From a virus, in IMG/VR virus record IMGVR_UViG_3300045988_096981, positions 1-33,598 of that record: a stretch of DNA of 33,598 bases; one strand, 5' to 3'. Below the pieces are notes generated by a model. The model worked only from the letters and a program-made list of their open reading frames with translations, searched no databases and had not been told where the DNA came from. This document shows positions 1-33,598 of this stretch, one piece after another; positions within the stretch are counted from its first letter, which is position 1, and every line of letters begins with the position of its first letter. The position numbers were made by a program, and so were the translations under genes.

Positions 1-55
1 TTATTATTTACAGATTTTGAAGTTTCTTGAATTCCTGATTTTGAAGTTTCTTGAA
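1..55. repeat. 55-nt sequence identical to 33544-33598. This is the end overlap of a circular contig, so true genome length is about 33543 bp.
   Basis: Compared base by base: TTATTATTTACAGATTTTGAAGTTTCTTGAATTCCTGATTTTGAAGTTTCTTGAA occurs at both ends. An ORF reads continuously through the join. Confidence 0.95.
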
Positions 56-377
56 TTCCTGATTTTGAAGTTTCTTGAACCGCAAATCTGTGATGTTTAG
101 CTTTTGTTGTAGTGCCTTGAATATAGGTGTTTTTTACTTCAACAATACCCGCGTTCACAAGGTGTTGTAGTGCTTTATTTACTTGATAGTAGCTTAATCC
201 CGTGTGTTCTTTCCAGTCCTTAGCTGTGTACCAAGTAAAGCCATCTCCTCGTTTAGCTATTTGGTGTAAGTAAACTAACTTGTTTAATACGATTGCTTCG
301 TTTATTCCGAACTCGCATGCAATATCAACATTGTATCCAGCGCTAACGCCAGATTTTAGAATGTCATTTACGTTCAT
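1..377 (-). CDS. Replication initiator / replisome organizer (DnaD-like, winged-helix N-terminus), N-terminal part. The ORF runs off the left edge and continues at 33543 down to 33228, 230 aa in total.
   Basis: ATG at 377-375 lies 6 nt after a GGAGAG RBS (389-384). My translation is MNVNDILKSGVSAGYNVDIACEFGINEAIVLNKLVYLHQIAKRGDGFTWYTAKDWKEHTGLSYYQVNKALQHLVNAGIVEVKN..., followed by 3 x QETSKSGI. It stays in frame across the junction (377+316 nt = 231 codons). Confidence 0.8.
   Translation of the reverse strand, partial: MNVNDILKSGVSAGYNVDIACEFGINEAIVLNKLVYLHQIAKRGDGFTWYTAKDWKEHTGLSYYQVNKALQHLVNAGIVEVKNTYIQGTTTKAKHHRFAVQETSKSGIQETSKSGIQETSKSVNN
13..79. repeat. Tandem 24-nt repeat GATTTTGAAGTTTCTTGAATTCCT, 2 full copies plus a 19-nt partial copy. 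Candidate origin iterons inside the replication gene.
   Basis: Copies lie at 13-36, 37-60 and 61-79. On the minus strand they encode a QETSKSGI x3 linker between the two domains of the initiator. Confidence 0.85.
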
Positions 378-605
378 TGTCAGCTCTCCATTTCTTAATG
401 GCTTCTGTCAATGGCGTTTTAATCTCAGAAATATGAACAATTTTCCCCATTATTTTTACCCTCTTCTTAAGCCAATGAAAAACTAGCACCTTCATTTTCC
501 ACAGGTGAAATTTATTTGTTGCAAAAAAGATGCAAGAATTTGGTGCAAAACCCTTGACAGCTTTTTAGCGATTTATCGATTTTGAGTAAGAGGTTATTTT
601 TAGAC

Positions 606-635
606 AAAGAAAACCCCAGTCAAAAACGACCGAGG
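606..635 (-). terminator. Promoter-proximal intrinsic terminator / attenuator hairpin in the leader of the replication operon
   Basis: Minus-strand RNA reads CCUCGGUC-GUUUUU-GACUGGGG followed by UUUUCUUUG. The 8-bp stem needs two G:U pairs, so it forms only on the minus-strand transcript. Confidence 0.5.
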
Positions 636-658
636 TTATCAAATGCGTATCTGATATG
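631..658. promoter_or_regulatory. Palindromic operator-like site, copy 1 (core TTATCAAA-N6-TCTGATAA). It is the inverted-repeat partner of 30846-30873.
   Basis: 25 of 26 nt match the reverse complement of 30848-30873. The site begins about 8 nt downstream of the -10 at 669-664. Confidence 0.6.
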
Positions 659-663
659 TTCTT

Positions 664-692
664 ATATTAGCAAACTCTAGCGTAAAAGTCAA
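664..692 (-). promoter_or_regulatory. Sigma-A/sigma-70 type promoter of the replication operon (TTGACT-17 nt-TAATAT)
   Basis: Minus strand: -35 TTGACT at 692-687, a 17-nt spacer, and -10 TAATAT at 669-664. Confidence 0.65.
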
Positions 693-717
693 TACTCACA
701 AGATAGACTTTACGACT

Positions 718-1065
718 ATGCCACTTGCAGAAAAAGTAAAAGTAAAGCGCAACAATACGACTACTGACAAATCTGTAAACATGCAGTGTGGTGTCGCAAT
801 GCTCAACGTCCCATCCAACGCTCTCGAGGCTACAATTCAAATCACTTTTCCAAAGCAATTCAAAACGCTTCCTACTGTAGTTTGCTCTTTCGGTGGGTAT
901 GGTCAACCTGGCGACGGATGGACAGACAAGCCAAATGCTTCGTGGGGAGGCTGTGCTTTTAGCGCTGTAGGTGTTACGAACACCTCATTTACCGCTCGAT
1001 GTCGTCGATTTGACGGGGCTCAACTTTTGGGAGTGTATTATGTGAATTGGATTGCGATAGGTTAA
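718..1065 (+). CDS. H-type lectin domain protein (stand-alone carbohydrate-binding module). The start is uncertain; an alternative ATG lies at 781.
   Basis: The sequence ...ATIQITFPKQFKTLPTVVCSF...VGVTNTSFTARCRRF...VYYVNWIAIG matches the H_lectin pattern I recall (v.F...F...P.V, nvt..gF, v.W.A.G). No convincing RBS. It is one of only two plus-strand genes. Confidence 0.5.
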   Translation: MPLAEKVKVKRNNTTTDKSVNMQCGVAMLNVPSNALEATIQITFPKQFKTLPTVVCSFGGYGQPGDGWTDKPNASWGGCAFSAVGVTNTSFTARCRRFDGAQLLGVYYVNWIAIG

Positions 1066-1066
1066 G

Positions 1067-1603
1067 TTATTTAACATACTCTAACACAATACTAACTTCT
1101 GAATTGCCCCAGGGGTAGCTACCAGAGATTGTAATATTCGTTTGATCAATTGAGGTTATGCCTGATTGATGTGTATTCTCAACATAAGGCAGTGCTTGTT
1201 TTACAGGATTGTTTGATAAAGTGCCGCCAAGTCGCATATTGCCATAATAGCTGACAAGCTCCCACCTGTTTGTTAGACCGGTAATACCATGAGCAAGCAT
1301 TGACGTACTATTGCCAGTCATATTCACAGTACCACGCACAACCTTACGATAAATAGGACGACCGTCAATCCATTTCTTGCCAGTATCCTGCTCAGTGGTC
1401 GTGTATTTATTCCCAGGCATTGTCGTAAAGTCTATCTTGTCGGCTGTAACCGTTGAATTCTTCAACTTGCCACCAACTATAGCCCCATCATTTACGCCAG
1501 TTCCATCAGCTAAAGACGCGACATTAGCCATTTGGTTATTGTGGTCTTGAGCCGTGATTGTTGTTAGTGGCGTGAAGACTATGTTCGGATGCGGTAAGCT
1601 CAT
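1067..1603 (-). CDS. Tail-fibre / receptor-binding-like protein
   Basis: Strong RBS (AAGGAGGAAAAATG). The N-terminus has fibre-type motifs (DGAIVGGKLKNSTVTADKIDF) and the motif TTTEQDTGKKWIDGRPIYRK, both seen in Gram-positive phage fibre proteins. Assignment is by motif memory only. Confidence 0.55.
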   Translation of the reverse strand: MSLPHPNIVFTPLTTITAQDHNNQMANVASLADGTGVNDGAIVGGKLKNSTVTADKIDFTTMPGNKYTTTEQDTGKKWIDGRPIYRKVVRGTVNMTGNSTSMLAHGITGLTNRWELVSYYGNMRLGGTLSNNPVKQALPYVENTHQSGITSIDQTNITISGSYPWGNSEVSIVLEYVK

Positions 1604-1935
1604 TTTTCCTCCTTAAATAAATCACCTGTTGGTAATATCATTGGCGAAAACTCTTCTGCAAAGACATTGCTTAAAAGCTCCTCGTCAATATTTTCTGCTA
1701 TAGAATCTAAGAATTCGTCAATAATAATTTCGCTTGGCTCTAATGTACACAAAATGAGACTAAACGGATGCTTACCTTTCAGTTCGTAGTTTTTTGAGTA
1801 GTGCCAAATTATGCTAGGCGTAAAAACAGCGACGCCATTTTCTCGAACAGTATTTCCATTTGGTTGTTTATGAAGTCGATTGATATTTGGAATTGATGAC
1901 CAAATAAAGACCTTATTCAAATTTGATTTATCCAT
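1600..1935 (-). CDS. Hypothetical protein (111 aa, acidic C-terminus), translationally coupled to the fibre-like gene
   Basis: Open frame with a 4-nt overlap onto 1067-1603. There is no SD before the ATG at 1935, and the 25-nt repeat motif lies directly upstream. Confidence 0.55.
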   Translation of the reverse strand: MDKSNLNKVFIWSSIPNINRLHKQPNGNTVRENGVAVFTPSIIWHYSKNYELKGKHPFSLILCTLEPSEIIIDEFLDSIAENIDEELLSNVFAEEFSPMILPTGDLFKEEK

Positions 1936-1938
1936 GGA

Positions 1939-1963
1939 TATAATTTTGAGCTTTTATCGTGAG
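1939..1963. repeat. 25-nt intergenic motif, copy A (TATAATTTTGAGCTTTTATCGTGAG)
   Basis: 23 of 25 nt are identical to 11136-11160 in the same orientation. Confidence 0.7.
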
Positions 1964-1990
1964 CAACAAAAATCCCCATTTTCAGAGGGC

Positions 1991-2018
1991 AAAAAAGGCA
2001 CCCCGAAAACGGAGTGCC
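1991..2018 (-). terminator. Rho-independent terminator ending the 92-aa/RHH cassette
   Basis: Minus-strand RNA reads GGCACUCCG-UUUU-CGGGGUGCC followed by UUUUUU. The single non-Watson-Crick pair is G:U on the minus strand and C/A on the plus strand. Confidence 0.8.
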
Positions 2019-2062
2019 CCACAATGACAGCTGCAAATCACAACAACTGCCCGGCTATCATA

Positions 2063-2254
2063 CTACTTTTTAAGCGATTGTTCAAGCCTCCAGTTTATCT
2101 CACCAGTTACGCTACGACCGTTTTCAGCAGCAAGCACAACAAGCCGTTCATATACTTCCTGCTTAATTCGTACGTTATAAACTGGCGTAGGTACTTCAAC
2201 CTTAGATTTGATAATCTTGCCATTCTTTTTTACAATTCGATTTATTATTGGCAT
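2063..2254 (-). CDS. Arc/MetJ-type ribbon-helix-helix DNA-binding protein (63 aa)
   Basis: The C-terminal half RIKQEVYERLVVLAAENGRSVTGEINWRLEQSLKK matches the Arc-like RHH signature (beta strand, helix, G-x-S/T, helix). Confidence 0.75.
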   Translation of the reverse strand: MPIINRIVKKNGKIIKSKVEVPTPVYNVRIKQEVYERLVVLAAENGRSVTGEINWRLEQSLKK

Positions 2255-2303
2255 AGTCTTTCCTTTCTTTAGAGCACCCTAGCGCCAAGCGAGGCGTTTG
2301 GTT

Positions 2304-2582
2304 TTATATTAGTTGTAGATCATTCTCTATTTGGTAGGCGATCGCTTCTTGGTCTAACACCTCTTTTAGTTCGTTGAGCGTGTTCATCACCTTTTGACGT
2401 TCGTCTGACAGATAGAGTACTGCTGTTTCCTCTGCCTCACCTCTCCAGTATCCAATGACTGGATAGTCGAGAGTGAAAGCTTCGTGATTAGCGTTTACGG
2501 TTGATATTATCTTGTCGACCTCAAGTTTTTTAGTCTTGTTATTGCTTCCGATAAAAGCTTTGATTGTGATTTGTTCTATCAT
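2304..2582 (-). CDS. Hypothetical acidic protein (92 aa), first gene of the accessory cassette
   Basis: ATG at 2582 lies after a TAGGAG RBS. About 16 acidic versus 9 basic residues. I recognise no family. Confidence 0.75.
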   Translation of the reverse strand: MIEQITIKAFIGSNNKTKKLEVDKIISTVNANHEAFTLDYPVIGYWRGEAEETAVLYLSDERQKVMNTLNELKEVLDQEAIAYQIENDLQLI

Positions 2583-2624
2583 TGTGTGCTCCTAATTGTT
2601 AATGTGCCTCGCTTGACTGTCTTA

Positions 2625-2653
2625 ATTATAGCAAAGTTGCTTACATAATGCAA
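2625..2653 (-). promoter_or_regulatory. Near-consensus promoter of the accessory cassette (TTGCAT-17 nt-TATAAT)
   Basis: Minus strand: -35 at 2653-2648 and -10 at 2630-2625. Two AAAATGC direct repeats 11 nt apart (2671-2665 and 2660-2654) abut the -35. Confidence 0.75.
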
Positions 2654-2792
2654 GCATTTTGCGTGCATTTTATGAAAAAAGTCAGAGATTTTTATTAACC
2701 TGTGGAAAACTCACTTCCCGTAAAAAATATAGCGATATTCTTTATAAAGTCTAATGATAATACGTTTTAACATAAGTTTAATTTTACCAAAT

Positions 2793-2827
2793 AAAAAACT
2801 ACCCTCGATCAAAAGTAGTAGTTTTTT
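2793..2827. terminator. Weak A/T-rich bidirectional hairpin after the holin gene; possible end of the late operon
   Basis: Perfect 10-bp inverted repeat AAAAAACTAC (2793-2802) / GTAGTTTTTT (2818-2827) with a 15-nt loop. Confidence 0.35.
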
Positions 2828-2850
2828 ATAGGATTGCAGAGCTATCTAAA

Positions 2851-3105
2851 TTATTCAACGGCTTCTTTCATCTGTCGCACCAAGTCTAGAATAATAGTCT
2901 TAGCCGCGGATAATCCAGCCGCGATTGCAGACAGTGCGGTAGCCATTGTCAGAGCATATAGCTCGTGCCAGCTCGCCGCGAATAGTAAGTTCACTAGATT
3001 TACGCCAGCTAGCAAAAATGTTGCGATAAACGTCTGTACGAACGTCCATCCAGCACGAATAGCCACGTCTTTATAGTCAATGTTCTTTAATGATTTTAGT
3101 TTCAT
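2851..3105 (-). CDS. Holin (r1t/LL-H-like, two transmembrane segments)
   Basis: 84 aa. The motif RAGWTFVQTFIATFLLAG plus a second hydrophobic helix are present, and the gene is adjacent to the endolysin. Confidence 0.7.
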   Translation of the reverse strand: MKLKSLKNIDYKDVAIRAGWTFVQTFIATFLLAGVNLVNLLFAASWHELYALTMATALSAIAAGLSAAKTIILDLVRQMKEAVE

Positions 3106-3114
3106 ATTACCTCC

Positions 3115-4113
3115 TTATTTCTTAAATTTGAAAATACTCATCAGAAAATCGATAATCTTCTCTAACAGGCTTTTATTCTTAGCGATATCTTGACTTAATT
3201 TGCCGATAGATCGCATAACATCTTCATTTGTTGGTTGTGGTGCTAGCGGTTGCTCCTGTGGCTTTTCTTTGACTTGAGGTGCTTGTTGCAATTCTGGTGT
3301 CTTTGGCGCTGGTTGTGGCTGAGGGCGTGGTTGCGGTCGTGGTGTGCCTGCATCTCCATTCGCTAATTCGCGTACTCGTTCTGCCAATACCCAAATTCCG
3401 TCATCTGCCATTTTCAGTTGTAGGTAGCGCTTGTTGTTTTCGGTAGTTTCGTCTAATACCTCTGTACCGCCGACAATTCGGAAGTAATCACCTGTGTTAA
3501 GCTCTCCATCCAGTAGATAGCCGTCTTTATCCGTCTTTACTGCCACAGAAACGGGTACACCGTTATCCTCCCAATCAAACTCATCAATCAATCGGTTACA
3601 TCTAATTTGTCGTAAATCGAATACAGTTGCTACTTCATCTGCGTAATATACTTCAGGTAATGCTACACGTTTAGCTTCTTTTGGTTTACCTACATACCTG
3701 TAAAATGCGTATGGCGGGCAACCTGAGGCACTCCAGAGCCAGTCGTGATTGTCTATTACAATACCTGCCTGGTAGCGACAGTTGATTACGTTGTCTGGGT
3801 CGGTAAACATTCCTGTATGACCTAATGCACCTCCAGAGTTGCCGCGAATACCCCAGATGAAAATATCTCCGCGTTGCGTGTCTGCCTCGCCATTAACGTC
3901 CTCAGGCAGTCGCACCCAACCGTTCTTTTCTAGAGCGTCGAATAAAGTGTCTGTATTACCAATCCAATAGCTTGACGGTAATAGACTTGCTTCTTTTAGA
4001 GCGTGATATACAGAGCTTGAGCAGTCGTACGAGCTTGGACCATTTCGATTTTCCATTGAATAAAAAACGCGTCCTTTGCGTGCATAAAACCATGCTAGTG
4101 CTTTTTCTATCAT
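3115..4113 (-). CDS. Endolysin. It has an N-terminal CHAP/Amidase_5-like peptidoglycan hydrolase, a central binding domain, a Pro/Gln-rich linker and a C-terminal amphipathic helix.
   Basis: Motifs YSMENRNGPSSYDCSSSVYHAL and GHTGMF give a Cys/His catalytic pair. The linker reads PRPQPRPQPQPAPKTPELQQAPQ. The C-terminus is ...LLEKIIDFLMSIFKFKK. Confidence 0.85.
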   Translation of the reverse strand: MIEKALAWFYARKGRVFYSMENRNGPSSYDCSSSVYHALKEASLLPSSYWIGNTDTLFDALEKNGWVRLPEDVNGEADTQRGDIFIWGIRGNSGGALGHTGMFTDPDNVINCRYQAGIVIDNHDWLWSASGCPPYAFYRYVGKPKEAKRVALPEVYYADEVATVFDLRQIRCNRLIDEFDWEDNGVPVSVAVKTDKDGYLLDGELNTGDYFRIVGGTEVLDETTENNKRYLQLKMADDGIWVLAERVRELANGDAGTPRPQPRPQPQPAPKTPELQQAPQVKEKPQEQPLAPQPTNEDVMRSIGKLSQDIAKNKSLLEKIIDFLMSIFKFKK

Positions 4114-4114
4114 A

Positions 4115-4477
4115 TTATTTCCTCCTTGCTTGAGTTTGAATTTCTTCTTGTAATTCTGTAATTGCTTTATTTTGTTGAATTAGATTGTTGGTTGCGTAAA
4201 TAGCTAGTAAGACAAGTGCTATAGCGAAGGTCTTCGCTAAGTTACTTGTTACAAGGCTCCAAAAGTTCATTACGCCTTCGATTTCGCTACGCTTGACGTA
4301 TTTTACTTCTGATTCTTTTTCGTGTGCTTTAAGCTGTGCTTGAGTAACGTTAGTTTGTGCGATATTCTCAATTCGCTCTAGCATGACAGTATGTTTGTCT
4401 ACGCCATCCTTAATGTATTCGACCTTAGCTTGTAACGCGCCGAACTCTTTAGCTGATACTTCTGGTTGTTCGTTCAT
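4115..4477 (-). CDS. XhlA-like lysis-associated membrane protein (N-terminal coiled coil, C-terminal TM)
   Basis: 120 aa with the TM segment LAKTFAIALVLLAIYATNNLI. It lies immediately upstream of the endolysin. Confidence 0.45.
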   Translation of the reverse strand: MNEQPEVSAKEFGALQAKVEYIKDGVDKHTVMLERIENIAQTNVTQAQLKAHEKESEVKYVKRSEIEGVMNFWSLVTSNLAKTFAIALVLLAIYATNNLIQQNKAITELQEEIQTQARRK

Positions 4478-4505
4478 AATATAAATTATGATTTCTTGTC
4501 GTTAT

Positions 4506-4922
4506 CTAATACGGGAATGTCATAGTCCGTACGTCTATATAAAACGTCTCTGTTGGATTTTGATTAATAATAGAAGTGTCATACGGATTAAATATTGACA
4601 GTGCGCACACTATTTTATTTTTTGATTCGCGCCAGCCAGAAATAAGCACAGAGGTAGGTGTTGTGCCACCGCCTGAAACCGCAAAAGTCCTTACGAAGTC
4701 TATTTTAGACGCCGTGATAGCTCTGTCTGGATTTGTAGAGGTGCTGACTAGTAATCTTAAAATCCCAACGTTAGTCATATTAATCTCTTGTTTTTGAAAA
4801 TATACAGTATTGCTTGCTATCGATATTCCACCGGGTAGAGTAAAACTCATAATACTTCCACCAGTAGCACTGATAGTCGCGTAATCGCTACTAATATTAA
4901 AATCGTCTGGATAATTATTCAT
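4506..4922 (-). CDS. Putative distal tail / receptor-binding accessory protein (138 aa)
   Basis: Last ORF of the tail block. It overlaps 4915-5580 by 8 nt. No motif recognised. Confidence 0.4.
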   Translation of the reverse strand: MNNYPDDFNISSDYATISATGGSIMSFTLPGGISIASNTVYFQKQEINMTNVGILRLLVSTSTNPDRAITASKIDFVRTFAVSGGGTTPTSVLISGWRESKNKIVCALSIFNPYDTSIINQNPTETFYIDVRTMTFPY

Positions 4923-5580
4923 CAGCGTACATCCTATAGTGATATTTTATGATCGTATTAAAAAATTCTTCTCTATACGACAGCGTTAGTGCAGTCTTAT
5001 CTACGAACGCACTATATCCACTGTTAGCCCATAGTTCTAGAGATGCATAAGACAAAGAGCTTATCTGTCCGTTCTGCTCCAGCCATAAGAGGACTAGTGG
5101 TTTATATCCAAGGTTATGTACAATCCGAACTTCTTCGTTAGTATTCACAAGCACAGTTCCAGCCTTGTACAGCTTTAACTGATTGTTGTCAGTATTAAAA
5201 GTCATGTCGTGATAATGACTTGTGAATGAGGCTTTTCGATGAGGTTCTAAAGCGAATCCTATGATTCGGAAATAAAACGTAGCAGTAATGTCGGTTCTAT
5301 TTGACGTGCTTATATGGATTAAATTATTATCCACACGAACGTATGATAAATACTGATACTCACCTCTATTATTGAACCCGCTAGTATTCACCTCAAATGC
5401 ATTTTGCGAAAAATCACTAGAGGTTGAAAATTGTGCTATCGGCAAAAATGCAGAGCCGTAAGTATTTGGTATAGTTATGTCGTTATAATCATGCGCGTTG
5501 ACGGGTACTGGTATAGTATCGCTACGATAAATCACCTGGTCGATCGGATAGTCACTCGATAATACAAAGTCTTTTATCAT
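4915..5580 (-). CDS. Putative baseplate / receptor-binding protein (221 aa)
   Basis: Assigned from its position in the tail-tip block and a 4-nt overlap with the upstream ORF. Confidence 0.4.
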   Translation of the reverse strand: MIKDFVLSSDYPIDQVIYRSDTIPVPVNAHDYNDITIPNTYGSAFLPIAQFSTSSDFSQNAFEVNTSGFNNRGEYQYLSYVRVDNNLIHISTSNRTDITATFYFRIIGFALEPHRKASFTSHYHDMTFNTDNNQLKLYKAGTVLVNTNEEVRIVHNLGYKPLVLLWLEQNGQISSLSYASLELWANSGYSAFVDKTALTLSYREEFFNTIIKYHYRMYADE

Positions 5581-5834
5581 TCTTGCTCCAAAAGTTCAAT
5601 AACGTCTTTGCCCTCTTTACTCACCCACAGACCAACCCTAGTAGCGTAAGCGCCGATTTTAATACGTTTATATGCTCCGTCAGAAAACAACAGACCACTC
5701 CCATCCAGCACCACGAGTTCCCTGCGATTTACGGGGTCATAAATAACAAGCCTGCCCGAGCCTTCTTCGATACGTAATTGTCCAGTAATCGACGAGATAA
5801 TAGTTGAACCTTTTAATTTTAGAACTTCTTTCAT
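5577..5834 (-). CDS. Small tail-tip associated protein (85 aa)
   Basis: Translationally coupled on both sides within the tail-tip block. Confidence 0.4.
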   Translation of the reverse strand: MKEVLKLKGSTIISSITGQLRIEEGSGRLVIYDPVNRRELVVLDGSGLLFSDGAYKRIKIGAYATRVGLWVSKEGKDVIELLEQE

Positions 5835-7426
5835 TAGAATGCGTACACTTCCTCTCCGTTATAGACTGATCTGTCATATTGAGCGAACATATAAACTTTA
5901 GTTTTTCTGACTTTTAATTTAGTAGTTAATTTACTATCGCTTAATTTCTGAGATATTGCGATAATTTGATAAACTCCGCTTGCCAGTCGAGTATCTAGTT
6001 TAATCGAATCCCCTATTTGCATAGACGGTGAACCCTTAACCTCTAATTCCAGCATCGGGCTGTATGTTGCATAGCCTCTAAATACTGACTGTGTGAATGC
6101 TCTTGCGTTTTCATAGTTTCCAAAAAATGGGTTGTCGTTTATTTCTAGAAGATAATCTTCATCATCGCTCCAGTTGTCGTCAAAGGCTTCATAGTCCAAT
6201 TCATCAATTTGCTTTGATGGCTCGCCCCACAAAAATACACGGTCGATTTCAACAGGATAAAATAAATCACTCGTAAAGGTTAATATCGCTTTGCTAGGTG
6301 TTAACTTTAGCGAGCATTTCACGCCTCGATCGACCTCGACGCCGTTAGCGGTTTTTGCTGTGAACCATGATACATCAGCATTCTCGCCCAATTTTGGCTC
6401 AATTAAATCAGCGCACGGGTCAGACAAACTAACTTCACGCACAATTGGTAGTCCACGTTTTACAACCCAAAGATTGTCTGTATTTTTACCGCTCGAGGTC
6501 TTTTCTGCAACCATCTGATACGGTGCAATAACACGAATAGGCGTTTTGATTTTAATGTGATTAACAATACCAGAACTCTTCGAGGGTGTTATCGATATTA
6601 CATTATCGTCATCTAGTTTATAGTGAATGTTTTCTGCGACATCGGAACCGCGTCCTTTGAATCTGATTAGCCCTTCCTCATCTTGCCATAATCTACCATT
6701 CTCAGCTTGAACCAATTTTTTAACAATATCAGCTAACGAGTCGTTTTTGTTTGGGAAAAATATAGGGATAATATTTGTTGCTCCTGAAAAGGTAAACTGA
6801 TGTGGTGCAAACCCTAGTCCTTTGAATATCTCAGTTAAAATATAGTCTGTTTTTTTATAAGCCATCGGCGGTAATTCAGGCAAAGGCTGAGATAATGCCC
6901 AGTTAAGAAAGTCGAAAGCCGAAACTGAGGCTTCTGCTTTTCCTGGCTCTGCATCAGGTAGCATATTAGTAAGCCCCACGAATTGTGGCACATTCTCTTC
7001 GCCAAATCCGAGCCACGCTCGTGTCGGAATGTTTGGCTTAATATATTTCGCGATTGGACTGTTTGAATATGGCACAAAATAACCGTCGTGATTAGCTAAT
7101 TCAAAATCAGCAATCGCTGACTGCACTGAATACGGAAATTCAACAGAACGATTAACCGCAATCGACTTAATCCTATTTGATATATCGTTATAAGCATAGG
7201 TGTCCCATATCTGGACAGGAGGCTGACTTGCGATATCTGACGCATATAAATCACCACCTCCATATGTCGATTGGTCGTATACTCCCCATGAGATATTTTC
7301 ATTTCGAGTTTTGTCCCACGCCATAGCAACACGCCACGTGAGTGGTCTAACCCAAGATTTCGCCAGTTTCTTAAACCTATCGCTAGTAACTAACATCTTA
7401 TTGTCCCACGTTCTGCCCAGTCTCAA
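5834..7426 (-). CDS. Tail tip / baseplate hub protein (Dit/Tal position, 530 aa)
   Basis: Large ORF two genes downstream of the tape measure protein. The call rests on gene order only. Confidence 0.5.
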   Translation of the reverse strand: MRLGRTWDNKMLVTSDRFKKLAKSWVRPLTWRVAMAWDKTRNENISWGVYDQSTYGGGDLYASDIASQPPVQIWDTYAYNDISNRIKSIAVNRSVEFPYSVQSAIADFELANHDGYFVPYSNSPIAKYIKPNIPTRAWLGFGEENVPQFVGLTNMLPDAEPGKAEASVSAFDFLNWALSQPLPELPPMAYKKTDYILTEIFKGLGFAPHQFTFSGATNIIPIFFPNKNDSLADIVKKLVQAENGRLWQDEEGLIRFKGRGSDVAENIHYKLDDDNVISITPSKSSGIVNHIKIKTPIRVIAPYQMVAEKTSSGKNTDNLWVVKRGLPIVREVSLSDPCADLIEPKLGENADVSWFTAKTANGVEVDRGVKCSLKLTPSKAILTFTSDLFYPVEIDRVFLWGEPSKQIDELDYEAFDDNWSDDEDYLLEINDNPFFGNYENARAFTQSVFRGYATYSPMLELEVKGSPSMQIGDSIKLDTRLASGVYQIIAISQKLSDSKLTTKLKVRKTKVYMFAQYDRSVYNGEEVYAF

Positions 7427-7784
7427 CCATTGTTAAAGTAATACCTTCTATATCACCGCACAGGTTTATGACGTCTTTTTTACTGATAGAAATCTTCACT
7501 GGGATATTAGTAGCTGAGCCGTCAGATAATGTAAGTAGTGGATATCTATTAGCCGTATATTGCCTTTGAACAAAGCCCCACAATTCAGCGAATTCATCTG
7601 CTGTTAAATGTCCAAAAGTATTAGTCCACACTCTTTTATGATAAACATAGTCTGTATATACATTTCCCGACAGAACAGTAACATCAGTCTCTCCAAAATT
7701 AGAATTCTCAGAAAATGGGCTTGAAATGTATTCATGATTCCAAGTTTTTGAAGTTGTAGAATCGGTTAATGTCATCTCTTTCAT
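7398..7784 (-). CDS. Minor tail protein (128 aa) immediately after the tape measure
   Basis: Assigned by position. It overlaps the TMP stop by 4 nt. Confidence 0.45.
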   Translation of the reverse strand: MKEMTLTDSTTSKTWNHEYISSPFSENSNFGETDVTVLSGNVYTDYVYHKRVWTNTFGHLTADEFAELWGFVQRQYTANRYPLLTLSDGSATNIPVKISISKKDVINLCGDIEGITLTMVETGQNVGQ

Positions 7785-10303
7785 GCGAACCTCGCTTTCT
7801 GGCTCTGTTCAAACGCCTGCATAATTTGGTCAGCAACTTTTCGCCTTTCGTCTGGAGAAGTTGCAAAGACACCGCTTACATTGATGGTGATTTGTTGTGA
7901 TGGCTGCGCGTTAGTTTCTTTTAGTACTTTAGTAAACGTATCTGCCATAATTTTTTGCGGTGTAACGATTTCTGGGTTAGCCTTAGCTCCTAGATATTCA
8001 CCAGCAATAACAGGTGTAGCTGTAGTTAGAACACCACCCTTTGCTAGCCTTGGAAGACTGAACCTCTGAATGTTAGGTATGTGAACATTAGGAATCTTAT
8101 TGATGATATTTAAGGCTCCATTTAATAGATCTATAGGCTTGTTTATGACCCTCTCGATTTGCGCTATCAAGCCGTTTATCAAGCCTTTACCGATACTCAC
8201 AGCACCATTCCAAACTTTAACTCCAATGTCTGCCGCCCAAGAGCTAAATTGACCTAGAGATTCGCGCATTGGCTTCCAGAATCGACCACTTCCAAAATCG
8301 AAGAAGTCAACAATTGCTCGCGCCATATCATCTATGAAGTTTTTGAACGTATATTTTGCGTCATCTGCCTGTTGCTGATCGAGCGTCTTCAGTTTATTAT
8401 TTAATTCTTCTCTCTGTTTTTTCAGCTTCTCTAAGGTCTCTCCATTATTTGCAAGAATACCCGCATTTGTTTCGGCATTATTAGATAGAGCGTCTTGTTT
8501 TTGTTGTTGAAGTGTAGCTAATTGTTCATCGCGTCGCTCTTTGAGGCTTTCAATCTCATCAAGCTTAATCATATTTTGAACACTAGCTAAATCAGCACGG
8601 TGCTTATTCTGGAATGCTAATTCAGTATTGAGTTGTTGTTGTAAGTCAGCAAGTTTCTGGTCTCTCTTGAGTTTGTCTGCATTATTTTCAGCGTTTAGTT
8701 TTTCTTGATTTGCCGCAAATTGTGCATCGTACAACGCCTGCTCTTTGTCCAATGCGAATTGTAACTCAGTGAGCTTTTGAGCATTATAAGAATTGTTGAA
8801 GTTTTGCAAAAACCTAATCTGATTTGTTAGAGCCTGAACCTTACTTTCGTGCTCTCTGATTTCCTCGACTTGAGATTTTCTAAATGAGGCGGAGCGTTTG
8901 GCTATTTCAGCGTCATAGTTAGCATTTTCCTCGGCAATTTGCTTGGTTAGGTCTTTAATTGTATCTTCATGTTTAACACGGATGTCATTTAAGTCTCGGC
9001 TATAATCTCGCCATATTTTAGCCGCTTGAGCCTCTAATTTGTCTAACTCTTTAGTAAGTTTTTTAGCGGATTTTGCTGCCTTATCCATGCCTTTAGACGA
9101 ACCGCCAGCAGATTTCTCAAGTAGCGCAATTTGCGCATCAACGCTCGCCAATTGAGATTTCAGACTTTCAGCACTCTCTCCGCTACCACCAGCCGCAGAA
9201 CCAAGCATTCCAAATGCTTGTGCTGCCATCACCGCACCTGCAGCGATTGCAGACAGTACTGCTATAATTGGGTGGCTTGAAAATGCTATCATAGCCGCTC
9301 GGGCTAATAGGAATCCTTTTTGCAATACAAATAACCCACCAGCAACAAGCGCGAATGTCGCAATCCCTGAGCCTGCAACTTGAATAACACCGCTAAACGG
9401 TGCTAATAGCGCACCAACAGCACCAGCTAGTCCTCCTACTGCGTTTAATACAGTCTCTATTCCTGCACCAACCCCAGCTAGTATCGCTCCGATATTGCTT
9501 GCTCCCAATCCTTGGATAAGGTTAGCCATTCCTCGAGCAATAGCAGTCTGCATGTTTGTAAATGAGGTCTGAAGACCGCCAGTCGCTTTTTCTGCCATTG
9601 AATCAAGAGATTCAAGACCTCCACCTCCATTGTGGTCTAGTTCTATGAGCTTTTGAGTAAGTTGCTCAGCAGATAGCTTACCCTCACTACCTAGCTCCTT
9701 GAGTGCGCCCATGGTAATGCCCATCTCTTTTGCGATAGCCTGCAAAACAGGTGTCATGCCTGAGTTTAGCAAGGAGTTAAACGTTTGAGCCTGAACAGCT
9801 CCACGTCCAAAATCCTGTGAGAGCTGAGTTATAGCATTGTCTACCATTGCACTGGTACCACCAAATGCTAGAATAGCGTCATTTATAGCCTTAAATGCTT
9901 GCTCTCCAGCAACCATTGAACCAGAAACAGCGACAAGACGTTGCACGCCTCTTACAGCTTCATCAAGAGACGTAGGTAGCCCTTTAATGTCAGCTTCGAG
10001 CTGTTTCATTGATGCGGAAACCTGCTCGCCAGACTGCCCCATTGCTCGGAATACACGAGCGGCATTATTTAGTGTGTCTACACGCCTTACAGCTCCACCA
10101 ATTGAGCTTGAAACGAGTCCTATGGCTTTATCTAAAAGTAACATTGAGGCGGCGGCACTCGCGCCTACAGCCAGACCTTTTTCTAAATTGGAGCCGTCCT
10201 TCTTAAGACCGTCAAGCTTTGATTTCACAGAACCAATATCAGCATCTAGCTTGTCTAAAGCTAGTCTAACATCATATGAAATCTCGCCAACGTTACTCAT
10301 CAA
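7781..10303 (-). CDS. Tail tape measure protein (likely start is the ATG at 10300)
   Basis: 840 aa. It has Gly/Ala-rich hydrophobic central segments and a long coiled-coil region, and it follows two chaperone-position ORFs. Confidence 0.9.
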   Translation of the reverse strand: MMSNVGEISYDVRLALDKLDADIGSVKSKLDGLKKDGSNLEKGLAVGASAAASMLLLDKAIGLVSSSIGGAVRRVDTLNNAARVFRAMGQSGEQVSASMKQLEADIKGLPTSLDEAVRGVQRLVAVSGSMVAGEQAFKAINDAILAFGGTSAMVDNAITQLSQDFGRGAVQAQTFNSLLNSGMTPVLQAIAKEMGITMGALKELGSEGKLSAEQLTQKLIELDHNGGGGLESLDSMAEKATGGLQTSFTNMQTAIARGMANLIQGLGASNIGAILAGVGAGIETVLNAVGGLAGAVGALLAPFSGVIQVAGSGIATFALVAGGLFVLQKGFLLARAAMIAFSSHPIIAVLSAIAAGAVMAAQAFGMLGSAAGGSGESAESLKSQLASVDAQIALLEKSAGGSSKGMDKAAKSAKKLTKELDKLEAQAAKIWRDYSRDLNDIRVKHEDTIKDLTKQIAEENANYDAEIAKRSASFRKSQVEEIREHESKVQALTNQIRFLQNFNNSYNAQKLTELQFALDKEQALYDAQFAANQEKLNAENNADKLKRDQKLADLQQQLNTELAFQNKHRADLASVQNMIKLDEIESLKERRDEQLATLQQQKQDALSNNAETNAGILANNGETLEKLKKQREELNNKLKTLDQQQADDAKYTFKNFIDDMARAIVDFFDFGSGRFWKPMRESLGQFSSWAADIGVKVWNGAVSIGKGLINGLIAQIERVINKPIDLLNGALNIINKIPNVHIPNIQRFSLPRLAKGGVLTTATPVIAGEYLGAKANPEIVTPQKIMADTFTKVLKETNAQPSQQITINVSGVFATSPDERRKVADQIMQAFEQSQKARFA

Positions 10304-10703
10304 ATGCTATCTCCGACCTCTTCTTCAAATCTTTCTCTAATGCACTAAAACCCTCTTTGGAAAACGCACCAGCAGTTGCATAATAAGTTGCTGATTGATT
10401 CTTAGCAGTCATTTGATTATGTACAGCGTCTGCGGCGTCAATCAGCATCAAAGCCTCGTCTAAAGTGAACGGAACGAGAACTTTCTCGAAACTGTCACCA
10501 TTCTTCTCGAATGATTCAATATACCCACGCTTCACTGCCTCGACAGCACCCCAGCCGAGATATACACCTAATTTAGCGATAATCCACATCTCAGGTGCGA
10601 CTTTCGCTCCAGTAGCTTGTCGTGTAGTACGCTCCTTGTATCGCTGCTCAACACGTGCCTTTTCTTCAGGAGTAAGTAAGTCTTTTAAGTTGACTACTGC
10701 CAC
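10293..10703 (-). CDS. Tail assembly chaperone-position protein (136 aa, GTG start)
   Basis: It lies between the major tail protein and the TMP. The GTG start overlaps the upstream TAG (TAGTG). Confidence 0.55.
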   Translation of the reverse strand: MAVVNLKDLLTPEEKARVEQRYKERTTRQATGAKVAPEMWIIAKLGVYLGWGAVEAVKRGYIESFEKNGDSFEKVLVPFTLDEALMLIDAADAVHNQMTAKNQSATYYATAGAFSKEGFSALEKDLKKRSEIAFDE

Positions 10704-11116
10704 TATTTACGCCTACTTTCTCGGTTAGAAAAAATGTCATTAAACAAATCCTGAATAGCTAAACTAGACAGACTGCCTAGCATTTCCATTGCTTTTTTAG
10801 AATCATCGAAACAGCCAGCATAAATCTTAATTTCTTTTTCTGCAAGCTCTTCACGTTCTGCTAAAAGCTTGTTGCCGCGGTCTACTTTCTCGACAACACT
10901 CTTGTCGTCGTCTTTGATTTTTGACCTGTCAATCTTCTGAATTTCTGCCTGTAGTGCCATTAGCTCATTTATAGCTTTGACAGATAATCGTGTAATCTTA
11001 TTAATCTCTAGGCTTTCATTTGACCCTAGCGGACGTACTTTTAATACTCCATACGGTTCACCGAAATCAACCTCTTTATAGCCTTGATATTTTGATAGAT
11101 TTAATTTAATTGTCAT
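10703..11116 (-). CDS. Tail assembly chaperone-position protein (137 aa)
   Basis: Assigned by gene order. An AAAGGA RBS precedes the ATG at 11116. Confidence 0.55.
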   Translation of the reverse strand: MTIKLNLSKYQGYKEVDFGEPYGVLKVRPLGSNESLEINKITRLSVKAINELMALQAEIQKIDRSKIKDDDKSVVEKVDRGNKLLAEREELAEKEIKIYAGCFDDSKKAMEMLGSLSSLAIQDLFNDIFSNRESRRK

Positions 11117-11135
11117 ATTATTTATCCTTTCATCT

Positions 11136-11160
11136 TATAATTTTGAAGTTTTATCGTGAG
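11136..11160. repeat. 25-nt intergenic motif, copy B (TATAATTTTGAAGTTTTATCGTGAG)
   Basis: 23 of 25 nt match 1939-1963. It also contains the iteron 12-mer ATTTTGAAGTTT (11140-11151). Confidence 0.7.
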
Positions 11161-11182
11161 TATAGGGACTTTTGGTGCAAGA

Positions 11183-11198
11183 TGTGATAATGTATAAT
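11183..11198 (+). promoter_or_regulatory. Plus-strand -10 region for the reverse-oriented moron (overlapping TGTGATAAT and TATAAT)
   Basis: TGnGATAAT lies at 11183-11191 and TATAAT at 11193-11198, 33 nt upstream of the ATG at 11231. The -35 is weak. Confidence 0.5.
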
Positions 11199-11230
11199 CA
11201 TTAAATTAAATTTCAATGAGGCATGTATAA

Positions 11231-11764
11231 ATGGACGAAAAAATTATTAAAAAATTGTCGCAAGAGGACGCCGACAAGCTACATTCATTAAGAAAGCAGC
11301 TTGACAACGGAACGCTCGACCAAAAAACTTACAATAAGAGATATAAGAAACTCTCACAAGACCTAAACTGGAAATATCAACCTAAGGGCGTAAAGATGAT
11401 ACCTAAAATTATCGGTCTTGCACTTCTGGCTATGCTCATAGCAGGTGCTTTAATGCAAGCTCTAGACCCTCAATCTGGGAAAATAACAGGCACGGCTTCC
11501 GCGCTCGCAGAGCAGTACGACGTCGCTAATATGGTTACTAACTTCGAGCTAACAAACTCATCAGACAAAGACATGAATGCAACATGTAAAATTACTCTAC
11601 AGCCTTCAGACAAAACAAATCCTACAGTCACTAAAGAATACTCATTCGATAAAGTCCCGGCAAATTCTACAAAAAAATATCAAGTAATCATTCCACGAGT
11701 TCATTTCAATGCTGCATATGTGGTTGAAAAAGATACGAAACTAGACTGTCGCAAGAAATATTAG
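11231..11764 (+). CDS. Membrane-anchored protein (moron). It has an N-terminal cytoplasmic coil, one TM and an extracytoplasmic beta-rich domain.
   Basis: 177 aa with the TM segment IIGLALLAMLIAGALMQAL. It is oriented opposite to the whole tail operon and carries its own -10 and terminator. Confidence 0.75.
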   Translation: MDEKIIKKLSQEDADKLHSLRKQLDNGTLDQKTYNKRYKKLSQDLNWKYQPKGVKMIPKIIGLALLAMLIAGALMQALDPQSGKITGTASALAEQYDVANMVTNFELTNSSDKDMNATCKITLQPSDKTNPTVTKEYSFDKVPANSTKKYQVIIPRVHFNAAYVVEKDTKLDCRKKY

Positions 11765-11770
11765 ATAACA

Positions 11771-11796
11771 AAATACCACTCAAACGAGTGGTATTT
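11771..11796. terminator. Bidirectional intrinsic terminator between the moron and the major tail gene
   Basis: AAATACCACTC-AAAC-GAGTGGTATTT gives a 9-11 bp stem flanked by an A-run and a T-run. Confidence 0.75.
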
Positions 11797-11814
11797 CTAG
11801 CAGACAGGCTTTTA

Positions 11815-12384
11815 CTATTCAAGTGGTTTCACTGTTTGAATTTGAGGGTCGTATTTACCCTTTTTATCTTTCAGACCTGGTCCATAGCGGAAGAAGCCCT
11901 TAGCTGTGCGGTTCATCTGGAATGTCAATTCTAGGGTTGAATCGTCTCCACTAGCTGAAAATGTAGTATCGAAGCTGTCTGGTAGCGTTACACTATATAC
12001 GTGAACGTCAAAGTCGTCATTAGCTTCACAGACTGGGTGAATATGCAATGGAACGGTAGTTGCAGAACTTGCACAAGCTCCAGCACCCCAGGTTACACTA
12101 CCAACTGTCTGTTTTGTGCCTGATGCTGCTTCATATAGTCCAGCGTAAACAGCCTTGACACTTTCTGGACCAGCCAAATAAAGAGTAAGTGTTACTTCTG
12201 ATGTATCAGCTCGACCGCTTGGACGACGGATTGTGCCACCTTGAGTTTCAGTTTCTGTTGTACCACCTTCATATTTAACGGCGATGTCTCCCAGCATGTC
12301 TTGTGGGATTACTAGCTGACCTAAATAGACTTCTTTTGGTCCATTCTGCTTTGCTAGTGCTTTTTTGAACTCTTCTACGTTCAT
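11815..12384 (-). CDS. Major tail protein (189 aa)
   Basis: It sits between the neck genes and the chaperone/TMP genes and has a strong AAGGAGG RBS. Gene order only. Confidence 0.65.
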   Translation of the reverse strand: MNVEEFKKALAKQNGPKEVYLGQLVIPQDMLGDIAVKYEGGTTETETQGGTIRRPSGRADTSEVTLTLYLAGPESVKAVYAGLYEAASGTKQTVGSVTWGAGACASSATTVPLHIHPVCEANDDFDVHVYSVTLPDSFDTTFSASGDDSTLELTFQMNRTAKGFFRYGPGLKDKKGKYDPQIQTVKPLE

Positions 12385-12395
12385 ATTTCCTCCTT

Positions 12396-12791
12396 TTAGT
12401 TAACTCTTGCAAGCCCCGTTATTGCGTAAATCATTCTGCCCTGAGTATCCCTTTCGACAGATGTTGGCGTTGATATTGATTCAAAAACCACACAATCAAA
12501 GCCTTCGTCTGTGTAACTGGTCTCAGGTAGAGATATACTCACGCCGAGCTTATTAGATAGAAATTCAGATATTCTAGCCAATCTCTCGTATCCGTCCAAA
12601 TCATCTGTTCCTCGTGAATAAAGTTCAAATGAGTATGTAGGACGAACGCCTCTCGACTGGTTGCCGCCTATATCAGAGATATAAACGCCTTTCCTGTCGA
12701 GAGTGAGCTTATTCCAGAATAGATCTTTATCAATTTCACCGAATTCGTTGTTTTCTAGATATTTAAGAAGCGACAGTGAAAAAACTTTCAT
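12396..12791 (-). CDS. Tail completion / tail terminator-position protein (131 aa)
   Basis: Gene order only. Confidence 0.5.
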   Translation of the reverse strand: MKVFSLSLLKYLENNEFGEIDKDLFWNKLTLDRKGVYISDIGGNQSRGVRPTYSFELYSRGTDDLDGYERLARISEFLSNKLGVSISLPETSYTDEGFDCVVFESISTPTSVERDTQGRMIYAITGLARVN

Positions 12792-13114
12792 CGAAGACCT
12801 CCCTTAAAATCAATCTGTTTCTTTACGCTCTCACCTGCTTTTTCTAGATAATTCAGTGTTTGTGGGTGCTTTTTGTTTTCATAGTGGCGACGTTTTGCGT
12901 ATGGAACATCACCGCCACCAAATACAACACTTGTAGTATCACCATTATCTACTAGTCGTACGCTTTGCTTCAGCGCTCCAGTATCAACTGGTGCTAGCAT
13001 TTGCGCTCGTGACATTATAGCCTGAGCAATACCCTTTCTCTTGTTTTTAGCGTTCACTGCTTGAATTCTCTGCCAAGCGTCAATATTATTCTTGATCTTC
13101 ATCATAGCCTCCAT
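12788..13114 (-). CDS. HK97 gp10-like neck/tail component (the likely start is an internal ATG at 13102)
   Basis: The motif MLAPVDTGALKQSVRL...VPYAKRRHYEN resembles the HK97 gp10 family signature. Confidence 0.65.
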   Translation of the reverse strand: MEAMMKIKNNIDAWQRIQAVNAKNKRKGIAQAIMSRAQMLAPVDTGALKQSVRLVDNGDTTSVVFGGGDVPYAKRRHYENKKHPQTLNYLEKAGESVKKQIDFKGGLR

Positions 13115-13454
13115 AGTCTGCGCGCTCCAGAGTTAGAGTGTAATGCTCTAATGTGTCTGTATCGAAATTCATGCCAGCAGTCGCACCTACAATTTGATAA
13201 GAAGCTCCATTGACTCTAACGCCATGACCTACAAACATGTTAGTACTTGTAAAGTCTATAAAATCGACAGGCTTTACGTGCAGTGTCGCGGTCGAATCAG
13301 TTGTTTGAATGTTGTTTGATGTCGTAACTCCACTACGCTGCTTAAAAACGCCAGATAAGCCCTTGCGGTGATTTACAAGGTCGCCACGCACCGTTCCTTT
13401 GGTAACTTCCAAAAAAATGTAAGGAGTCGACTTAAATACATCGAATACGGTCAT
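13086..13454 (-). CDS. Head-tail adaptor / head closure-position protein (122 aa)
   Basis: Gene order only. Confidence 0.5.
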   Translation of the reverse strand: MTVFDVFKSTPYIFLEVTKGTVRGDLVNHRKGLSGVFKQRSGVTTSNNIQTTDSTATLHVKPVDFIDFTSTNMFVGHGVRVNGASYQIVGATAGMNFDTDTLEHYTLTLERADYGGYDEDQE

Positions 13455-14022
13455 TTCTTATCTCTCCTGAACGTAATATGATTTGACTACATTGACTGTA
13501 TTTATCAAGTATTGACTTATAGCTCTCAATAATCCTGTCAGTCTCGCTTGTCTTATCGTAAGTAATACTGAAGTCTTCGACCTTTTTAGAGGTAATCCTG
13601 TCGTCTCCGGCAAGTTTTACGGCAAACAGTTCAGATATAACTTGAGCTAGTTCTTCGGGAATTACTTTCAAACCAAATCCACCATGAACAGTTATTGCGT
13701 CAGTATGTTTTGTGGGCTTATTCAGTACTATGTTGTCGCAAAGCTGACTAGTGTTATCCCCTAGATACGTAGCAAAGTCGACTGAATTAGAGTTTACTTT
13801 AACAGATTGAATTTCAGAACAAAGACCAATAAATACAGACCTCATCCCGTCTCTACCCTGAAAAGTTCGCTCTTCTTCTATATAGCCGACTTTACTACAA
13901 ATTAACGCTTCAAGCTTACTGACAGCTATTCGCAATAGGTTATCAAAGTTGTCGCTTTCAAATGGAGTTAGGGAGCGTCGTAAATAGCCCTCAACTTGTT
14001 CTTTAGTCAAATTGTATTGCAT
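13432..14022 (-). CDS. Head-tail connector (gp6-like position, 196 aa)
   Basis: First gene after the capsid gene. Gene order only. Confidence 0.5.
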   Translation of the reverse strand: MQYNLTKEQVEGYLRRSLTPFESDNFDNLLRIAVSKLEALICSKVGYIEEERTFQGRDGMRSVFIGLCSEIQSVKVNSNSVDFATYLGDNTSQLCDNIVLNKPTKHTDAITVHGGFGLKVIPEELAQVISELFAVKLAGDDRITSKKVEDFSITYDKTSETDRIIESYKSILDKYSQCSQIILRSGEIRNDRIRCI

Positions 14023-14042
14023 ATCTCAACGCTCCCTTTCTA

Positions 14043-15827
14043 TTAAGCTTTCTTCAAACCGATTGCTGATTTCAAGCCAGACAAGCCACCACCGATATAA
14101 AGCTCTTGCAAGAACTCTTCCTCGTTGGTCTCAAGCTTAAAGTTAGTGAAGGCTTCTACAGAAGTATCACCAACAGTCTTGTACGCACCAAGCACGACAA
14201 CATATGCGTCGTAGTCTGGATCAGTTGCGTCAGTAAACCATGTTGGCTCAATGATAGTAGCTGTGTCTAATACGTCTTCAGCCTTTGCGCCAATCTGGAA
14301 CAAGTATTTACCGTCAGCACCCTTTTCAAAGCGTGCGCTTGTTGCAAAGCCTTTCTTAGCGATAAGAACAATCTCACCGTCAGTACGGATCATGTCCTTA
14401 GCTCGAGCTACAGCTTCAGCGCGGCTCATACCTGCTGTAATAGTCAACTCATCACCGAAGGTATTCTTTGCTTTTACGTCTGACTTAATAGAAGTAAATG
14501 ACGTAATCTTGCGCTTGTCGCTATCTTCACGACCGTCACCGATAACAGCAGCACGTTCAACTTCGCGAATAATTCGGGTAGGCAATTCGTTCAGAACGTA
14601 TTTCATCAATGCGCCTGTTGATTTGTTCTCACGGATAGTCTGCTTGTCGAGTACCAAGTACTTGTAAATCACGCCTGCGCGGATTGTACGGCTTTCAAAG
14701 TCAATAACTTGCTGGTCTTTCTTTTCGCCCTTCTTGTGTCCGCCTGCACGACTAGTGTCAGCTTCGACATCGGCTTTGTCCCAGGTAACCTTGAATACAT
14801 CTAGACCAGTCTTGTTCAATTTGCTGAAGATTTCACCTGATGTTACAGCGTCTTCAATAGCAGAAACGACAGGCTCTGGCAGTTTGAAAAACTCTTTGTC
14901 GGTCAAGTTATTCTTAACCAAAACATCTTGCCAAGCGCTCTTAACGTCATTAAAAGTACGACCAGCGTTTGCCATCAATACTTGTGTAAAATCTCGCACT
15001 GATGCTTGAGTTTTTAGATAGTCATTAACAGTAGGGGTTGTCGTAACCTCTGCTTGCTCTTTTGGCTCGATGATTTGAGCCTTTGCGATTTCCTCGTTCA
15101 TTTCGTTCTCCTCTTCTTTACCTGATTTATCTTCTACTGGCGGCTCAGGTGTGTCGTCAGCAGGTTCTTCGACCTTTTCGGTCTCTTCACTTTTCACTCG
15201 TGTAGCGATTGCCATAGCTGGTGCCAAGCATGCGTCTTTCACGATTGAGGTATAGCTAGCGGCAGCTTTCATAGCGTCAGACAAGCTTGTTTTCGCTTCT
15301 ACTGCTTCGGTTGCAAATCCAAGCTCCACAGCTTCAGCGGCAGTCATCCACGTCTCAGCAGCTAACAGTTCTTCTATCTTTTCTTCAGATAGTCCTGTTC
15401 GGCTTGCATAAACTGGAATCATACTCTCACAAGTCTTCTCTAACATCTCAACAGCTCGACCTAATTCGTCTGCATTTCCAGCTGCGATTGTCCACGGCTT
15501 GTGAACCATCATCATCGCGCCAGGTAGCATAACGATTTCGTCGCCAGCCATTGCTATGAGAGACGCTATAGACGCGGCTAGTCCATCGACCTTTACTACA
15601 ACACGTCCGTTATATTCACGGAGCATATTGTAAATCGATACACCAGCGAATACATCACCCCCAGGACTGTTAATCCTCACTGTAATGTCGCCTGTACGCG
15701 CAGCTAATTCCTCTTTGAAAAGTTTTGGCGTAACGTCGTCCTCGAGCCAACTCTCACTAGCAATAGTGCCATTGATAATTAACTCGTTTGAGGCTTCAGC
15801 TTTCGCCCACTTCCAGAATTTATCCAT
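14043..15827 (-). CDS. Fusion protein: ClpP/S14-type prohead protease, an acidic scaffold-like linker, and an HK97-fold major capsid protein
   Basis: The N-terminus carries INSPGGDVFAGVSIYN, VDGLAASIASLIAMAGD and MMVHKPW (ClpP-like Ser/His context). The middle is Glu/Pro-rich. The C-terminal ~330 aa sit in the capsid position and no separate capsid ORF exists. Confidence 0.8.
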   Translation of the reverse strand: MDKFWKWAKAEASNELIINGTIASESWLEDDVTPKLFKEELAARTGDITVRINSPGGDVFAGVSIYNMLREYNGRVVVKVDGLAASIASLIAMAGDEIVMLPGAMMMVHKPWTIAAGNADELGRAVEMLEKTCESMIPVYASRTGLSEEKIEELLAAETWMTAAEAVELGFATEAVEAKTSLSDAMKAAASYTSIVKDACLAPAMAIATRVKSEETEKVEEPADDTPEPPVEDKSGKEEENEMNEEIAKAQIIEPKEQAEVTTTPTVNDYLKTQASVRDFTQVLMANAGRTFNDVKSAWQDVLVKNNLTDKEFFKLPEPVVSAIEDAVTSGEIFSKLNKTGLDVFKVTWDKADVEADTSRAGGHKKGEKKDQQVIDFESRTIRAGVIYKYLVLDKQTIRENKSTGALMKYVLNELPTRIIREVERAAVIGDGREDSDKRKITSFTSIKSDVKAKNTFGDELTITAGMSRAEAVARAKDMIRTDGEIVLIAKKGFATSARFEKGADGKYLFQIGAKAEDVLDTATIIEPTWFTDATDPDYDAYVVVLGAYKTVGDTSVEAFTNFKLETNEEEFLQELYIGGGLSGLKSAIGLKKA

Positions 15828-15881
15828 TAGCGTTCCTTTTTAAGGTTATTATTCGGCGCTCAAATGAGCATTGCCTTAATT

Positions 15882-16094
15882 TCATTCTGAGGTGCTATCG
15901 TGAGTGCGTGGTGGCTTCTCATCTTCAGTGAAGACAAGCTGTTTTATCTTGTCAGAGCAGTCAGTCGCGAATAGAACTTTAATATTCAATTTCGCTTTAC
16001 ATTTAGAGTTTGGGCAAATTAAACCCTGTATGGCAGTAGAAGTAACAGCTTCAAACAAATATCTACCACAATACTTACAGTTTATCTTTATCAT
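15882..16094 (-). CDS. com: Mu Com-like zinc-ribbon protein (70 aa)
   Basis: MIKINCKYCGRYLFEA...LICPNSKCKAKLNI parallels Mu Com (IRCKNCNKLLFKA...IRCPRCK). Confidence 0.65.
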   Translation of the reverse strand: MIKINCKYCGRYLFEAVTSTAIQGLICPNSKCKAKLNIKVLFATDCSDKIKQLVFTEDEKPPRTHDSTSE

Positions 16095-18118
16095 TGCTTA
16101 ATCCTGAATTTCGGGCGACCACCACAATTAGGATGAATAGGTCCGCCAATATTTTCTTCATAATCATTTACCCATGTGCCGCTGTCTGTTTCTATTGCTT
16201 CGTTAAGCTTAATCATCGGTTGAGCAACAGGCTTCCAGATTCCTTCCAATGCTCTACACTCTGGGCAATGTGCGCCAACTGGATGATTTATAGTTTTCTC
16301 AATTTCTGCCCCTGTTTCAGATTCGAGCTGCTTCATTGCCTCCACATCACCAACACTCTCAGAGCGCTGTATTTCAGTGCGAGCTAATCGAGCAACTCTG
16401 TATTCGTCAGTATTCATGATATCTCTCAGCAAGTCTCTTGTCTGACTTTCGCTTAAATTATCAAGATGCGATCGCTCTAGTGTATCGTTGATGACCTTTT
16501 TGGTTTCGTCATCGTATGATTTAGCTACTCGTGTAAGATGTGAGCGGTAATCTGCTCTAGCAGTATCAGATAGGACAAACTCGTCAGTACTTTCAGTGTC
16601 TAGTCCTGCGCTCTTAACCATGTCTAAGCCTTTTTTGTATTGATCTGTACCACTAGAGATAAGCAATAGAGTGATTAACGCTAACGAATCTTCTATAAAA
16701 CGCTCTAACTTGTCGTCTTCAGCTTCGTTTTGAGTGCCAAGTTCTTGAATGGCTTGGTCAACACGGCTTTGCATAAAACTCTTTGCAATATTATACAGTT
16801 TGTCATACTCAGAGGCTTCGGCTTTAAGCGCACCTACTGTGCGTGGGTCTGGGGCTTTCTCCACTTCGCTGCCCTCGTCAACTTGTGGCTTGTCGTTTTC
16901 TATTTCAGTATTGTTATTTTCGCCCAGTTTGAGAAGTTTGTAATTCTGTGGTAGTTTGAGTGCATCAATAACAGAATCTAATTCGTAACCTTTATCAACC
17001 AGCTTTAAGATGGTATCTGTGTTAGTTGCCATCACTTCTGCCTCAACCTTTTTACGGTCGGCAATCTCTGGTATTTCATAGTCAAAAGTAATAGCAACAC
17101 CGATACCACCAGTAATCCTATTGAGTTCATGCGTTAAACGAGAGTAAATTTTAAGCGCTCGTGGATAAACAACACGCTTAGCAAAACCACGCTCGGAAAC
17201 GTCAGCATTTGAGTACTTAGCTTGGTCGTCAACGCCTTTAATAATCTGACTAACACCATACGCCATGTCGATTCGCTTGTTTGCCTGCTCAAATACAGCT
17301 GCAAAATCAATATCTTTTTGAGATTGTGCATATGGTATCCACTGAATCTGTGCTTCAGCGGGTTTATTCGTTGTCGGGTCAATCGGACGATGAGAATATG
17401 TAACGTTACCATTTTTACCAGCTCCACGGTGGCGAGATTCCAACAGGTCAACCATATCATTATATTCACGGGCAGTACGAGCTGCAATGACAAACATACC
17501 AGCAGGAATCGCGTTATTCTCAAAGAAACCACGTTGGAAATCAGCAATATAATCGTCTAATGTAATCCATTGGGTAGCGGCTTCAGTTGGTGAGTATCCA
17601 GCGTATAAGTTACTTGGGTCAACACCTCCAGAGATTACAATGACTTGATCTTCAGTAAAAGTCTCAGCCCCTACTTGATAGTAGGTCTTGTTATCACGAC
17701 GTGTAATACTTGGATGCTCTAAGAACGTGAATCCAGCAATGTTCTGACCTTTGAATCCATAATTCGTAGTCTTTACAGCTTTACCGTCCTCTTTTGCCCA
17801 AACTAGAATAAATGTATTACGATTTACTAGAGTAGAAACAATAAGCTTCTCGCTAAACGATACGAAATCATCGACACGGTTAGGATGATAAAGAGCATTA
17901 AGAATTGGATTGTTCTGTACGGTCTTGCCATTCGAGTCGATGACTTTTGGCATGATAGTGATAAATTCATTAGCAATCGCTTGAATGTTTGGATAGGCAG
18001 AATCGTACTTACTTGCACAATAGCGACTATACCAATCTCCTGTATTAAAATTAGCTAACGAAGAAATGCCCTCAACCTTTACTTGAGATTTTGGCTTAAA
18101 AAGTGACAATAAATTCAT
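16091..18118 (-). CDS. Portal protein fused to a Mu F / SPP1 gp7-like head morphogenesis domain
   Basis: 675 aa, immediately after TerL. The C-terminus ...HPVGAHCPECRALEG...GGPIHPNCGGRP resembles the Mu F HPNCRC-type end. Confidence 0.85.
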   Translation of the reverse strand: MNLLSLFKPKSQVKVEGISSLANFNTGDWYSRYCASKYDSAYPNIQAIANEFITIMPKVIDSNGKTVQNNPILNALYHPNRVDDFVSFSEKLIVSTLVNRNTFILVWAKEDGKAVKTTNYGFKGQNIAGFTFLEHPSITRRDNKTYYQVGAETFTEDQVIVISGGVDPSNLYAGYSPTEAATQWITLDDYIADFQRGFFENNAIPAGMFVIAARTAREYNDMVDLLESRHRGAGKNGNVTYSHRPIDPTTNKPAEAQIQWIPYAQSQKDIDFAAVFEQANKRIDMAYGVSQIIKGVDDQAKYSNADVSERGFAKRVVYPRALKIYSRLTHELNRITGGIGVAITFDYEIPEIADRKKVEAEVMATNTDTILKLVDKGYELDSVIDALKLPQNYKLLKLGENNNTEIENDKPQVDEGSEVEKAPDPRTVGALKAEASEYDKLYNIAKSFMQSRVDQAIQELGTQNEAEDDKLERFIEDSLALITLLLISSGTDQYKKGLDMVKSAGLDTESTDEFVLSDTARADYRSHLTRVAKSYDDETKKVINDTLERSHLDNLSESQTRDLLRDIMNTDEYRVARLARTEIQRSESVGDVEAMKQLESETGAEIEKTINHPVGAHCPECRALEGIWKPVAQPMIKLNEAIETDSGTWVNDYEENIGGPIHPNCGGRPKFRIKQ

Positions 18119-18135
18119 AATACTATTATCGTTAC

Positions 18136-19296
18136 CTATCGTACGCCACCGTACTCTATCTGAGGAATAAACATCTCGGTAAGCCTATACCTAGCGGCGT
18201 CTAACGCGTGGTCATCACCGTCTTGTGGTACGTTTAGACTTTTACCTGACCTATCAGTTGCCCACATATATCTTAGATATTCTTTCTGTAGATTGGTTGA
18301 GTTCTTTGTGTATTTAATATTAAGCTCGCTCATCTTATTAACGCTCCATTGTCTATAAGTTTGCTTAGCATCACCGCTGGTCTTAGTCACTCCTTTAACC
18401 GTACAGCCCAGCTCCACAAGCTCAGCAATGTCTTTAGGTGCGGCACTATCTGCAACTCCCAGCACACCAGCCAATCCTTCTCTATGAATAACCTCTGAGA
18501 TATCCTTATTAAACAACCCAGTGCTGTAAAGCCTCTCATCAAGAATATATCCGTCAGCTTCTCGATAAACACAAACAAGCGCTGTTGGGTCATTCGTAAA
18601 GCCGAAGTCTAGTCCGTAACCTATTAGTTCAGCATGAGTCGGTACTTCCTCAATAACTTTCCAGCCATGAAATACTAGACCTTCCAATTCACCAATCTGT
18701 CCCTCGCCATAGACTTTCCACCAGTTCTTATTAGAGCGACGCCTTTCGATTGTCGCAATGATACTATCTTCAAGAGCTTCATTATCTTTATAGGTTACAA
18801 TAACGAAATCAACATCATCACGTCCTACTAGTCCATGCGCCCAATATTCAGCCGTTGGGTTGTAGTCAAGATAAATAAACTCACGCGTACGAACTTCTAG
18901 CTGATTGAACGCATCTTCTCTGATTAAGTTAGCCTCATTGATAAATAGGACATCTCGTCTAGGACCTCTAGCTTTGTCGTCATCAAGGGATACGAACTCA
19001 AACATCGTTCCATTAAATAAAGTAAATGTGTAATCTGATTTGTTCTCTTTGATTCTGTAGTACTGCCAATAATTATTAGCCGTGAGTATATTCTTGAAGT
19101 CTCGCAATGCACCTCGCTTAAGATGAGGCAGGTTGATACTTGCGATGGTTATTATCTTGTCTGGGTTTTTCGTAGCATATTCAAGTAACAATAATAGTAT
19201 AGCTATTGTCTTGCCAGCACTTGTACCACCTTGAACAATGCGGATACGTTTGTTGAGCCGCTTTATCTTATGATAAGTGGAGGTCTTGCCAAACAC
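18136..19296 (-). CDS. terL: Terminase large subunit (PBSX/Terminase_3-like)
   Basis: Walker A VQGGTSAGKT near the N-terminus, the acidic motif VLFINEA, and a C-terminal nuclease-like DGDDHALDAARY. Confidence 0.9.
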   Translation of the reverse strand: MFGKTSTYHKIKRLNKRIRIVQGGTSAGKTIAILLLLLEYATKNPDKIITIASINLPHLKRGALRDFKNILTANNYWQYYRIKENKSDYTFTLFNGTMFEFVSLDDDKARGPRRDVLFINEANLIREDAFNQLEVRTREFIYLDYNPTAEYWAHGLVGRDDVDFVIVTYKDNEALEDSIIATIERRRSNKNWWKVYGEGQIGELEGLVFHGWKVIEEVPTHAELIGYGLDFGFTNDPTALVCVYREADGYILDERLYSTGLFNKDISEVIHREGLAGVLGVADSAAPKDIAELVELGCTVKGVTKTSGDAKQTYRQWSVNKMSELNIKYTKNSTNLQKEYLRYMWATDRSGKSLNVPQDGDDHALDAARYRLTEMFIPQIEYGGVR

Positions 19297-19297
19297 G

Positions 19298-19657
19298 CTA
19301 CTCTTTCTTTGATAAATCCTCTAGCGGTTTTGGCGCTTCAATATTAGTCTGCTCGATGGTTTGTTTTGGCGTGCCATAAACCTGGTTAATCATCGCCTCA
19401 ATCTCTTTCCACTGAGCTTTTCTTATAGCTATAGCCAATTTACGCTCGAACAGACTCTTATTCTCGTCTTCAGCGACTTTACGCAGATCTTCCTCTGTGA
19501 GCTTTATCATCTGCTCGAGTTTATATCGTGCTGTTTCTGTTTTCTTCCAGGCGCCATTATGTCTGCGTTCTGGGTGTGCTTCAAATCCTGGTGGCGTTGG
19601 AACTCCATTCCTACCAACCGACGGTTTGCGTTGCTTTCTAGGGGCTTCTGCTGTCAT
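19298..19657 (-). CDS. terS: Putative terminase small subunit (119 aa)
   Basis: Immediately upstream of TerL with a basic N-terminus and an AAGGAGG RBS. Assigned by position. Confidence 0.55.
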   Translation of the reverse strand: MTAEAPRKQRKPSVGRNGVPTPPGFEAHPERRHNGAWKKTETARYKLEQMIKLTEEDLRKVAEDENKSLFERKLAIAIRKAQWKEIEAMINQVYGTPKQTIEQTNIEAPKPLEDLSKKE

Positions 19658-19675
19658 ATCATTCCTCCTTATTGC

Positions 19676-20470
19676 CTACACAAGTCCCCATTCGGCGAAC
19701 TTCTCAAAACCACCAACACCTTCAATGTACTTTCTAGCAATTTCAACTATTTCAGAATAGGGTAGCCCATCAACCATCTCGTCGCCTATAGCACAACTAA
19801 TATTTACTACTTCGCCCGTCTGCTGAGCCTTCAGATATGCGTAAATGTTTACAGCCACATCTGCCTTGCTTAAATCCTTGCCATGCAAGCCACCACCAGT
19901 TACGGCTTCGCCCATATCGCTTCCGAGCTTTCTATTTGTAGCACCAGTATCAACATCTAGTCCTCCAGTCCAGTCTCCGAGAGGATTTATGACTAGGTTT
20001 GTATATTGTGCCTGTAGCCGTTCTCTCAAATCTGCTGATGAGGCATGCGACTGGCAGACTATCAACCGACCGTCGTCGAGAATATACTTGCCGTCAGTCG
20101 GATAATCATTAAATAACTTTTTAACAAGATCAGAGAGCTCTTTTACGACAGAGTTCGTTGGAATCCCCTTGAATATCCCATTATCGCCCGCACGCAACTT
20201 CTCATGTTGGTTACGCGCTAGTTCAGCATCCTGAGCTACACTAATAACCTCCACGGATGAAATCTCTGACAATCTGTATACAATGTCATGAATACTTTCG
20301 TTGCTGATGTTAACGTTCGACTCAATGACAATAAAAGCCTTTTTGTGACCAATTAGCACTTCAACTGCAATCTTCGGGTTCTCTGCCTTCTGATACGCCA
20401 AGTCGACTATTGCACCAGCTATTCTGTCTGCTACTTTGTCAGGGTGTGTAGGGTTTACTTTTTCGATCAT
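19676..20470 (-). CDS. metK: Minimal S-adenosylmethionine synthetase (methionine adenosyltransferase, 264 aa)
   Basis: Motifs align with E. coli MetK: THPDKVADRIAGAIVD vs GHPDKIADQISDAVLD; AGDNGIF vs AGDQGLMF; INPLGDW..GGLDVDTGATNRKL...TGGGLHGKDLSKADV vs INPTGRF..GGP.GDCGLTGRKI...GGGAFSGKDPSKVDR. Confidence 0.8.
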   Translation of the reverse strand: MIEKVNPTHPDKVADRIAGAIVDLAYQKAENPKIAVEVLIGHKKAFIVIESNVNISNESIHDIVYRLSEISSVEVISVAQDAELARNQHEKLRAGDNGIFKGIPTNSVVKELSDLVKKLFNDYPTDGKYILDDGRLIVCQSHASSADLRERLQAQYTNLVINPLGDWTGGLDVDTGATNRKLGSDMGEAVTGGGLHGKDLSKADVAVNIYAYLKAQQTGEVVNISCAIGDEMVDGLPYSEIVEIARKYIEGVGGFEKFAEWGLV

Positions 20471-20491
20471 ACTATTCCTCTCTTTCCTTTT

Positions 20492-21061
20492 TTACAATTC
20501 AATCTCTGGTGTAGCTTTCTCCCAGCCCTCCTCGGAGCCGGTAATTATCTTGTGCCACCGCTTTCTTACAACATCAACATAGGCTGGCTCTAATTCTGAA
20601 GCCACGCAGATTCTGTCTGTCTGTTCACAAGCAATCAGAGTTGATCCACTGCCTGCGAAAGGTTCATAAATAACATCTTTGGCTTTCGATATGGATAGGA
20701 TAGCTTTCGCCATTAGCCCAACAGGCTTCATAGTTGGATGGTCTTTACTTTTACTTGGGTTATTAAAAAACCACACATCAGACTGAGACCGACCACCGCT
20801 CCATGCTCTGCGTTCGTTGATATCTCCGTATATAGCCATTTCGGCGGTAGATTCGTCACCGCTTTCTGCGTCATACTTTCCATCCGATACATGATAGAGT
20901 ATCGGCTCGAATTGATGCTGGAAGTCTGACCCTCCAAGAGTGAACCTGTTCTTCACCCAAATAATATAACTCCTCCATACCAACCCAGCAAGCTCCAAAC
21001 TGGTGCGAAAATCATCTAGCTTAAGAGGGGACATAAACGCCAATACCCCCCCCCGAAACAT
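20492..21061 (-). CDS. DNA methyltransferase, C-terminal fragment (SAM-binding FAGSGST region) of the split ParB-MTase
   Basis: Motifs HPTMKPVGL and IYEPFAGSGSTLIACEQ are present. This frame is +1 relative to 21021-21734, and the two frames overlap at the G9 tract. Confidence 0.8.
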   Translation of the reverse strand: MFRGGVLAFMSPLKLDDFRTSLELAGLVWRSYIIWVKNRFTLGGSDFQHQFEPILYHVSDGKYDAESGDESTAEMAIYGDINERRAWSGGRSQSDVWFFNNPSKSKDHPTMKPVGLMAKAILSISKAKDVIYEPFAGSGSTLIACEQTDRICVASELEPAYVDVVRKRWHKIITGSEEGWEKATPEIEL

Positions 21062-21734
21062 TACGGCTAATACTACTAGCTACGTCGTCTAAGAATTTAC
21101 GAAAATCATCATCAGACATTTTGTCGTTGGCAATCTTCTTTCTGCGTCTATGTGCGCCCCCAGTATATCCAATTCCGTACGGAGGATCTGTTACGCACGC
21201 CGTAGCGGGACTTTCGAAAAATCTATCCATATCCATAAACGAACCACAGTATAAAATGTGTCGACCTAGACGATATGCTTTTCCAGCCTCAGAAACAGCA
21301 GGAGAATCATCTTCTACTGGCGGTGGAGTGTCTTCTGTGATGTCTACATCATTGAGCATGACAGGCAAGTCTAACCCCCACGCATCGAGCTGCTCTCCAT
21401 CCCACTCATTTGCTAACAAATCATAATCCCAATCGCCACCACTGACATTGTCTTTAATGACAAATTCGCGCTGCTTCTCATCACTCCAGTCTACAATCTT
21501 TACAGGTATTGTTGTTAAGCCAGCCTCTTTAGCTGCACGATAGCGCATATTACCGCCAAGTATCGTCATGTCCTTATTCACGACAATTTCACGCGCCTCA
21601 ATCATTTCTGGAAAATCTTTCAGAGATTGAACAAGTTTCTTGAATGCGTCGTCCTTAATAATTCTTGGATTATTTGGATTTGACTTGATTTTTGACAAGT
21701 TAACATATTGACGAGATATCTTTTCAGCCGTCAT
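21021..21734 (-). CDS. ParB-like nuclease domain plus the N-terminal part of an N4/N6 DNA methyltransferase (DPPYG motif), truncated by a frameshift
   Basis: IKSNPNNPRII...GGNMRYRAA gives the ParB N-terminal motif. CVTDPPYGIGY is the catalytic motif. The frame ends 8 codons after the homopolymer. Confidence 0.8.
   Translation of the reverse strand: MTAEKISRQYVNLSKIKSNPNNPRIIKDDAFKKLVQSLKDFPEMIEAREIVVNKDMTILGGNMRYRAAKEAGLTTIPVKIVDWSDEKQREFVIKDNVSGGDWDYDLLANEWDGEQLDAWGLDLPVMLNDVDITEDTPPPVEDDSPAVSEAGKAYRLGRHILYCGSFMDMDRFFESPATACVTDPPYGIGYTGGAHRRRKKIANDKMSDDDFRKFLDDVASSISRNVSGGGIGVYVPS
21046..21054. repeat. C9 (coding-strand G9) homopolymer at the frame break of the ParB-MTase
   Basis: Counted directly: CAATA-CCCCCCCCC-GAAAC. 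Removing one G joins ...SRNVSGG to VLAFMSPLKL... in one frame. Confidence 0.95.
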
Positions 21735-21976
21735 TTTATTACCTCCACTAAAATTATTATTAAACCTATTGCCGAAATCGGCTTCAACAAATAACTAAAC
21801 TCAGTCATTGATAATATCCACATCAATACTGACGTCCACACACCAGTACAAATCATGCACTCTAAAACACGCACTTTTCTATTAATCAGCATTGAGCGTA
21901 ATTTACTAAATATATCAAACGGACCTGATGTAGCAGTCAATAAGTAAGCAAGAGCAAATCCAGCTAGAGCTATCAT
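21731..21976 (-). CDS. Small membrane protein (81 aa, DUF1360-like?)
   Basis: Three hydrophobic segments and a CMIC motif. 4-nt overlaps on both sides. Confidence 0.5.
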   Translation of the reverse strand: MIALAGFALAYLLTATSGPFDIFSKLRSMLINRKVRVLECMICTGVWTSVLMWILSMTEFSYLLKPISAIGLIIILVEVIK

Positions 21977-22206
21977 TCTTTATCTCCTGGTAATTTGCCT
22001 AACGGATAGGCTTTATTGTCAATAACGCAAAAAGGTTGTGGTAACTTCCAGGCAGCCGCTTCTTTATAAAAACTTTCACTTAGAGGTGTTCGGATGACTT
22101 GAACTACATATCCATTATTCATAGCGTACTCTTCAAGGCGTTCCATCTGCACTTTGTAATGACCGCAACTTGCACATTCTTTTTGATAGACTTTAATAAC
22201 TTTCAT
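21973..22206 (-). CDS. Glutaredoxin/NrdH-like thioredoxin-fold protein (77 aa)
   Basis: A CASC (CxxC) motif follows the first beta strand (MKVIKVYQKECASCGHYK), and the fold ends with ...PFCVIDNKAY. Confidence 0.55.
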   Translation of the reverse strand: MKVIKVYQKECASCGHYKVQMERLEEYAMNNGYVVQVIRTPLSESFYKEAAAWKLPQPFCVIDNKAYPLGKLPGDKE

Positions 22207-22511
22207 CGCACAAACCTCACTTTCCTATTAGTTAAATCAGGCAACCCTCTTGCTTTTTGAATAGCTAAATCGTATTTATTCGCCCTTTCGAAGACTTCCT
22301 GGATAGTTATTTTCTTTCGTTCCATTAGAAACCTACGAAAAGGAGAGAAACTGCGACTATATGAAGTTCTGTCGTAGACAAACCAGCGATGAAATACATA
22401 CACACATTCTCTATCGCATACATAAATAGCTTCATGACTGTAGAATATGACTGTTAAATTAGATACTTCGCGTATCGGTATGTAGTCTATTCTTCTAGTC
22501 ACTTTCGCCAC
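22203..22511 (-). CDS. Hypothetical protein (102 aa, GTG start after a GGGAG RBS)
   Basis: Open frame with an RBS. No motif recognised. Confidence 0.5.
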   Translation of the reverse strand: MAKVTRRIDYIPIREVSNLTVIFYSHEAIYVCDRECVYVFHRWFVYDRTSYSRSFSPFRRFLMERKKITIQEVFERANKYDLAIQKARGLPDLTNRKVRFVR

Positions 22512-22538
22512 CTAGCAACTCCCAATTGTTAAAGAAAT

Positions 22539-22566
22539 AAAAAAACACGAGACAAGTAGTCCCGTG
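22539..22566 (-). terminator. Rho-independent terminator after the 304-aa ORF
   Basis: Minus-strand RNA reads CACGGGAC-UACUU-GUCUCGUG followed by U7. The internal mismatch is G:U only on the minus strand. Confidence 0.75.
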
Positions 22567-22608
22567 TTAATTTAATTATATTATTATATAGACAGGTTGT
22601 CTAGAGTT

Positions 22609-23523
22609 CTACTGTAACATATCCATCTGTACCGCTTCGTCTCCCGTAATGTGGTCTTTGACTTTAAGTACAGAATACTTCTTTGGTATATACATACGAA
22701 ATTGCTCATCATACCTATTCTGAATACGCAGTTCTACCATAAGACGATCTCCTGCAGTAAAACTGCATTTTCCGTTGGCTACAGCGTCTAAGAAATCACT
22801 ATCCTGAATGTCCGCTTGTATTTTCTCAGTGCCCTTAAAGAATGTCCATTTATTATTCGATTTATCTAATACTGGCTTTACTACCACAAGAGTAGCTGGT
22901 ACTACTTCGTCCTCTGCATCTTTTGACTGAACAGTCATTTTTCGAGACAGAGGCTCAAACTCACTACGATCGACCTCTACGCTATCGTTAGACGATGAGT
23001 TAAACACCAACCCGTCCACTGAATCGTCTTTTGACGTCTTTGAGAATGTACTAGCCAAAGCGTCCTGAACTGTTTGATTTTCATTATAGATAACGTATGT
23101 TGGTTGATTAACGATCATAGAACCAAAGTTATTTATAACCTGAACCTTGTTATCTTCTTGTTGGACAACTTTAGCATCACTCGTATCTCTCAAAGTCTTT
23201 TTAATTTTATACAGCTCAATAATAGTGTTGATTGTAGATAAGATTTCTTGAGTAGTCTGAATGGCAATCGGACCAGCTGTGCATATAAATTCTACAACCG
23301 CTTCAAAACTTCCTTCTTTCTGCGCAACGATATTAAGCTGTATATCGGTACGATTATTAATCTTATAGTTAACCTCTTTTGCAATGATAGACAAAGAACG
23401 TAGCGTAGCGATATATGTGTCGACATCGATATCATGACTGCTTTTTTTGAAATCTACAGTTATACTTGGCATATTTCCCTTTTTTGTTTTTATTATGTTT
23501 ATGTTTTGATTATAACATATCAT
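22609..23523 (-). CDS. Hypothetical protein, the largest unknown of the early region (304 aa, or 287 aa from the ATG at 23472)
   Basis: Long open frame with an alternative start MPSITVDF after an AAGGGA RBS. No family recognised. Confidence 0.7.
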   Translation of the reverse strand: MICYNQNINIIKTKKGNMPSITVDFKKSSHDIDVDTYIATLRSLSIIAKEVNYKINNRTDIQLNIVAQKEGSFEAVVEFICTAGPIAIQTTQEILSTINTIIELYKIKKTLRDTSDAKVVQQEDNKVQVINNFGSMIVNQPTYVIYNENQTVQDALASTFSKTSKDDSVDGLVFNSSSNDSVEVDRSEFEPLSRKMTVQSKDAEDEVVPATLVVVKPVLDKSNNKWTFFKGTEKIQADIQDSDFLDAVANGKCSFTAGDRLMVELRIQNRYDEQFRMYIPKKYSVLKVKDHITGDEAVQMDMLQ

Positions 23524-23537
23524 ATTTCTCGCTTCAC

Positions 23538-23786
23538 TTACTTACGCTTATCCATTATCACAAAATAACTCCAAGGTATTTCCCTAAAGAGACTCTCGAC
23601 TGTTTCTTCAGCGAACAGTTCAGCAATATAGACATCATCTTCCCAGCCGCTCATAATGACTTGTATATCGTCATTTTCGTACCAGAATTCATATTTGTAA
23701 TAACGATAAAATCTAACTTCAATATCTTTATACTCTTCTGGAAGTTCATTTTTGATGTTTCCATCTCTGACTATGATTTCTTTCAT
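23538..23786 (-). CDS. Hypothetical acidic protein (82 aa)
   Basis: Coupled to the upstream ORF by a TAATG overlap. Rich in aromatic and acidic residues. Confidence 0.65.
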   Translation of the reverse strand: MKEIIVRDGNIKNELPEEYKDIEVRFYRYYKYEFWYENDDIQVIMSGWEDDVYIAELFAEETVESLFREIPWSYFVIMDKRK

Positions 23787-24124
23787 TAGACTTTCTCTGC
23801 TTCTTCCAATTCCTTAAGTTTTTCAGCAACGTCCTTGGTATATTTCCCTTCGTATTCATCTTGGCAACGTTTATCTAATAACTTAATTATTTCATCTAGT
23901 GAATAGATGCATTTCGGATTACGCTCTTCTATTGGACCATAACAGCTACAGTGTCCTAATTCTAGTAGTATAAACTTACCATTATTATCTTTGAGTACTG
24001 CTGCACCATTTCCGCTATATATATAGCCTTCATAGTTATAGATGAAATACTCATAAATTCTTTCGTCTAAATATTCTAAATCGTATTCACCTAAGGGATC
24101 TTTACCGACGTTATAGATTTTCAT
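23786..24124 (-). CDS. Hypothetical protein (112 aa from the ATG at 24124; the ORF track extends it to 24205)
   Basis: ATGA overlap with the stop of 24121-24510. The sequence begins MKIYNVGKDPLGEY... Confidence 0.65.
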   Translation of the reverse strand: MKIYNVGKDPLGEYDLEYLDERIYEYFIYNYEGYIYSGNGAAVLKDNNGKFILLELGHCSCYGPIEERNPKCIYSLDEIIKLLDKRCQDEYEGKYTKDVAEKLKELEEAEKV

Positions 24125-24510
24125 TTTATAATTCCTTTCTTTTCCATTTCTGCCACCGCTATAGCTAGTTTCAATACAGCGTGCAGTGGGTTCTGCGCGG
24201 CACATTCCAAACCATCCTCTATTGCAAATCCTTCATCATCCTCATAGAGTGCTAACCAACCATTCCTGTATTGTCCTTGTCTAGTAGATAGTGCTAATGT
24301 GCCAAAACCAGAGTCACCATCAATAGTTTTTGGCAACTTATCCAATAAATATTCCAGCGTGAATCTTGGTGCTTCATCAGAATATGCAATAAAATTGTAG
24401 CCCCTTACAATCCCTGGTGGATGACCTGTTGCTTGAATGGATAATTTGTCCTCTGTCGTCCAATCGGGCTTTAGTTTATGTAGCCTCTTACATAATTCAA
24501 ATGTTTCCAT
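24121..24510 (-). CDS. Hypothetical protein (129 aa)
   Basis: ATG with an AAAGGA RBS. First gene of a four-gene coupled block. Confidence 0.65.
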   Translation of the reverse strand: METFELCKRLHKLKPDWTTEDKLSIQATGHPPGIVRGYNFIAYSDEAPRFTLEYLLDKLPKTIDGDSGFGTLALSTRQGQYRNGWLALYEDDEGFAIEDGLECAAQNPLHAVLKLAIAVAEMEKKGIIK

Positions 24511-24554
24511 TGATTTTTTCCTTTTCTACATTCCATTACTATAGCTTTTACTGC

Positions 24555-24743
24555 TCATATTTCCTTTCCGTCCTTGTAACATTTCGAGTAGCCCATTTGA
24601 CCACCAGCTGTTTTACAGCGAGCTTCAGTGTTCATATTTTGAACCATCCAGGCAATAAACAGGCATCCAGCAGCAAATACTAAAGTCGGTATTATGAAAG
24701 CTGCTACATTGCTCCAGTCAATGTTAAACTTCGTTTTCTTCAT
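24555..24743 (-). CDS. Small membrane protein (62 aa, one TM, Cys-containing tail)
   Basis: TM segment VAAFIIPTLVFAAGCLFIAWMV; AAGGAG RBS. Confidence 0.55.
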   Translation of the reverse strand: MKKTKFNIDWSNVAAFIIPTLVFAAGCLFIAWMVQNMNTEARCKTAGGQMGYSKCYKDGKEI

Positions 24744-24766
24744 AAATATCTCCTTTTTCTAGTGGT

Positions 24767-25168
24767 TTAGTTGACATTCCCTTTGAAAATCACTATCGCG
24801 CTCGGAAATGGTGCCGGGTTTGGTTGGTCATCAAACTTAAGCCTGCCTTTTATGTAACGAATTTCGGTCGCTTTCATGCAGTAGTCGTGCCACCAGCGTG
24901 TGTCGGTTCGGCTTGGTATTAAAAACACGACTGTTTTACCTTTCTGCCATTCCTGGTAGCCTTTCTCAATCCATTTTGGTAATTCTCTACCGTATGGTGG
25001 GTTGACGTAGTTTGATCTACCCCAATCGTTGGACAGCCCATCAATTTTGCCGTCCCAGCCAGCAGGACATGGGTCGTAGTCAAACTGAAACTCTGAATCA
25101 AGTACCTGATAGACGGCTTTGGGTGTTCGCCAGTCCATTCTTAATGAGCTAAAGTGTGGCTTGGTCAT
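24767..25168 (-). CDS. Phage Dam-type DNA N6-adenine methyltransferase (133 aa)
   Basis: DWRTPKAVYQVLDSEFQFDYDPC...NYVNPPYGRELPKWIEK...FLIPSRTDTRWWH matches the small phage Dam family pattern, including NPPY. Confidence 0.8.
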   Translation of the reverse strand: MTKPHFSSLRMDWRTPKAVYQVLDSEFQFDYDPCPAGWDGKIDGLSNDWGRSNYVNPPYGRELPKWIEKGYQEWQKGKTVVFLIPSRTDTRWWHDYCMKATEIRYIKGRLKFDDQPNPAPFPSAIVIFKGNVN

Positions 25169-25176
25169 AATCTTCC

Positions 25177-25527
25177 TTATTTATCAAAACCCTCCTGCAA
25201 CATTTCTTTGAGGCAGGTCGAGCCGTTATAGAACTGCGTTATGAATTCATAGACACCATCTTGAACTTGAGTGATTTCAATAAAGTTGTCATACACGTCG
25301 AAATCTTTATCTAATTCAACTTTATAAATACAATTCCCGTCGATAACGATATAGCCGCTATCCTCTAATTCATACTCGTCAACTTCTTCTGCATCTCTAT
25401 AGTATTTATCACGTTCTTCTCTAGGTACACTTTGCCAGAACTTTTTCAAGTTAGCTTGAAGTTCATCAGCATCTTTATATTTTTTACAAAGTTTAAGTTT
25501 TCCTTTGAATCCTACAGTTTCACTCAT
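25177..25527 (-). CDS. Hypothetical acidic protein (116 aa)
   Basis: Open frame with an AAAGGA RBS. No family recognised. Confidence 0.65.
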   Translation of the reverse strand: MSETVGFKGKLKLCKKYKDADELQANLKKFWQSVPREERDKYYRDAEEVDEYELEDSGYIVIDGNCIYKVELDKDFDVYDNFIEITQVQDGVYEFITQFYNGSTCLKEMLQEGFDK

Positions 25528-25615
25528 TGTTATTTCCTTTATTTATACGAGGCACAATATTTAGTAATTCCACCTCTGTTATTTTATTCTCACTTATTTG
25601 TAGTTAGTAATTTCA

Positions 25616-25830
25616 ACCGTAGAACTGGGGCAAGGCGACACCAAAATGTATATCATTGATTAATTACTTTAAGGTTTGATGTTGCCAGTTGAACAGACGA
25701 CTCGGGTGGGCAAAATGGTCATCTGTCCAGTTGACAGCACAATCACGGAGCGAAGGATTTCTCACTTTTCGGCTTACTCCCGTTCGGGAACCCAGCTTTA
25801 TTCCTCAGATCATGCTGCCAGTTCTACGGT
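25616..25830. other. Candidate structured RNA or iteron-type DNA element, closed by a perfect 13-bp long-range inverted repeat
   Basis: ACCGTAGAACTGG (25616-25628) pairs with CCAGTTCTACGGT (25818-25830). CCAGTT boxes lie at 25685, 25727 and 25818. It sits inside a 340-nt ORF-free gap. Confidence 0.3.
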
Positions 25831-25867
25831 CGATGTTAATGTTCTACTGGGTACAAATTGTACCCGT

Positions 25868-26098
25868 TTATTTACGTTTGCTTATACGACCACCTTTTTT
25901 ACCTGCACACTTCTTTACAAAGTGAGGACCGTCGATTAGGTCGCAATCGCATTCAATATCTTGTGCAAATCCCTTACAAGTTCCGTGGCTTGCAAATGTA
26001 GCAGAGCCACCCTTTCGTCCGATTTCTGCGTAGAAGTTTGGGTTGCTCGCTAAGTTTTTCTGAGCGGCTTTCAGTCCGCCCTGCTTGGTTCCTGACAT
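25868..26098 (-). CDS. KGG-repeat (YciG/GsiB-like) stress-protein homologue with an inserted Cys cluster (76 aa)
   Basis: FYAEIGRKGG and AGKKGG match the KGG stress motif; CKGFAQDIECDCD...KKC is an added Cys cluster. Confidence 0.55.
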   Translation of the reverse strand: MSGTKQGGLKAAQKNLASNPNFYAEIGRKGGSATFASHGTCKGFAQDIECDCDLIDGPHFVKKCAGKKGGRISKRK

Positions 26099-26108
26099 AG
26101 TTTACTCC

Positions 26109-26318
26109 TTAAAATAGCTTTGGACGCTCACCGTTTATACGGCTGTCTAGTATTTGATTAATTCGATGGATTATATACTCTCGCTCGTTTAGTTCTTCTA
26201 GAGCACCATCTTTCATTTCTAATAAGTCTTCTGTACTCATTTCATCTAATGACTGATAATCGTCCTCGTAATAAGGTTGTATTACTTCTCTTTCCACGTC
26301 TTTTCCTCCTTTTTCCAT
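26109..26318 (-). CDS. Hypothetical acidic protein (69 aa; alternative GTG start at 26297 after AAGGAGG)
   Basis: Open frame with two plausible starts. Confidence 0.6.
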   Translation of the reverse strand: MEKGGKDVEREVIQPYYEDDYQSLDEMSTEDLLEMKDGALEELNEREYIIHRINQILDSRINGERPKLF

Positions 26319-26437
26319 ATATCATTCTTCCTGAACTCTTTTAGCCATTCTTTGTCTTGTTTAGCTATGTTGTACTCTGAGATAGCCACGAGAATTAGAA
26401 TGAATGCTACAAATATTATCCAAATTAGCGTGTACAT
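26282..26437 (-). CDS. Small membrane protein (51 aa), not in the ORF track
   Basis: My translation is MYTLIWIIFVAFILILVAISEYNIAKQDKEWLKEFRKNDIWKKEEKTWKEK. The start overlaps the upstream stop (TAATG). It fills an otherwise empty 118-nt gap. Confidence 0.4.
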   Translation of the reverse strand: MYTLIWIIFVAFILILVAISEYNIAKQDKEWLKEFRKNDIWKKEEKTWKEK

Positions 26438-26736
26438 TATCGTTCTCTCTTTTCCTCGATAAGACCAATGACGTCTTTAACTTCGCCTATATGTTCTTTC
26501 GAAAGACCATCTATATACTGCATAATCTTCACAGCGCTGGGCTGTCGCTTATCGGCAACTTGATATGCTGTTTCCATCAGGTTGAACCAGATATGCTTAA
26601 GGGCTATCTCGTGCAACGTTAGGTTTCTCATTAAATCCTCATCATCAAGGTTGTCTAGTTGAGAATACACTTTGCCGAGGACTTCATCCAACAATCGCCA
26701 TATGTATTCTTTGTCAAAATTGATATTCTGTTCCAT
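26437..26736 (-). CDS. Hypothetical protein (99 aa)
   Basis: Open frame directly abutting the NinG-like gene. Confidence 0.6.
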   Translation of the reverse strand: MEQNINFDKEYIWRLLDEVLGKVYSQLDNLDDEDLMRNLTLHEIALKHIWFNLMETAYQVADKRQPSAVKIMQYIDGLSKEHIGEVKDVIGLIEEKRER

Positions 26737-27111
26737 TTATAGTTCCTCTGTTTTATCCTTGATGTCTTTAATTAAGATTTCCAGCTCTCCGTCCGTCCAT
26801 TTGTAGGGCTTTTTCATACTCTCTAATAGGTCAACGATATCTTCGCCGTAAGTTTTAAGCATGAATCTTGTGTAACCAATCATATTTCCTTCATCGAATC
26901 GATTACACGATCGACATTGAGCGTGTACGTTTCGCTCGTCGTATCTTAACGCCATCCATCTTCTGTTTATGAAGTGTCCAGCGTCAGCCTGTTCAAATGG
27001 CTTTCTCTGATCGCACGAACAACAAGTAAAGAATCCGTCTTCAGAATCTCTCATTCGTATATATTTTGAGAAAATCCTATCAGCTTTCTGAATTAATTTT
27101 CGACTTGCCAC
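26737..27111 (-). CDS. ninG: NinG-like recombination protein (Cys4 / His nuclease-like)
   Basis: ADRIFSKYIRMRD...CCSC...AGHFINRRWMALRYDERNVHAQCRSCNRFDEGN matches the lambda NinG family pattern. Confidence 0.65.
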   Translation of the reverse strand: MASRKLIQKADRIFSKYIRMRDSEDGFFTCCSCDQRKPFEQADAGHFINRRWMALRYDERNVHAQCRSCNRFDEGNMIGYTRFMLKTYGEDIVDLLESMKKPYKWTDGELEILIKDIKDKTEEL

Positions 27112-27112
27112 G

Positions 27113-27373
27113 CTATTCTCCTAGCCGCCAAACTCTTACGAATCTGCCATTCATAATTGGTCGTTCGCTTTTTCGCCAGCCAACAGGCTTAAAATCACTG
27201 TTAAAGACTTTACCTGTCGTGTTTCTGTGGATGTATTCAGGGCGAGGGCACTCTTTTAAGACGTCCTCAATCGTGATAAGCGATTTATCTTCTAATAGTT
27301 TCTTAGCGGTTACACGAGCCTCCTCCAGCCACGCCTCCCGCTCTTTTTTGAATAAATCTTTGACGGTTACCAT
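27113..27373 (-). CDS. Hypothetical protein (86 aa)
   Basis: Open frame tightly packed between its neighbours. Confidence 0.6.
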   Translation of the reverse strand: MVTVKDLFKKEREAWLEEARVTAKKLLEDKSLITIEDVLKECPRPEYIHRNTTGKVFNSDFKPVGWRKSERPIMNGRFVRVWRLGE

Positions 27374-27549
27374 ATTAGCTTGTCCTCTGTGATAAAACCA
27401 TCTAAAGTTGTTATTTTACGGATAGTACCACCAGATTTCTTTCTAAAATCTCGAGCCTCTTTCCTTGTCGTAAAATTTCTGCTTAGCGTTTCGTTTTTGA
27501 CGATGTACGTTGTGCAGTTGTTTACGTCCCTTAATCTCTGTGAAGTCAT
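27367..27549 (-). CDS. Hypothetical protein (60 aa). It overlaps the 3' end of 27443-27703 in the +1 frame.
   Basis: The ATG at 27549 lies 6 nt after a GGGGGG(AAGAG) tract. The composition looks globular. Confidence 0.5.
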   Translation of the reverse strand: MTSQRLRDVNNCTTYIVKNETLSRNFTTRKEARDFRKKSGGTIRKITTLDGFITEDKLIW

Positions 27550-27703
27550 TCTCTTCCCCCCGATTCAATCTTCGTGAGATTACTAAATTGTTATCTATAA
27601 ACGTCCACTTAAACTTCCTCATAAAACTGATGTCTGGGTCTACAATGCGAATCGTAAACCCATTGTCAGTTTCGAGAAGGTAGACTTTTTTTCTTCTCGT
27701 CAT
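27443..27703 (-). CDS. Hypothetical protein (86 aa). The last ~35 aa are basic and low-complexity, and overlap the next ORF.
   Basis: Open frame from the ATG at 27703. The overlap zone begins at a G6 tract (27561-27556). Confidence 0.5.
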   Translation of the reverse strand: MTRRKKVYLLETDNGFTIRIVDPDISFMRKFKWTFIDNNLVISRRLNRGEENDFTEIKGRKQLHNVHRQKRNAKQKFYDKERGSRF

Positions 27704-27711
27704 TCGGTCTC

Positions 27712-28251
27712 CTAAAAAGGTATTTCGCTCAAATCGACAGGTTCGCTGATATCAATGTCTTCAGTAATATCTTCAGTACTTTTTTCAGATTTATTCTTCA
27801 GCTTCGGTTCATATGCCCAGATGCTTCGCTCGTATCGATATTTCTCGTCACCGTTATTATCTATATATGTCTCTTCTGTTTTTTGGATTGTGTACCAACA
27901 AGATTTCCCTGGCAACTTCTGAACAAGCTGAGACATTTCATACAGACTTTTCATATTCTTGAAAAAGTCGCGAACTTTCTGCTTCTGGTCATCATCTTTG
28001 GCGTTGTGTACAAAAATCTTGCGGATTTTATCAACTGAAAAAGGTGTTGCTGCACCAGTGAACCACAATCGCGCCTCACCCTGCTCGCCGTTCACACTTT
28101 CGACTTTTACATTCAGAAACACTTTATCGTTCGGGTTTTTCTCAAAACTCGCTTCAGTGATTGTTACAGCGTGAACACCTTCAGTAAAATATGTCGATTC
28201 TTTCAAATCTTCCTCGCTTAATTTCATATTCTTCAATTCTTCGTCCGTCAT
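27712..28251 (-). CDS. Single-stranded DNA-binding protein (non-canonical, acidic tail ending in IPF)
   Basis: The C-terminus ...DISEPVDLSEIPF mimics the bacterial SSB DDDIPF tip. The gene follows the ERF and exonuclease genes. Confidence 0.6.
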   Translation of the reverse strand: MTDEELKNMKLSEEDLKESTYFTEGVHAVTITEASFEKNPNDKVFLNVKVESVNGEQGEARLWFTGAATPFSVDKIRKIFVHNAKDDDQKQKVRDFFKNMKSLYEMSQLVQKLPGKSCWYTIQKTEETYIDNNGDEKYRYERSIWAYEPKLKNKSEKSTEDITEDIDISEPVDLSEIPF

Positions 28252-28267
28252 ACCCCTTATCCTTTCC

Positions 28268-29050
28268 TTAGAACATTAATTTTTGGACTTCTCTTTCAAC
28301 TAATCCAAGAGTGGCGTTTTGCACTCTGCCAGTTAGCTCGATTTTTTCTCGATAATCTTCTCGCTTTAATTCAAATATTTGTAACCCTAAATCTGGATTC
28401 GTGAACACGTCCGAATAAATACAGAAGTAGAGTTTTTGTAGATTTTCATTTACTAAGAAGTACTGAATAATCTGAGCTTCATACTCAAGCGGTGGACGTT
28501 TTTCATAGTAAGCTTTTACTACTTTCCAGCTATCTAAGCATTTGATTTCTACAGCCTCTGAGACTTTTTCTGTATCGTCTACAATTTCGCCGTCTGGTGA
28601 GCAAATCATATATTCGTTTTCTTCAGACTGCCAAACTCGACCAGGGATAATTTTCTTGCCAAGTTTTTCAGAAATCAGCTCTCTAGCTTCCTCTTCTAGG
28701 ATTTGACCTCTCATCATAGCCGAATAAGTAGCACCTTCTGGTATTCTATCTGCATAGTCATTCGGATTAATTGGCTTTGCTATTCGCTGAGCAATTAGCT
28801 TATAGATTGAATCGTTTATTTGAACATTCGCATAGAGTTCATTCAATTCATCTTCAGTAAGCATTGCCTTGATGTTATCCATGGTTAGATTTTTCGGGAA
28901 ATCATAGCCTTTACTTTCAGCGAACTCAACCAGCTCGGCTTTTGGTATATACCGAACTGATGAGTAATCTTTAGCAGATGATCCAGATATCCTGCCTTCG
29001 TGAAAATCCAACCACTCTTGACTTCGTTGTTCAATGTCTAGGATTTTCAT
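28268..29050 (-). CDS. YqaJ/lambda-Exo-like recombination exonuclease (PD-(D/E)xK)
   Basis: The N-terminus QRSQEWLDFHEGRISGSSAKD is the YqaJ signature. ...SPDGEI...EIKC gives the catalytic D...E-x-K. Confidence 0.8.
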   Translation of the reverse strand: MKILDIEQRSQEWLDFHEGRISGSSAKDYSSVRYIPKAELVEFAESKGYDFPKNLTMDNIKAMLTEDELNELYANVQINDSIYKLIAQRIAKPINPNDYADRIPEGATYSAMMRGQILEEEARELISEKLGKKIIPGRVWQSEENEYMICSPDGEIVDDTEKVSEAVEIKCLDSWKVVKAYYEKRPPLEYEAQIIQYFLVNENLQKLYFCIYSDVFTNPDLGLQIFELKREDYREKIELTGRVQNATLGLVEREVQKLMF

Positions 29051-29607
29051 TCGTTACCTCCTAGCTTTGCCTTTATCTCGTCCTTAACGCCGACAAGCTC
29101 ACGTGATAGCTTTGGATTAGCTCTAAGAATCTTAGTATACTTTTCTTTTAATTCACCTAAAGTCTTACAGGCTCGTAAGGCTGTTTCAGCAGCTTTTAGG
29201 TCGGCAGACTCTTTGTCGGTTCTTTCTTTGAGTTTACGCTCAAGATTACCGTCATCATCAGTATCGACAAGTAAATCAAGCATTGCTATGTATGAATATC
29301 GCTTCATGTAAGTAATGCCTGAGCCTTGCGTCTGAGGATTGTTAGGCGCGCTTTCAACTGGTGCAACATCTTCAAGCATCTCGCCACTTTCTAGGTGAAT
29401 AAGCTTTGTCCTAATAGCCGTTTTAGTGTCAATATGGCTAATTGTTTGCTTAACCATCAATCCACATTTCTCTAAATCCTCTCGTGTTTCACTAACTACA
29501 ACATTGTAGTCTGCATACTTGCTTTTGAAATACGGGTTTTCTTTTGAGGCTTTAACCAGTGGTGTTATTTTGCGAAACTCTTGTAAGGCTTTGTATAATT
29601 CACTCAT
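29047..29607 (-). CDS. ERF-family single-strand annealing protein
   Basis: ...VKASKENPYFKSKYADYNVVVSETREDLEKCGLMVKQ matches the ERF motif (np.fkskYAdl...L...Gl). Confidence 0.8.
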   Translation of the reverse strand: MSELYKALQEFRKITPLVKASKENPYFKSKYADYNVVVSETREDLEKCGLMVKQTISHIDTKTAIRTKLIHLESGEMLEDVAPVESAPNNPQTQGSGITYMKRYSYIAMLDLLVDTDDDGNLERKLKERTDKESADLKAAETALRACKTLGELKEKYTKILRANPKLSRELVGVKDEIKAKLGGNE

Positions 29608-29620
29608 CTATGCCTCCTTT

Positions 29621-30004
29621 CTATAAAAATCTTAAATATCTTCCATTCGTGTAAACTGACCAAGCCTTATATCCTTGTGATTTCCACACGTGATAAGCAC
29701 AGTCAATATTTATTTCTGGGTTGTGCGAATCGCAAGCTTCTCGTCCAGGCAAAATTCGTACCTGAAATAGAGAAACTGAATAGCCATATGTTCTTCCGTT
29801 TTGTGTAAATGTCAGGCTTGTATCACCTGTAGCATTTTCATTGCACGAACTCTCAGCTTGCATAATAGCTTTCATAATTCGCACGTCCCAATTGTATTTC
29901 TCAAGTAAAGGTTGAAACCTGTCGCAGCCGCCTACACCAGCTTTCTCCATAGCTTTTTGAGGTGCAGGCGAGGCTTCAACCTTTGCGGCAGTTTGTGGTA
30001 GCAA
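29621..30004 (-). CDS. Lysozyme-like / SLT-type transglycosylase domain protein. The start is uncertain: TTG at 30004 lies inside a hairpin.
   Basis: IMQAESSCNENATGD...YGYSVSLFQV is the E-S...GL(F)Q transglycosylase motif. There is no signal peptide of its own. Confidence 0.6.
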   Translation of the reverse strand: MLPQTAAKVEASPAPQKAMEKAGVGGCDRFQPLLEKYNWDVRIMKAIMQAESSCNENATGDTSLTFTQNGRTYGYSVSLFQVRILPGREACDSHNPEINIDCAYHVWKSQGYKAWSVYTNGRYLRFL

Positions 30005-30024
30005 CGGTTGCCGCTTTTCCGTTG

Positions 30025-30249
30025 CTACTGTTTTGACACTTCAACTTTGACATTCTTGACGATTGTCGCCGCTTCAGCTTTGACTTGTTCAGTTTGGTTT
30101 TTCTGATATTGCATACCGCCGATAAAAGCGATAATTCCTGTAATTAAAATCGTGATGATGATAGTTTTGATAGTTTCAATATTAAGTTTTTTCATTTTCT
30201 TCTCCTTGTTTTGTTTTTTGTTTTCTTTATTCTCTTTTACGCTAGACAT
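30025..30249 (-). CDS. Small membrane-anchor protein (74 aa, Lys-rich N-terminus, one TM)
   Basis: TM segment IKTIIITILITGIIAFIGGM. The stop codon lies inside the 10-bp hairpin at 29998-30028. Confidence 0.6.
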   Translation of the reverse strand: MSSVKENKENKKQNKEKKMKKLNIETIKTIIITILITGIIAFIGGMQYQKNQTEQVKAEAATIVKNVKVEVSKQ

Positions 30250-30476
30250 TGTATTAACTCCTCTCTAGCACAGATGTTTACAACTTCGTCCTCAATTCCG
30301 TCACAATCTGGATTTGGACAATAAAACTCAGGTTCACCCTGACAACCACACCATTCAGCTTCTCTGCCTGAACAGCAAGGTTGAATTACTTCTAGGTTGT
30401 CGTGGTTGCAGTACCACTCATTATCAAAGAAATCAAAGCGATAACTCGCTCTGACCTGCTTTACGTTAATTTTCAT
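30237..30476 (-). CDS. Cys-rich small protein (79 aa from the ATG at 30476; the ORF track extends it to 30644)
   Basis: MKINVKQVRASYRFDFFDNEWYCNHD...CCSGREAEWCGCQGEPEFYCPNPDCDG carries 9 Cys. A GAGAG RBS is present, and the upstream extension lacks coding character. Confidence 0.55.
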   Translation of the reverse strand: MKINVKQVRASYRFDFFDNEWYCNHDNLEVIQPCCSGREAEWCGCQGEPEFYCPNPDCDGIEDEVVNICAREELIQCLA

Positions 30477-30477
30477 A

Positions 30478-30506
30478 TTTACTCTCAATCTGCCATTTGA
30501 TATAAT
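30478..30506 (+). promoter_or_regulatory. Plus-strand extended -10 promoter (TTTACT-17 nt incl. TGn-TATAAT), antisense to the early operon
   Basis: -35 at 30478-30483, TG at 30498-30499, and TATAAT at 30501-30506. Confidence 0.45.
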
Positions 30507-30514
30507 GGCTTTGT

Positions 30515-30540
30515 AGCCGCTCTTTTGAGCGGTTTTTGCT
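30515..30540 (+). terminator. Plus-strand intrinsic terminator about 10 nt downstream of the plus-strand promoter
   Basis: AGCCGCTC-TTTT-GAGCGGTT followed by TTTGCTTT. The T-run is present only on the plus strand. Confidence 0.55.
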
Positions 30541-30845
30541 TTATACTGCCCACTTTTCAGCGCAGGTGTGGGAGACCTGTAGTGAGCAGTAGCGGACGTT
30601 TGAAACACAGGAGTTTTACTTTTAATAAACCCAAAAATAAACACTCAAACGTCCAGCAAAGGAGCTGGCGATCGTCAAACCGCCCATTACTGCCCACTAA
30701 TTCCAAATTGTTAAGATACCAACTTCTACACGTGTTACGCCTGAACCTTCGAGCAATCTGTCACGCTTGTATAATTTTCGTCGTACGCTCTTTTATGGTG
30801 TCGCTTACGTAATCGTAATAGCACAGCTTGTTAATTCTGCACGAG

Positions 30846-30873
30846 ATTATCAGATACGCGTTTGATAACCTCG
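30846..30873. promoter_or_regulatory. Palindromic operator-like site, copy 2 (TTATCAGA-TACGCG-TTTGATAA plus CCTCG)
   Basis: 30848-30873 is the reverse complement of 631-656 with one mismatch. Confidence 0.6.
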
Positions 30874-30879
30874 TGGAAA

Positions 30880-30908
30880 TTAAAAAACCACAGCGATTTG
30901 CTGTGGTT
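30880..30908 (-). terminator. Rho-independent terminator directly after the tRNA-derived attP core
   Basis: Minus strand: AACCACAGC-AAATC-GCTGTGGTT followed by TTTTAATTT. Confidence 0.75.
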
Positions 30909-30921
30909 AAAACCCAAATTA

Positions 30922-30966
30922 TGGCGCCCCGAGTAGGATTCGAACCTACGACCTTAGGCTTAGAAG
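30922..30966 (-). other. attP core: the 3' portion of a tRNA-Arg(UCU) gene, from anticodon loop through T-arm to acceptor 3' strand and CCA, with no 5' half
   Basis: Minus strand reads CTTCTAA-GCCTA-AGGTC-GTAGG-TTCGAAT-CCTAC-TCGGGGC-G-CCA. The upstream sequence has no GCCCCGA acceptor strand or D-arm. The element lies 127 nt from the integrase stop. Confidence 0.75.
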
Positions 30967-31052
30967 TCCTCAGGTTGCCAATCAGATTATAACATAAACT
31001 TATCGCTTTAGTACAAATCAGAGGGTGTAAAAGTTCTATTGAATATGCTCTT

Positions 31053-31081
31053 ATATTAGCACACCCAAATTAAAAAGTCAA
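31053..31081 (-). promoter_or_regulatory. Second copy of the TTGACT-17 nt-TAATAT promoter, pointing into the attP core
   Basis: -35 at 31081-31076 and -10 at 31058-31053. It shares the 12-mer CTTATATTAGCA (31050-31061) with 661-672. Confidence 0.6.
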
Positions 31082-31092
31082 TAGGCTCATGC

Positions 31093-31950
31093 TTAAATTG
31101 GGCGTAAAGTCATAAATTTGTCGAATTGCTCCCTTATATATTTAGGTGGGACGTGTAGATAGTTTTGCGTTGTATTCACGTTTTCATGACCTAGACTTAT
31201 TTGAACTGTTTTTATATCAGCACCGTTTAAGTACATGTTTGTAGCGAACGAATAGCGTGCTATATGAGGGCTTACGTGATAACCATACTTCTCAAACACC
31301 TTTAGCCAACGCGCTATTGTGTCGGTGTCGACTGGCTTCGACTGGTCGACATTTTTATGTATTTGTTTTCTTTTAATAAGATAGCCATCGATGCTATTTT
31401 TGATAATAAACTCTCTCACTAGCTTCATAATTTCAGGGTGAACCAAAACTTCACGACATTTACCACCAGCTTTACCTTTTCCTCTTACAGATATGTAATT
31501 ATCGTAGATATCTTGCGTGCGTATTCTCACCAACTCAGAAACTCGAAGACCTGAGCCAAACATTAGATAGATAATTATTTTCATTTGCTCATCAACTTCA
31601 CCTAGGACTTTGCAGACTATATCTTCAGGCACTACTGTTTTGTCTACTTTTTCTGGTGTTATAGTTTTGATTTTTTGCCACCTAAACCCTAGAGTGATTT
31701 CAAAGTCGCCTTCTAGACATCTGAAAAAGCTCCTTAAAACTGTTATCAAGGCGGCAAGACTGTTTCTTTTTAAGTTGCTTTTTGAGGCTAAATACTCACG
31801 AATATGCTTCAACTGAATTTCTTCAATTTTCTGTACGCCTTTTGTTCTCAAAAACTTATCGAAGTCATTTAGCCACACTTTTCTGTCATAGACGGTCTTA
31901 TCTGATAGACGGTCTACATCACGAATAAAAGATAAATACTCATCAATCAC
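31093..31950 (-). CDS. int: Tyrosine recombinase / phage integrase (285 aa from GTG 31950; the ORF track extends it to a TTG at 32004)
   Basis: Catalytic motifs are GLRVSELVRIR, HIARYSFAT (H-x-x-R) and LGHENVNTTQNYLHV (H...Y). A GGGAGGAG RBS lies 6 nt before the GTG. Confidence 0.9.
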   Translation of the reverse strand: MIDEYLSFIRDVDRLSDKTVYDRKVWLNDFDKFLRTKGVQKIEEIQLKHIREYLASKSNLKRNSLAALITVLRSFFRCLEGDFEITLGFRWQKIKTITPEKVDKTVVPEDIVCKVLGEVDEQMKIIIYLMFGSGLRVSELVRIRTQDIYDNYISVRGKGKAGGKCREVLVHPEIMKLVREFIIKNSIDGYLIKRKQIHKNVDQSKPVDTDTIARWLKVFEKYGYHVSPHIARYSFATNMYLNGADIKTVQISLGHENVNTTQNYLHVPPKYIREQFDKFMTLRPI

Positions 31951-32120
31951 AGAGCACTCCTCCCACAAAAAAATTAATATTTTGTAGGATTTTGAGGTGC
32001 CCAACTAGTGTTGCTTTCAGACCACCCACACGGTCGTCAACTCGGCAGTAGATATGGCTAATTTCTTATTCAATTTTGCCACGTCTAGCCGTGTCTGCAT
32101 AGTGTAAAATTCACAAAGTC

Positions 32121-33023
32121 CTACGTGTCGAACCTGCTATTTCTAGCTGGTTCAATCACCTTAAGCTCCCTAAATTCAAAATGGTAAGATGTACCAACTT
32201 TACAACCGTACCTGTTGCGGTTTTTCTCTAAAGTAACGATGATATCATTTGGAAAATCTTTCATATTTCGTTCAACCATTAAGACGATATCCGCGTCCTG
32301 AGCAATATAGCTCGAACCTCGCAAATCGTTTATTCCAGTCTTTCGTGTATGGCTGTCTGGTGCTTTTCGTGTATGACTGATTAGAATGATAGGAATCTGA
32401 TGCCTGATTGCGTTCTTTTTTAATTCTTTTGTTATATTTCCCAATTCTTCGGCGACGTTTTGGATTTCCCGCGTAAAGTAATGAAGGTGATCAATCACGA
32501 CCAGTTCACAGTTGGCTTCTTCTTTGGCTTTTCGAACCAATCCGTCGATTGATTGCCAGCTTAATTCATCGTTTTTTTGGAAAAATATGCCAGCTGCACA
32601 CTTTTCGTATTCTGTTTCGCCAAGGATTTTTCTAAATCGCACACCTGCTTCGCCGTGAGTCATTTCCAAAGTAACGAATAAAACAGATTTGTTTTGCTTA
32701 GCTACATTTGCCGCGATATTCATGCTTAGGGCTGTTTTACCGTTACTAGTGGCTCCACCGATAACAGTAAGCTCTCCTGGCGCTAATCCCATTGTCATGC
32801 GGTCAAGTACCCAGTTCCCTGTTCTTAATCCGATGATTTTGCCCCAGTTTTTCATGCGCTCTTCGATTTCTTCGTGATAGTCTGCCATCATCGTGAATTC
32901 GAGCTCTGCTGCTGCGGATTTTGCAGTTTTAGCAGATGCTCCAAGTACGTATTCGTAAAGGTCTAGCTGTTCGTTCGACTTCAGTGTGTCGATTTTTGAT
33001 TTAAGATAGGTTAAATTGTCCAC
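32121..33023 (-). CDS. DnaB-like replicative helicase, RecA-type C-terminal domain only (300 aa from GTG 33023; the ORF track extends it to 33104)
   Basis: Motifs are TGNWVLDRMTMGLAPGELTVIGGATSNGKTAL (Walker A), VLFVTLEM and LVVIDHLHY (Walker B-like). A GGGAG RBS lies 7 nt before the GTG. Confidence 0.85.
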   Translation of the reverse strand: MDNLTYLKSKIDTLKSNEQLDLYEYVLGASAKTAKSAAAELEFTMMADYHEEIEERMKNWGKIIGLRTGNWVLDRMTMGLAPGELTVIGGATSNGKTALSMNIAANVAKQNKSVLFVTLEMTHGEAGVRFRKILGETEYEKCAAGIFFQKNDELSWQSIDGLVRKAKEEANCELVVIDHLHYFTREIQNVAEELGNITKELKKNAIRHQIPIILISHTRKAPDSHTRKTGINDLRGSSYIAQDADIVLMVERNMKDFPNDIIVTLEKNRNRYGCKVGTSYHFEFRELKVIEPARNSRFDT

Positions 33024-33240
33024 GTAATATCTCCCTGATTTTTGATTTATGCCAATTTGCAGTGTTTTCGACTGTTTCGAATAGCTCTTCGTATTTGTCG
33101 ACATTGTGATTGATGTTAGATATGCTCTGTAACGTCGTGTAATCGTTTCTGAGCGTCTTTACGGCTTCATTGTGGTATTTTATCGTTTCCGCAACAAAAC
33201 GCTCTGAGGCGTCCTCTAAATCGATTTTTAAGCCATCCAC
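33001..33240 (-). CDS. Hypothetical helical protein (79 aa, GTG start) between the initiator and the helicase; possible helicase loader/adaptor
   Basis: A GGGAGA RBS lies 6 nt before the GTG at 33240. The ORF overlaps both neighbours. Confidence 0.55.
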   Translation of the reverse strand: MDGLKIDLEDASERFVAETIKYHNEAVKTLRNDYTTLQSISNINHNVDKYEELFETVENTANWHKSKIREILRGQFNLS

Positions 33241-33598
33241 GATCCATCTCCCATTAACTCATCTAGGTCTGCCATGCCTTCATGTTGCTTTTTTCGCTTC
33301 GATAGCATGTTGTCTATTGTAGAGGCTCTGAGCAGATAGTCGCTTTTTAATTCGTTAATCTTCTTTGAGTGCCAATCATCTTCAACGAGTACGTCTAGTG
33401 CTTTACCGATTTCTTCTAACGAGAACTTCTTCAAGGTTTCTTTGTAACCACGTGGAAGTATTCTGAAATTACGTTTGGTTTTTTCGTTTAGTAGGTCTAA
33501 TAGTTTTTTATCAACTTCACTATTACTTATTATATTCTTAGCGTTATTATTTACAGATTTTGAAGTTTCTTGAATTCCTGATTTTGAAGTTTCTTGAA
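33228..33598 (-). CDS. Replication initiator / replisome organizer, C-terminal part (continuation of 377-1; 33544-33598 duplicates 1-55)
   Basis: ...KTKRNFRILPRGYKETLKKFSLEEIGKALDVLVEDDWHSKKINELKSDYLLRASTIDNMLS resembles the conserved phage replication-protein C-terminal (DnaD-like) domain. Confidence 0.8.
   Translation of the reverse strand, partial: QETSKSGIQETSKSVNNNAKNIISNSEVDKKLLDLLNEKTKRNFRILPRGYKETLKKFSLEEIGKALDVLVEDDWHSKKINELKSDYLLRASTIDNMLSKRKKQHEGMADLDELMGDGSWMA
33544..33598. repeat. Right-hand copy of the 55-nt end overlap
   Basis: Identical to 1-55. Confidence 0.95.

Follow-up and report, generated by a model that had tools for sequence, protein, structure and literature searches.

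Matched complementary sites heading the replication and early operons of oral Saccharibacteria phages: a candidate type-specific antisense RNA pairing module

Why does a small phage keep two inverted copies of one short sequence, the first at the start of its replication operon and the second in front of its early genes? The question is raised by the window, i.e. the whole stretch of 33,598 nt analysed here, which comes from a phage of human-oral Saccharibacteria. Saccharibacteria are ultra-small epibiotic bacteria of the Candidate Phyla Radiation (CPR), and to our knowledge nothing is known about lysogeny control in their phages. An earlier sequence-only reading had described positions 631-656 (CGAGGTTATCAAATGCGTATCTGATA) and 30848-30873 (TATCAGATACGCGTTTGATAACCTCG) as a 26-nt inverted repeat and proposed either paired operators or crossover sites. 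The repeat itself is confirmed: the two segments are reverse complements at 25 of 26 positions, and the pair is the top inverted repeat in the window. It is also unique, with exactly two matches of a 22-nt core at no more than three mismatches in the window and none in 100 shuffles. The two copies are referred to below as S1 and S2.

The two ends of the window are identical over 55 nt (1-55 and 33544-33598) and the record is that of a complete virus with terminal repeats, thus the genome is a circle of 33,543 bp. The end duplication is the assembly overlap of a circular contig, so that the initiator gene with its iterons is divided between the two ends of the window. With few exceptions the genes are on the minus strand, which we call the gene direction. 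The short arc between S1 and S2 crosses the circle junction and measures 3,301 bp, as the earlier estimate of about 3.3 kb had it, and the genes listed there are all present. The initiator, with a DnaD/O-like winged helix, has its 5' part at 1-377 (minus) and continues at 33228-33543 across the junction; 24-nt iterons (1-79) lie inside its gene. The arc further contains a 79-aa ORF, a DnaB-like helicase (32121-33104, minus), a tyrosine integrase (31093-32004, minus), which is the sole recombinase of the genome, and attP (30922-30985, minus). The latter is the 3' half of a tRNA-Arg(UCU), with a partial tRNA match at 30929-30985.

The core was found in IMG/VR contigs, most of them from one study, in contigs of human oral metagenomes and in two Saccharibacteria/Nanosynbacter MAGs. 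A 12-kb megablast query found no match among GenBank phages, and a search for more distant relatives with the first early protein returned only the same narrow phage family. The comparison covers one narrow phage group. Members of the family are integrated in Nanosynbacter-like genomes from the human mouth and carry an integrase and attP, with no recognisable repressor. One relative, G006, is an integrated provirus whose flank (a TPR gene and a tRNA-Thr promoter) matches both MAGs at 78-84%.

S1 is located at the predicted start of the replication-operon transcript. The promoter of this operon, P1 (664-692, minus), has a -35 box TTGACT at 692-687, a 17-nt spacer with a TG and a -10 box TAATAT at 669-664, and it is kept in all relatives. 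The near-consensus promoter proposed earlier, with the first copy at its transcription start, is therefore found again: the homology between S1 and S2 begins 7-8 nt past the -10 box, which is the expected +1 (predicted at about 657), in every sequence type described below. As a transcript, S1 (631-657, minus) would be the first ~26 nt of the P1 RNA, complementary to the loop and 5' arm of S2, and its central 10 nt are type-specific. The last 7 nt of S1, AACCUCG, are the 5' arm of a leader terminator or attenuator (602-637, minus), which consists of a 10-bp hairpin (stem 637-612) and a U-tract (611-602) and whose 3' arm shows changes between G-U and A-U pairs among relatives. The first 62 nt of the P1 transcript are predicted to fold into two adjacent hairpins (-19.1 kcal/mol, z = -4.6). 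Here and below, the promoter and terminator calls are consensus matches only.

The rest of the replication-operon leader (452-601, minus) is conserved in one cassette with P1 and S1, also in phages with different rep genes. This cassette ends exactly at 452, irrespective of the rep module that follows. Autoregulation by Rep was rejected because the cassette is conserved before a different rep module; the iterons are also unrelated to the site. Judged by eye, DnaA, IHF and LexA boxes do not fit either site, and Rfam holds no family that matches S1, S2 or the leaders.

In the gene direction S2 is predicted to form an RNA hairpin (30831-30883, minus). Its 13-bp stem (30840-30875) has a further extension of 7 bp and is closed by a loop of 10 type-specific nt (30853-30862). 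Read as minus-strand RNA, the stem arms are CACGAGGUUAUCA and UGAUAAUCUCGUG, and the extension UUAAUUU/GAAUUAA lengthens the stem to 20 bp. The second copy of the 26-nt repeat is thus only the centre of a longer palindrome. This bears on two earlier statements, that the core is an imperfect palindrome and that it would fold as a 7-bp RNA hairpin. Both hold in part. The core is palindromic in the window phage; however, the palindrome of S2 is far longer, and S1 is not palindromic in types B-D, where AUCA is all that remains of the promoter-side arm and a single-stranded state is predicted. Across types, 4-6 nt of this arm are left in S1. Likewise, the hairpin is 8 bp long at S1 and exists there in the window phage only, while at S2 it is the 13-bp stem. 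Of all the earlier suggestions, the remark on RNA comes nearest to the evidence favoured here.

Between attP and S2 lies an intrinsic terminator (30880-30908, minus), and the repeat copy at 30848-30873 lies 12 nt past the terminator when the latter is delimited as 30908-30886, just as the sequence-only reading had placed it. On the other side of attP, a second promoter, P2 (31053-31081, minus), is a copy of P1 without S1 and is aimed across attP towards S2. When 31021-31083 is compared with 632-694, P2 is seen to be a 71% direct copy of P1 plus S1, in which the S1 part has decayed to 16/26 and complementarity to S2 is lost. No promoter is predicted between the attP-side terminators and S2, and there is no consensus promoter at S2 on either strand.

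The phage family is strongly mosaic, with two rep modules and two integration modules. The integration module of the window uses the 3' half of tRNA-Arg(UCU); the alternative (e.g. in G006 and G010; L030:560-860) uses the 5' half of tRNA-Thr(UGU) and has two terminators where the window has one between attP and S2, so that S2 lies downstream of one or two good terminators. Each module comes with a separate integrase and with a P1-like promoter that faces across attP, and the equivalent promoter of the alternative module, P2', also points at S2. In the prophage, the host tRNA promoter replaces the P1-like promoter ahead of S2 and the early genes. The breakpoint of the integration modules lies ~15 nt beyond S2. 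When the modules are swapped S2 stays on the early-gene side, and arm or core sites of the integrase were therefore rejected as its identity. An additional 3.8-kb NCBI contig (L192, JAFJNK010114742.1) carries a degraded tRNA-Thr module, a variant of the type A S2 and the first early gene. This gene matches the recorded product only when TGA is read as W, which probably reflects a noisy assembly rather than another genetic code.

Directly downstream of S2 follows a structured early-operon leader (30477-30830, minus), about 350 nt of conserved non-coding sequence up to the ATG of the first early gene at 30476. Its consensus structure has 106 pairs, of which 13 show compensatory changes on both sides. 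This shows that the region downstream of S2 functions as RNA in the gene direction, and the structure leaves no room for a promoter between S2 and the first helix. Within this leader AGUGGGCAGUA is present twice, flanking its own complement, which suggests alternative pairings. A search for early-leader sequences that could pair with a freed S2 arm found nothing conserved, and no conserved consequence of S2 opening was seen.

Comparison of the relatives reveals that S1 and S2 change together. Variant sites were found by searches anchored on the flanks and not on the core. Three sequence types (A-C) occur at both sites, and a fourth, D, is seen from S1 only. In the gene direction, type A has the S1 sequence AUAUCAGAUACGCAUUUGAUAACCUCG and the S2 loop AA(C/U)GCGUAUC, type B has AUCAGAUAGCCAAUUGAUAACCUCG and the loop AUCGGCUGUC, and type C has AUCAAAUAUGCGCUAUGAUAACCUCG and the loop UAGCGCAUAUU. 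The S1 centre of type D is GAUAGGUAAU, and the type D contigs end before S2. The types differ in the central 10-11 nt; the S1 and S2 centres of one genome are always complementary. Among the 19 contigs that contain both sites, ten are A/A, eight B/B and one C/C, none is mixed, and the two sites are inverted relative to each other in all 19. The conservation of the sites in related phages, which the earlier reading had named as a check, is thus found, in the form of types. The complementarity is imperfect in the window pair and in the type B pair, both of which have an A-C mismatch, and type B shows a G-U pair in addition.

Could this matching be simple co-inheritance? Types A and B are each found with nearly every combination of rep module, integration module and leader variant, and G002, a type B relative, is 90-100% identical in most genes to the window, which is type A. 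If the types are taken as about equally frequent, chance would produce a match in all of the at least 11 distinct module combinations with a probability of ~0.5^11, a rough figure given that the contigs are related. As the match is kept despite the reassortment of the neighbouring modules, we conclude that it is maintained by selection and not by linkage.

What, then, is being selected? Since all flanking genes lie on the minus strand and the DNA repeat is inverted, the RNAs of S1 and S2 are complementary to each other. Variation between the types coincides exactly with the loop of the S2 hairpin, and the 13-bp stem is constant. In seven distinct variants of this stem, 90 of 91 positions are paired when read as minus-strand RNA. 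Seven of these pairs are G-U; on the opposite strand, or in a DNA dyad, each of the seven becomes an A-C mismatch. Three independent substitutions in the stem keep the pairing and one singleton breaks it. In cofolding calculations cognate S1 and S2 gain a net -5 to -7 kcal/mol, compared with -0.3 to -1.2 for non-cognate pairs, and the cognate complex opens the P1 leader terminator in silico. The compensatory pairs of the leader behind S2, the one-armed S1 that begins at the P1 +1 in every type, and the promoters P2 and P2', which face S2 in both integration modules, likewise speak for RNA. Taken together, these sequence comparisons point to S1 and S2 as the two halves of a type-specific antisense RNA-RNA pairing module, of the kind known from P4 CI and P1/P7 c4. 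We regard this reading as having about an even chance of being correct. Against it weigh the mispairs of the window and type B, the terminators and the lack of a predicted promoter ahead of S2, a position of S1 that would suit a repressor equally well, the failure to find a conserved consequence of S2 opening, and the restriction of the relatives to one narrow group with three types seen at both sites. It makes a prediction for type D, whose S2 loop should be AUUACCUAUC or a transition variant thereof.

Partner sites that are inverted and agree in their centres, as homology of the spacers would demand, also fit a different idea, that of the sequence-only reading, in which S1 and S2 are lox- or FRT-like crossover sites and a tyrosine recombinase inverts the 3.3-kb replication-integrase-attP segment or the other 30 kb. 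S2 does resemble loxP and FRT in having two 13-bp inverted arms around an asymmetric centre and an inverted partner, and a tyrosine recombinase is encoded between the sites. However, the centres of the partners differ inside any 6-8-bp overlap, by 1 nt in the window (A versus G) and by 2 nt in type B; S1 lacks one arm; and identical sites occur with both the tRNA-Arg-type and the tRNA-Thr-type integrase modules, the integrases of which are nearly unrelated (score 25). Heterologous centres, a one-armed S1, independence of the integrase type and the absence of any inverted isoform among the contigs all set the sites apart from loxP and FRT. After an inversion P1 would face the integrase in antisense and the rep operon would be left without a promoter. 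The reading implies reads that join P1 to CCTCGTGGAAATT, with junctions of the form P1...TGATAACCTCGTGGAAATT or GCACGAGAT...CCTCGGTCG. In the assembled contigs of the relatives all of the ~50 S1 and S2 sites have parental flanks, with 0 recombinant junctions. The crossover proposal thus fits poorly with the spacers, the two integrase modules and the intact junctions, and we consider it very improbable.

A real DNA inversion does exist elsewhere in this genome, a point that speaks for the crossover idea in general. The segment 698-1440 is bounded by an inverted repeat (698-722 and 1416-1440, 24/25) that encodes ...DKIDFTTMP... in frame and brackets an expressed C-terminal part of the tail fibre (1067-1416, minus) together with a silent lectin-like cassette (718-1065, plus). 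In contig 097909 (L009) the outer flanks are the same and the inner sequences are swapped, i.e. the tail-fibre segment is exactly inverted. This serves as a positive control, as it demonstrates that inversions are visible in these assemblies. The repeat pair occurs with different cassettes in 9 of 11 relatives and no serine invertase is present; 698-1440 looks like an invertible tail-fibre cassette. With respect to S1 and S2, the motif TTATCAAA resembles the half-sites of Hin/Gin hix sites, and this identity was dropped on account of the spacing (22 bp, not 26 bp) and the lack of an invertase.

The second proposal of the sequence-only reading was that S1 and S2 are operators of a dimeric DNA-binding protein, of phage or host, which would repress P1 and control the early operon. 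Several observations agree with it. The core is palindromic in the window phage, S1 covers +1 to +26 of a strong promoter, which is an ideal position for a repressor, the outer arms TTATCA/TGATAA and CACGAGG/CCTCGTG are the same in every relative, and many small early proteins have no known function. Short dyad-symmetric sites at promoters, occurring as sequence types among related phages, are also what lambdoid CI/Cro operators look like. Unlike these, however, the sites here come with no cognate repressor gene, S1 lacks a half-site, of which only the 4-6 nt mentioned above are left, and it is non-palindromic in types B-D. Furthermore, S1 overlaps a promoter, but none is predicted at S2.

A protein that distinguishes the types should itself vary with them, given that S1 and S2 agree in their centres, but neither an ORF nor a residue follows the type. 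All ORFs of at least 35 aa from 11 whole relatives (some incomplete) were clustered at five identity thresholds, and none of the clusters occurs in all members of one type and only there. Among the 19 near-universal ORF families almost no alignment column separates A from B. The only run of separating columns belongs to a spurious plus-strand ORF that spans S2 itself, and the other columns of this kind are few and isolated or at gaps. A protein touching only the constant arms would leave the co-varying centres unexplained. The earlier statement that no CI/Cro-type gene is recognisable stands: there is no HTH_3 match in six frames of the genome, which also argues against operators, and no DNA-binding family was found among the early proteins. 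Neither a serine recombinase or invertase nor an Xre-type HTH was found in six frames. An Arc/RHH gene at 2063-2254 was considered as partner and rejected; it is the sole RHH gene and lies in a cassette present in only 1 of 10 relatives. What survives of the operator idea is that the sites are a functional pair tied to gene control; the one-armed S1, the promoterless S2 and the want of a co-varying protein weigh against the rest, and we think it unlikely that the sites are operators.

It is also conceivable that S1 and S2 are separate cis elements of RNA or DNA, for instance 5' stabilising or processing hairpins, which never contact each other and are kept alike by a single specific trans factor, which could come from the host or be a very small peptide or an RNA whose gene lies outside the phage. 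Each of them heads a long conserved leader, P1, P2 and P2' share the same initial transcribed sequence, and several contigs are incomplete, so that the factor could be encoded in an unassembled part. However, the two RNAs are complementary and not identical, and one RNA-binding factor would see two different sequences. A third copy of the site was found neither in the phage nor in the two host MAGs, in which S1 and S2 of the prophage are the sole copies, separated by ~30 kb in the single contig that has both. The nearly identical phages G000 and G002 differ in type, which is hard to explain by a host factor. We judge two elements without mutual contact to be quite unlikely, though less so than recombination. 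With no co-varying ORF or residue and no third copy, direct pairing between S1 and S2 is the explanation that remains.

How would the antisense module work? We propose that P1 makes an RNA with S1 as its first ~26 nt, immediately followed by the intrinsic terminator. The majority of P1 transcripts would stop at ~50-55 nt, and some would be extended into rep, helicase and integrase; the short product is predicted from the strong promoter, the 26-nt seed and the intrinsic terminator. S2 would be transcribed by read-through from P2 or, in the prophage, from the host tRNA promoter, a prediction based on P2 read-through and on the co-variation in the leader. The first contacts would be made in the S2 loop, from where the duplex would extend into the arm. 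Two consequences can be envisaged, separately or together. In the first, pairing sequesters AACCUCG, and the replication genes (rep-helicase-integrase) would be read through only when the early RNA bearing S2 is present. In the second, the abundant short P1 RNA would act on early transcripts as an immunity RNA.

Cis-acting antitermination RNAs of the nut or put type were considered for the sites and rejected, as the two RNAs are complementary and not alike and S2 comes after its terminator, not before it. Elsewhere in the genome, the top promoter match (22544-22603, minus; TAGACA-17-TATAAT, 11/12) has a strong terminator (22568-22544) within a few nt. Besides those of P1 and P2 this is a third promoter-proximal terminator, which hints at a genome-wide antitermination control.

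The proposed pairing shares features with several known systems. In the plasmid countertranscripts that act by attenuation (pT181 RNAI, pIP501 RNAIII, pCF10 Anti-Q), antisense contact at a hairpin loop decides whether a leader terminator forms. Their loop sequence sets the specificity group, they are encoded opposite their own target, and pairing favours termination. The phage module resembles them in the loop contact, in the leader terminator before a rep or regulatory gene and in the specificity defined by the loop. In contrast, its partner would act in trans and shares its coding strand, and pairing would take the 5' arm away from the terminator.

Phages P1 and P7 provide a parallel for the types. 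Their heteroimmunity depends on no protein and lies solely in paired changes of the short stretches by which regulator and target are complementary, and the c4 RNA, which is processed from the same operon, blocks icd translation. The immI region, with the c4 antisense RNA and its target sites before icd-ant, was reportedly described by Citron and Schuster (Cell, 1990). Types A-D repeat this pattern of paired changes. Unlike c4, the module described here would use two separate promoters, and its target, a hairpin loop, is remote from any start codon.

The closest precedent for control without a protein repressor is phage P4. Its CI RNA (seqB) has two pairing sites, seqA and seqC, within the replication-operon leader, as summarised in PMC4825925 (and its references 45-47, e.g. 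PMC176756). According to the same source, P4 works without a protein repressor, by a short RNA from the replication-operon leader, its complementary sites are transcribed in the same direction and are hence inverted repeats in the DNA, and control is by transcription termination in the leader (PMC4825925); the phages studied here would be alike in all three respects, the last by prediction. There are differences, however. In P4 all three sites are on one transcript, from which the CI RNA is cut out by processing. Here, an RNA terminated close to its promoter is predicted to carry the seed as its primary 5' end, the partner is a hairpin loop that heads another operon 3.3 kb away, and pairing is predicted to open a terminator and not to create one. 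Unlike in both P4 and P1/P7, the host is a CPR bacterium. Judged by comparative evidence only, the seed at the 5' end, the hairpin partner on a different operon, the predicted relief of termination and the CPR host would be what is new relative to P4 and c4. The prophage Gifsy-1 offers a further likeness in IsrK, where a promoter-proximal terminator yields a short RNA isoform, which acts in trans, and a read-through mRNA (PMC4825925); a short RNA versus a read-through mRNA is also what is predicted for P1. In contrast to the window phage, IsrK acts on its own long isoform, opening the ribosome-binding site, and is presented with neither a distant complementary hairpin nor specificity types (PMC4825925).

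A wider reading can be put forward more tentatively. It can be speculated that these Saccharibacteria phages run the lysis-lysogeny decision and superinfection immunity on RNA alone, with the ~50-nt P1 RNA as the immunity factor and the S2 loop as its target. Types A-D would then be heteroimmunity groups that coexist in the mouth, and the same pairing would license read-through into the replication genes. We consider this full version rather unlikely, and clearly less probable than the pairing itself. If it is true, one RNA duplex would couple early transcription and replication. The pairing module could also serve as a compact orthogonal RNA switch. For the phage family, it would mean a protein-free module that can be reprogrammed by 10 nucleotides, by which small phages manage without a repressor and keep the replication genes silent in the prophage, and the coexistence of close phage relatives in one host population would be explained by their belonging to different specificity types.

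Follow-up and report, generated by a model that had tools for sequence, protein, structure and literature searches.

A two-gene cassette of a Saccharibacteria phage combines a relative of SAM lyases, an Arc-type protein and covarying long-range mRNA pairing

We identified, in a phage of Candidatus Saccharibacteria (TM7), a compact cassette in which a single promoter would drive two genes, ORF92 first and an Arc-type gene second. On balance, we lean towards reading it as a mobile, self-limiting, Aca-like anti-defence operon of Saccharibacteria phages, whose effector would be a toxic enzyme of the S-adenosylmethionine (SAM) lyase type. Its strongest regulatory feature, which was absent from an earlier reading made from the sequence alone (the sequence-only reading), is long-range pairing of the mRNA over the ribosome-binding region of the effector gene.

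Setting and anatomy of the cassette

The window, that is the whole stretch of 33,598 nucleotides that was analysed, holds a whole phage genome, which is circular and 33,543 bp long. The host was assigned as Candidatus Saccharibacteria, which replaces the Firmicute-prophage framing of the sequence-only reading. The phage is temperate, with an integrase gene and copies within Saccharibacteria contigs of up to 395 kb, and it encodes at least two DNA methyltransferases that themselves require SAM. ARAGORN found no tRNA genes in the window, and neither blastn with the DNA nor tblastn with ORF92 returned a match among 50,697 GenBank phage records. The parts of the cassette, and the terminator that precedes it, are as follows.

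2791 to 2829, minus strand: hairpin that terminates the preceding late (holin) operon, −14.3 kcal/mol, z = −4.2, with a U-run
2639 to 2671, minus strand: three tandem boxes at 11-bp spacing, AAAATGCACGC, AAAATGCTTGC and ATTATGTAAGC, with the core ATGYNNGC
2625 to 2653, minus strand: promoter, with −35 TTGCAT at 2653-2648, a 17-nt spacer and −10 TATAAT at 2630-2625
2304 to 2582, minus strand: ORF92, a PII/CutA-like protein related to SAM lyases, from phage family phrog_16022, which lacks annotation
2063 to 2254, minus strand: ORF63, an Arc-type ribbon-helix-helix (RHH) protein of 63 aa, candidate autorepressor (Aca-like)
1991 to 2020, minus strand: intrinsic terminator made of an 11-bp hairpin and U6, −18.9 kcal/mol, z = −5.1

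The sequence-only reading had described a stand-alone, bicistronic module running from promoter to terminator, and this was borne out. The terminator of the late operon, which was also detected as an inverted repeat, insulates the cassette on its upstream side, and the cassette is kept as a unit. We found the TTGCAT-17 nt-TATAAT promoter on the minus strand where that reading had placed it, with a predicted transcription start at about 2618 (minus strand). A consensus promoter scan did not list it, because its −35 agrees with the consensus TTGACA at only 3 of 6 positions; we take it as real because it is conserved in 60 distinct upstream sequences. It is kept in all loci, even those at 62-70% protein identity. 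The cassette terminator, also proposed before, consists of a hairpin at 2020-1997 and a T6 run at 1996-1991, and the 9-bp core of the hairpin has a single U·G pair. A terminator scan missed it, though it is clear in folding, and every divergent locus has a terminator hairpin of different sequence.

The two genes are closely associated. Among 75 close loci whose sequence extends far enough, an Arc gene follows the ORF92 homologue in 74, and the remaining locus contains a run of N. The genomic surroundings vary from locus to locus, and the cassette moves as a unit among different phage backgrounds.

We then considered the candidate operator. The sequence-only reading had noted two AAAATGC repeats, and these are present (2671-2665 and 2660-2654; 11 nt from one start to the next), but the count has to be raised, as the array has three boxes. 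Their cores span 2668-2639; box 2 overlaps the −35 and box 3 lies within the spacer. There is only one such triple array in the window, compared to none expected from shuffles, and single ATGYNNGC boxes elsewhere in the window occur at chance frequency. The array is kept across 64 distinct upstream sequences, and is a plausible operator for Arc. The Arc/MetJ signature that had been read in ORF63 was confirmed by Pfam (Arc, PF03869, 35.4 bits compared to a cut-off of 20.4, E = 1e-8), and among solved structures its nearest relative is P22 Arc (1arq, E = 9e-4). We infer that ORF63 would bind the three boxes.

Long-range pairing in the cassette mRNA

Segments at the 5′ end of the cassette transcript are complementary to segments in its intergenic region and 3′UTR.

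2606 to 2617, minus strand: 5′ arm of helix A, GUCAAGCGAGGC, at the very 5′ terminus of the mRNA; partner 2295-2284
2586 to 2592, minus strand: 5′ arm of helix C, GGAGCAC, in the ORF92 Shine-Dalgarno region; partner 2277-2271
2564 to 2586, minus strand: 5′ arms of helix B; partner in the 3′UTR, 2043-2020
2586-2576, minus strand: arm of helix B1, CACAAUGAUAG, including the AUG
2573-2564, minus strand: arm of helix B2, CAAAUCACAA, ORF92 codons 4-7
2271 to 2295, minus strand: intergenic anti-5′UTR element, with A′ GCCUCGCUUGGC at 2295-2284 and C′ GUGCUCU at 2277-2271
2020 to 2043, minus strand: 3′UTR anti-start element, with B2′ UUGUGAUUUG at 2043-2034 and B1′ CUGUCAUUGUG at 2030-2020, abutting the terminator

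Covariation gives strong support for these RNA helices. For helix A, all 12 pairs form in all 25 distinct cassettes, with compensatory changes at 3 pairs and an RNAduplex energy of −25 to −32 kcal/mol. Helix B1 is 98.8% paired and 9 of its 10 counted pairs (2585-2576) are compensatory, while helix B2 has 96% pairing and compensatory changes at 4 pairs; helix B is also present in the minimum-free-energy fold of the 628-nt transcript (z = −5.1). Helix C pairs in 80% of alignment cells and has 3 compensatory pairs, and inspection by eye shows its pairing kept in every clade though the sequences differ. Taken over all helices, 95.3% of cells are paired, compared to 33-48% in a control with the partner slid. 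Double changes were observed at 19 pairs in 117 cells, compared to 4-8 pairs and 7-22 cells in the slid controls, and none of 500 shuffles attained the observed value. The wobble-dominated pairs are consistent with sense-strand RNA only.

Two other sources of signal were assessed. Terminal inverted repeats of a transposable element were rejected as the origin of the complementarity: the left arm would lie inside the ORF and the co-conserved promoter would be excluded, and the wobble pairs, which suit the sense RNA only, also rule them out. An Rfam search over 1800-2900 gave matches at noise level only, with no riboswitch.

The pairing distances are about 330 and 560 nt. Helices A, B and C cross one another, so they must either form a pseudoknot or form in succession. 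In a nested-fold model, where crossing helices cannot be represented, the ORF92 start region became only modestly less accessible, its value falling from about 0.6 to 0.45. From the position of the helices, we infer that the RNA structure would lower ORF92 translation.

Rather than locking translation, the helices might serve as a site for RNase III processing, or they might stabilise the mRNA by hiding its 5′ end and linking it to the 3′ end. We consider this possible, if doubtful as the sole role, and the two roles are not mutually exclusive. With more than 20 bp in an interrupted duplex, helix B is of the type that RNase III cuts, the first nucleotides of the transcript are buried in helix A, and the change in accessibility at the start region is small in the nested fold. 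There is also a precedent in Staphylococcus aureus icaR, where pairing between the 5′ and 3′UTRs blocks translation and recruits RNase III. However, the paired 5′ segments are exactly the ORF92 Shine-Dalgarno, the AUG and codons 2-7, and the helices follow changes in the N-terminal coding sequence. Since the 5′ arms both cover the start region and track coding changes, they behave as expected of a translational operator.

A 3′ segment that pairs with the translation-initiation region is known from icaR and from the fbi-tac pairing of hok mRNA. The cassette resembles these systems in that the product is harmful or tightly regulated (as predicted for ORF92) and in that the end pairing is backed by phylogenetic covariation. 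It differs from them in having a bicistronic mRNA with a second, intergenic anti-5′UTR element, helices that cross in a pseudoknot-like order, and no known antisense RNA. Its product is enzyme-like, whereas those of hok and icaR are a membrane peptide and a regulator.

Family, fold and predicted active site of ORF92

ORF92 (2582-2304) encodes 92 aa with 16 acidic and 9 basic residues, as read before, and has a pI of 4.56. The sequence-only reading had recognised no family for it, and here that reading has to be revised: ORF92 belongs to a large phage family related to SAM lyases. At E ≤ 0.001 the family comprises at least 445 clusters or representatives (clustered at 50% identity), nearly all of about 88-95 aa.

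Homology to SAM lyases is traceable via the relatives of ORF92. Pfam S-AdoMet_lyase (PF23780) matched 32 of 58 family members at E < 0.01, with a best value of 1.8e-6. One member, P0314, scored 29.2 bits, over the 28-bit cut-off; another, P0305, scored 27.3 bits against the same cut-off and shares 42% identity with ORF92 (E = 2e-24). The PHROG that contains T3 SAMase (phrog_2226) was matched by 4 of the 58. Profile and structure searches, which the sequence-only reading had suggested for the 92-aa protein, thus link its relatives to the T3 and Svi3-3 SAM lyases (Pfam, PHROG and Foldseek), but ORF92 itself had no Pfam match at E ≤ 1, PF23780 included. The family profile did not match the sequences of solved SAM lyases; when PDB chains were searched with family member P0111, the profile of the close family (A2) or that of the wider family (A3), noise came back and no SAM lyase. 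With hhalign, the family matched neither T3 SAMase alone nor an alignment of 19 sequences of its subfamily (probability 0.5%). PADLOC and NCBIfam gave no useful assignment for ORF92.

Next, we examined the predicted fold. AlphaFold modelled ORF92 with a pLDDT of 92.7 and a beta-alpha-beta-beta-alpha-beta topology; the order beta1-alpha1-beta2-beta3-alpha2-beta4 is found in AlphaFold models with pLDDT 92.7 and 96.2. The best PDB matches to the ORF92 model were CutA and PII-like proteins, with no SAM lyase among the 50 listed. For the P0314 model, the phage SAM lyase 6ZNB (Svi3-3) was the second-best PDB match (E = 4e-4, TM 0.64), and had the top sequence identity among the matches listed. ORF92 shares this PII/CutA-like ferredoxin fold with SAM lyases (T3 SAMase gp0.3, Svi3-3 and Orf1; PF23780) and with SAM-AMP lyases (the C. 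botulinum enzyme and the candidate AcrIIIB4).

Within the family, E51 and Q78 are invariant and G12, N15, G44, W46 and G48 nearly so. We predict an active site composed of G12/N15, G44-x-W46, E51 and Q78-E79. SAM lyases form PII/CutA-like trimers, and strict conservation among them is limited to Gly56, Glu69 and Gln104, along with Tyr58 and Glu105 (PMC7877911). In the ORF92 model, the Gly, Glu and Gln common to all SAM lyases appear to be kept at equivalent positions, as judged by secondary-structure position without superposition. G44-x-W46, the Gly-x-aromatic motif, lies at the end of beta2, E51 at the start of beta3 and Q78-E79, the Gln-Glu motif, in the alpha2-beta4 loop. Orf1 has D51 after its catalytic E50 (PMC7877911), and ORF92 has E52 after E51. 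Orf1 is a validated short SAM lyase and probably the Fi5-7opt clone, GenBank KY556689; KY556687 and KY556690 belong to Svi3-7 and Svi3-3. In SAM lyases, the T-loop ends with the catalytic Glu and the B-loop contains the Gln (PMC12255297), and E51 and Q78 of the model occupy the T-loop-end and B-loop positions.

ORF92 also departs from SAM lyases in several ways. These enzymes have about 125-160 aa, compared to 86-95 aa in the ORF92 family. Their T-loop has 10-12 residues, compared to 2-4 in the beta2-beta3 turn of ORF92, and ORF92 ends 14 residues past Q78, lacking the beta-hairpin with which the C-terminus of Svi3-3 closes over its active site. ORF92 itself falls under every Pfam threshold. 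Like ORF92, SAM lyases are phage-encoded, and distant family members open operons as gene 0.3 does in T3: they stand first in operons diverging from the terminase large-subunit gene in at least five unrelated phages.

These departures could mean that ORF92 is a non-catalytic, PII-like ligand binder, acting as a sponge or sensor (of SAM, a nucleotide or an immune signal) or binding a host protein, with Arc and the RNA lock still capping its dose. We regard this as unlikely. The missing hairpin and the very short T-loop would suit it, as would the Pfam scores, mostly under the cut-off, and the closeness of the model to CutA/PII signalling proteins, which hold ligands at trimer interfaces. However, the family-invariant G, aromatic, E and Q-E residues are exactly those with which SAM lyases position SAM and carry out catalysis, and a mere binder would not obviously need strict dose control.

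Proposed operon and competing readings

In the anti-defence reading that we favour, ORF92 would be a PII-fold protein, probably trimeric, and a minimal relative of T3 SAMase and Svi3-3. Its enzyme activity and substrate are predicted from its relatives: it most likely cleaves SAM or a SAM-derived molecule, for example SAM-AMP. Such cleavage would disable host defences that depend on SAM: restriction of type I/III, BREX, or signalling by type III-B CRISPR; type III-B CRISPR is present in Saccharibacteria (PMC10746230). The DNA methyltransferases of the phage, which use SAM themselves, speak against this reading. Over-expression of SAM lyases is toxic (PMC7877911), which would call for tight control, and the output of ORF92 would be capped twice because such an enzyme would be harmful in excess. 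As a first cap, Arc, made from the same transcript, would act like an Aca, closing the promoter by binding to the three boxes that overlie its −35 and spacer. As a second, the transcribed intergenic region and 3′UTR would pair with the 5′ end, the Shine-Dalgarno, the start and the first codons. The 3′ elements can pair only once transcribed, so ORF92 would be translated mainly from nascent transcripts, and the completed mRNA would serve the repressor gene.

The sequence-only reading had likened the cassette to acr-aca operons. The anatomy fits, with a small effector gene, then a small repressor gene, and boxes overlapping the promoter, but the effector is not family-less as supposed. An RHH-type Aca (Aca14) was recently demonstrated by experiment (bioRxiv 10.64898/2026.07.27.740549). 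As in acr-aca operons with Aca14 or the RNA-binding Aca1/Aca2, the cassette would combine transcriptional and post-transcriptional layers, and it is likewise mobile, with variable genome positions. In those operons the post-transcriptional layer is an Aca-bound 5′UTR hairpin, whereas here it is long-range RNA-RNA pairing; their operator is a single inverted repeat, compared to three direct, 11-bp-spaced boxes in the candidate operator of the cassette; and the effector of the cassette, unlike theirs, is a predicted enzyme.

To our knowledge, a long-range mRNA structure over the effector ribosome-binding region is an undescribed layer for anti-defence operons, and we know of no description of an Arc repressor coupled to an RNA lock for SAM lyases. 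Given this layer, searches for conserved complementarity between start regions and 3′UTRs could flag other dose-sensitive phage genes. The SAM lyase link provides a testable biochemical function for a large unannotated family of phage proteins of about 90 residues (phrog_16022). If they prove active, its members would rank as the smallest known SAM lyases and broaden the anti-restriction, anti-BREX and anti-type-III toolset. Phage-host conflict in Saccharibacteria is, as far as we know, almost unexplored, and the cassette would be its first concrete anti-defence candidate with a regulatory circuit.

A more far-reaching version, which we hold to be improbable, would make the cassette a pulse generator or latent-toxin module of a new kind, built on a minimal SAM-degrading enzyme. 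The enzyme would be made only during transcription; the finished, bicistronic enzyme-repressor mRNA would tie up its own start region by a hok-like fold-back, and Arc would then silence the promoter. At its boldest, the locked mRNA would be a stored, processable reserve, used in Saccharibacteria for addiction or for superinfection exclusion by SAM depletion. Alternatively, the true substrate of the enzyme might be SAM-AMP, the type III-B CRISPR signal. With that substrate, ORF92 would be the first anti-CRISPR candidate in the candidate phyla radiation (CPR), the ultra-small bacteria that include Saccharibacteria.

RHH proteins are classic antitoxins, and the sequence-only reading had offered a toxin-antitoxin module as an alternative. 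ORF92 would then be a toxin, acting for example by SAM depletion, Arc would be antitoxin and repressor of this addiction module, and the mRNA would be a hok-like latent store activated by processing. The toxicity of over-expressed SAM lyases and the fbi-tac-like pairing of the mRNA ends agree with this. So do the weak matches of ORF63 to FitA and RelB-like profiles and its extra, basic N-terminal arm of 22 residues, which is kept in all cassettes and could bind a partner; the pair is also mobile, and adjoins TraG-like genes in one locus (L097). However, ORF92-family members at 37-48% identity stand alone, with no Arc-like neighbour, and genes may be inserted between ORF92 and arc, as seen in three loci in the ORF92-side comparison. 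PADLOC, NCBIfam and Pfam gave no toxin assignment, and PADLOC and NCBIfam none for an antitoxin. ORF92 is acidic and comes first in the operon, and there is no evident antisense RNA, Rfam being empty. Neither obligate pairing nor a recognisable toxin family was found. Because Arc-less relatives exist and no toxin, antitoxin or defence family was matched, this alternative is weakened, and we now consider it quite unlikely. A HicAB-like split antitoxin was rejected, as the HicB N-terminal domain was unmatched.

P22 Arc represses the ant operon, and the cassette might similarly be an immunity switch like P22 immI (arc-ant), with ORF92 as a small antirepressor or developmental regulator. The double lock would then be explained by the need to avoid prophage induction through stray ORF92 expression. 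We judge this very unlikely. In its favour, ORF63 is close in sequence to P22 Arc (...AENGRSV..EI...), its nearest solved relative, the half-site spacing of about 11 bp is alike, both systems would autoregulate an operon for a protein that endangers the lysogen, the phage is temperate, and no other recognisable repressor was found among the ORFs examined. However, the conserved polar residues, together with the HMM and fold links, indicate an enzyme family; in unrelated phages without Arc, family members stand at the head of early-type operons; and the triple-box array is found nowhere else in the genome. The cassette also differs from immI in its order, effector then arc, and in an effector unrelated to Ant, and no counterpart of Mnt or of the sar antisense RNA was found for it.

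A further element lies about 30 nt upstream of the boxes.

2699 to 2710, minus strand: conserved 12-mer GTTTTCCACAGG

This 12-mer is present in most loci, with its orientation reversed in some, and is unchanged in one locus (L001) despite a different context; it moves together with the cassette. A second, inverted copy lies at 494-505 of the window, where 0.13 copies would be expected by chance.

Anatomy and phage setting of the cassette

The window carries a compact unit just after its lysis genes, with a holin gene preceding it. All the elements that the sequence-only reading had placed there, from the repeats and promoter to a 92-aa ORF (ORF92), an Arc-type ORF (arc) and a terminator, are present on the minus strand.

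Features of the cassette, with the basis for each
2829-2791, minus strand: terminator of the preceding holin gene (fold)
2671-2665 and 2660-2654, minus strand: AAAATGC repeats (sequence)
2653-2648, minus strand: -35 hexamer TTGCAT, followed by a 17-nt spacer (sequence)
2630-2625, minus strand: -10 hexamer TATAAT (sequence)
Ahead of ORF92, minus strand: Shine-Dalgarno AGGAG (sequence)
2582-2304, minus strand: ORF92, 92 codons; 16 acidic and 9 basic residues, pI 4.56
2254-2063, minus strand: Arc ORF, 63 codons (Pfam Arc match)
Ending at 1991, minus strand: terminator, a GC-rich hairpin then T6 (fold)

Since the holin gene has its own terminator, the cassette is insulated on both sides, in agreement with the stand-alone promoter-to-terminator unit proposed earlier. 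ORF92 and arc are separated by 49 nt. The cassette terminator hairpin has a folding energy of -18.9 kcal/mol (z = -5.1), and the sole non-Watson-Crick pair in its 9-bp core is the predicted U.G. The -35 hexamer is identical to TTGACA at three of six positions, and the promoter is absent from the output of a consensus promoter scan. Related loci supplied 60 distinct upstream sequences that retain both hexamers, and this conservation supports the promoter assignment.

Bases 1-55 recur at 33544-33598, and this 55-bp terminal repeat shows that the window is a circularly closed, complete phage genome of 33,543 bp, with a GC content of 40.5% and nearly every gene on the minus strand. It encodes a DnaB-like helicase, a tyrosine integrase, Erf, an exonuclease, SSB, NinG, DNA methyltransferases, terminase, portal, a protease-capsid fusion, tail proteins, a holin and a lysin, the last combining Amidase_5 with a zoocin A target-recognition domain. 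In a one-genome-per-species collection, all six genome matches of ORF92 fell in Candidatus Saccharibacteria assemblies, two of them within contigs 275 and 396 kb long. This identifies the window as the genome of a temperate phage of Saccharibacteria (TM7), in place of the Firmicutes prophage setting first suggested.

Several other features of the genome were observed. In the 14043-15827 / 16091-18118 region, one 594-aa ORF seemingly fuses the head protease to the major capsid protein, and the 675-aa portal ORF ends in a Mu-F-like head-morphogenesis domain. Two overlapping minus-strand ORFs (20492-21061 and 21021-21734) match positions 35-272 and 277-423 of phrog_498 (DNA methyltransferase), the upstream one additionally having a ParB-like nuclease domain; the pair represents a split or frameshifted methyltransferase gene. 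Beside the integrase gene (31093-32004), the plus-strand ORF 30828-30992 has ...GFEPTT... in its translation, as is typical when a tRNA gene is read as protein, and this suggests a tRNA-derived attP core; ARAGORN found no intact tRNA in the window.

ORF92 family and its relation to SAM lyases

ORF92 matched nothing in Pfam, NCBIfam or PADLOC, and phrog_16022, of unknown function, was its sole match among PHROGs. The sequence-only reading had recognised no family for this protein and left the question to profile and structure searches; these gave a large phage family, tied to SAM lyases via relatives, and a CutA/PII-like fold. We identified 87 close homologues, and a profile search of 1.84 billion representative proteins returned 445 family representatives, nearly all of 86-95 residues. 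Across the family E51 and Q78 are invariant, and G12, N15, T17, T37, G44, W46 and G48 nearly so. The AlphaFold model has the order beta-alpha-beta-beta-alpha-beta (pLDDT 92.7), with CutA and PII-like proteins as its top PDB matches.

Four independent results link the family to the SAM lyases, phage enzymes that cleave S-adenosylmethionine. First, 32 of 58 diverse members matched PF23780 (Pfam S-AdoMet_lyase) at E < 0.01, always over profile positions ~14-86. Second, the member P0314 lies above the curated threshold of this profile, and another member, P0305 (42% identical to ORF92), scored 27.3 bits. Third, four family members matched phrog_2226, the PHROG of T3 SAMase, which is itself a full-length PF23780 member. 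Fourth, the Svi3-3 SAM lyase structure 6ZNB was the second-best match of the P0314 model (pLDDT 96.2) among 350,000 PDB chains, and had the highest sequence identity to P0314 among the matches listed.

SAM lyases are trimers with PII/CutA-like ferredoxin folds, in which Gly56, Glu69 and Gln104 (numbered as in Svi3-3) are the only strictly conserved residues, alongside Tyr58 and Glu105; the Glu ends the beta2-beta3 T-loop, the Gln sits in the alpha2-beta4 B-loop, and backbone atoms of a V-G-L-N-V segment take part in the active site (PMC7877911; PMC12255297). In the validated lyase Orf1 the catalytic E50 is followed by D51, and over-expressed SAM lyases are toxic (PMC7877911). In the ORF92 model, I-G-S-N-N follows beta1, beta2 ends with G44-x-W46, beta3 opens with E51-E52, and the loop between alpha2 and beta4 contains Q78-E79. 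However, the C-terminal hairpin with which Svi3-3 closes its active site is missing from ORF92, the ORF92 T-loop is very short, and comparisons of the family profile with the T3 SAMase subfamily and with the sequences of solved SAM lyases were negative. Weighing these differences against the four results and the shared motifs, homology of ORF92 to the SAM lyase superfamily is well supported. A rival reading is that ORF92 is a non-catalytic PII-like binder; judged from its sequence and model, its likeliest role is to act catalytically on SAM or one of its derivatives.

Candidate operator and mRNA fold-back

The Arc ORF scored 35.4 bits against Pfam Arc (curated cut-off 20.4), confirming its assignment as a ribbon-helix-helix (RHH) protein, and among solved structures it is closest to the P22 Arc repressor. 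In every cassette, the most divergent included, the Arc protein starts with a conserved basic arm, M..NRI.KK.GKI.K..V..P (22 codons, 2188-2254 in the window), that P22 Arc lacks; the arm could be a DNA arm or an RNA-binding or partner-binding segment.

Three tandem 11-bp units, AAAATGCACGC, AAAATGCTTGC and ATTATGTAAGC, lie over the promoter, each with a pseudo-palindromic core ATGYNNGC(A). The two AAAATGC copies 11 nt apart described previously are real, but belong to an array of three boxes. This array (2668-2639) occurs once in the genome (0 expected in shuffles), single boxes elsewhere occur at chance frequency, and no two-box site was found in the genome outside the cassette promoter. Sequence conservation starts exactly at box 1, box 2 covers part of the -35, and the spacer is taken up by box 3; the position of the array is constant in 64 distinct upstream sequences, including the most divergent cassettes. 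An 11-bp spacing sets successive RHH dimers on one DNA face, as in the Arc operator. By this analogy, the three boxes are a candidate operator to which Arc would bind. An RHH-type Aca repressing anti-defence operons was recently demonstrated (bioRxiv 10.64898/2026.07.27.740549). A rival explanation is an antirepressor switch like that of P22 immI.

Against a cassette of 70% identity, conservation in the 5'UTR, in the spacer between ORF92 and arc and in the 3'UTR exceeds that of the coding sequence, and segments of the three are complementary to one another.

Long-range helices in the cassette mRNA (complementarity)
2617-2606, first nucleotides of the predicted transcript, with spacer 2295-2284, minus strand: helix A
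2592-2586, Shine-Dalgarno region, with 2277-2271, minus strand: helix C
2586-2576, start-codon region, and 2573-2564, codons 4-7, with 3'UTR 2043-2020, directly before the terminator, minus strand: helix B

Divergent cassettes from soil and other metagenomes differ in sequence at the helix sites and keep the complementarity. We counted covariation over 39 pairs in 25 distinct cassettes, with the 3' partner slid by 1-3 columns as control. Standard pairs occupied 95.3% of cells (33-48% in slid controls), both sides changed in 19/39 pairs (4-8), and there were 117 double-change cells (7-22); none of 500 shuffles reached the observed values. In helix B1, nine of ten counted pairs are compensatory and track N-terminal codon changes of ORF92. 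Three helix positions are dominated by G.U pairs, which on the opposite strand would be A.C mismatches; this assigns the structure to the sense RNA.

Helix B is present in the minimum-free-energy fold of the 628-nt transcript (z = -5.1), and Rfam gave nothing comparable to the structure. Because the helices cross (A, C, B ... A', C' ... B'), they imply a pseudoknot-like arrangement or successive formation during transcription. Start-region accessibility falls modestly, from ~0.6 to 0.45, in a nested-fold model that cannot represent crossing helices. The helices may lock ORF92 translation; they might also serve RNase III processing or mRNA stabilisation, which is compatible with such a lock. 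Separately, ORF92 codons 8-15 (2536-2559) show 83% complementarity over 24 nt with 1949-1972, just downstream of the cassette terminator; this would be relevant in read-through transcripts only and may be chance.

Genomic contexts and proposed action of the cassette

In 74 of 75 close loci with room for it, arc follows ORF92; the exception has a run of N. In 48 loci the two cassette genes are the only ones common with the window within 5 kb. The cassette follows a terminase gene (L001), lies opposite terminase and portal genes (L095), between lysin and integrase (L096) or near TraG-like genes (L097). Three divergent loci have an extra gene between the ORF92 homologue and arc, encoding 109 aa (L092:1139-1468), 67 aa (L095:2833-3036) or 192 aa with DUF3560 (L097:622-1200). 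These loci keep all the RNA elements, so the position between the two genes can accept cargo. More distant family members, at 37-48% identity, lack any Arc-like neighbour; in at least five phages unrelated to one another they head, or lie close to the head of, an operon that diverges from the gene for the terminase large subunit, recalling SAMase as the first gene of T3. These solitary members and the inserted genes weaken the interpretation of the cassette as a toxin-antitoxin or addiction module.

We propose that the cassette promoter fires on phage entry and that nascent transcripts would be translated into ORF92, which would remove SAM or a SAM-derived signal and blunt SAM-dependent defences. 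Once completed, the spacer and 3'UTR would close over the ORF92 5' end, Shine-Dalgarno and start codon, leaving the arc start free; Arc would then build up, occupy the three boxes and switch the promoter off. Limited to a pulse in this way, ORF92 would do no harm to the SAM-dependent methyltransferases that the phage itself encodes or, in a lysogen, to the host. Type III-B CRISPR systems occur in Saccharibacteria (PMC10746230), which makes SAM-AMP a conceivable substrate. SAM lyases are already known as anti-restriction enzymes, and acr-aca operons that carry a repressor, most recently an RHH one, are known as well. In a literature search, we found no paper on this minimal family of SAM-lyase-like proteins, on its pairing with an Arc repressor in Saccharibacteria phages or on the covarying mRNA fold-back over the effector start site, and these three appear to be new.

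A 15-bp inverted repeat built on GTTTTCCACAGG (495-509 / 2695-2709) brackets 2.2 kb that run from the cassette as far as the H-lectin gene. Its 12-mer GTTTTCCACAGG moves with the cassette between phage backgrounds and is seen in L001 and most related loci, in some of them in the opposite orientation. Within this interval, 25-bp inverted repeats (698-722 / 1416-1440, 96% complementary) flank an H-type-lectin ORF (718-1065, plus strand) and the 3' part of ORF178 (1067-1603, minus strand). This resembles an invertible segment of the tail-fibre, host-range type. The H-lectin and ORF178-C segments are found both ways round in related loci (L017 versus L013; L018 versus L035, L034 and L016).

Follow-up and report, generated by a model that had tools for sequence, protein, structure and literature searches.

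The gap at positions 25528-25867 of an uncultured phage genome is predicted to be a closed multi-hairpin RNA on the minus (coding) strand and not an origin. One of its modules (module A) is, judged by sequence and covariation, a member of a family of small RNAs (sRNAs) of about 86 nt which was not described before and which in bacteria and prophages accompanies the gene of the defence candidate PDC-S19, a HEPN-domain protein. We lean towards the reading that the sRNA restrains this HEPN toxin and that the orphan copy of the phage is an RNA anti-defence mimic, delivered from a modular array of RNA cassettes.

The phage genome and the gap

The window, i.e. the whole stretch of 33,598 nt that was analysed, is an essentially complete genome (about 33.7 kb) of an uncultured siphovirus-like phage from human-associated metagenomes. 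It encodes a portal, a terminase, a ClpP-capsid fusion, NinG, a Dam-type methylase, a RecE-like exonuclease, a DnaB-like helicase and an integrase. The RNA array is located in the replication/recombination (nin-like) region. The phage has no close cultured relative. Its portal is only 28% identical to those of Bifidobacterium phages, and all contigs which carry such an array are metagenomic.

The gap, which the first-pass annotation of this DNA had described as ORF-free, separates two minus-strand ORFs, 25868-26098 (76 aa) and 25177-25527 (116 aa; PHROG 6035, function not known), and contains no minus-strand ORF of at least 45 aa. It is not the largest gap of the early region, as had been claimed there, since the ORF-free stretch 30707-31092 is longer (386 nt). 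The AT-rich left portion of the gap was borne out, and so was the perfect 13-bp inverted repeat (ACCGTAGAACTGG at 25616-25628 and CCAGTTCTACGGT at 25818-25830, with a spacing of 189 nt), which can be extended to 21 nt at 86% identity. The hairpin GGGTAC-AAATT-GTACCC was likewise found at 25849-25865. Three direct CCAGTT boxes are present at 25685-25690, 25727-25732 and 25818-25823, together with one inverted copy; two of the longer spans reported around them deviated by 1 nt and are corrected here to 25680-25698 and 25722-25740. For a GGAG...CTCC hairpin reported at 25747-25780 the letters are in place but the pairing is not, as covariation assigns them other partners (P1b/P2 and P3 of module A).

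A closed multi-hairpin RNA on the minus strand

Folding of both strands had been suggested as a check. The minus strand of the gap folds at -103.1 kcal/mol (z = -6.0; 0 of 100 shuffles as good) against -87.5 kcal/mol (z = -2.0) for the plus strand, and the array alone (25608-25838, minus) reaches z = -5.6 with 0 of 200 shuffles as good. The predicted architecture consists of a long-range stem of 16-21 bp around three stem-loop modules, each of which follows a (UC)AACUGG linker. A second suggested check, the comparison of homologous gaps, found the same architecture in dozens of related phage contigs, with compensatory changes present. The consensus fold of 14 close relatives contains the closing stem, there of 16 bp, as well as the stems of modules A, B and C, and shows many alternations between G.U and Watson-Crick pairs. 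In seven of 38 distinct arrays a G-C pair of the closing stem is replaced by U-A, while U.G is the majority state and mismatched combinations were never found (0). These compensatory changes and wobbles bear out the structured RNA of about 215 nt closed by the 13-bp stem which had been one of the two earlier proposals, and place it on the minus strand.

The minus strand was assigned because of the alternations between G.U and Watson-Crick pairs and the compensatory changes in the relatives. An RNA on the plus strand is ruled out by its z-score and by the G.U pairs, which turn into C.A if read there. The earlier opinion that the G:U evidence is contradictory and the strand unassignable does not hold for the homologues, whose G:U pairs consistently favour the minus strand.

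A scan with Rfam, also proposed before, gave no family match for the gap. At the gathering score Rfam 15 found no family in the whole window, and at E <= 10 the region 25400-26000 yielded only a chance snoRNA match in the neighbouring ORF. None of the curated ribozyme and riboswitch models of Rfam matches. ARAGORN and the Rfam model RF00005 detected no tRNA in the window, and a tmRNA was not detected either. A resemblance of the window copy of module A to a hammerhead (CUGAGGA...GAAA, compared with CUGANGA...GAAA) was dropped because it is missing in homologues such as that of Corynebacterium phage Poushou. No promoter-like site was found on the minus strand between 24500 and 27000.

In the order of the RNA, the gap contains the following parts:

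25849-25865, minus: leader hairpin GGGUAC-AAUUU-GUACCC, 3 nt past the stop codon of the upstream gene 25868-26098
25818-25838, minus: 5' arm of the closing stem, core ACCGUAGAACUGG (25830 to 25818), containing the first AACUGG box (25818-25823)
25734-25816, minus: module A, predicted orphan copy of the PDC-S19-associated sRNA (model R1, 73.4 bits; bacterial and phage covariation)
25808-25817 with 25735-25746, minus: scaffold stem P1 of module A
25747-25804, minus: three-way-junction core of module A
25803-25804 with 25747-25748, minus: P1b of module A
25791-25797 with 25749-25755, minus: P2 of module A
25786-25789 with 25778-25781, minus: P3 of module A, with GAAC loop
around 25764-25773, minus: P4 of module A, a short hairpin
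25727-25732, minus: second AACUGG linker (UCAACUGG), from A to B
25693-25726, minus: module B, hairpin ACAGAUGAC...GUCGUCUGU with loop AUUUUGCCCACCCG; alternation UG:7/UA:7 in relatives
25685-25690, minus: third AACUGG linker (UCAACUGG), from B to C
25636-25684, minus: module C, AU-rich hairpin with the stem CAACAUCAA / UUGGUGUCG; a stem pair G-C is replaced by A-U in relatives
25608-25628, minus: 3' arm of the closing stem, core CCAGUUCUACGGU (25628 to 25616)
25528-25607, minus: AU-rich leader of the downstream gene 25177-25527 with its ribosome-binding site (AAAGGAAAUAACA-AUG)

The leader hairpin is kept as gggtacaaaTTgtaccc and variants and lies 5' of the 5' arm of the closing stem in most relatives. 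The U.G pair of module B would be a C x A combination on the plus strand. The AU-rich leader is outside the conserved RNA and only a few relatives have it (L041, L062 and L076); in most others the ribosome-binding site follows directly after the closing stem. The CCAGTT boxes are predicted to be linkers between RNA modules, not iterons.

Module A belongs to a family of small RNAs

A stretch of about 56 nt (25746-25801) was found by blastn to be shared with Poushou, a Listeria phage and a gut phage contig, i.e. with unannotated DNA of unrelated sources, and a 23-mer of this core matches 103 viral contigs of IMG/VR. Among these contigs are 45 stand-alone copies with a convergent PDC-S19 gene as well as a second class, in which a window-like core lies between AACUGG boxes without PDC-S19 nearby. 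In two further phage groups (L004 with its relatives, and L082) the core abuts tRNA genes on the same strand.

The fold derived for the family has two variable elements, the outer stem P1 and the hairpin P4, besides the stems P2 and P3 and an internal loop that holds a GG:CC pair. P2 pairs AGCUGGG with CCUUUGCU, and P3 is UCCC-GAAY-GGGA. The variants CCCUUGCU, CCCAUGCU and CCCAAGCU convert G.U into Watson-Crick pairs, which is possible only on the minus strand of the window. A covariance model (R1) was built from the family alignment and the derived structure. Its single hit in the window (25734-25816, minus) is full-length with 73.4 bits and an E-value of 1e-20; cognate bacterial copies score between 66 and 96 bits.

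In an independent bacterial alignment 98.3% of the cells pair, a value that has to be read with the fitting of the alignment to R1, which favours its structure. In this model-fitted alignment double changes occur in 15 of 24 pairs compared with 3-6 for slid controls, and among the doubly changed pairs P2 shows AU 41 and GC 26 times, P3 UA 56 and CG 9 times. Both arms of P1 covary in the bacterial set. An alternative fold of module A given by RNAalifold (GGA/UCC plus UAAAG/CUUUG) is contradicted by the same P2 counts, the A or G before GCUGGG covarying perfectly with the U or C of GC(U/C)CC. When the phage copies are taken alone, again in an alignment fitted to the model, pairing is complete (100%) in P2 and P3, and P3 shows the compensatory variants UCUC/GAGA and UUCC/GGAA; the orphan RNA is therefore under structural selection in phages. 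Taken together with the R1 hit, this makes module A a member of the sRNA family.

The window copy possesses all invariant junction nucleotides (GCUGGGU / GGGAGUA / AGAA / UCC / GC.CC). It deviates at two positions which are at least 97% conserved in bacteria, with the loop GAAC in place of GAAU and UUCGC in place of UUUGC. P1 and part of the 5' internal loop (bacterial ACUYGUGAAGG ... UGGGGU) are replaced, and the U-run terminator is missing together with P1; a scaffold stem stands in the position of P1 and is followed by a linker. The changed P1 and internal loop and the two deviations at conserved positions count against the reading of this copy as an anti-defence mimic.

Partnership with PDC-S19 in bacteria and prophages

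In Poushou and in the Listeria phage the core is located just after a hypothetical gene for a protein of about 340 aa. This partner contains the Pfam domains DUF3644 and EC042_2821 and corresponds to PDC-S19 of PADLOC (E 1e-155). PDC-S19 proteins have 330-350 aa and a REase-like C-terminal domain, and those of the two phages share the RNxxTH (Rx4H) motif without change. DUF3644 is a HEPN RNase domain (PMC3710099), and defence by the DUF3644 protein HEC-08 depends on the HEPN histidine (bioRxiv 10.1101/2024.01.29.577857). A PDB sequence search with PDC-S19 found no relative. A literature search with incomplete coverage returned no paper on PDC-S19 or on an RNA partner of DUF3644/EC042_2821 proteins.

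The loci for the analysis of this partnership were picked by homology of the PDC-S19 protein alone, which makes the selection blind to the RNA. The sRNA is present in 76 of 80 bacterial loci (36-76% protein identity). They span Actinobacteria, Firmicutes, Spirochaetes and Melainabacteria, with Corynebacterium, Coriobacteriia, Bifidobacterium, Lachnospiraceae, Lactobacillaceae, Erysipelotrichaceae and Treponema among the groups represented. A replicate with PDC-S19 loci of viral contigs gave the same result (76 of 80). All eight loci without the RNA end at a contig edge, either about 10-140 nt from the protein match or within the gene; every evaluable locus, bacterial or prophage, has the sRNA (152 of 152). 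No copy was found in E. coli genomes.

Each locus carrying the sRNA has one copy, on the opposite strand immediately after the PDC-S19 gene and thus convergent with it, and the end of the RNA overlaps the stop codon of the gene, most often by 2 nt. A sigma-70 promoter with at least 10 of 12 positions ends 5-8 nt before the start of the model in 38 of the 76 bacterial loci, and a U-run of at least five follows P1 in 43 of them. By these signals the bacterial sRNA is predicted to be a discrete gene with its own promoter and terminator. Gene and RNA seem to be inherited as one unit, given the covariation between the arms of P1 and the overlap of the 3' arm with the stop codon.

The coupling is one-sided. 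While the sRNA without a PDC-S19 gene is common, the gene without the sRNA was never seen among the 152 evaluable loci. Such lone RNAs are located in the arrays, within tRNA arrays or next to genes for Bro-N, a repressor or an isomerase, and some of them keep a remnant of the last codons of PDC-S19. A divergent HEPN partner was not found beside orphan copies, whose neighbours encode Bro-N, an amine-oxidase N domain, mannose-6-phosphate isomerase or HTH repressors. In the window itself, tblastn over essentially the whole genome detected no PDC-S19 homologue.

Arrays and their cargo in related phages

The 38 distinct arrays with module A are 174-632 nt long, and a further 27 were ascertained via module B. 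They contain about two to six modules, and the number, identity and order of the modules are all variable; the smallest array consists of B and C only (129 nt). Module B, known from 75 array-bearing viral contigs, is found only in arrays and is part of a constant chassis. Of the arrays found through it, 36 of 75 contain module A. Cargo E, too, occurs only inside arrays, and a single contig with two arrays was seen. The number of CCAGTT/AACUGG boxes tracks the number of modules, and the boxes flank hairpins and tRNAs alike, two bona fide tRNAs being among the modules of the L093 array.

The other cargos are many RNAs of 60-250 nt without an Rfam match. Apart from the tRNAs of L093, Rfam searches of the relatives returned nothing (12 at the gathering score, five at E <= 1). 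In blastn searches the other cargos had no match to GenBank phages, and no link of the other modules to any defence system was found. It is possible, and we say so with reserve, that a large group of human-associated phages possesses in the array a hypervariable platform, with structured RNAs exchanged on scaffold hairpins; our proposal joins this with a new PDC-S19/sRNA pair.

Comparison with known systems

The nearest parallel to the bacterial pair is AbiF, a HEPN toxin which is bound and neutralised by the ncRNA AbiFr/RCd22 (PMC12373285, PMC12737573). Both systems combine a HEPN RNase with a dedicated, structured, cis-encoded ncRNA, often on prophages. However, the HEPN part of PDC-S19 is DUF3644/EC042_2821 with a REase-like C-terminal domain, whereas AbiF belongs to Abi_2; the RNA of the window lacks the abiF motif (no Rfam hit at E <= 10); and PDC-S19 has one three-way-junction sRNA convergent at the 3' end of the gene in contrast to the upstream repeats of AbiF. 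Neutralisation was demonstrated for AbiF, while for PDC-S19 it is suggested by this analogy.

For the phage copy, the closest case is the pseudo-ToxI of phage PhiTE, an antitoxin-like RNA without a toxin by which the phage escapes from an abortive-infection system (PMC3475682). Likewise, the phage of the window possesses the RNA that accompanies PDC-S19 but not the PDC-S19 gene. Whereas ToxI consists of 36-nt units repeated in tandem and is processed by ToxN, the RNA of the window is one structured unit on a scaffold hairpin in a multi-module array. Tandem repeats upstream of the toxin and on its strand, the hallmark of type III toxin-antitoxin systems, are not present here, and the unit is not repeated in the window. 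Moreover, pseudo-ToxI arose in a laboratory escape mutant, whereas copies of the window type are fixed in many natural phages, for which we infer escape.

RNA anti-CRISPRs or Racrs are small phage RNAs that imitate the RNA part of a defence system and subvert the protein of that system (PMC10651486), and viral sgRNA mimics are likewise phage copies of defence RNA (bioRxiv 10.64898/2026.06.03.729762, 10.64898/2026.06.01.729453). The putative target of module A differs from theirs in being a single HEPN-REase protein and not CRISPR-Cas, and the RNA is neither a repeat nor a guide.

Phage tRNA arrays resemble the present array as tandem structured small RNAs on one strand, the more so as tRNAs are among the modules of relatives and adjoin the core in two further groups of phages. 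In contrast to them, the array of the window has no tRNA, and it possesses fixed AACUGG linkers, related scaffold stems and one enclosing long-range stem.

The type I toxin-antitoxin pairs txpA/RatA and bsrG/SR4 consist of a small membrane peptide as toxin and a convergent antisense RNA which overlaps the 3' end of its gene. The bacterial sRNA is also convergent and overlaps the 3' end of a protein gene. Its partner, however, is a nuclease of 330-350 aa, its covarying fold is not required by plain antisense pairing, and the phage copy lacks the overlapping tail.

A putative anti-defence RNA and its alternatives

According to the reading that we prefer, the sRNA would be the inhibitory partner of PDC-S19, i.e. 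an RNA antitoxin that binds the protein through the conserved junction core and possibly acts also as antisense RNA on the 3' end of the toxin mRNA. Loss of the labile sRNA in infection would set PDC-S19 off. By transcribing its own copy early from the replication/recombination region, the phage would keep PDC-S19 silent. The closing stem probably allows a double-strand-specific RNase to excise the array from the polycistronic mRNA, and the repeated linkers and scaffold stems would make the modules exchangeable, which could account for the different module sets, tRNAs included, in related phages. An inhibitory role is favoured because orphan RNAs are common and no orphan gene was encountered, as one would expect for an antitoxin. 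Of the bacterial sRNA, the phage copy retains the junction core alone and has lost the toxin-overlapping tail; any activity should therefore come from its fold, which points to protein binding.

If this is true, the "single-gene" defence candidate PDC-S19 becomes a protein-RNA system and a second, unrelated HEPN-RNA pair beside AbiF/Cas13, and natural, fixed phage RNA mimics extend RNA counter-defence beyond ToxI and CRISPR repeats. The analysis also defines a new and widespread family of structured RNAs whose core is unusually conserved. The modular array suggests that phages gather and swap small RNAs as integrons do gene cassettes. As a tentative wider proposal, PDC-S19 may be a HEPN-nuclease/sRNA pair of toxin-antitoxin type rather than a single-gene system, and the array an integron-like, RNA-only counter-defence island whose cargos mimic RNA components or substrates of other systems. 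The extension of the mimic role to the other cassettes is speculation; were it correct, the unexplained cargos would be a list of candidate anti-defence RNAs.

The alternative that survives best, although we regard it as unlikely, is a processing or regulatory hub in cis, in which an RNase III/RNase E site or a stability element tunes the flanking early genes and module A is just a sturdy captured fold. The array lies in a polycistronic unit between the 76-aa and the 116-aa ORF of the same strand, with a ribosome-binding site directly downstream; its long closing stem is similar to excision stems, and the chassis modules B and C persist where A is absent. Such a hub and the mimic do not exclude each other. 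A hub in cis offers no account of a defence-linked junction core retained with compensatory changes in phages, of the same core within unrelated phage tRNA arrays, or of the hypervariable module content.

To a second alternative we give a low probability. The sRNA might be a positive cofactor, a guide or a sensor of PDC-S19, and the phage copies might misdirect or titrate the nuclease or serve an unrelated phage function. Cas13 is an example of a HEPN effector with RNA guides (PMC12737573), and both the strict coupling of gene and RNA and the very strong sequence conservation would suit such a role. But a variable single-stranded segment like that of a guide is missing, the variable parts of the RNA being paired stems, and supplying an activator brings the phage no gain. 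The frequency of orphan RNAs and the absence of orphan genes are also better explained by an antitoxin.

It is improbable that the RNA is a recombination or integration target in the manner of a tRNA-gene attachment site, or that the modules are selfish mobile cassettes without benefit for the phage. Modules are shuffled among relatives, and integrases adjoin the RNA in Poushou and in a Fructilactobacillus plasmid and lie beyond it in 4 of 71 bacterial flanks. The integrase of the window, however, is 5.3 kb away from the array, and compensatory change maintains the structure within the phages. The covarying arms of P1 and the overlap of the 3' arm with the PDC-S19 stop codon indicate that the complete RNA is passed on with the gene; together with the low count of integrases they disfavour a prophage attachment site in a host gene as the explanation of the adjacency to PDC-S19. 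Some temperate elements with orphan copies may use this conserved RNA gene as an attachment site.

The second of the earlier proposals, a DNA element in the form of CCAGTT iterons with an AT-rich replication origin or of a landing pad for a regulatory protein, is very improbable in spite of three direct boxes and one inverted box beside an AT-rich stretch. The pairing is strand-specific, with G.U pairs on the minus strand only; the boxes flank hairpins and tRNAs and follow the modules in number; most relatives lack the AT-rich part; and the cumulative GC skew has no inflection.

That the gap encodes a conserved small protein, which the first-pass annotation had named as something that would overturn its proposals, has a probability close to nil, since the short ORFs on both strands (e.g. 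25676-25939, plus, 87 aa, TTG start; 25664-25765, minus, 33 aa, GTG start) are not kept in 79 distinct homologous sequences, where every frame of both strands closes in the core (minimum open stretch 7-22 codons), and module order and content differ between relatives.

Apart from these alternatives, the core of the sRNA is near-invariant across phyla, from Actinobacteria to Melainabacteria, although the protein diverges to 36% identity, which simple co-evolving binding does not predict. The RNA may also mimic a conserved cellular RNA.

Conservation of the sRNA and its neighbourhood

The junction core of the sRNA, the RNA family of about 86 nt of which module A of the minus-strand array is an orphan copy, is near-invariant from Actinobacteria to Melainabacteria among the bacterial copies chosen by homology of the partner protein (alignment A3), whereas PDC-S19, the HEPN (DUF3644)-REase defence candidate encoded convergently with it, is merely 36-76% identical over the same range. 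None of the explanations tested accounts for the degree of this conservation. Before the orphan sRNA copies of three loci, L003 (~2940-3000), L019 and L095, the last PDC-S19 codons (...CAKKK*) survive as a remnant, which suggests that the nuclease gene was lost there and the RNA kept.

Tyrosine integrase genes are located within ~100-250 nt of the sRNA gene, on its 5' side, in several loci:

L001 (Corynebacterium phage Poushou), 3176-4387: integrase gene near the sRNA gene
L257, 1740-2891: integrase gene near the sRNA gene
L161, L163, L171 and L137: further loci of this kind

The highly conserved sRNA gene may also serve as an integration target, like tRNA genes.

Cargo of related arrays

Arrays with AACUGG linkers can carry other modules, and some larger contigs of the phage's group (about 72-74 kb) contain two separate arrays:

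L093, 3413-4016: two tRNA modules in an array relative (ARAGORN)
L049, sites about 6056 and 9012: two arrays
L247: two arrays

One of the tRNA modules is a tRNA-Tyr (GTA). In the second the anticodon loop is irregular, and ARAGORN labelled it 'tRNA-???'. A further module, 'D' (for example in the arrays of L017, L023 and L032), is closed by CUAUAUAAG...CUUAUAUAG and was called neither by ARAGORN nor by Rfam. Its 5' start, GUGGCGGAAUAGGUAGACGC, looks by eye like the D-arm of tRNA-Leu and is followed by 100-250 nt of highly diverse cargo; the 3' part ...CUCGGCAAAUCAUCACC is common to the 'D' modules.

Other features of the window

14043-15827: one 594-aa ORF, ClpP-type prohead protease fused to a major-capsid domain
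19676-20470: 264-aa product with an S-adenosylmethionine synthetase N-terminal domain
25868-26098: 76-aa ORF rich in Gly/Lys
30707-31092: 386 nt, no minus-strand ORF of at least 45 aa
31093-32004: integrase gene

The fusion matches head maturation protease and major head protein in PHROG, and CLP_protease and L_lactis_ph-MCP in Pfam. The 76-aa ORF has no PHROG match; many relatives have its C-terminus, ...GKKGGRISKRK, directly upstream of their arrays too. The ORF-free stretch directly upstream of the integrase gene, which is longer than the array-encoding gap (25528-25867), may be attP or a regulatory region. The 264-aa product (Pfam S-AdoMet_synt_N, from the annotation of an identical contig) adjoins the terminase genes, which is odd for a small phage.
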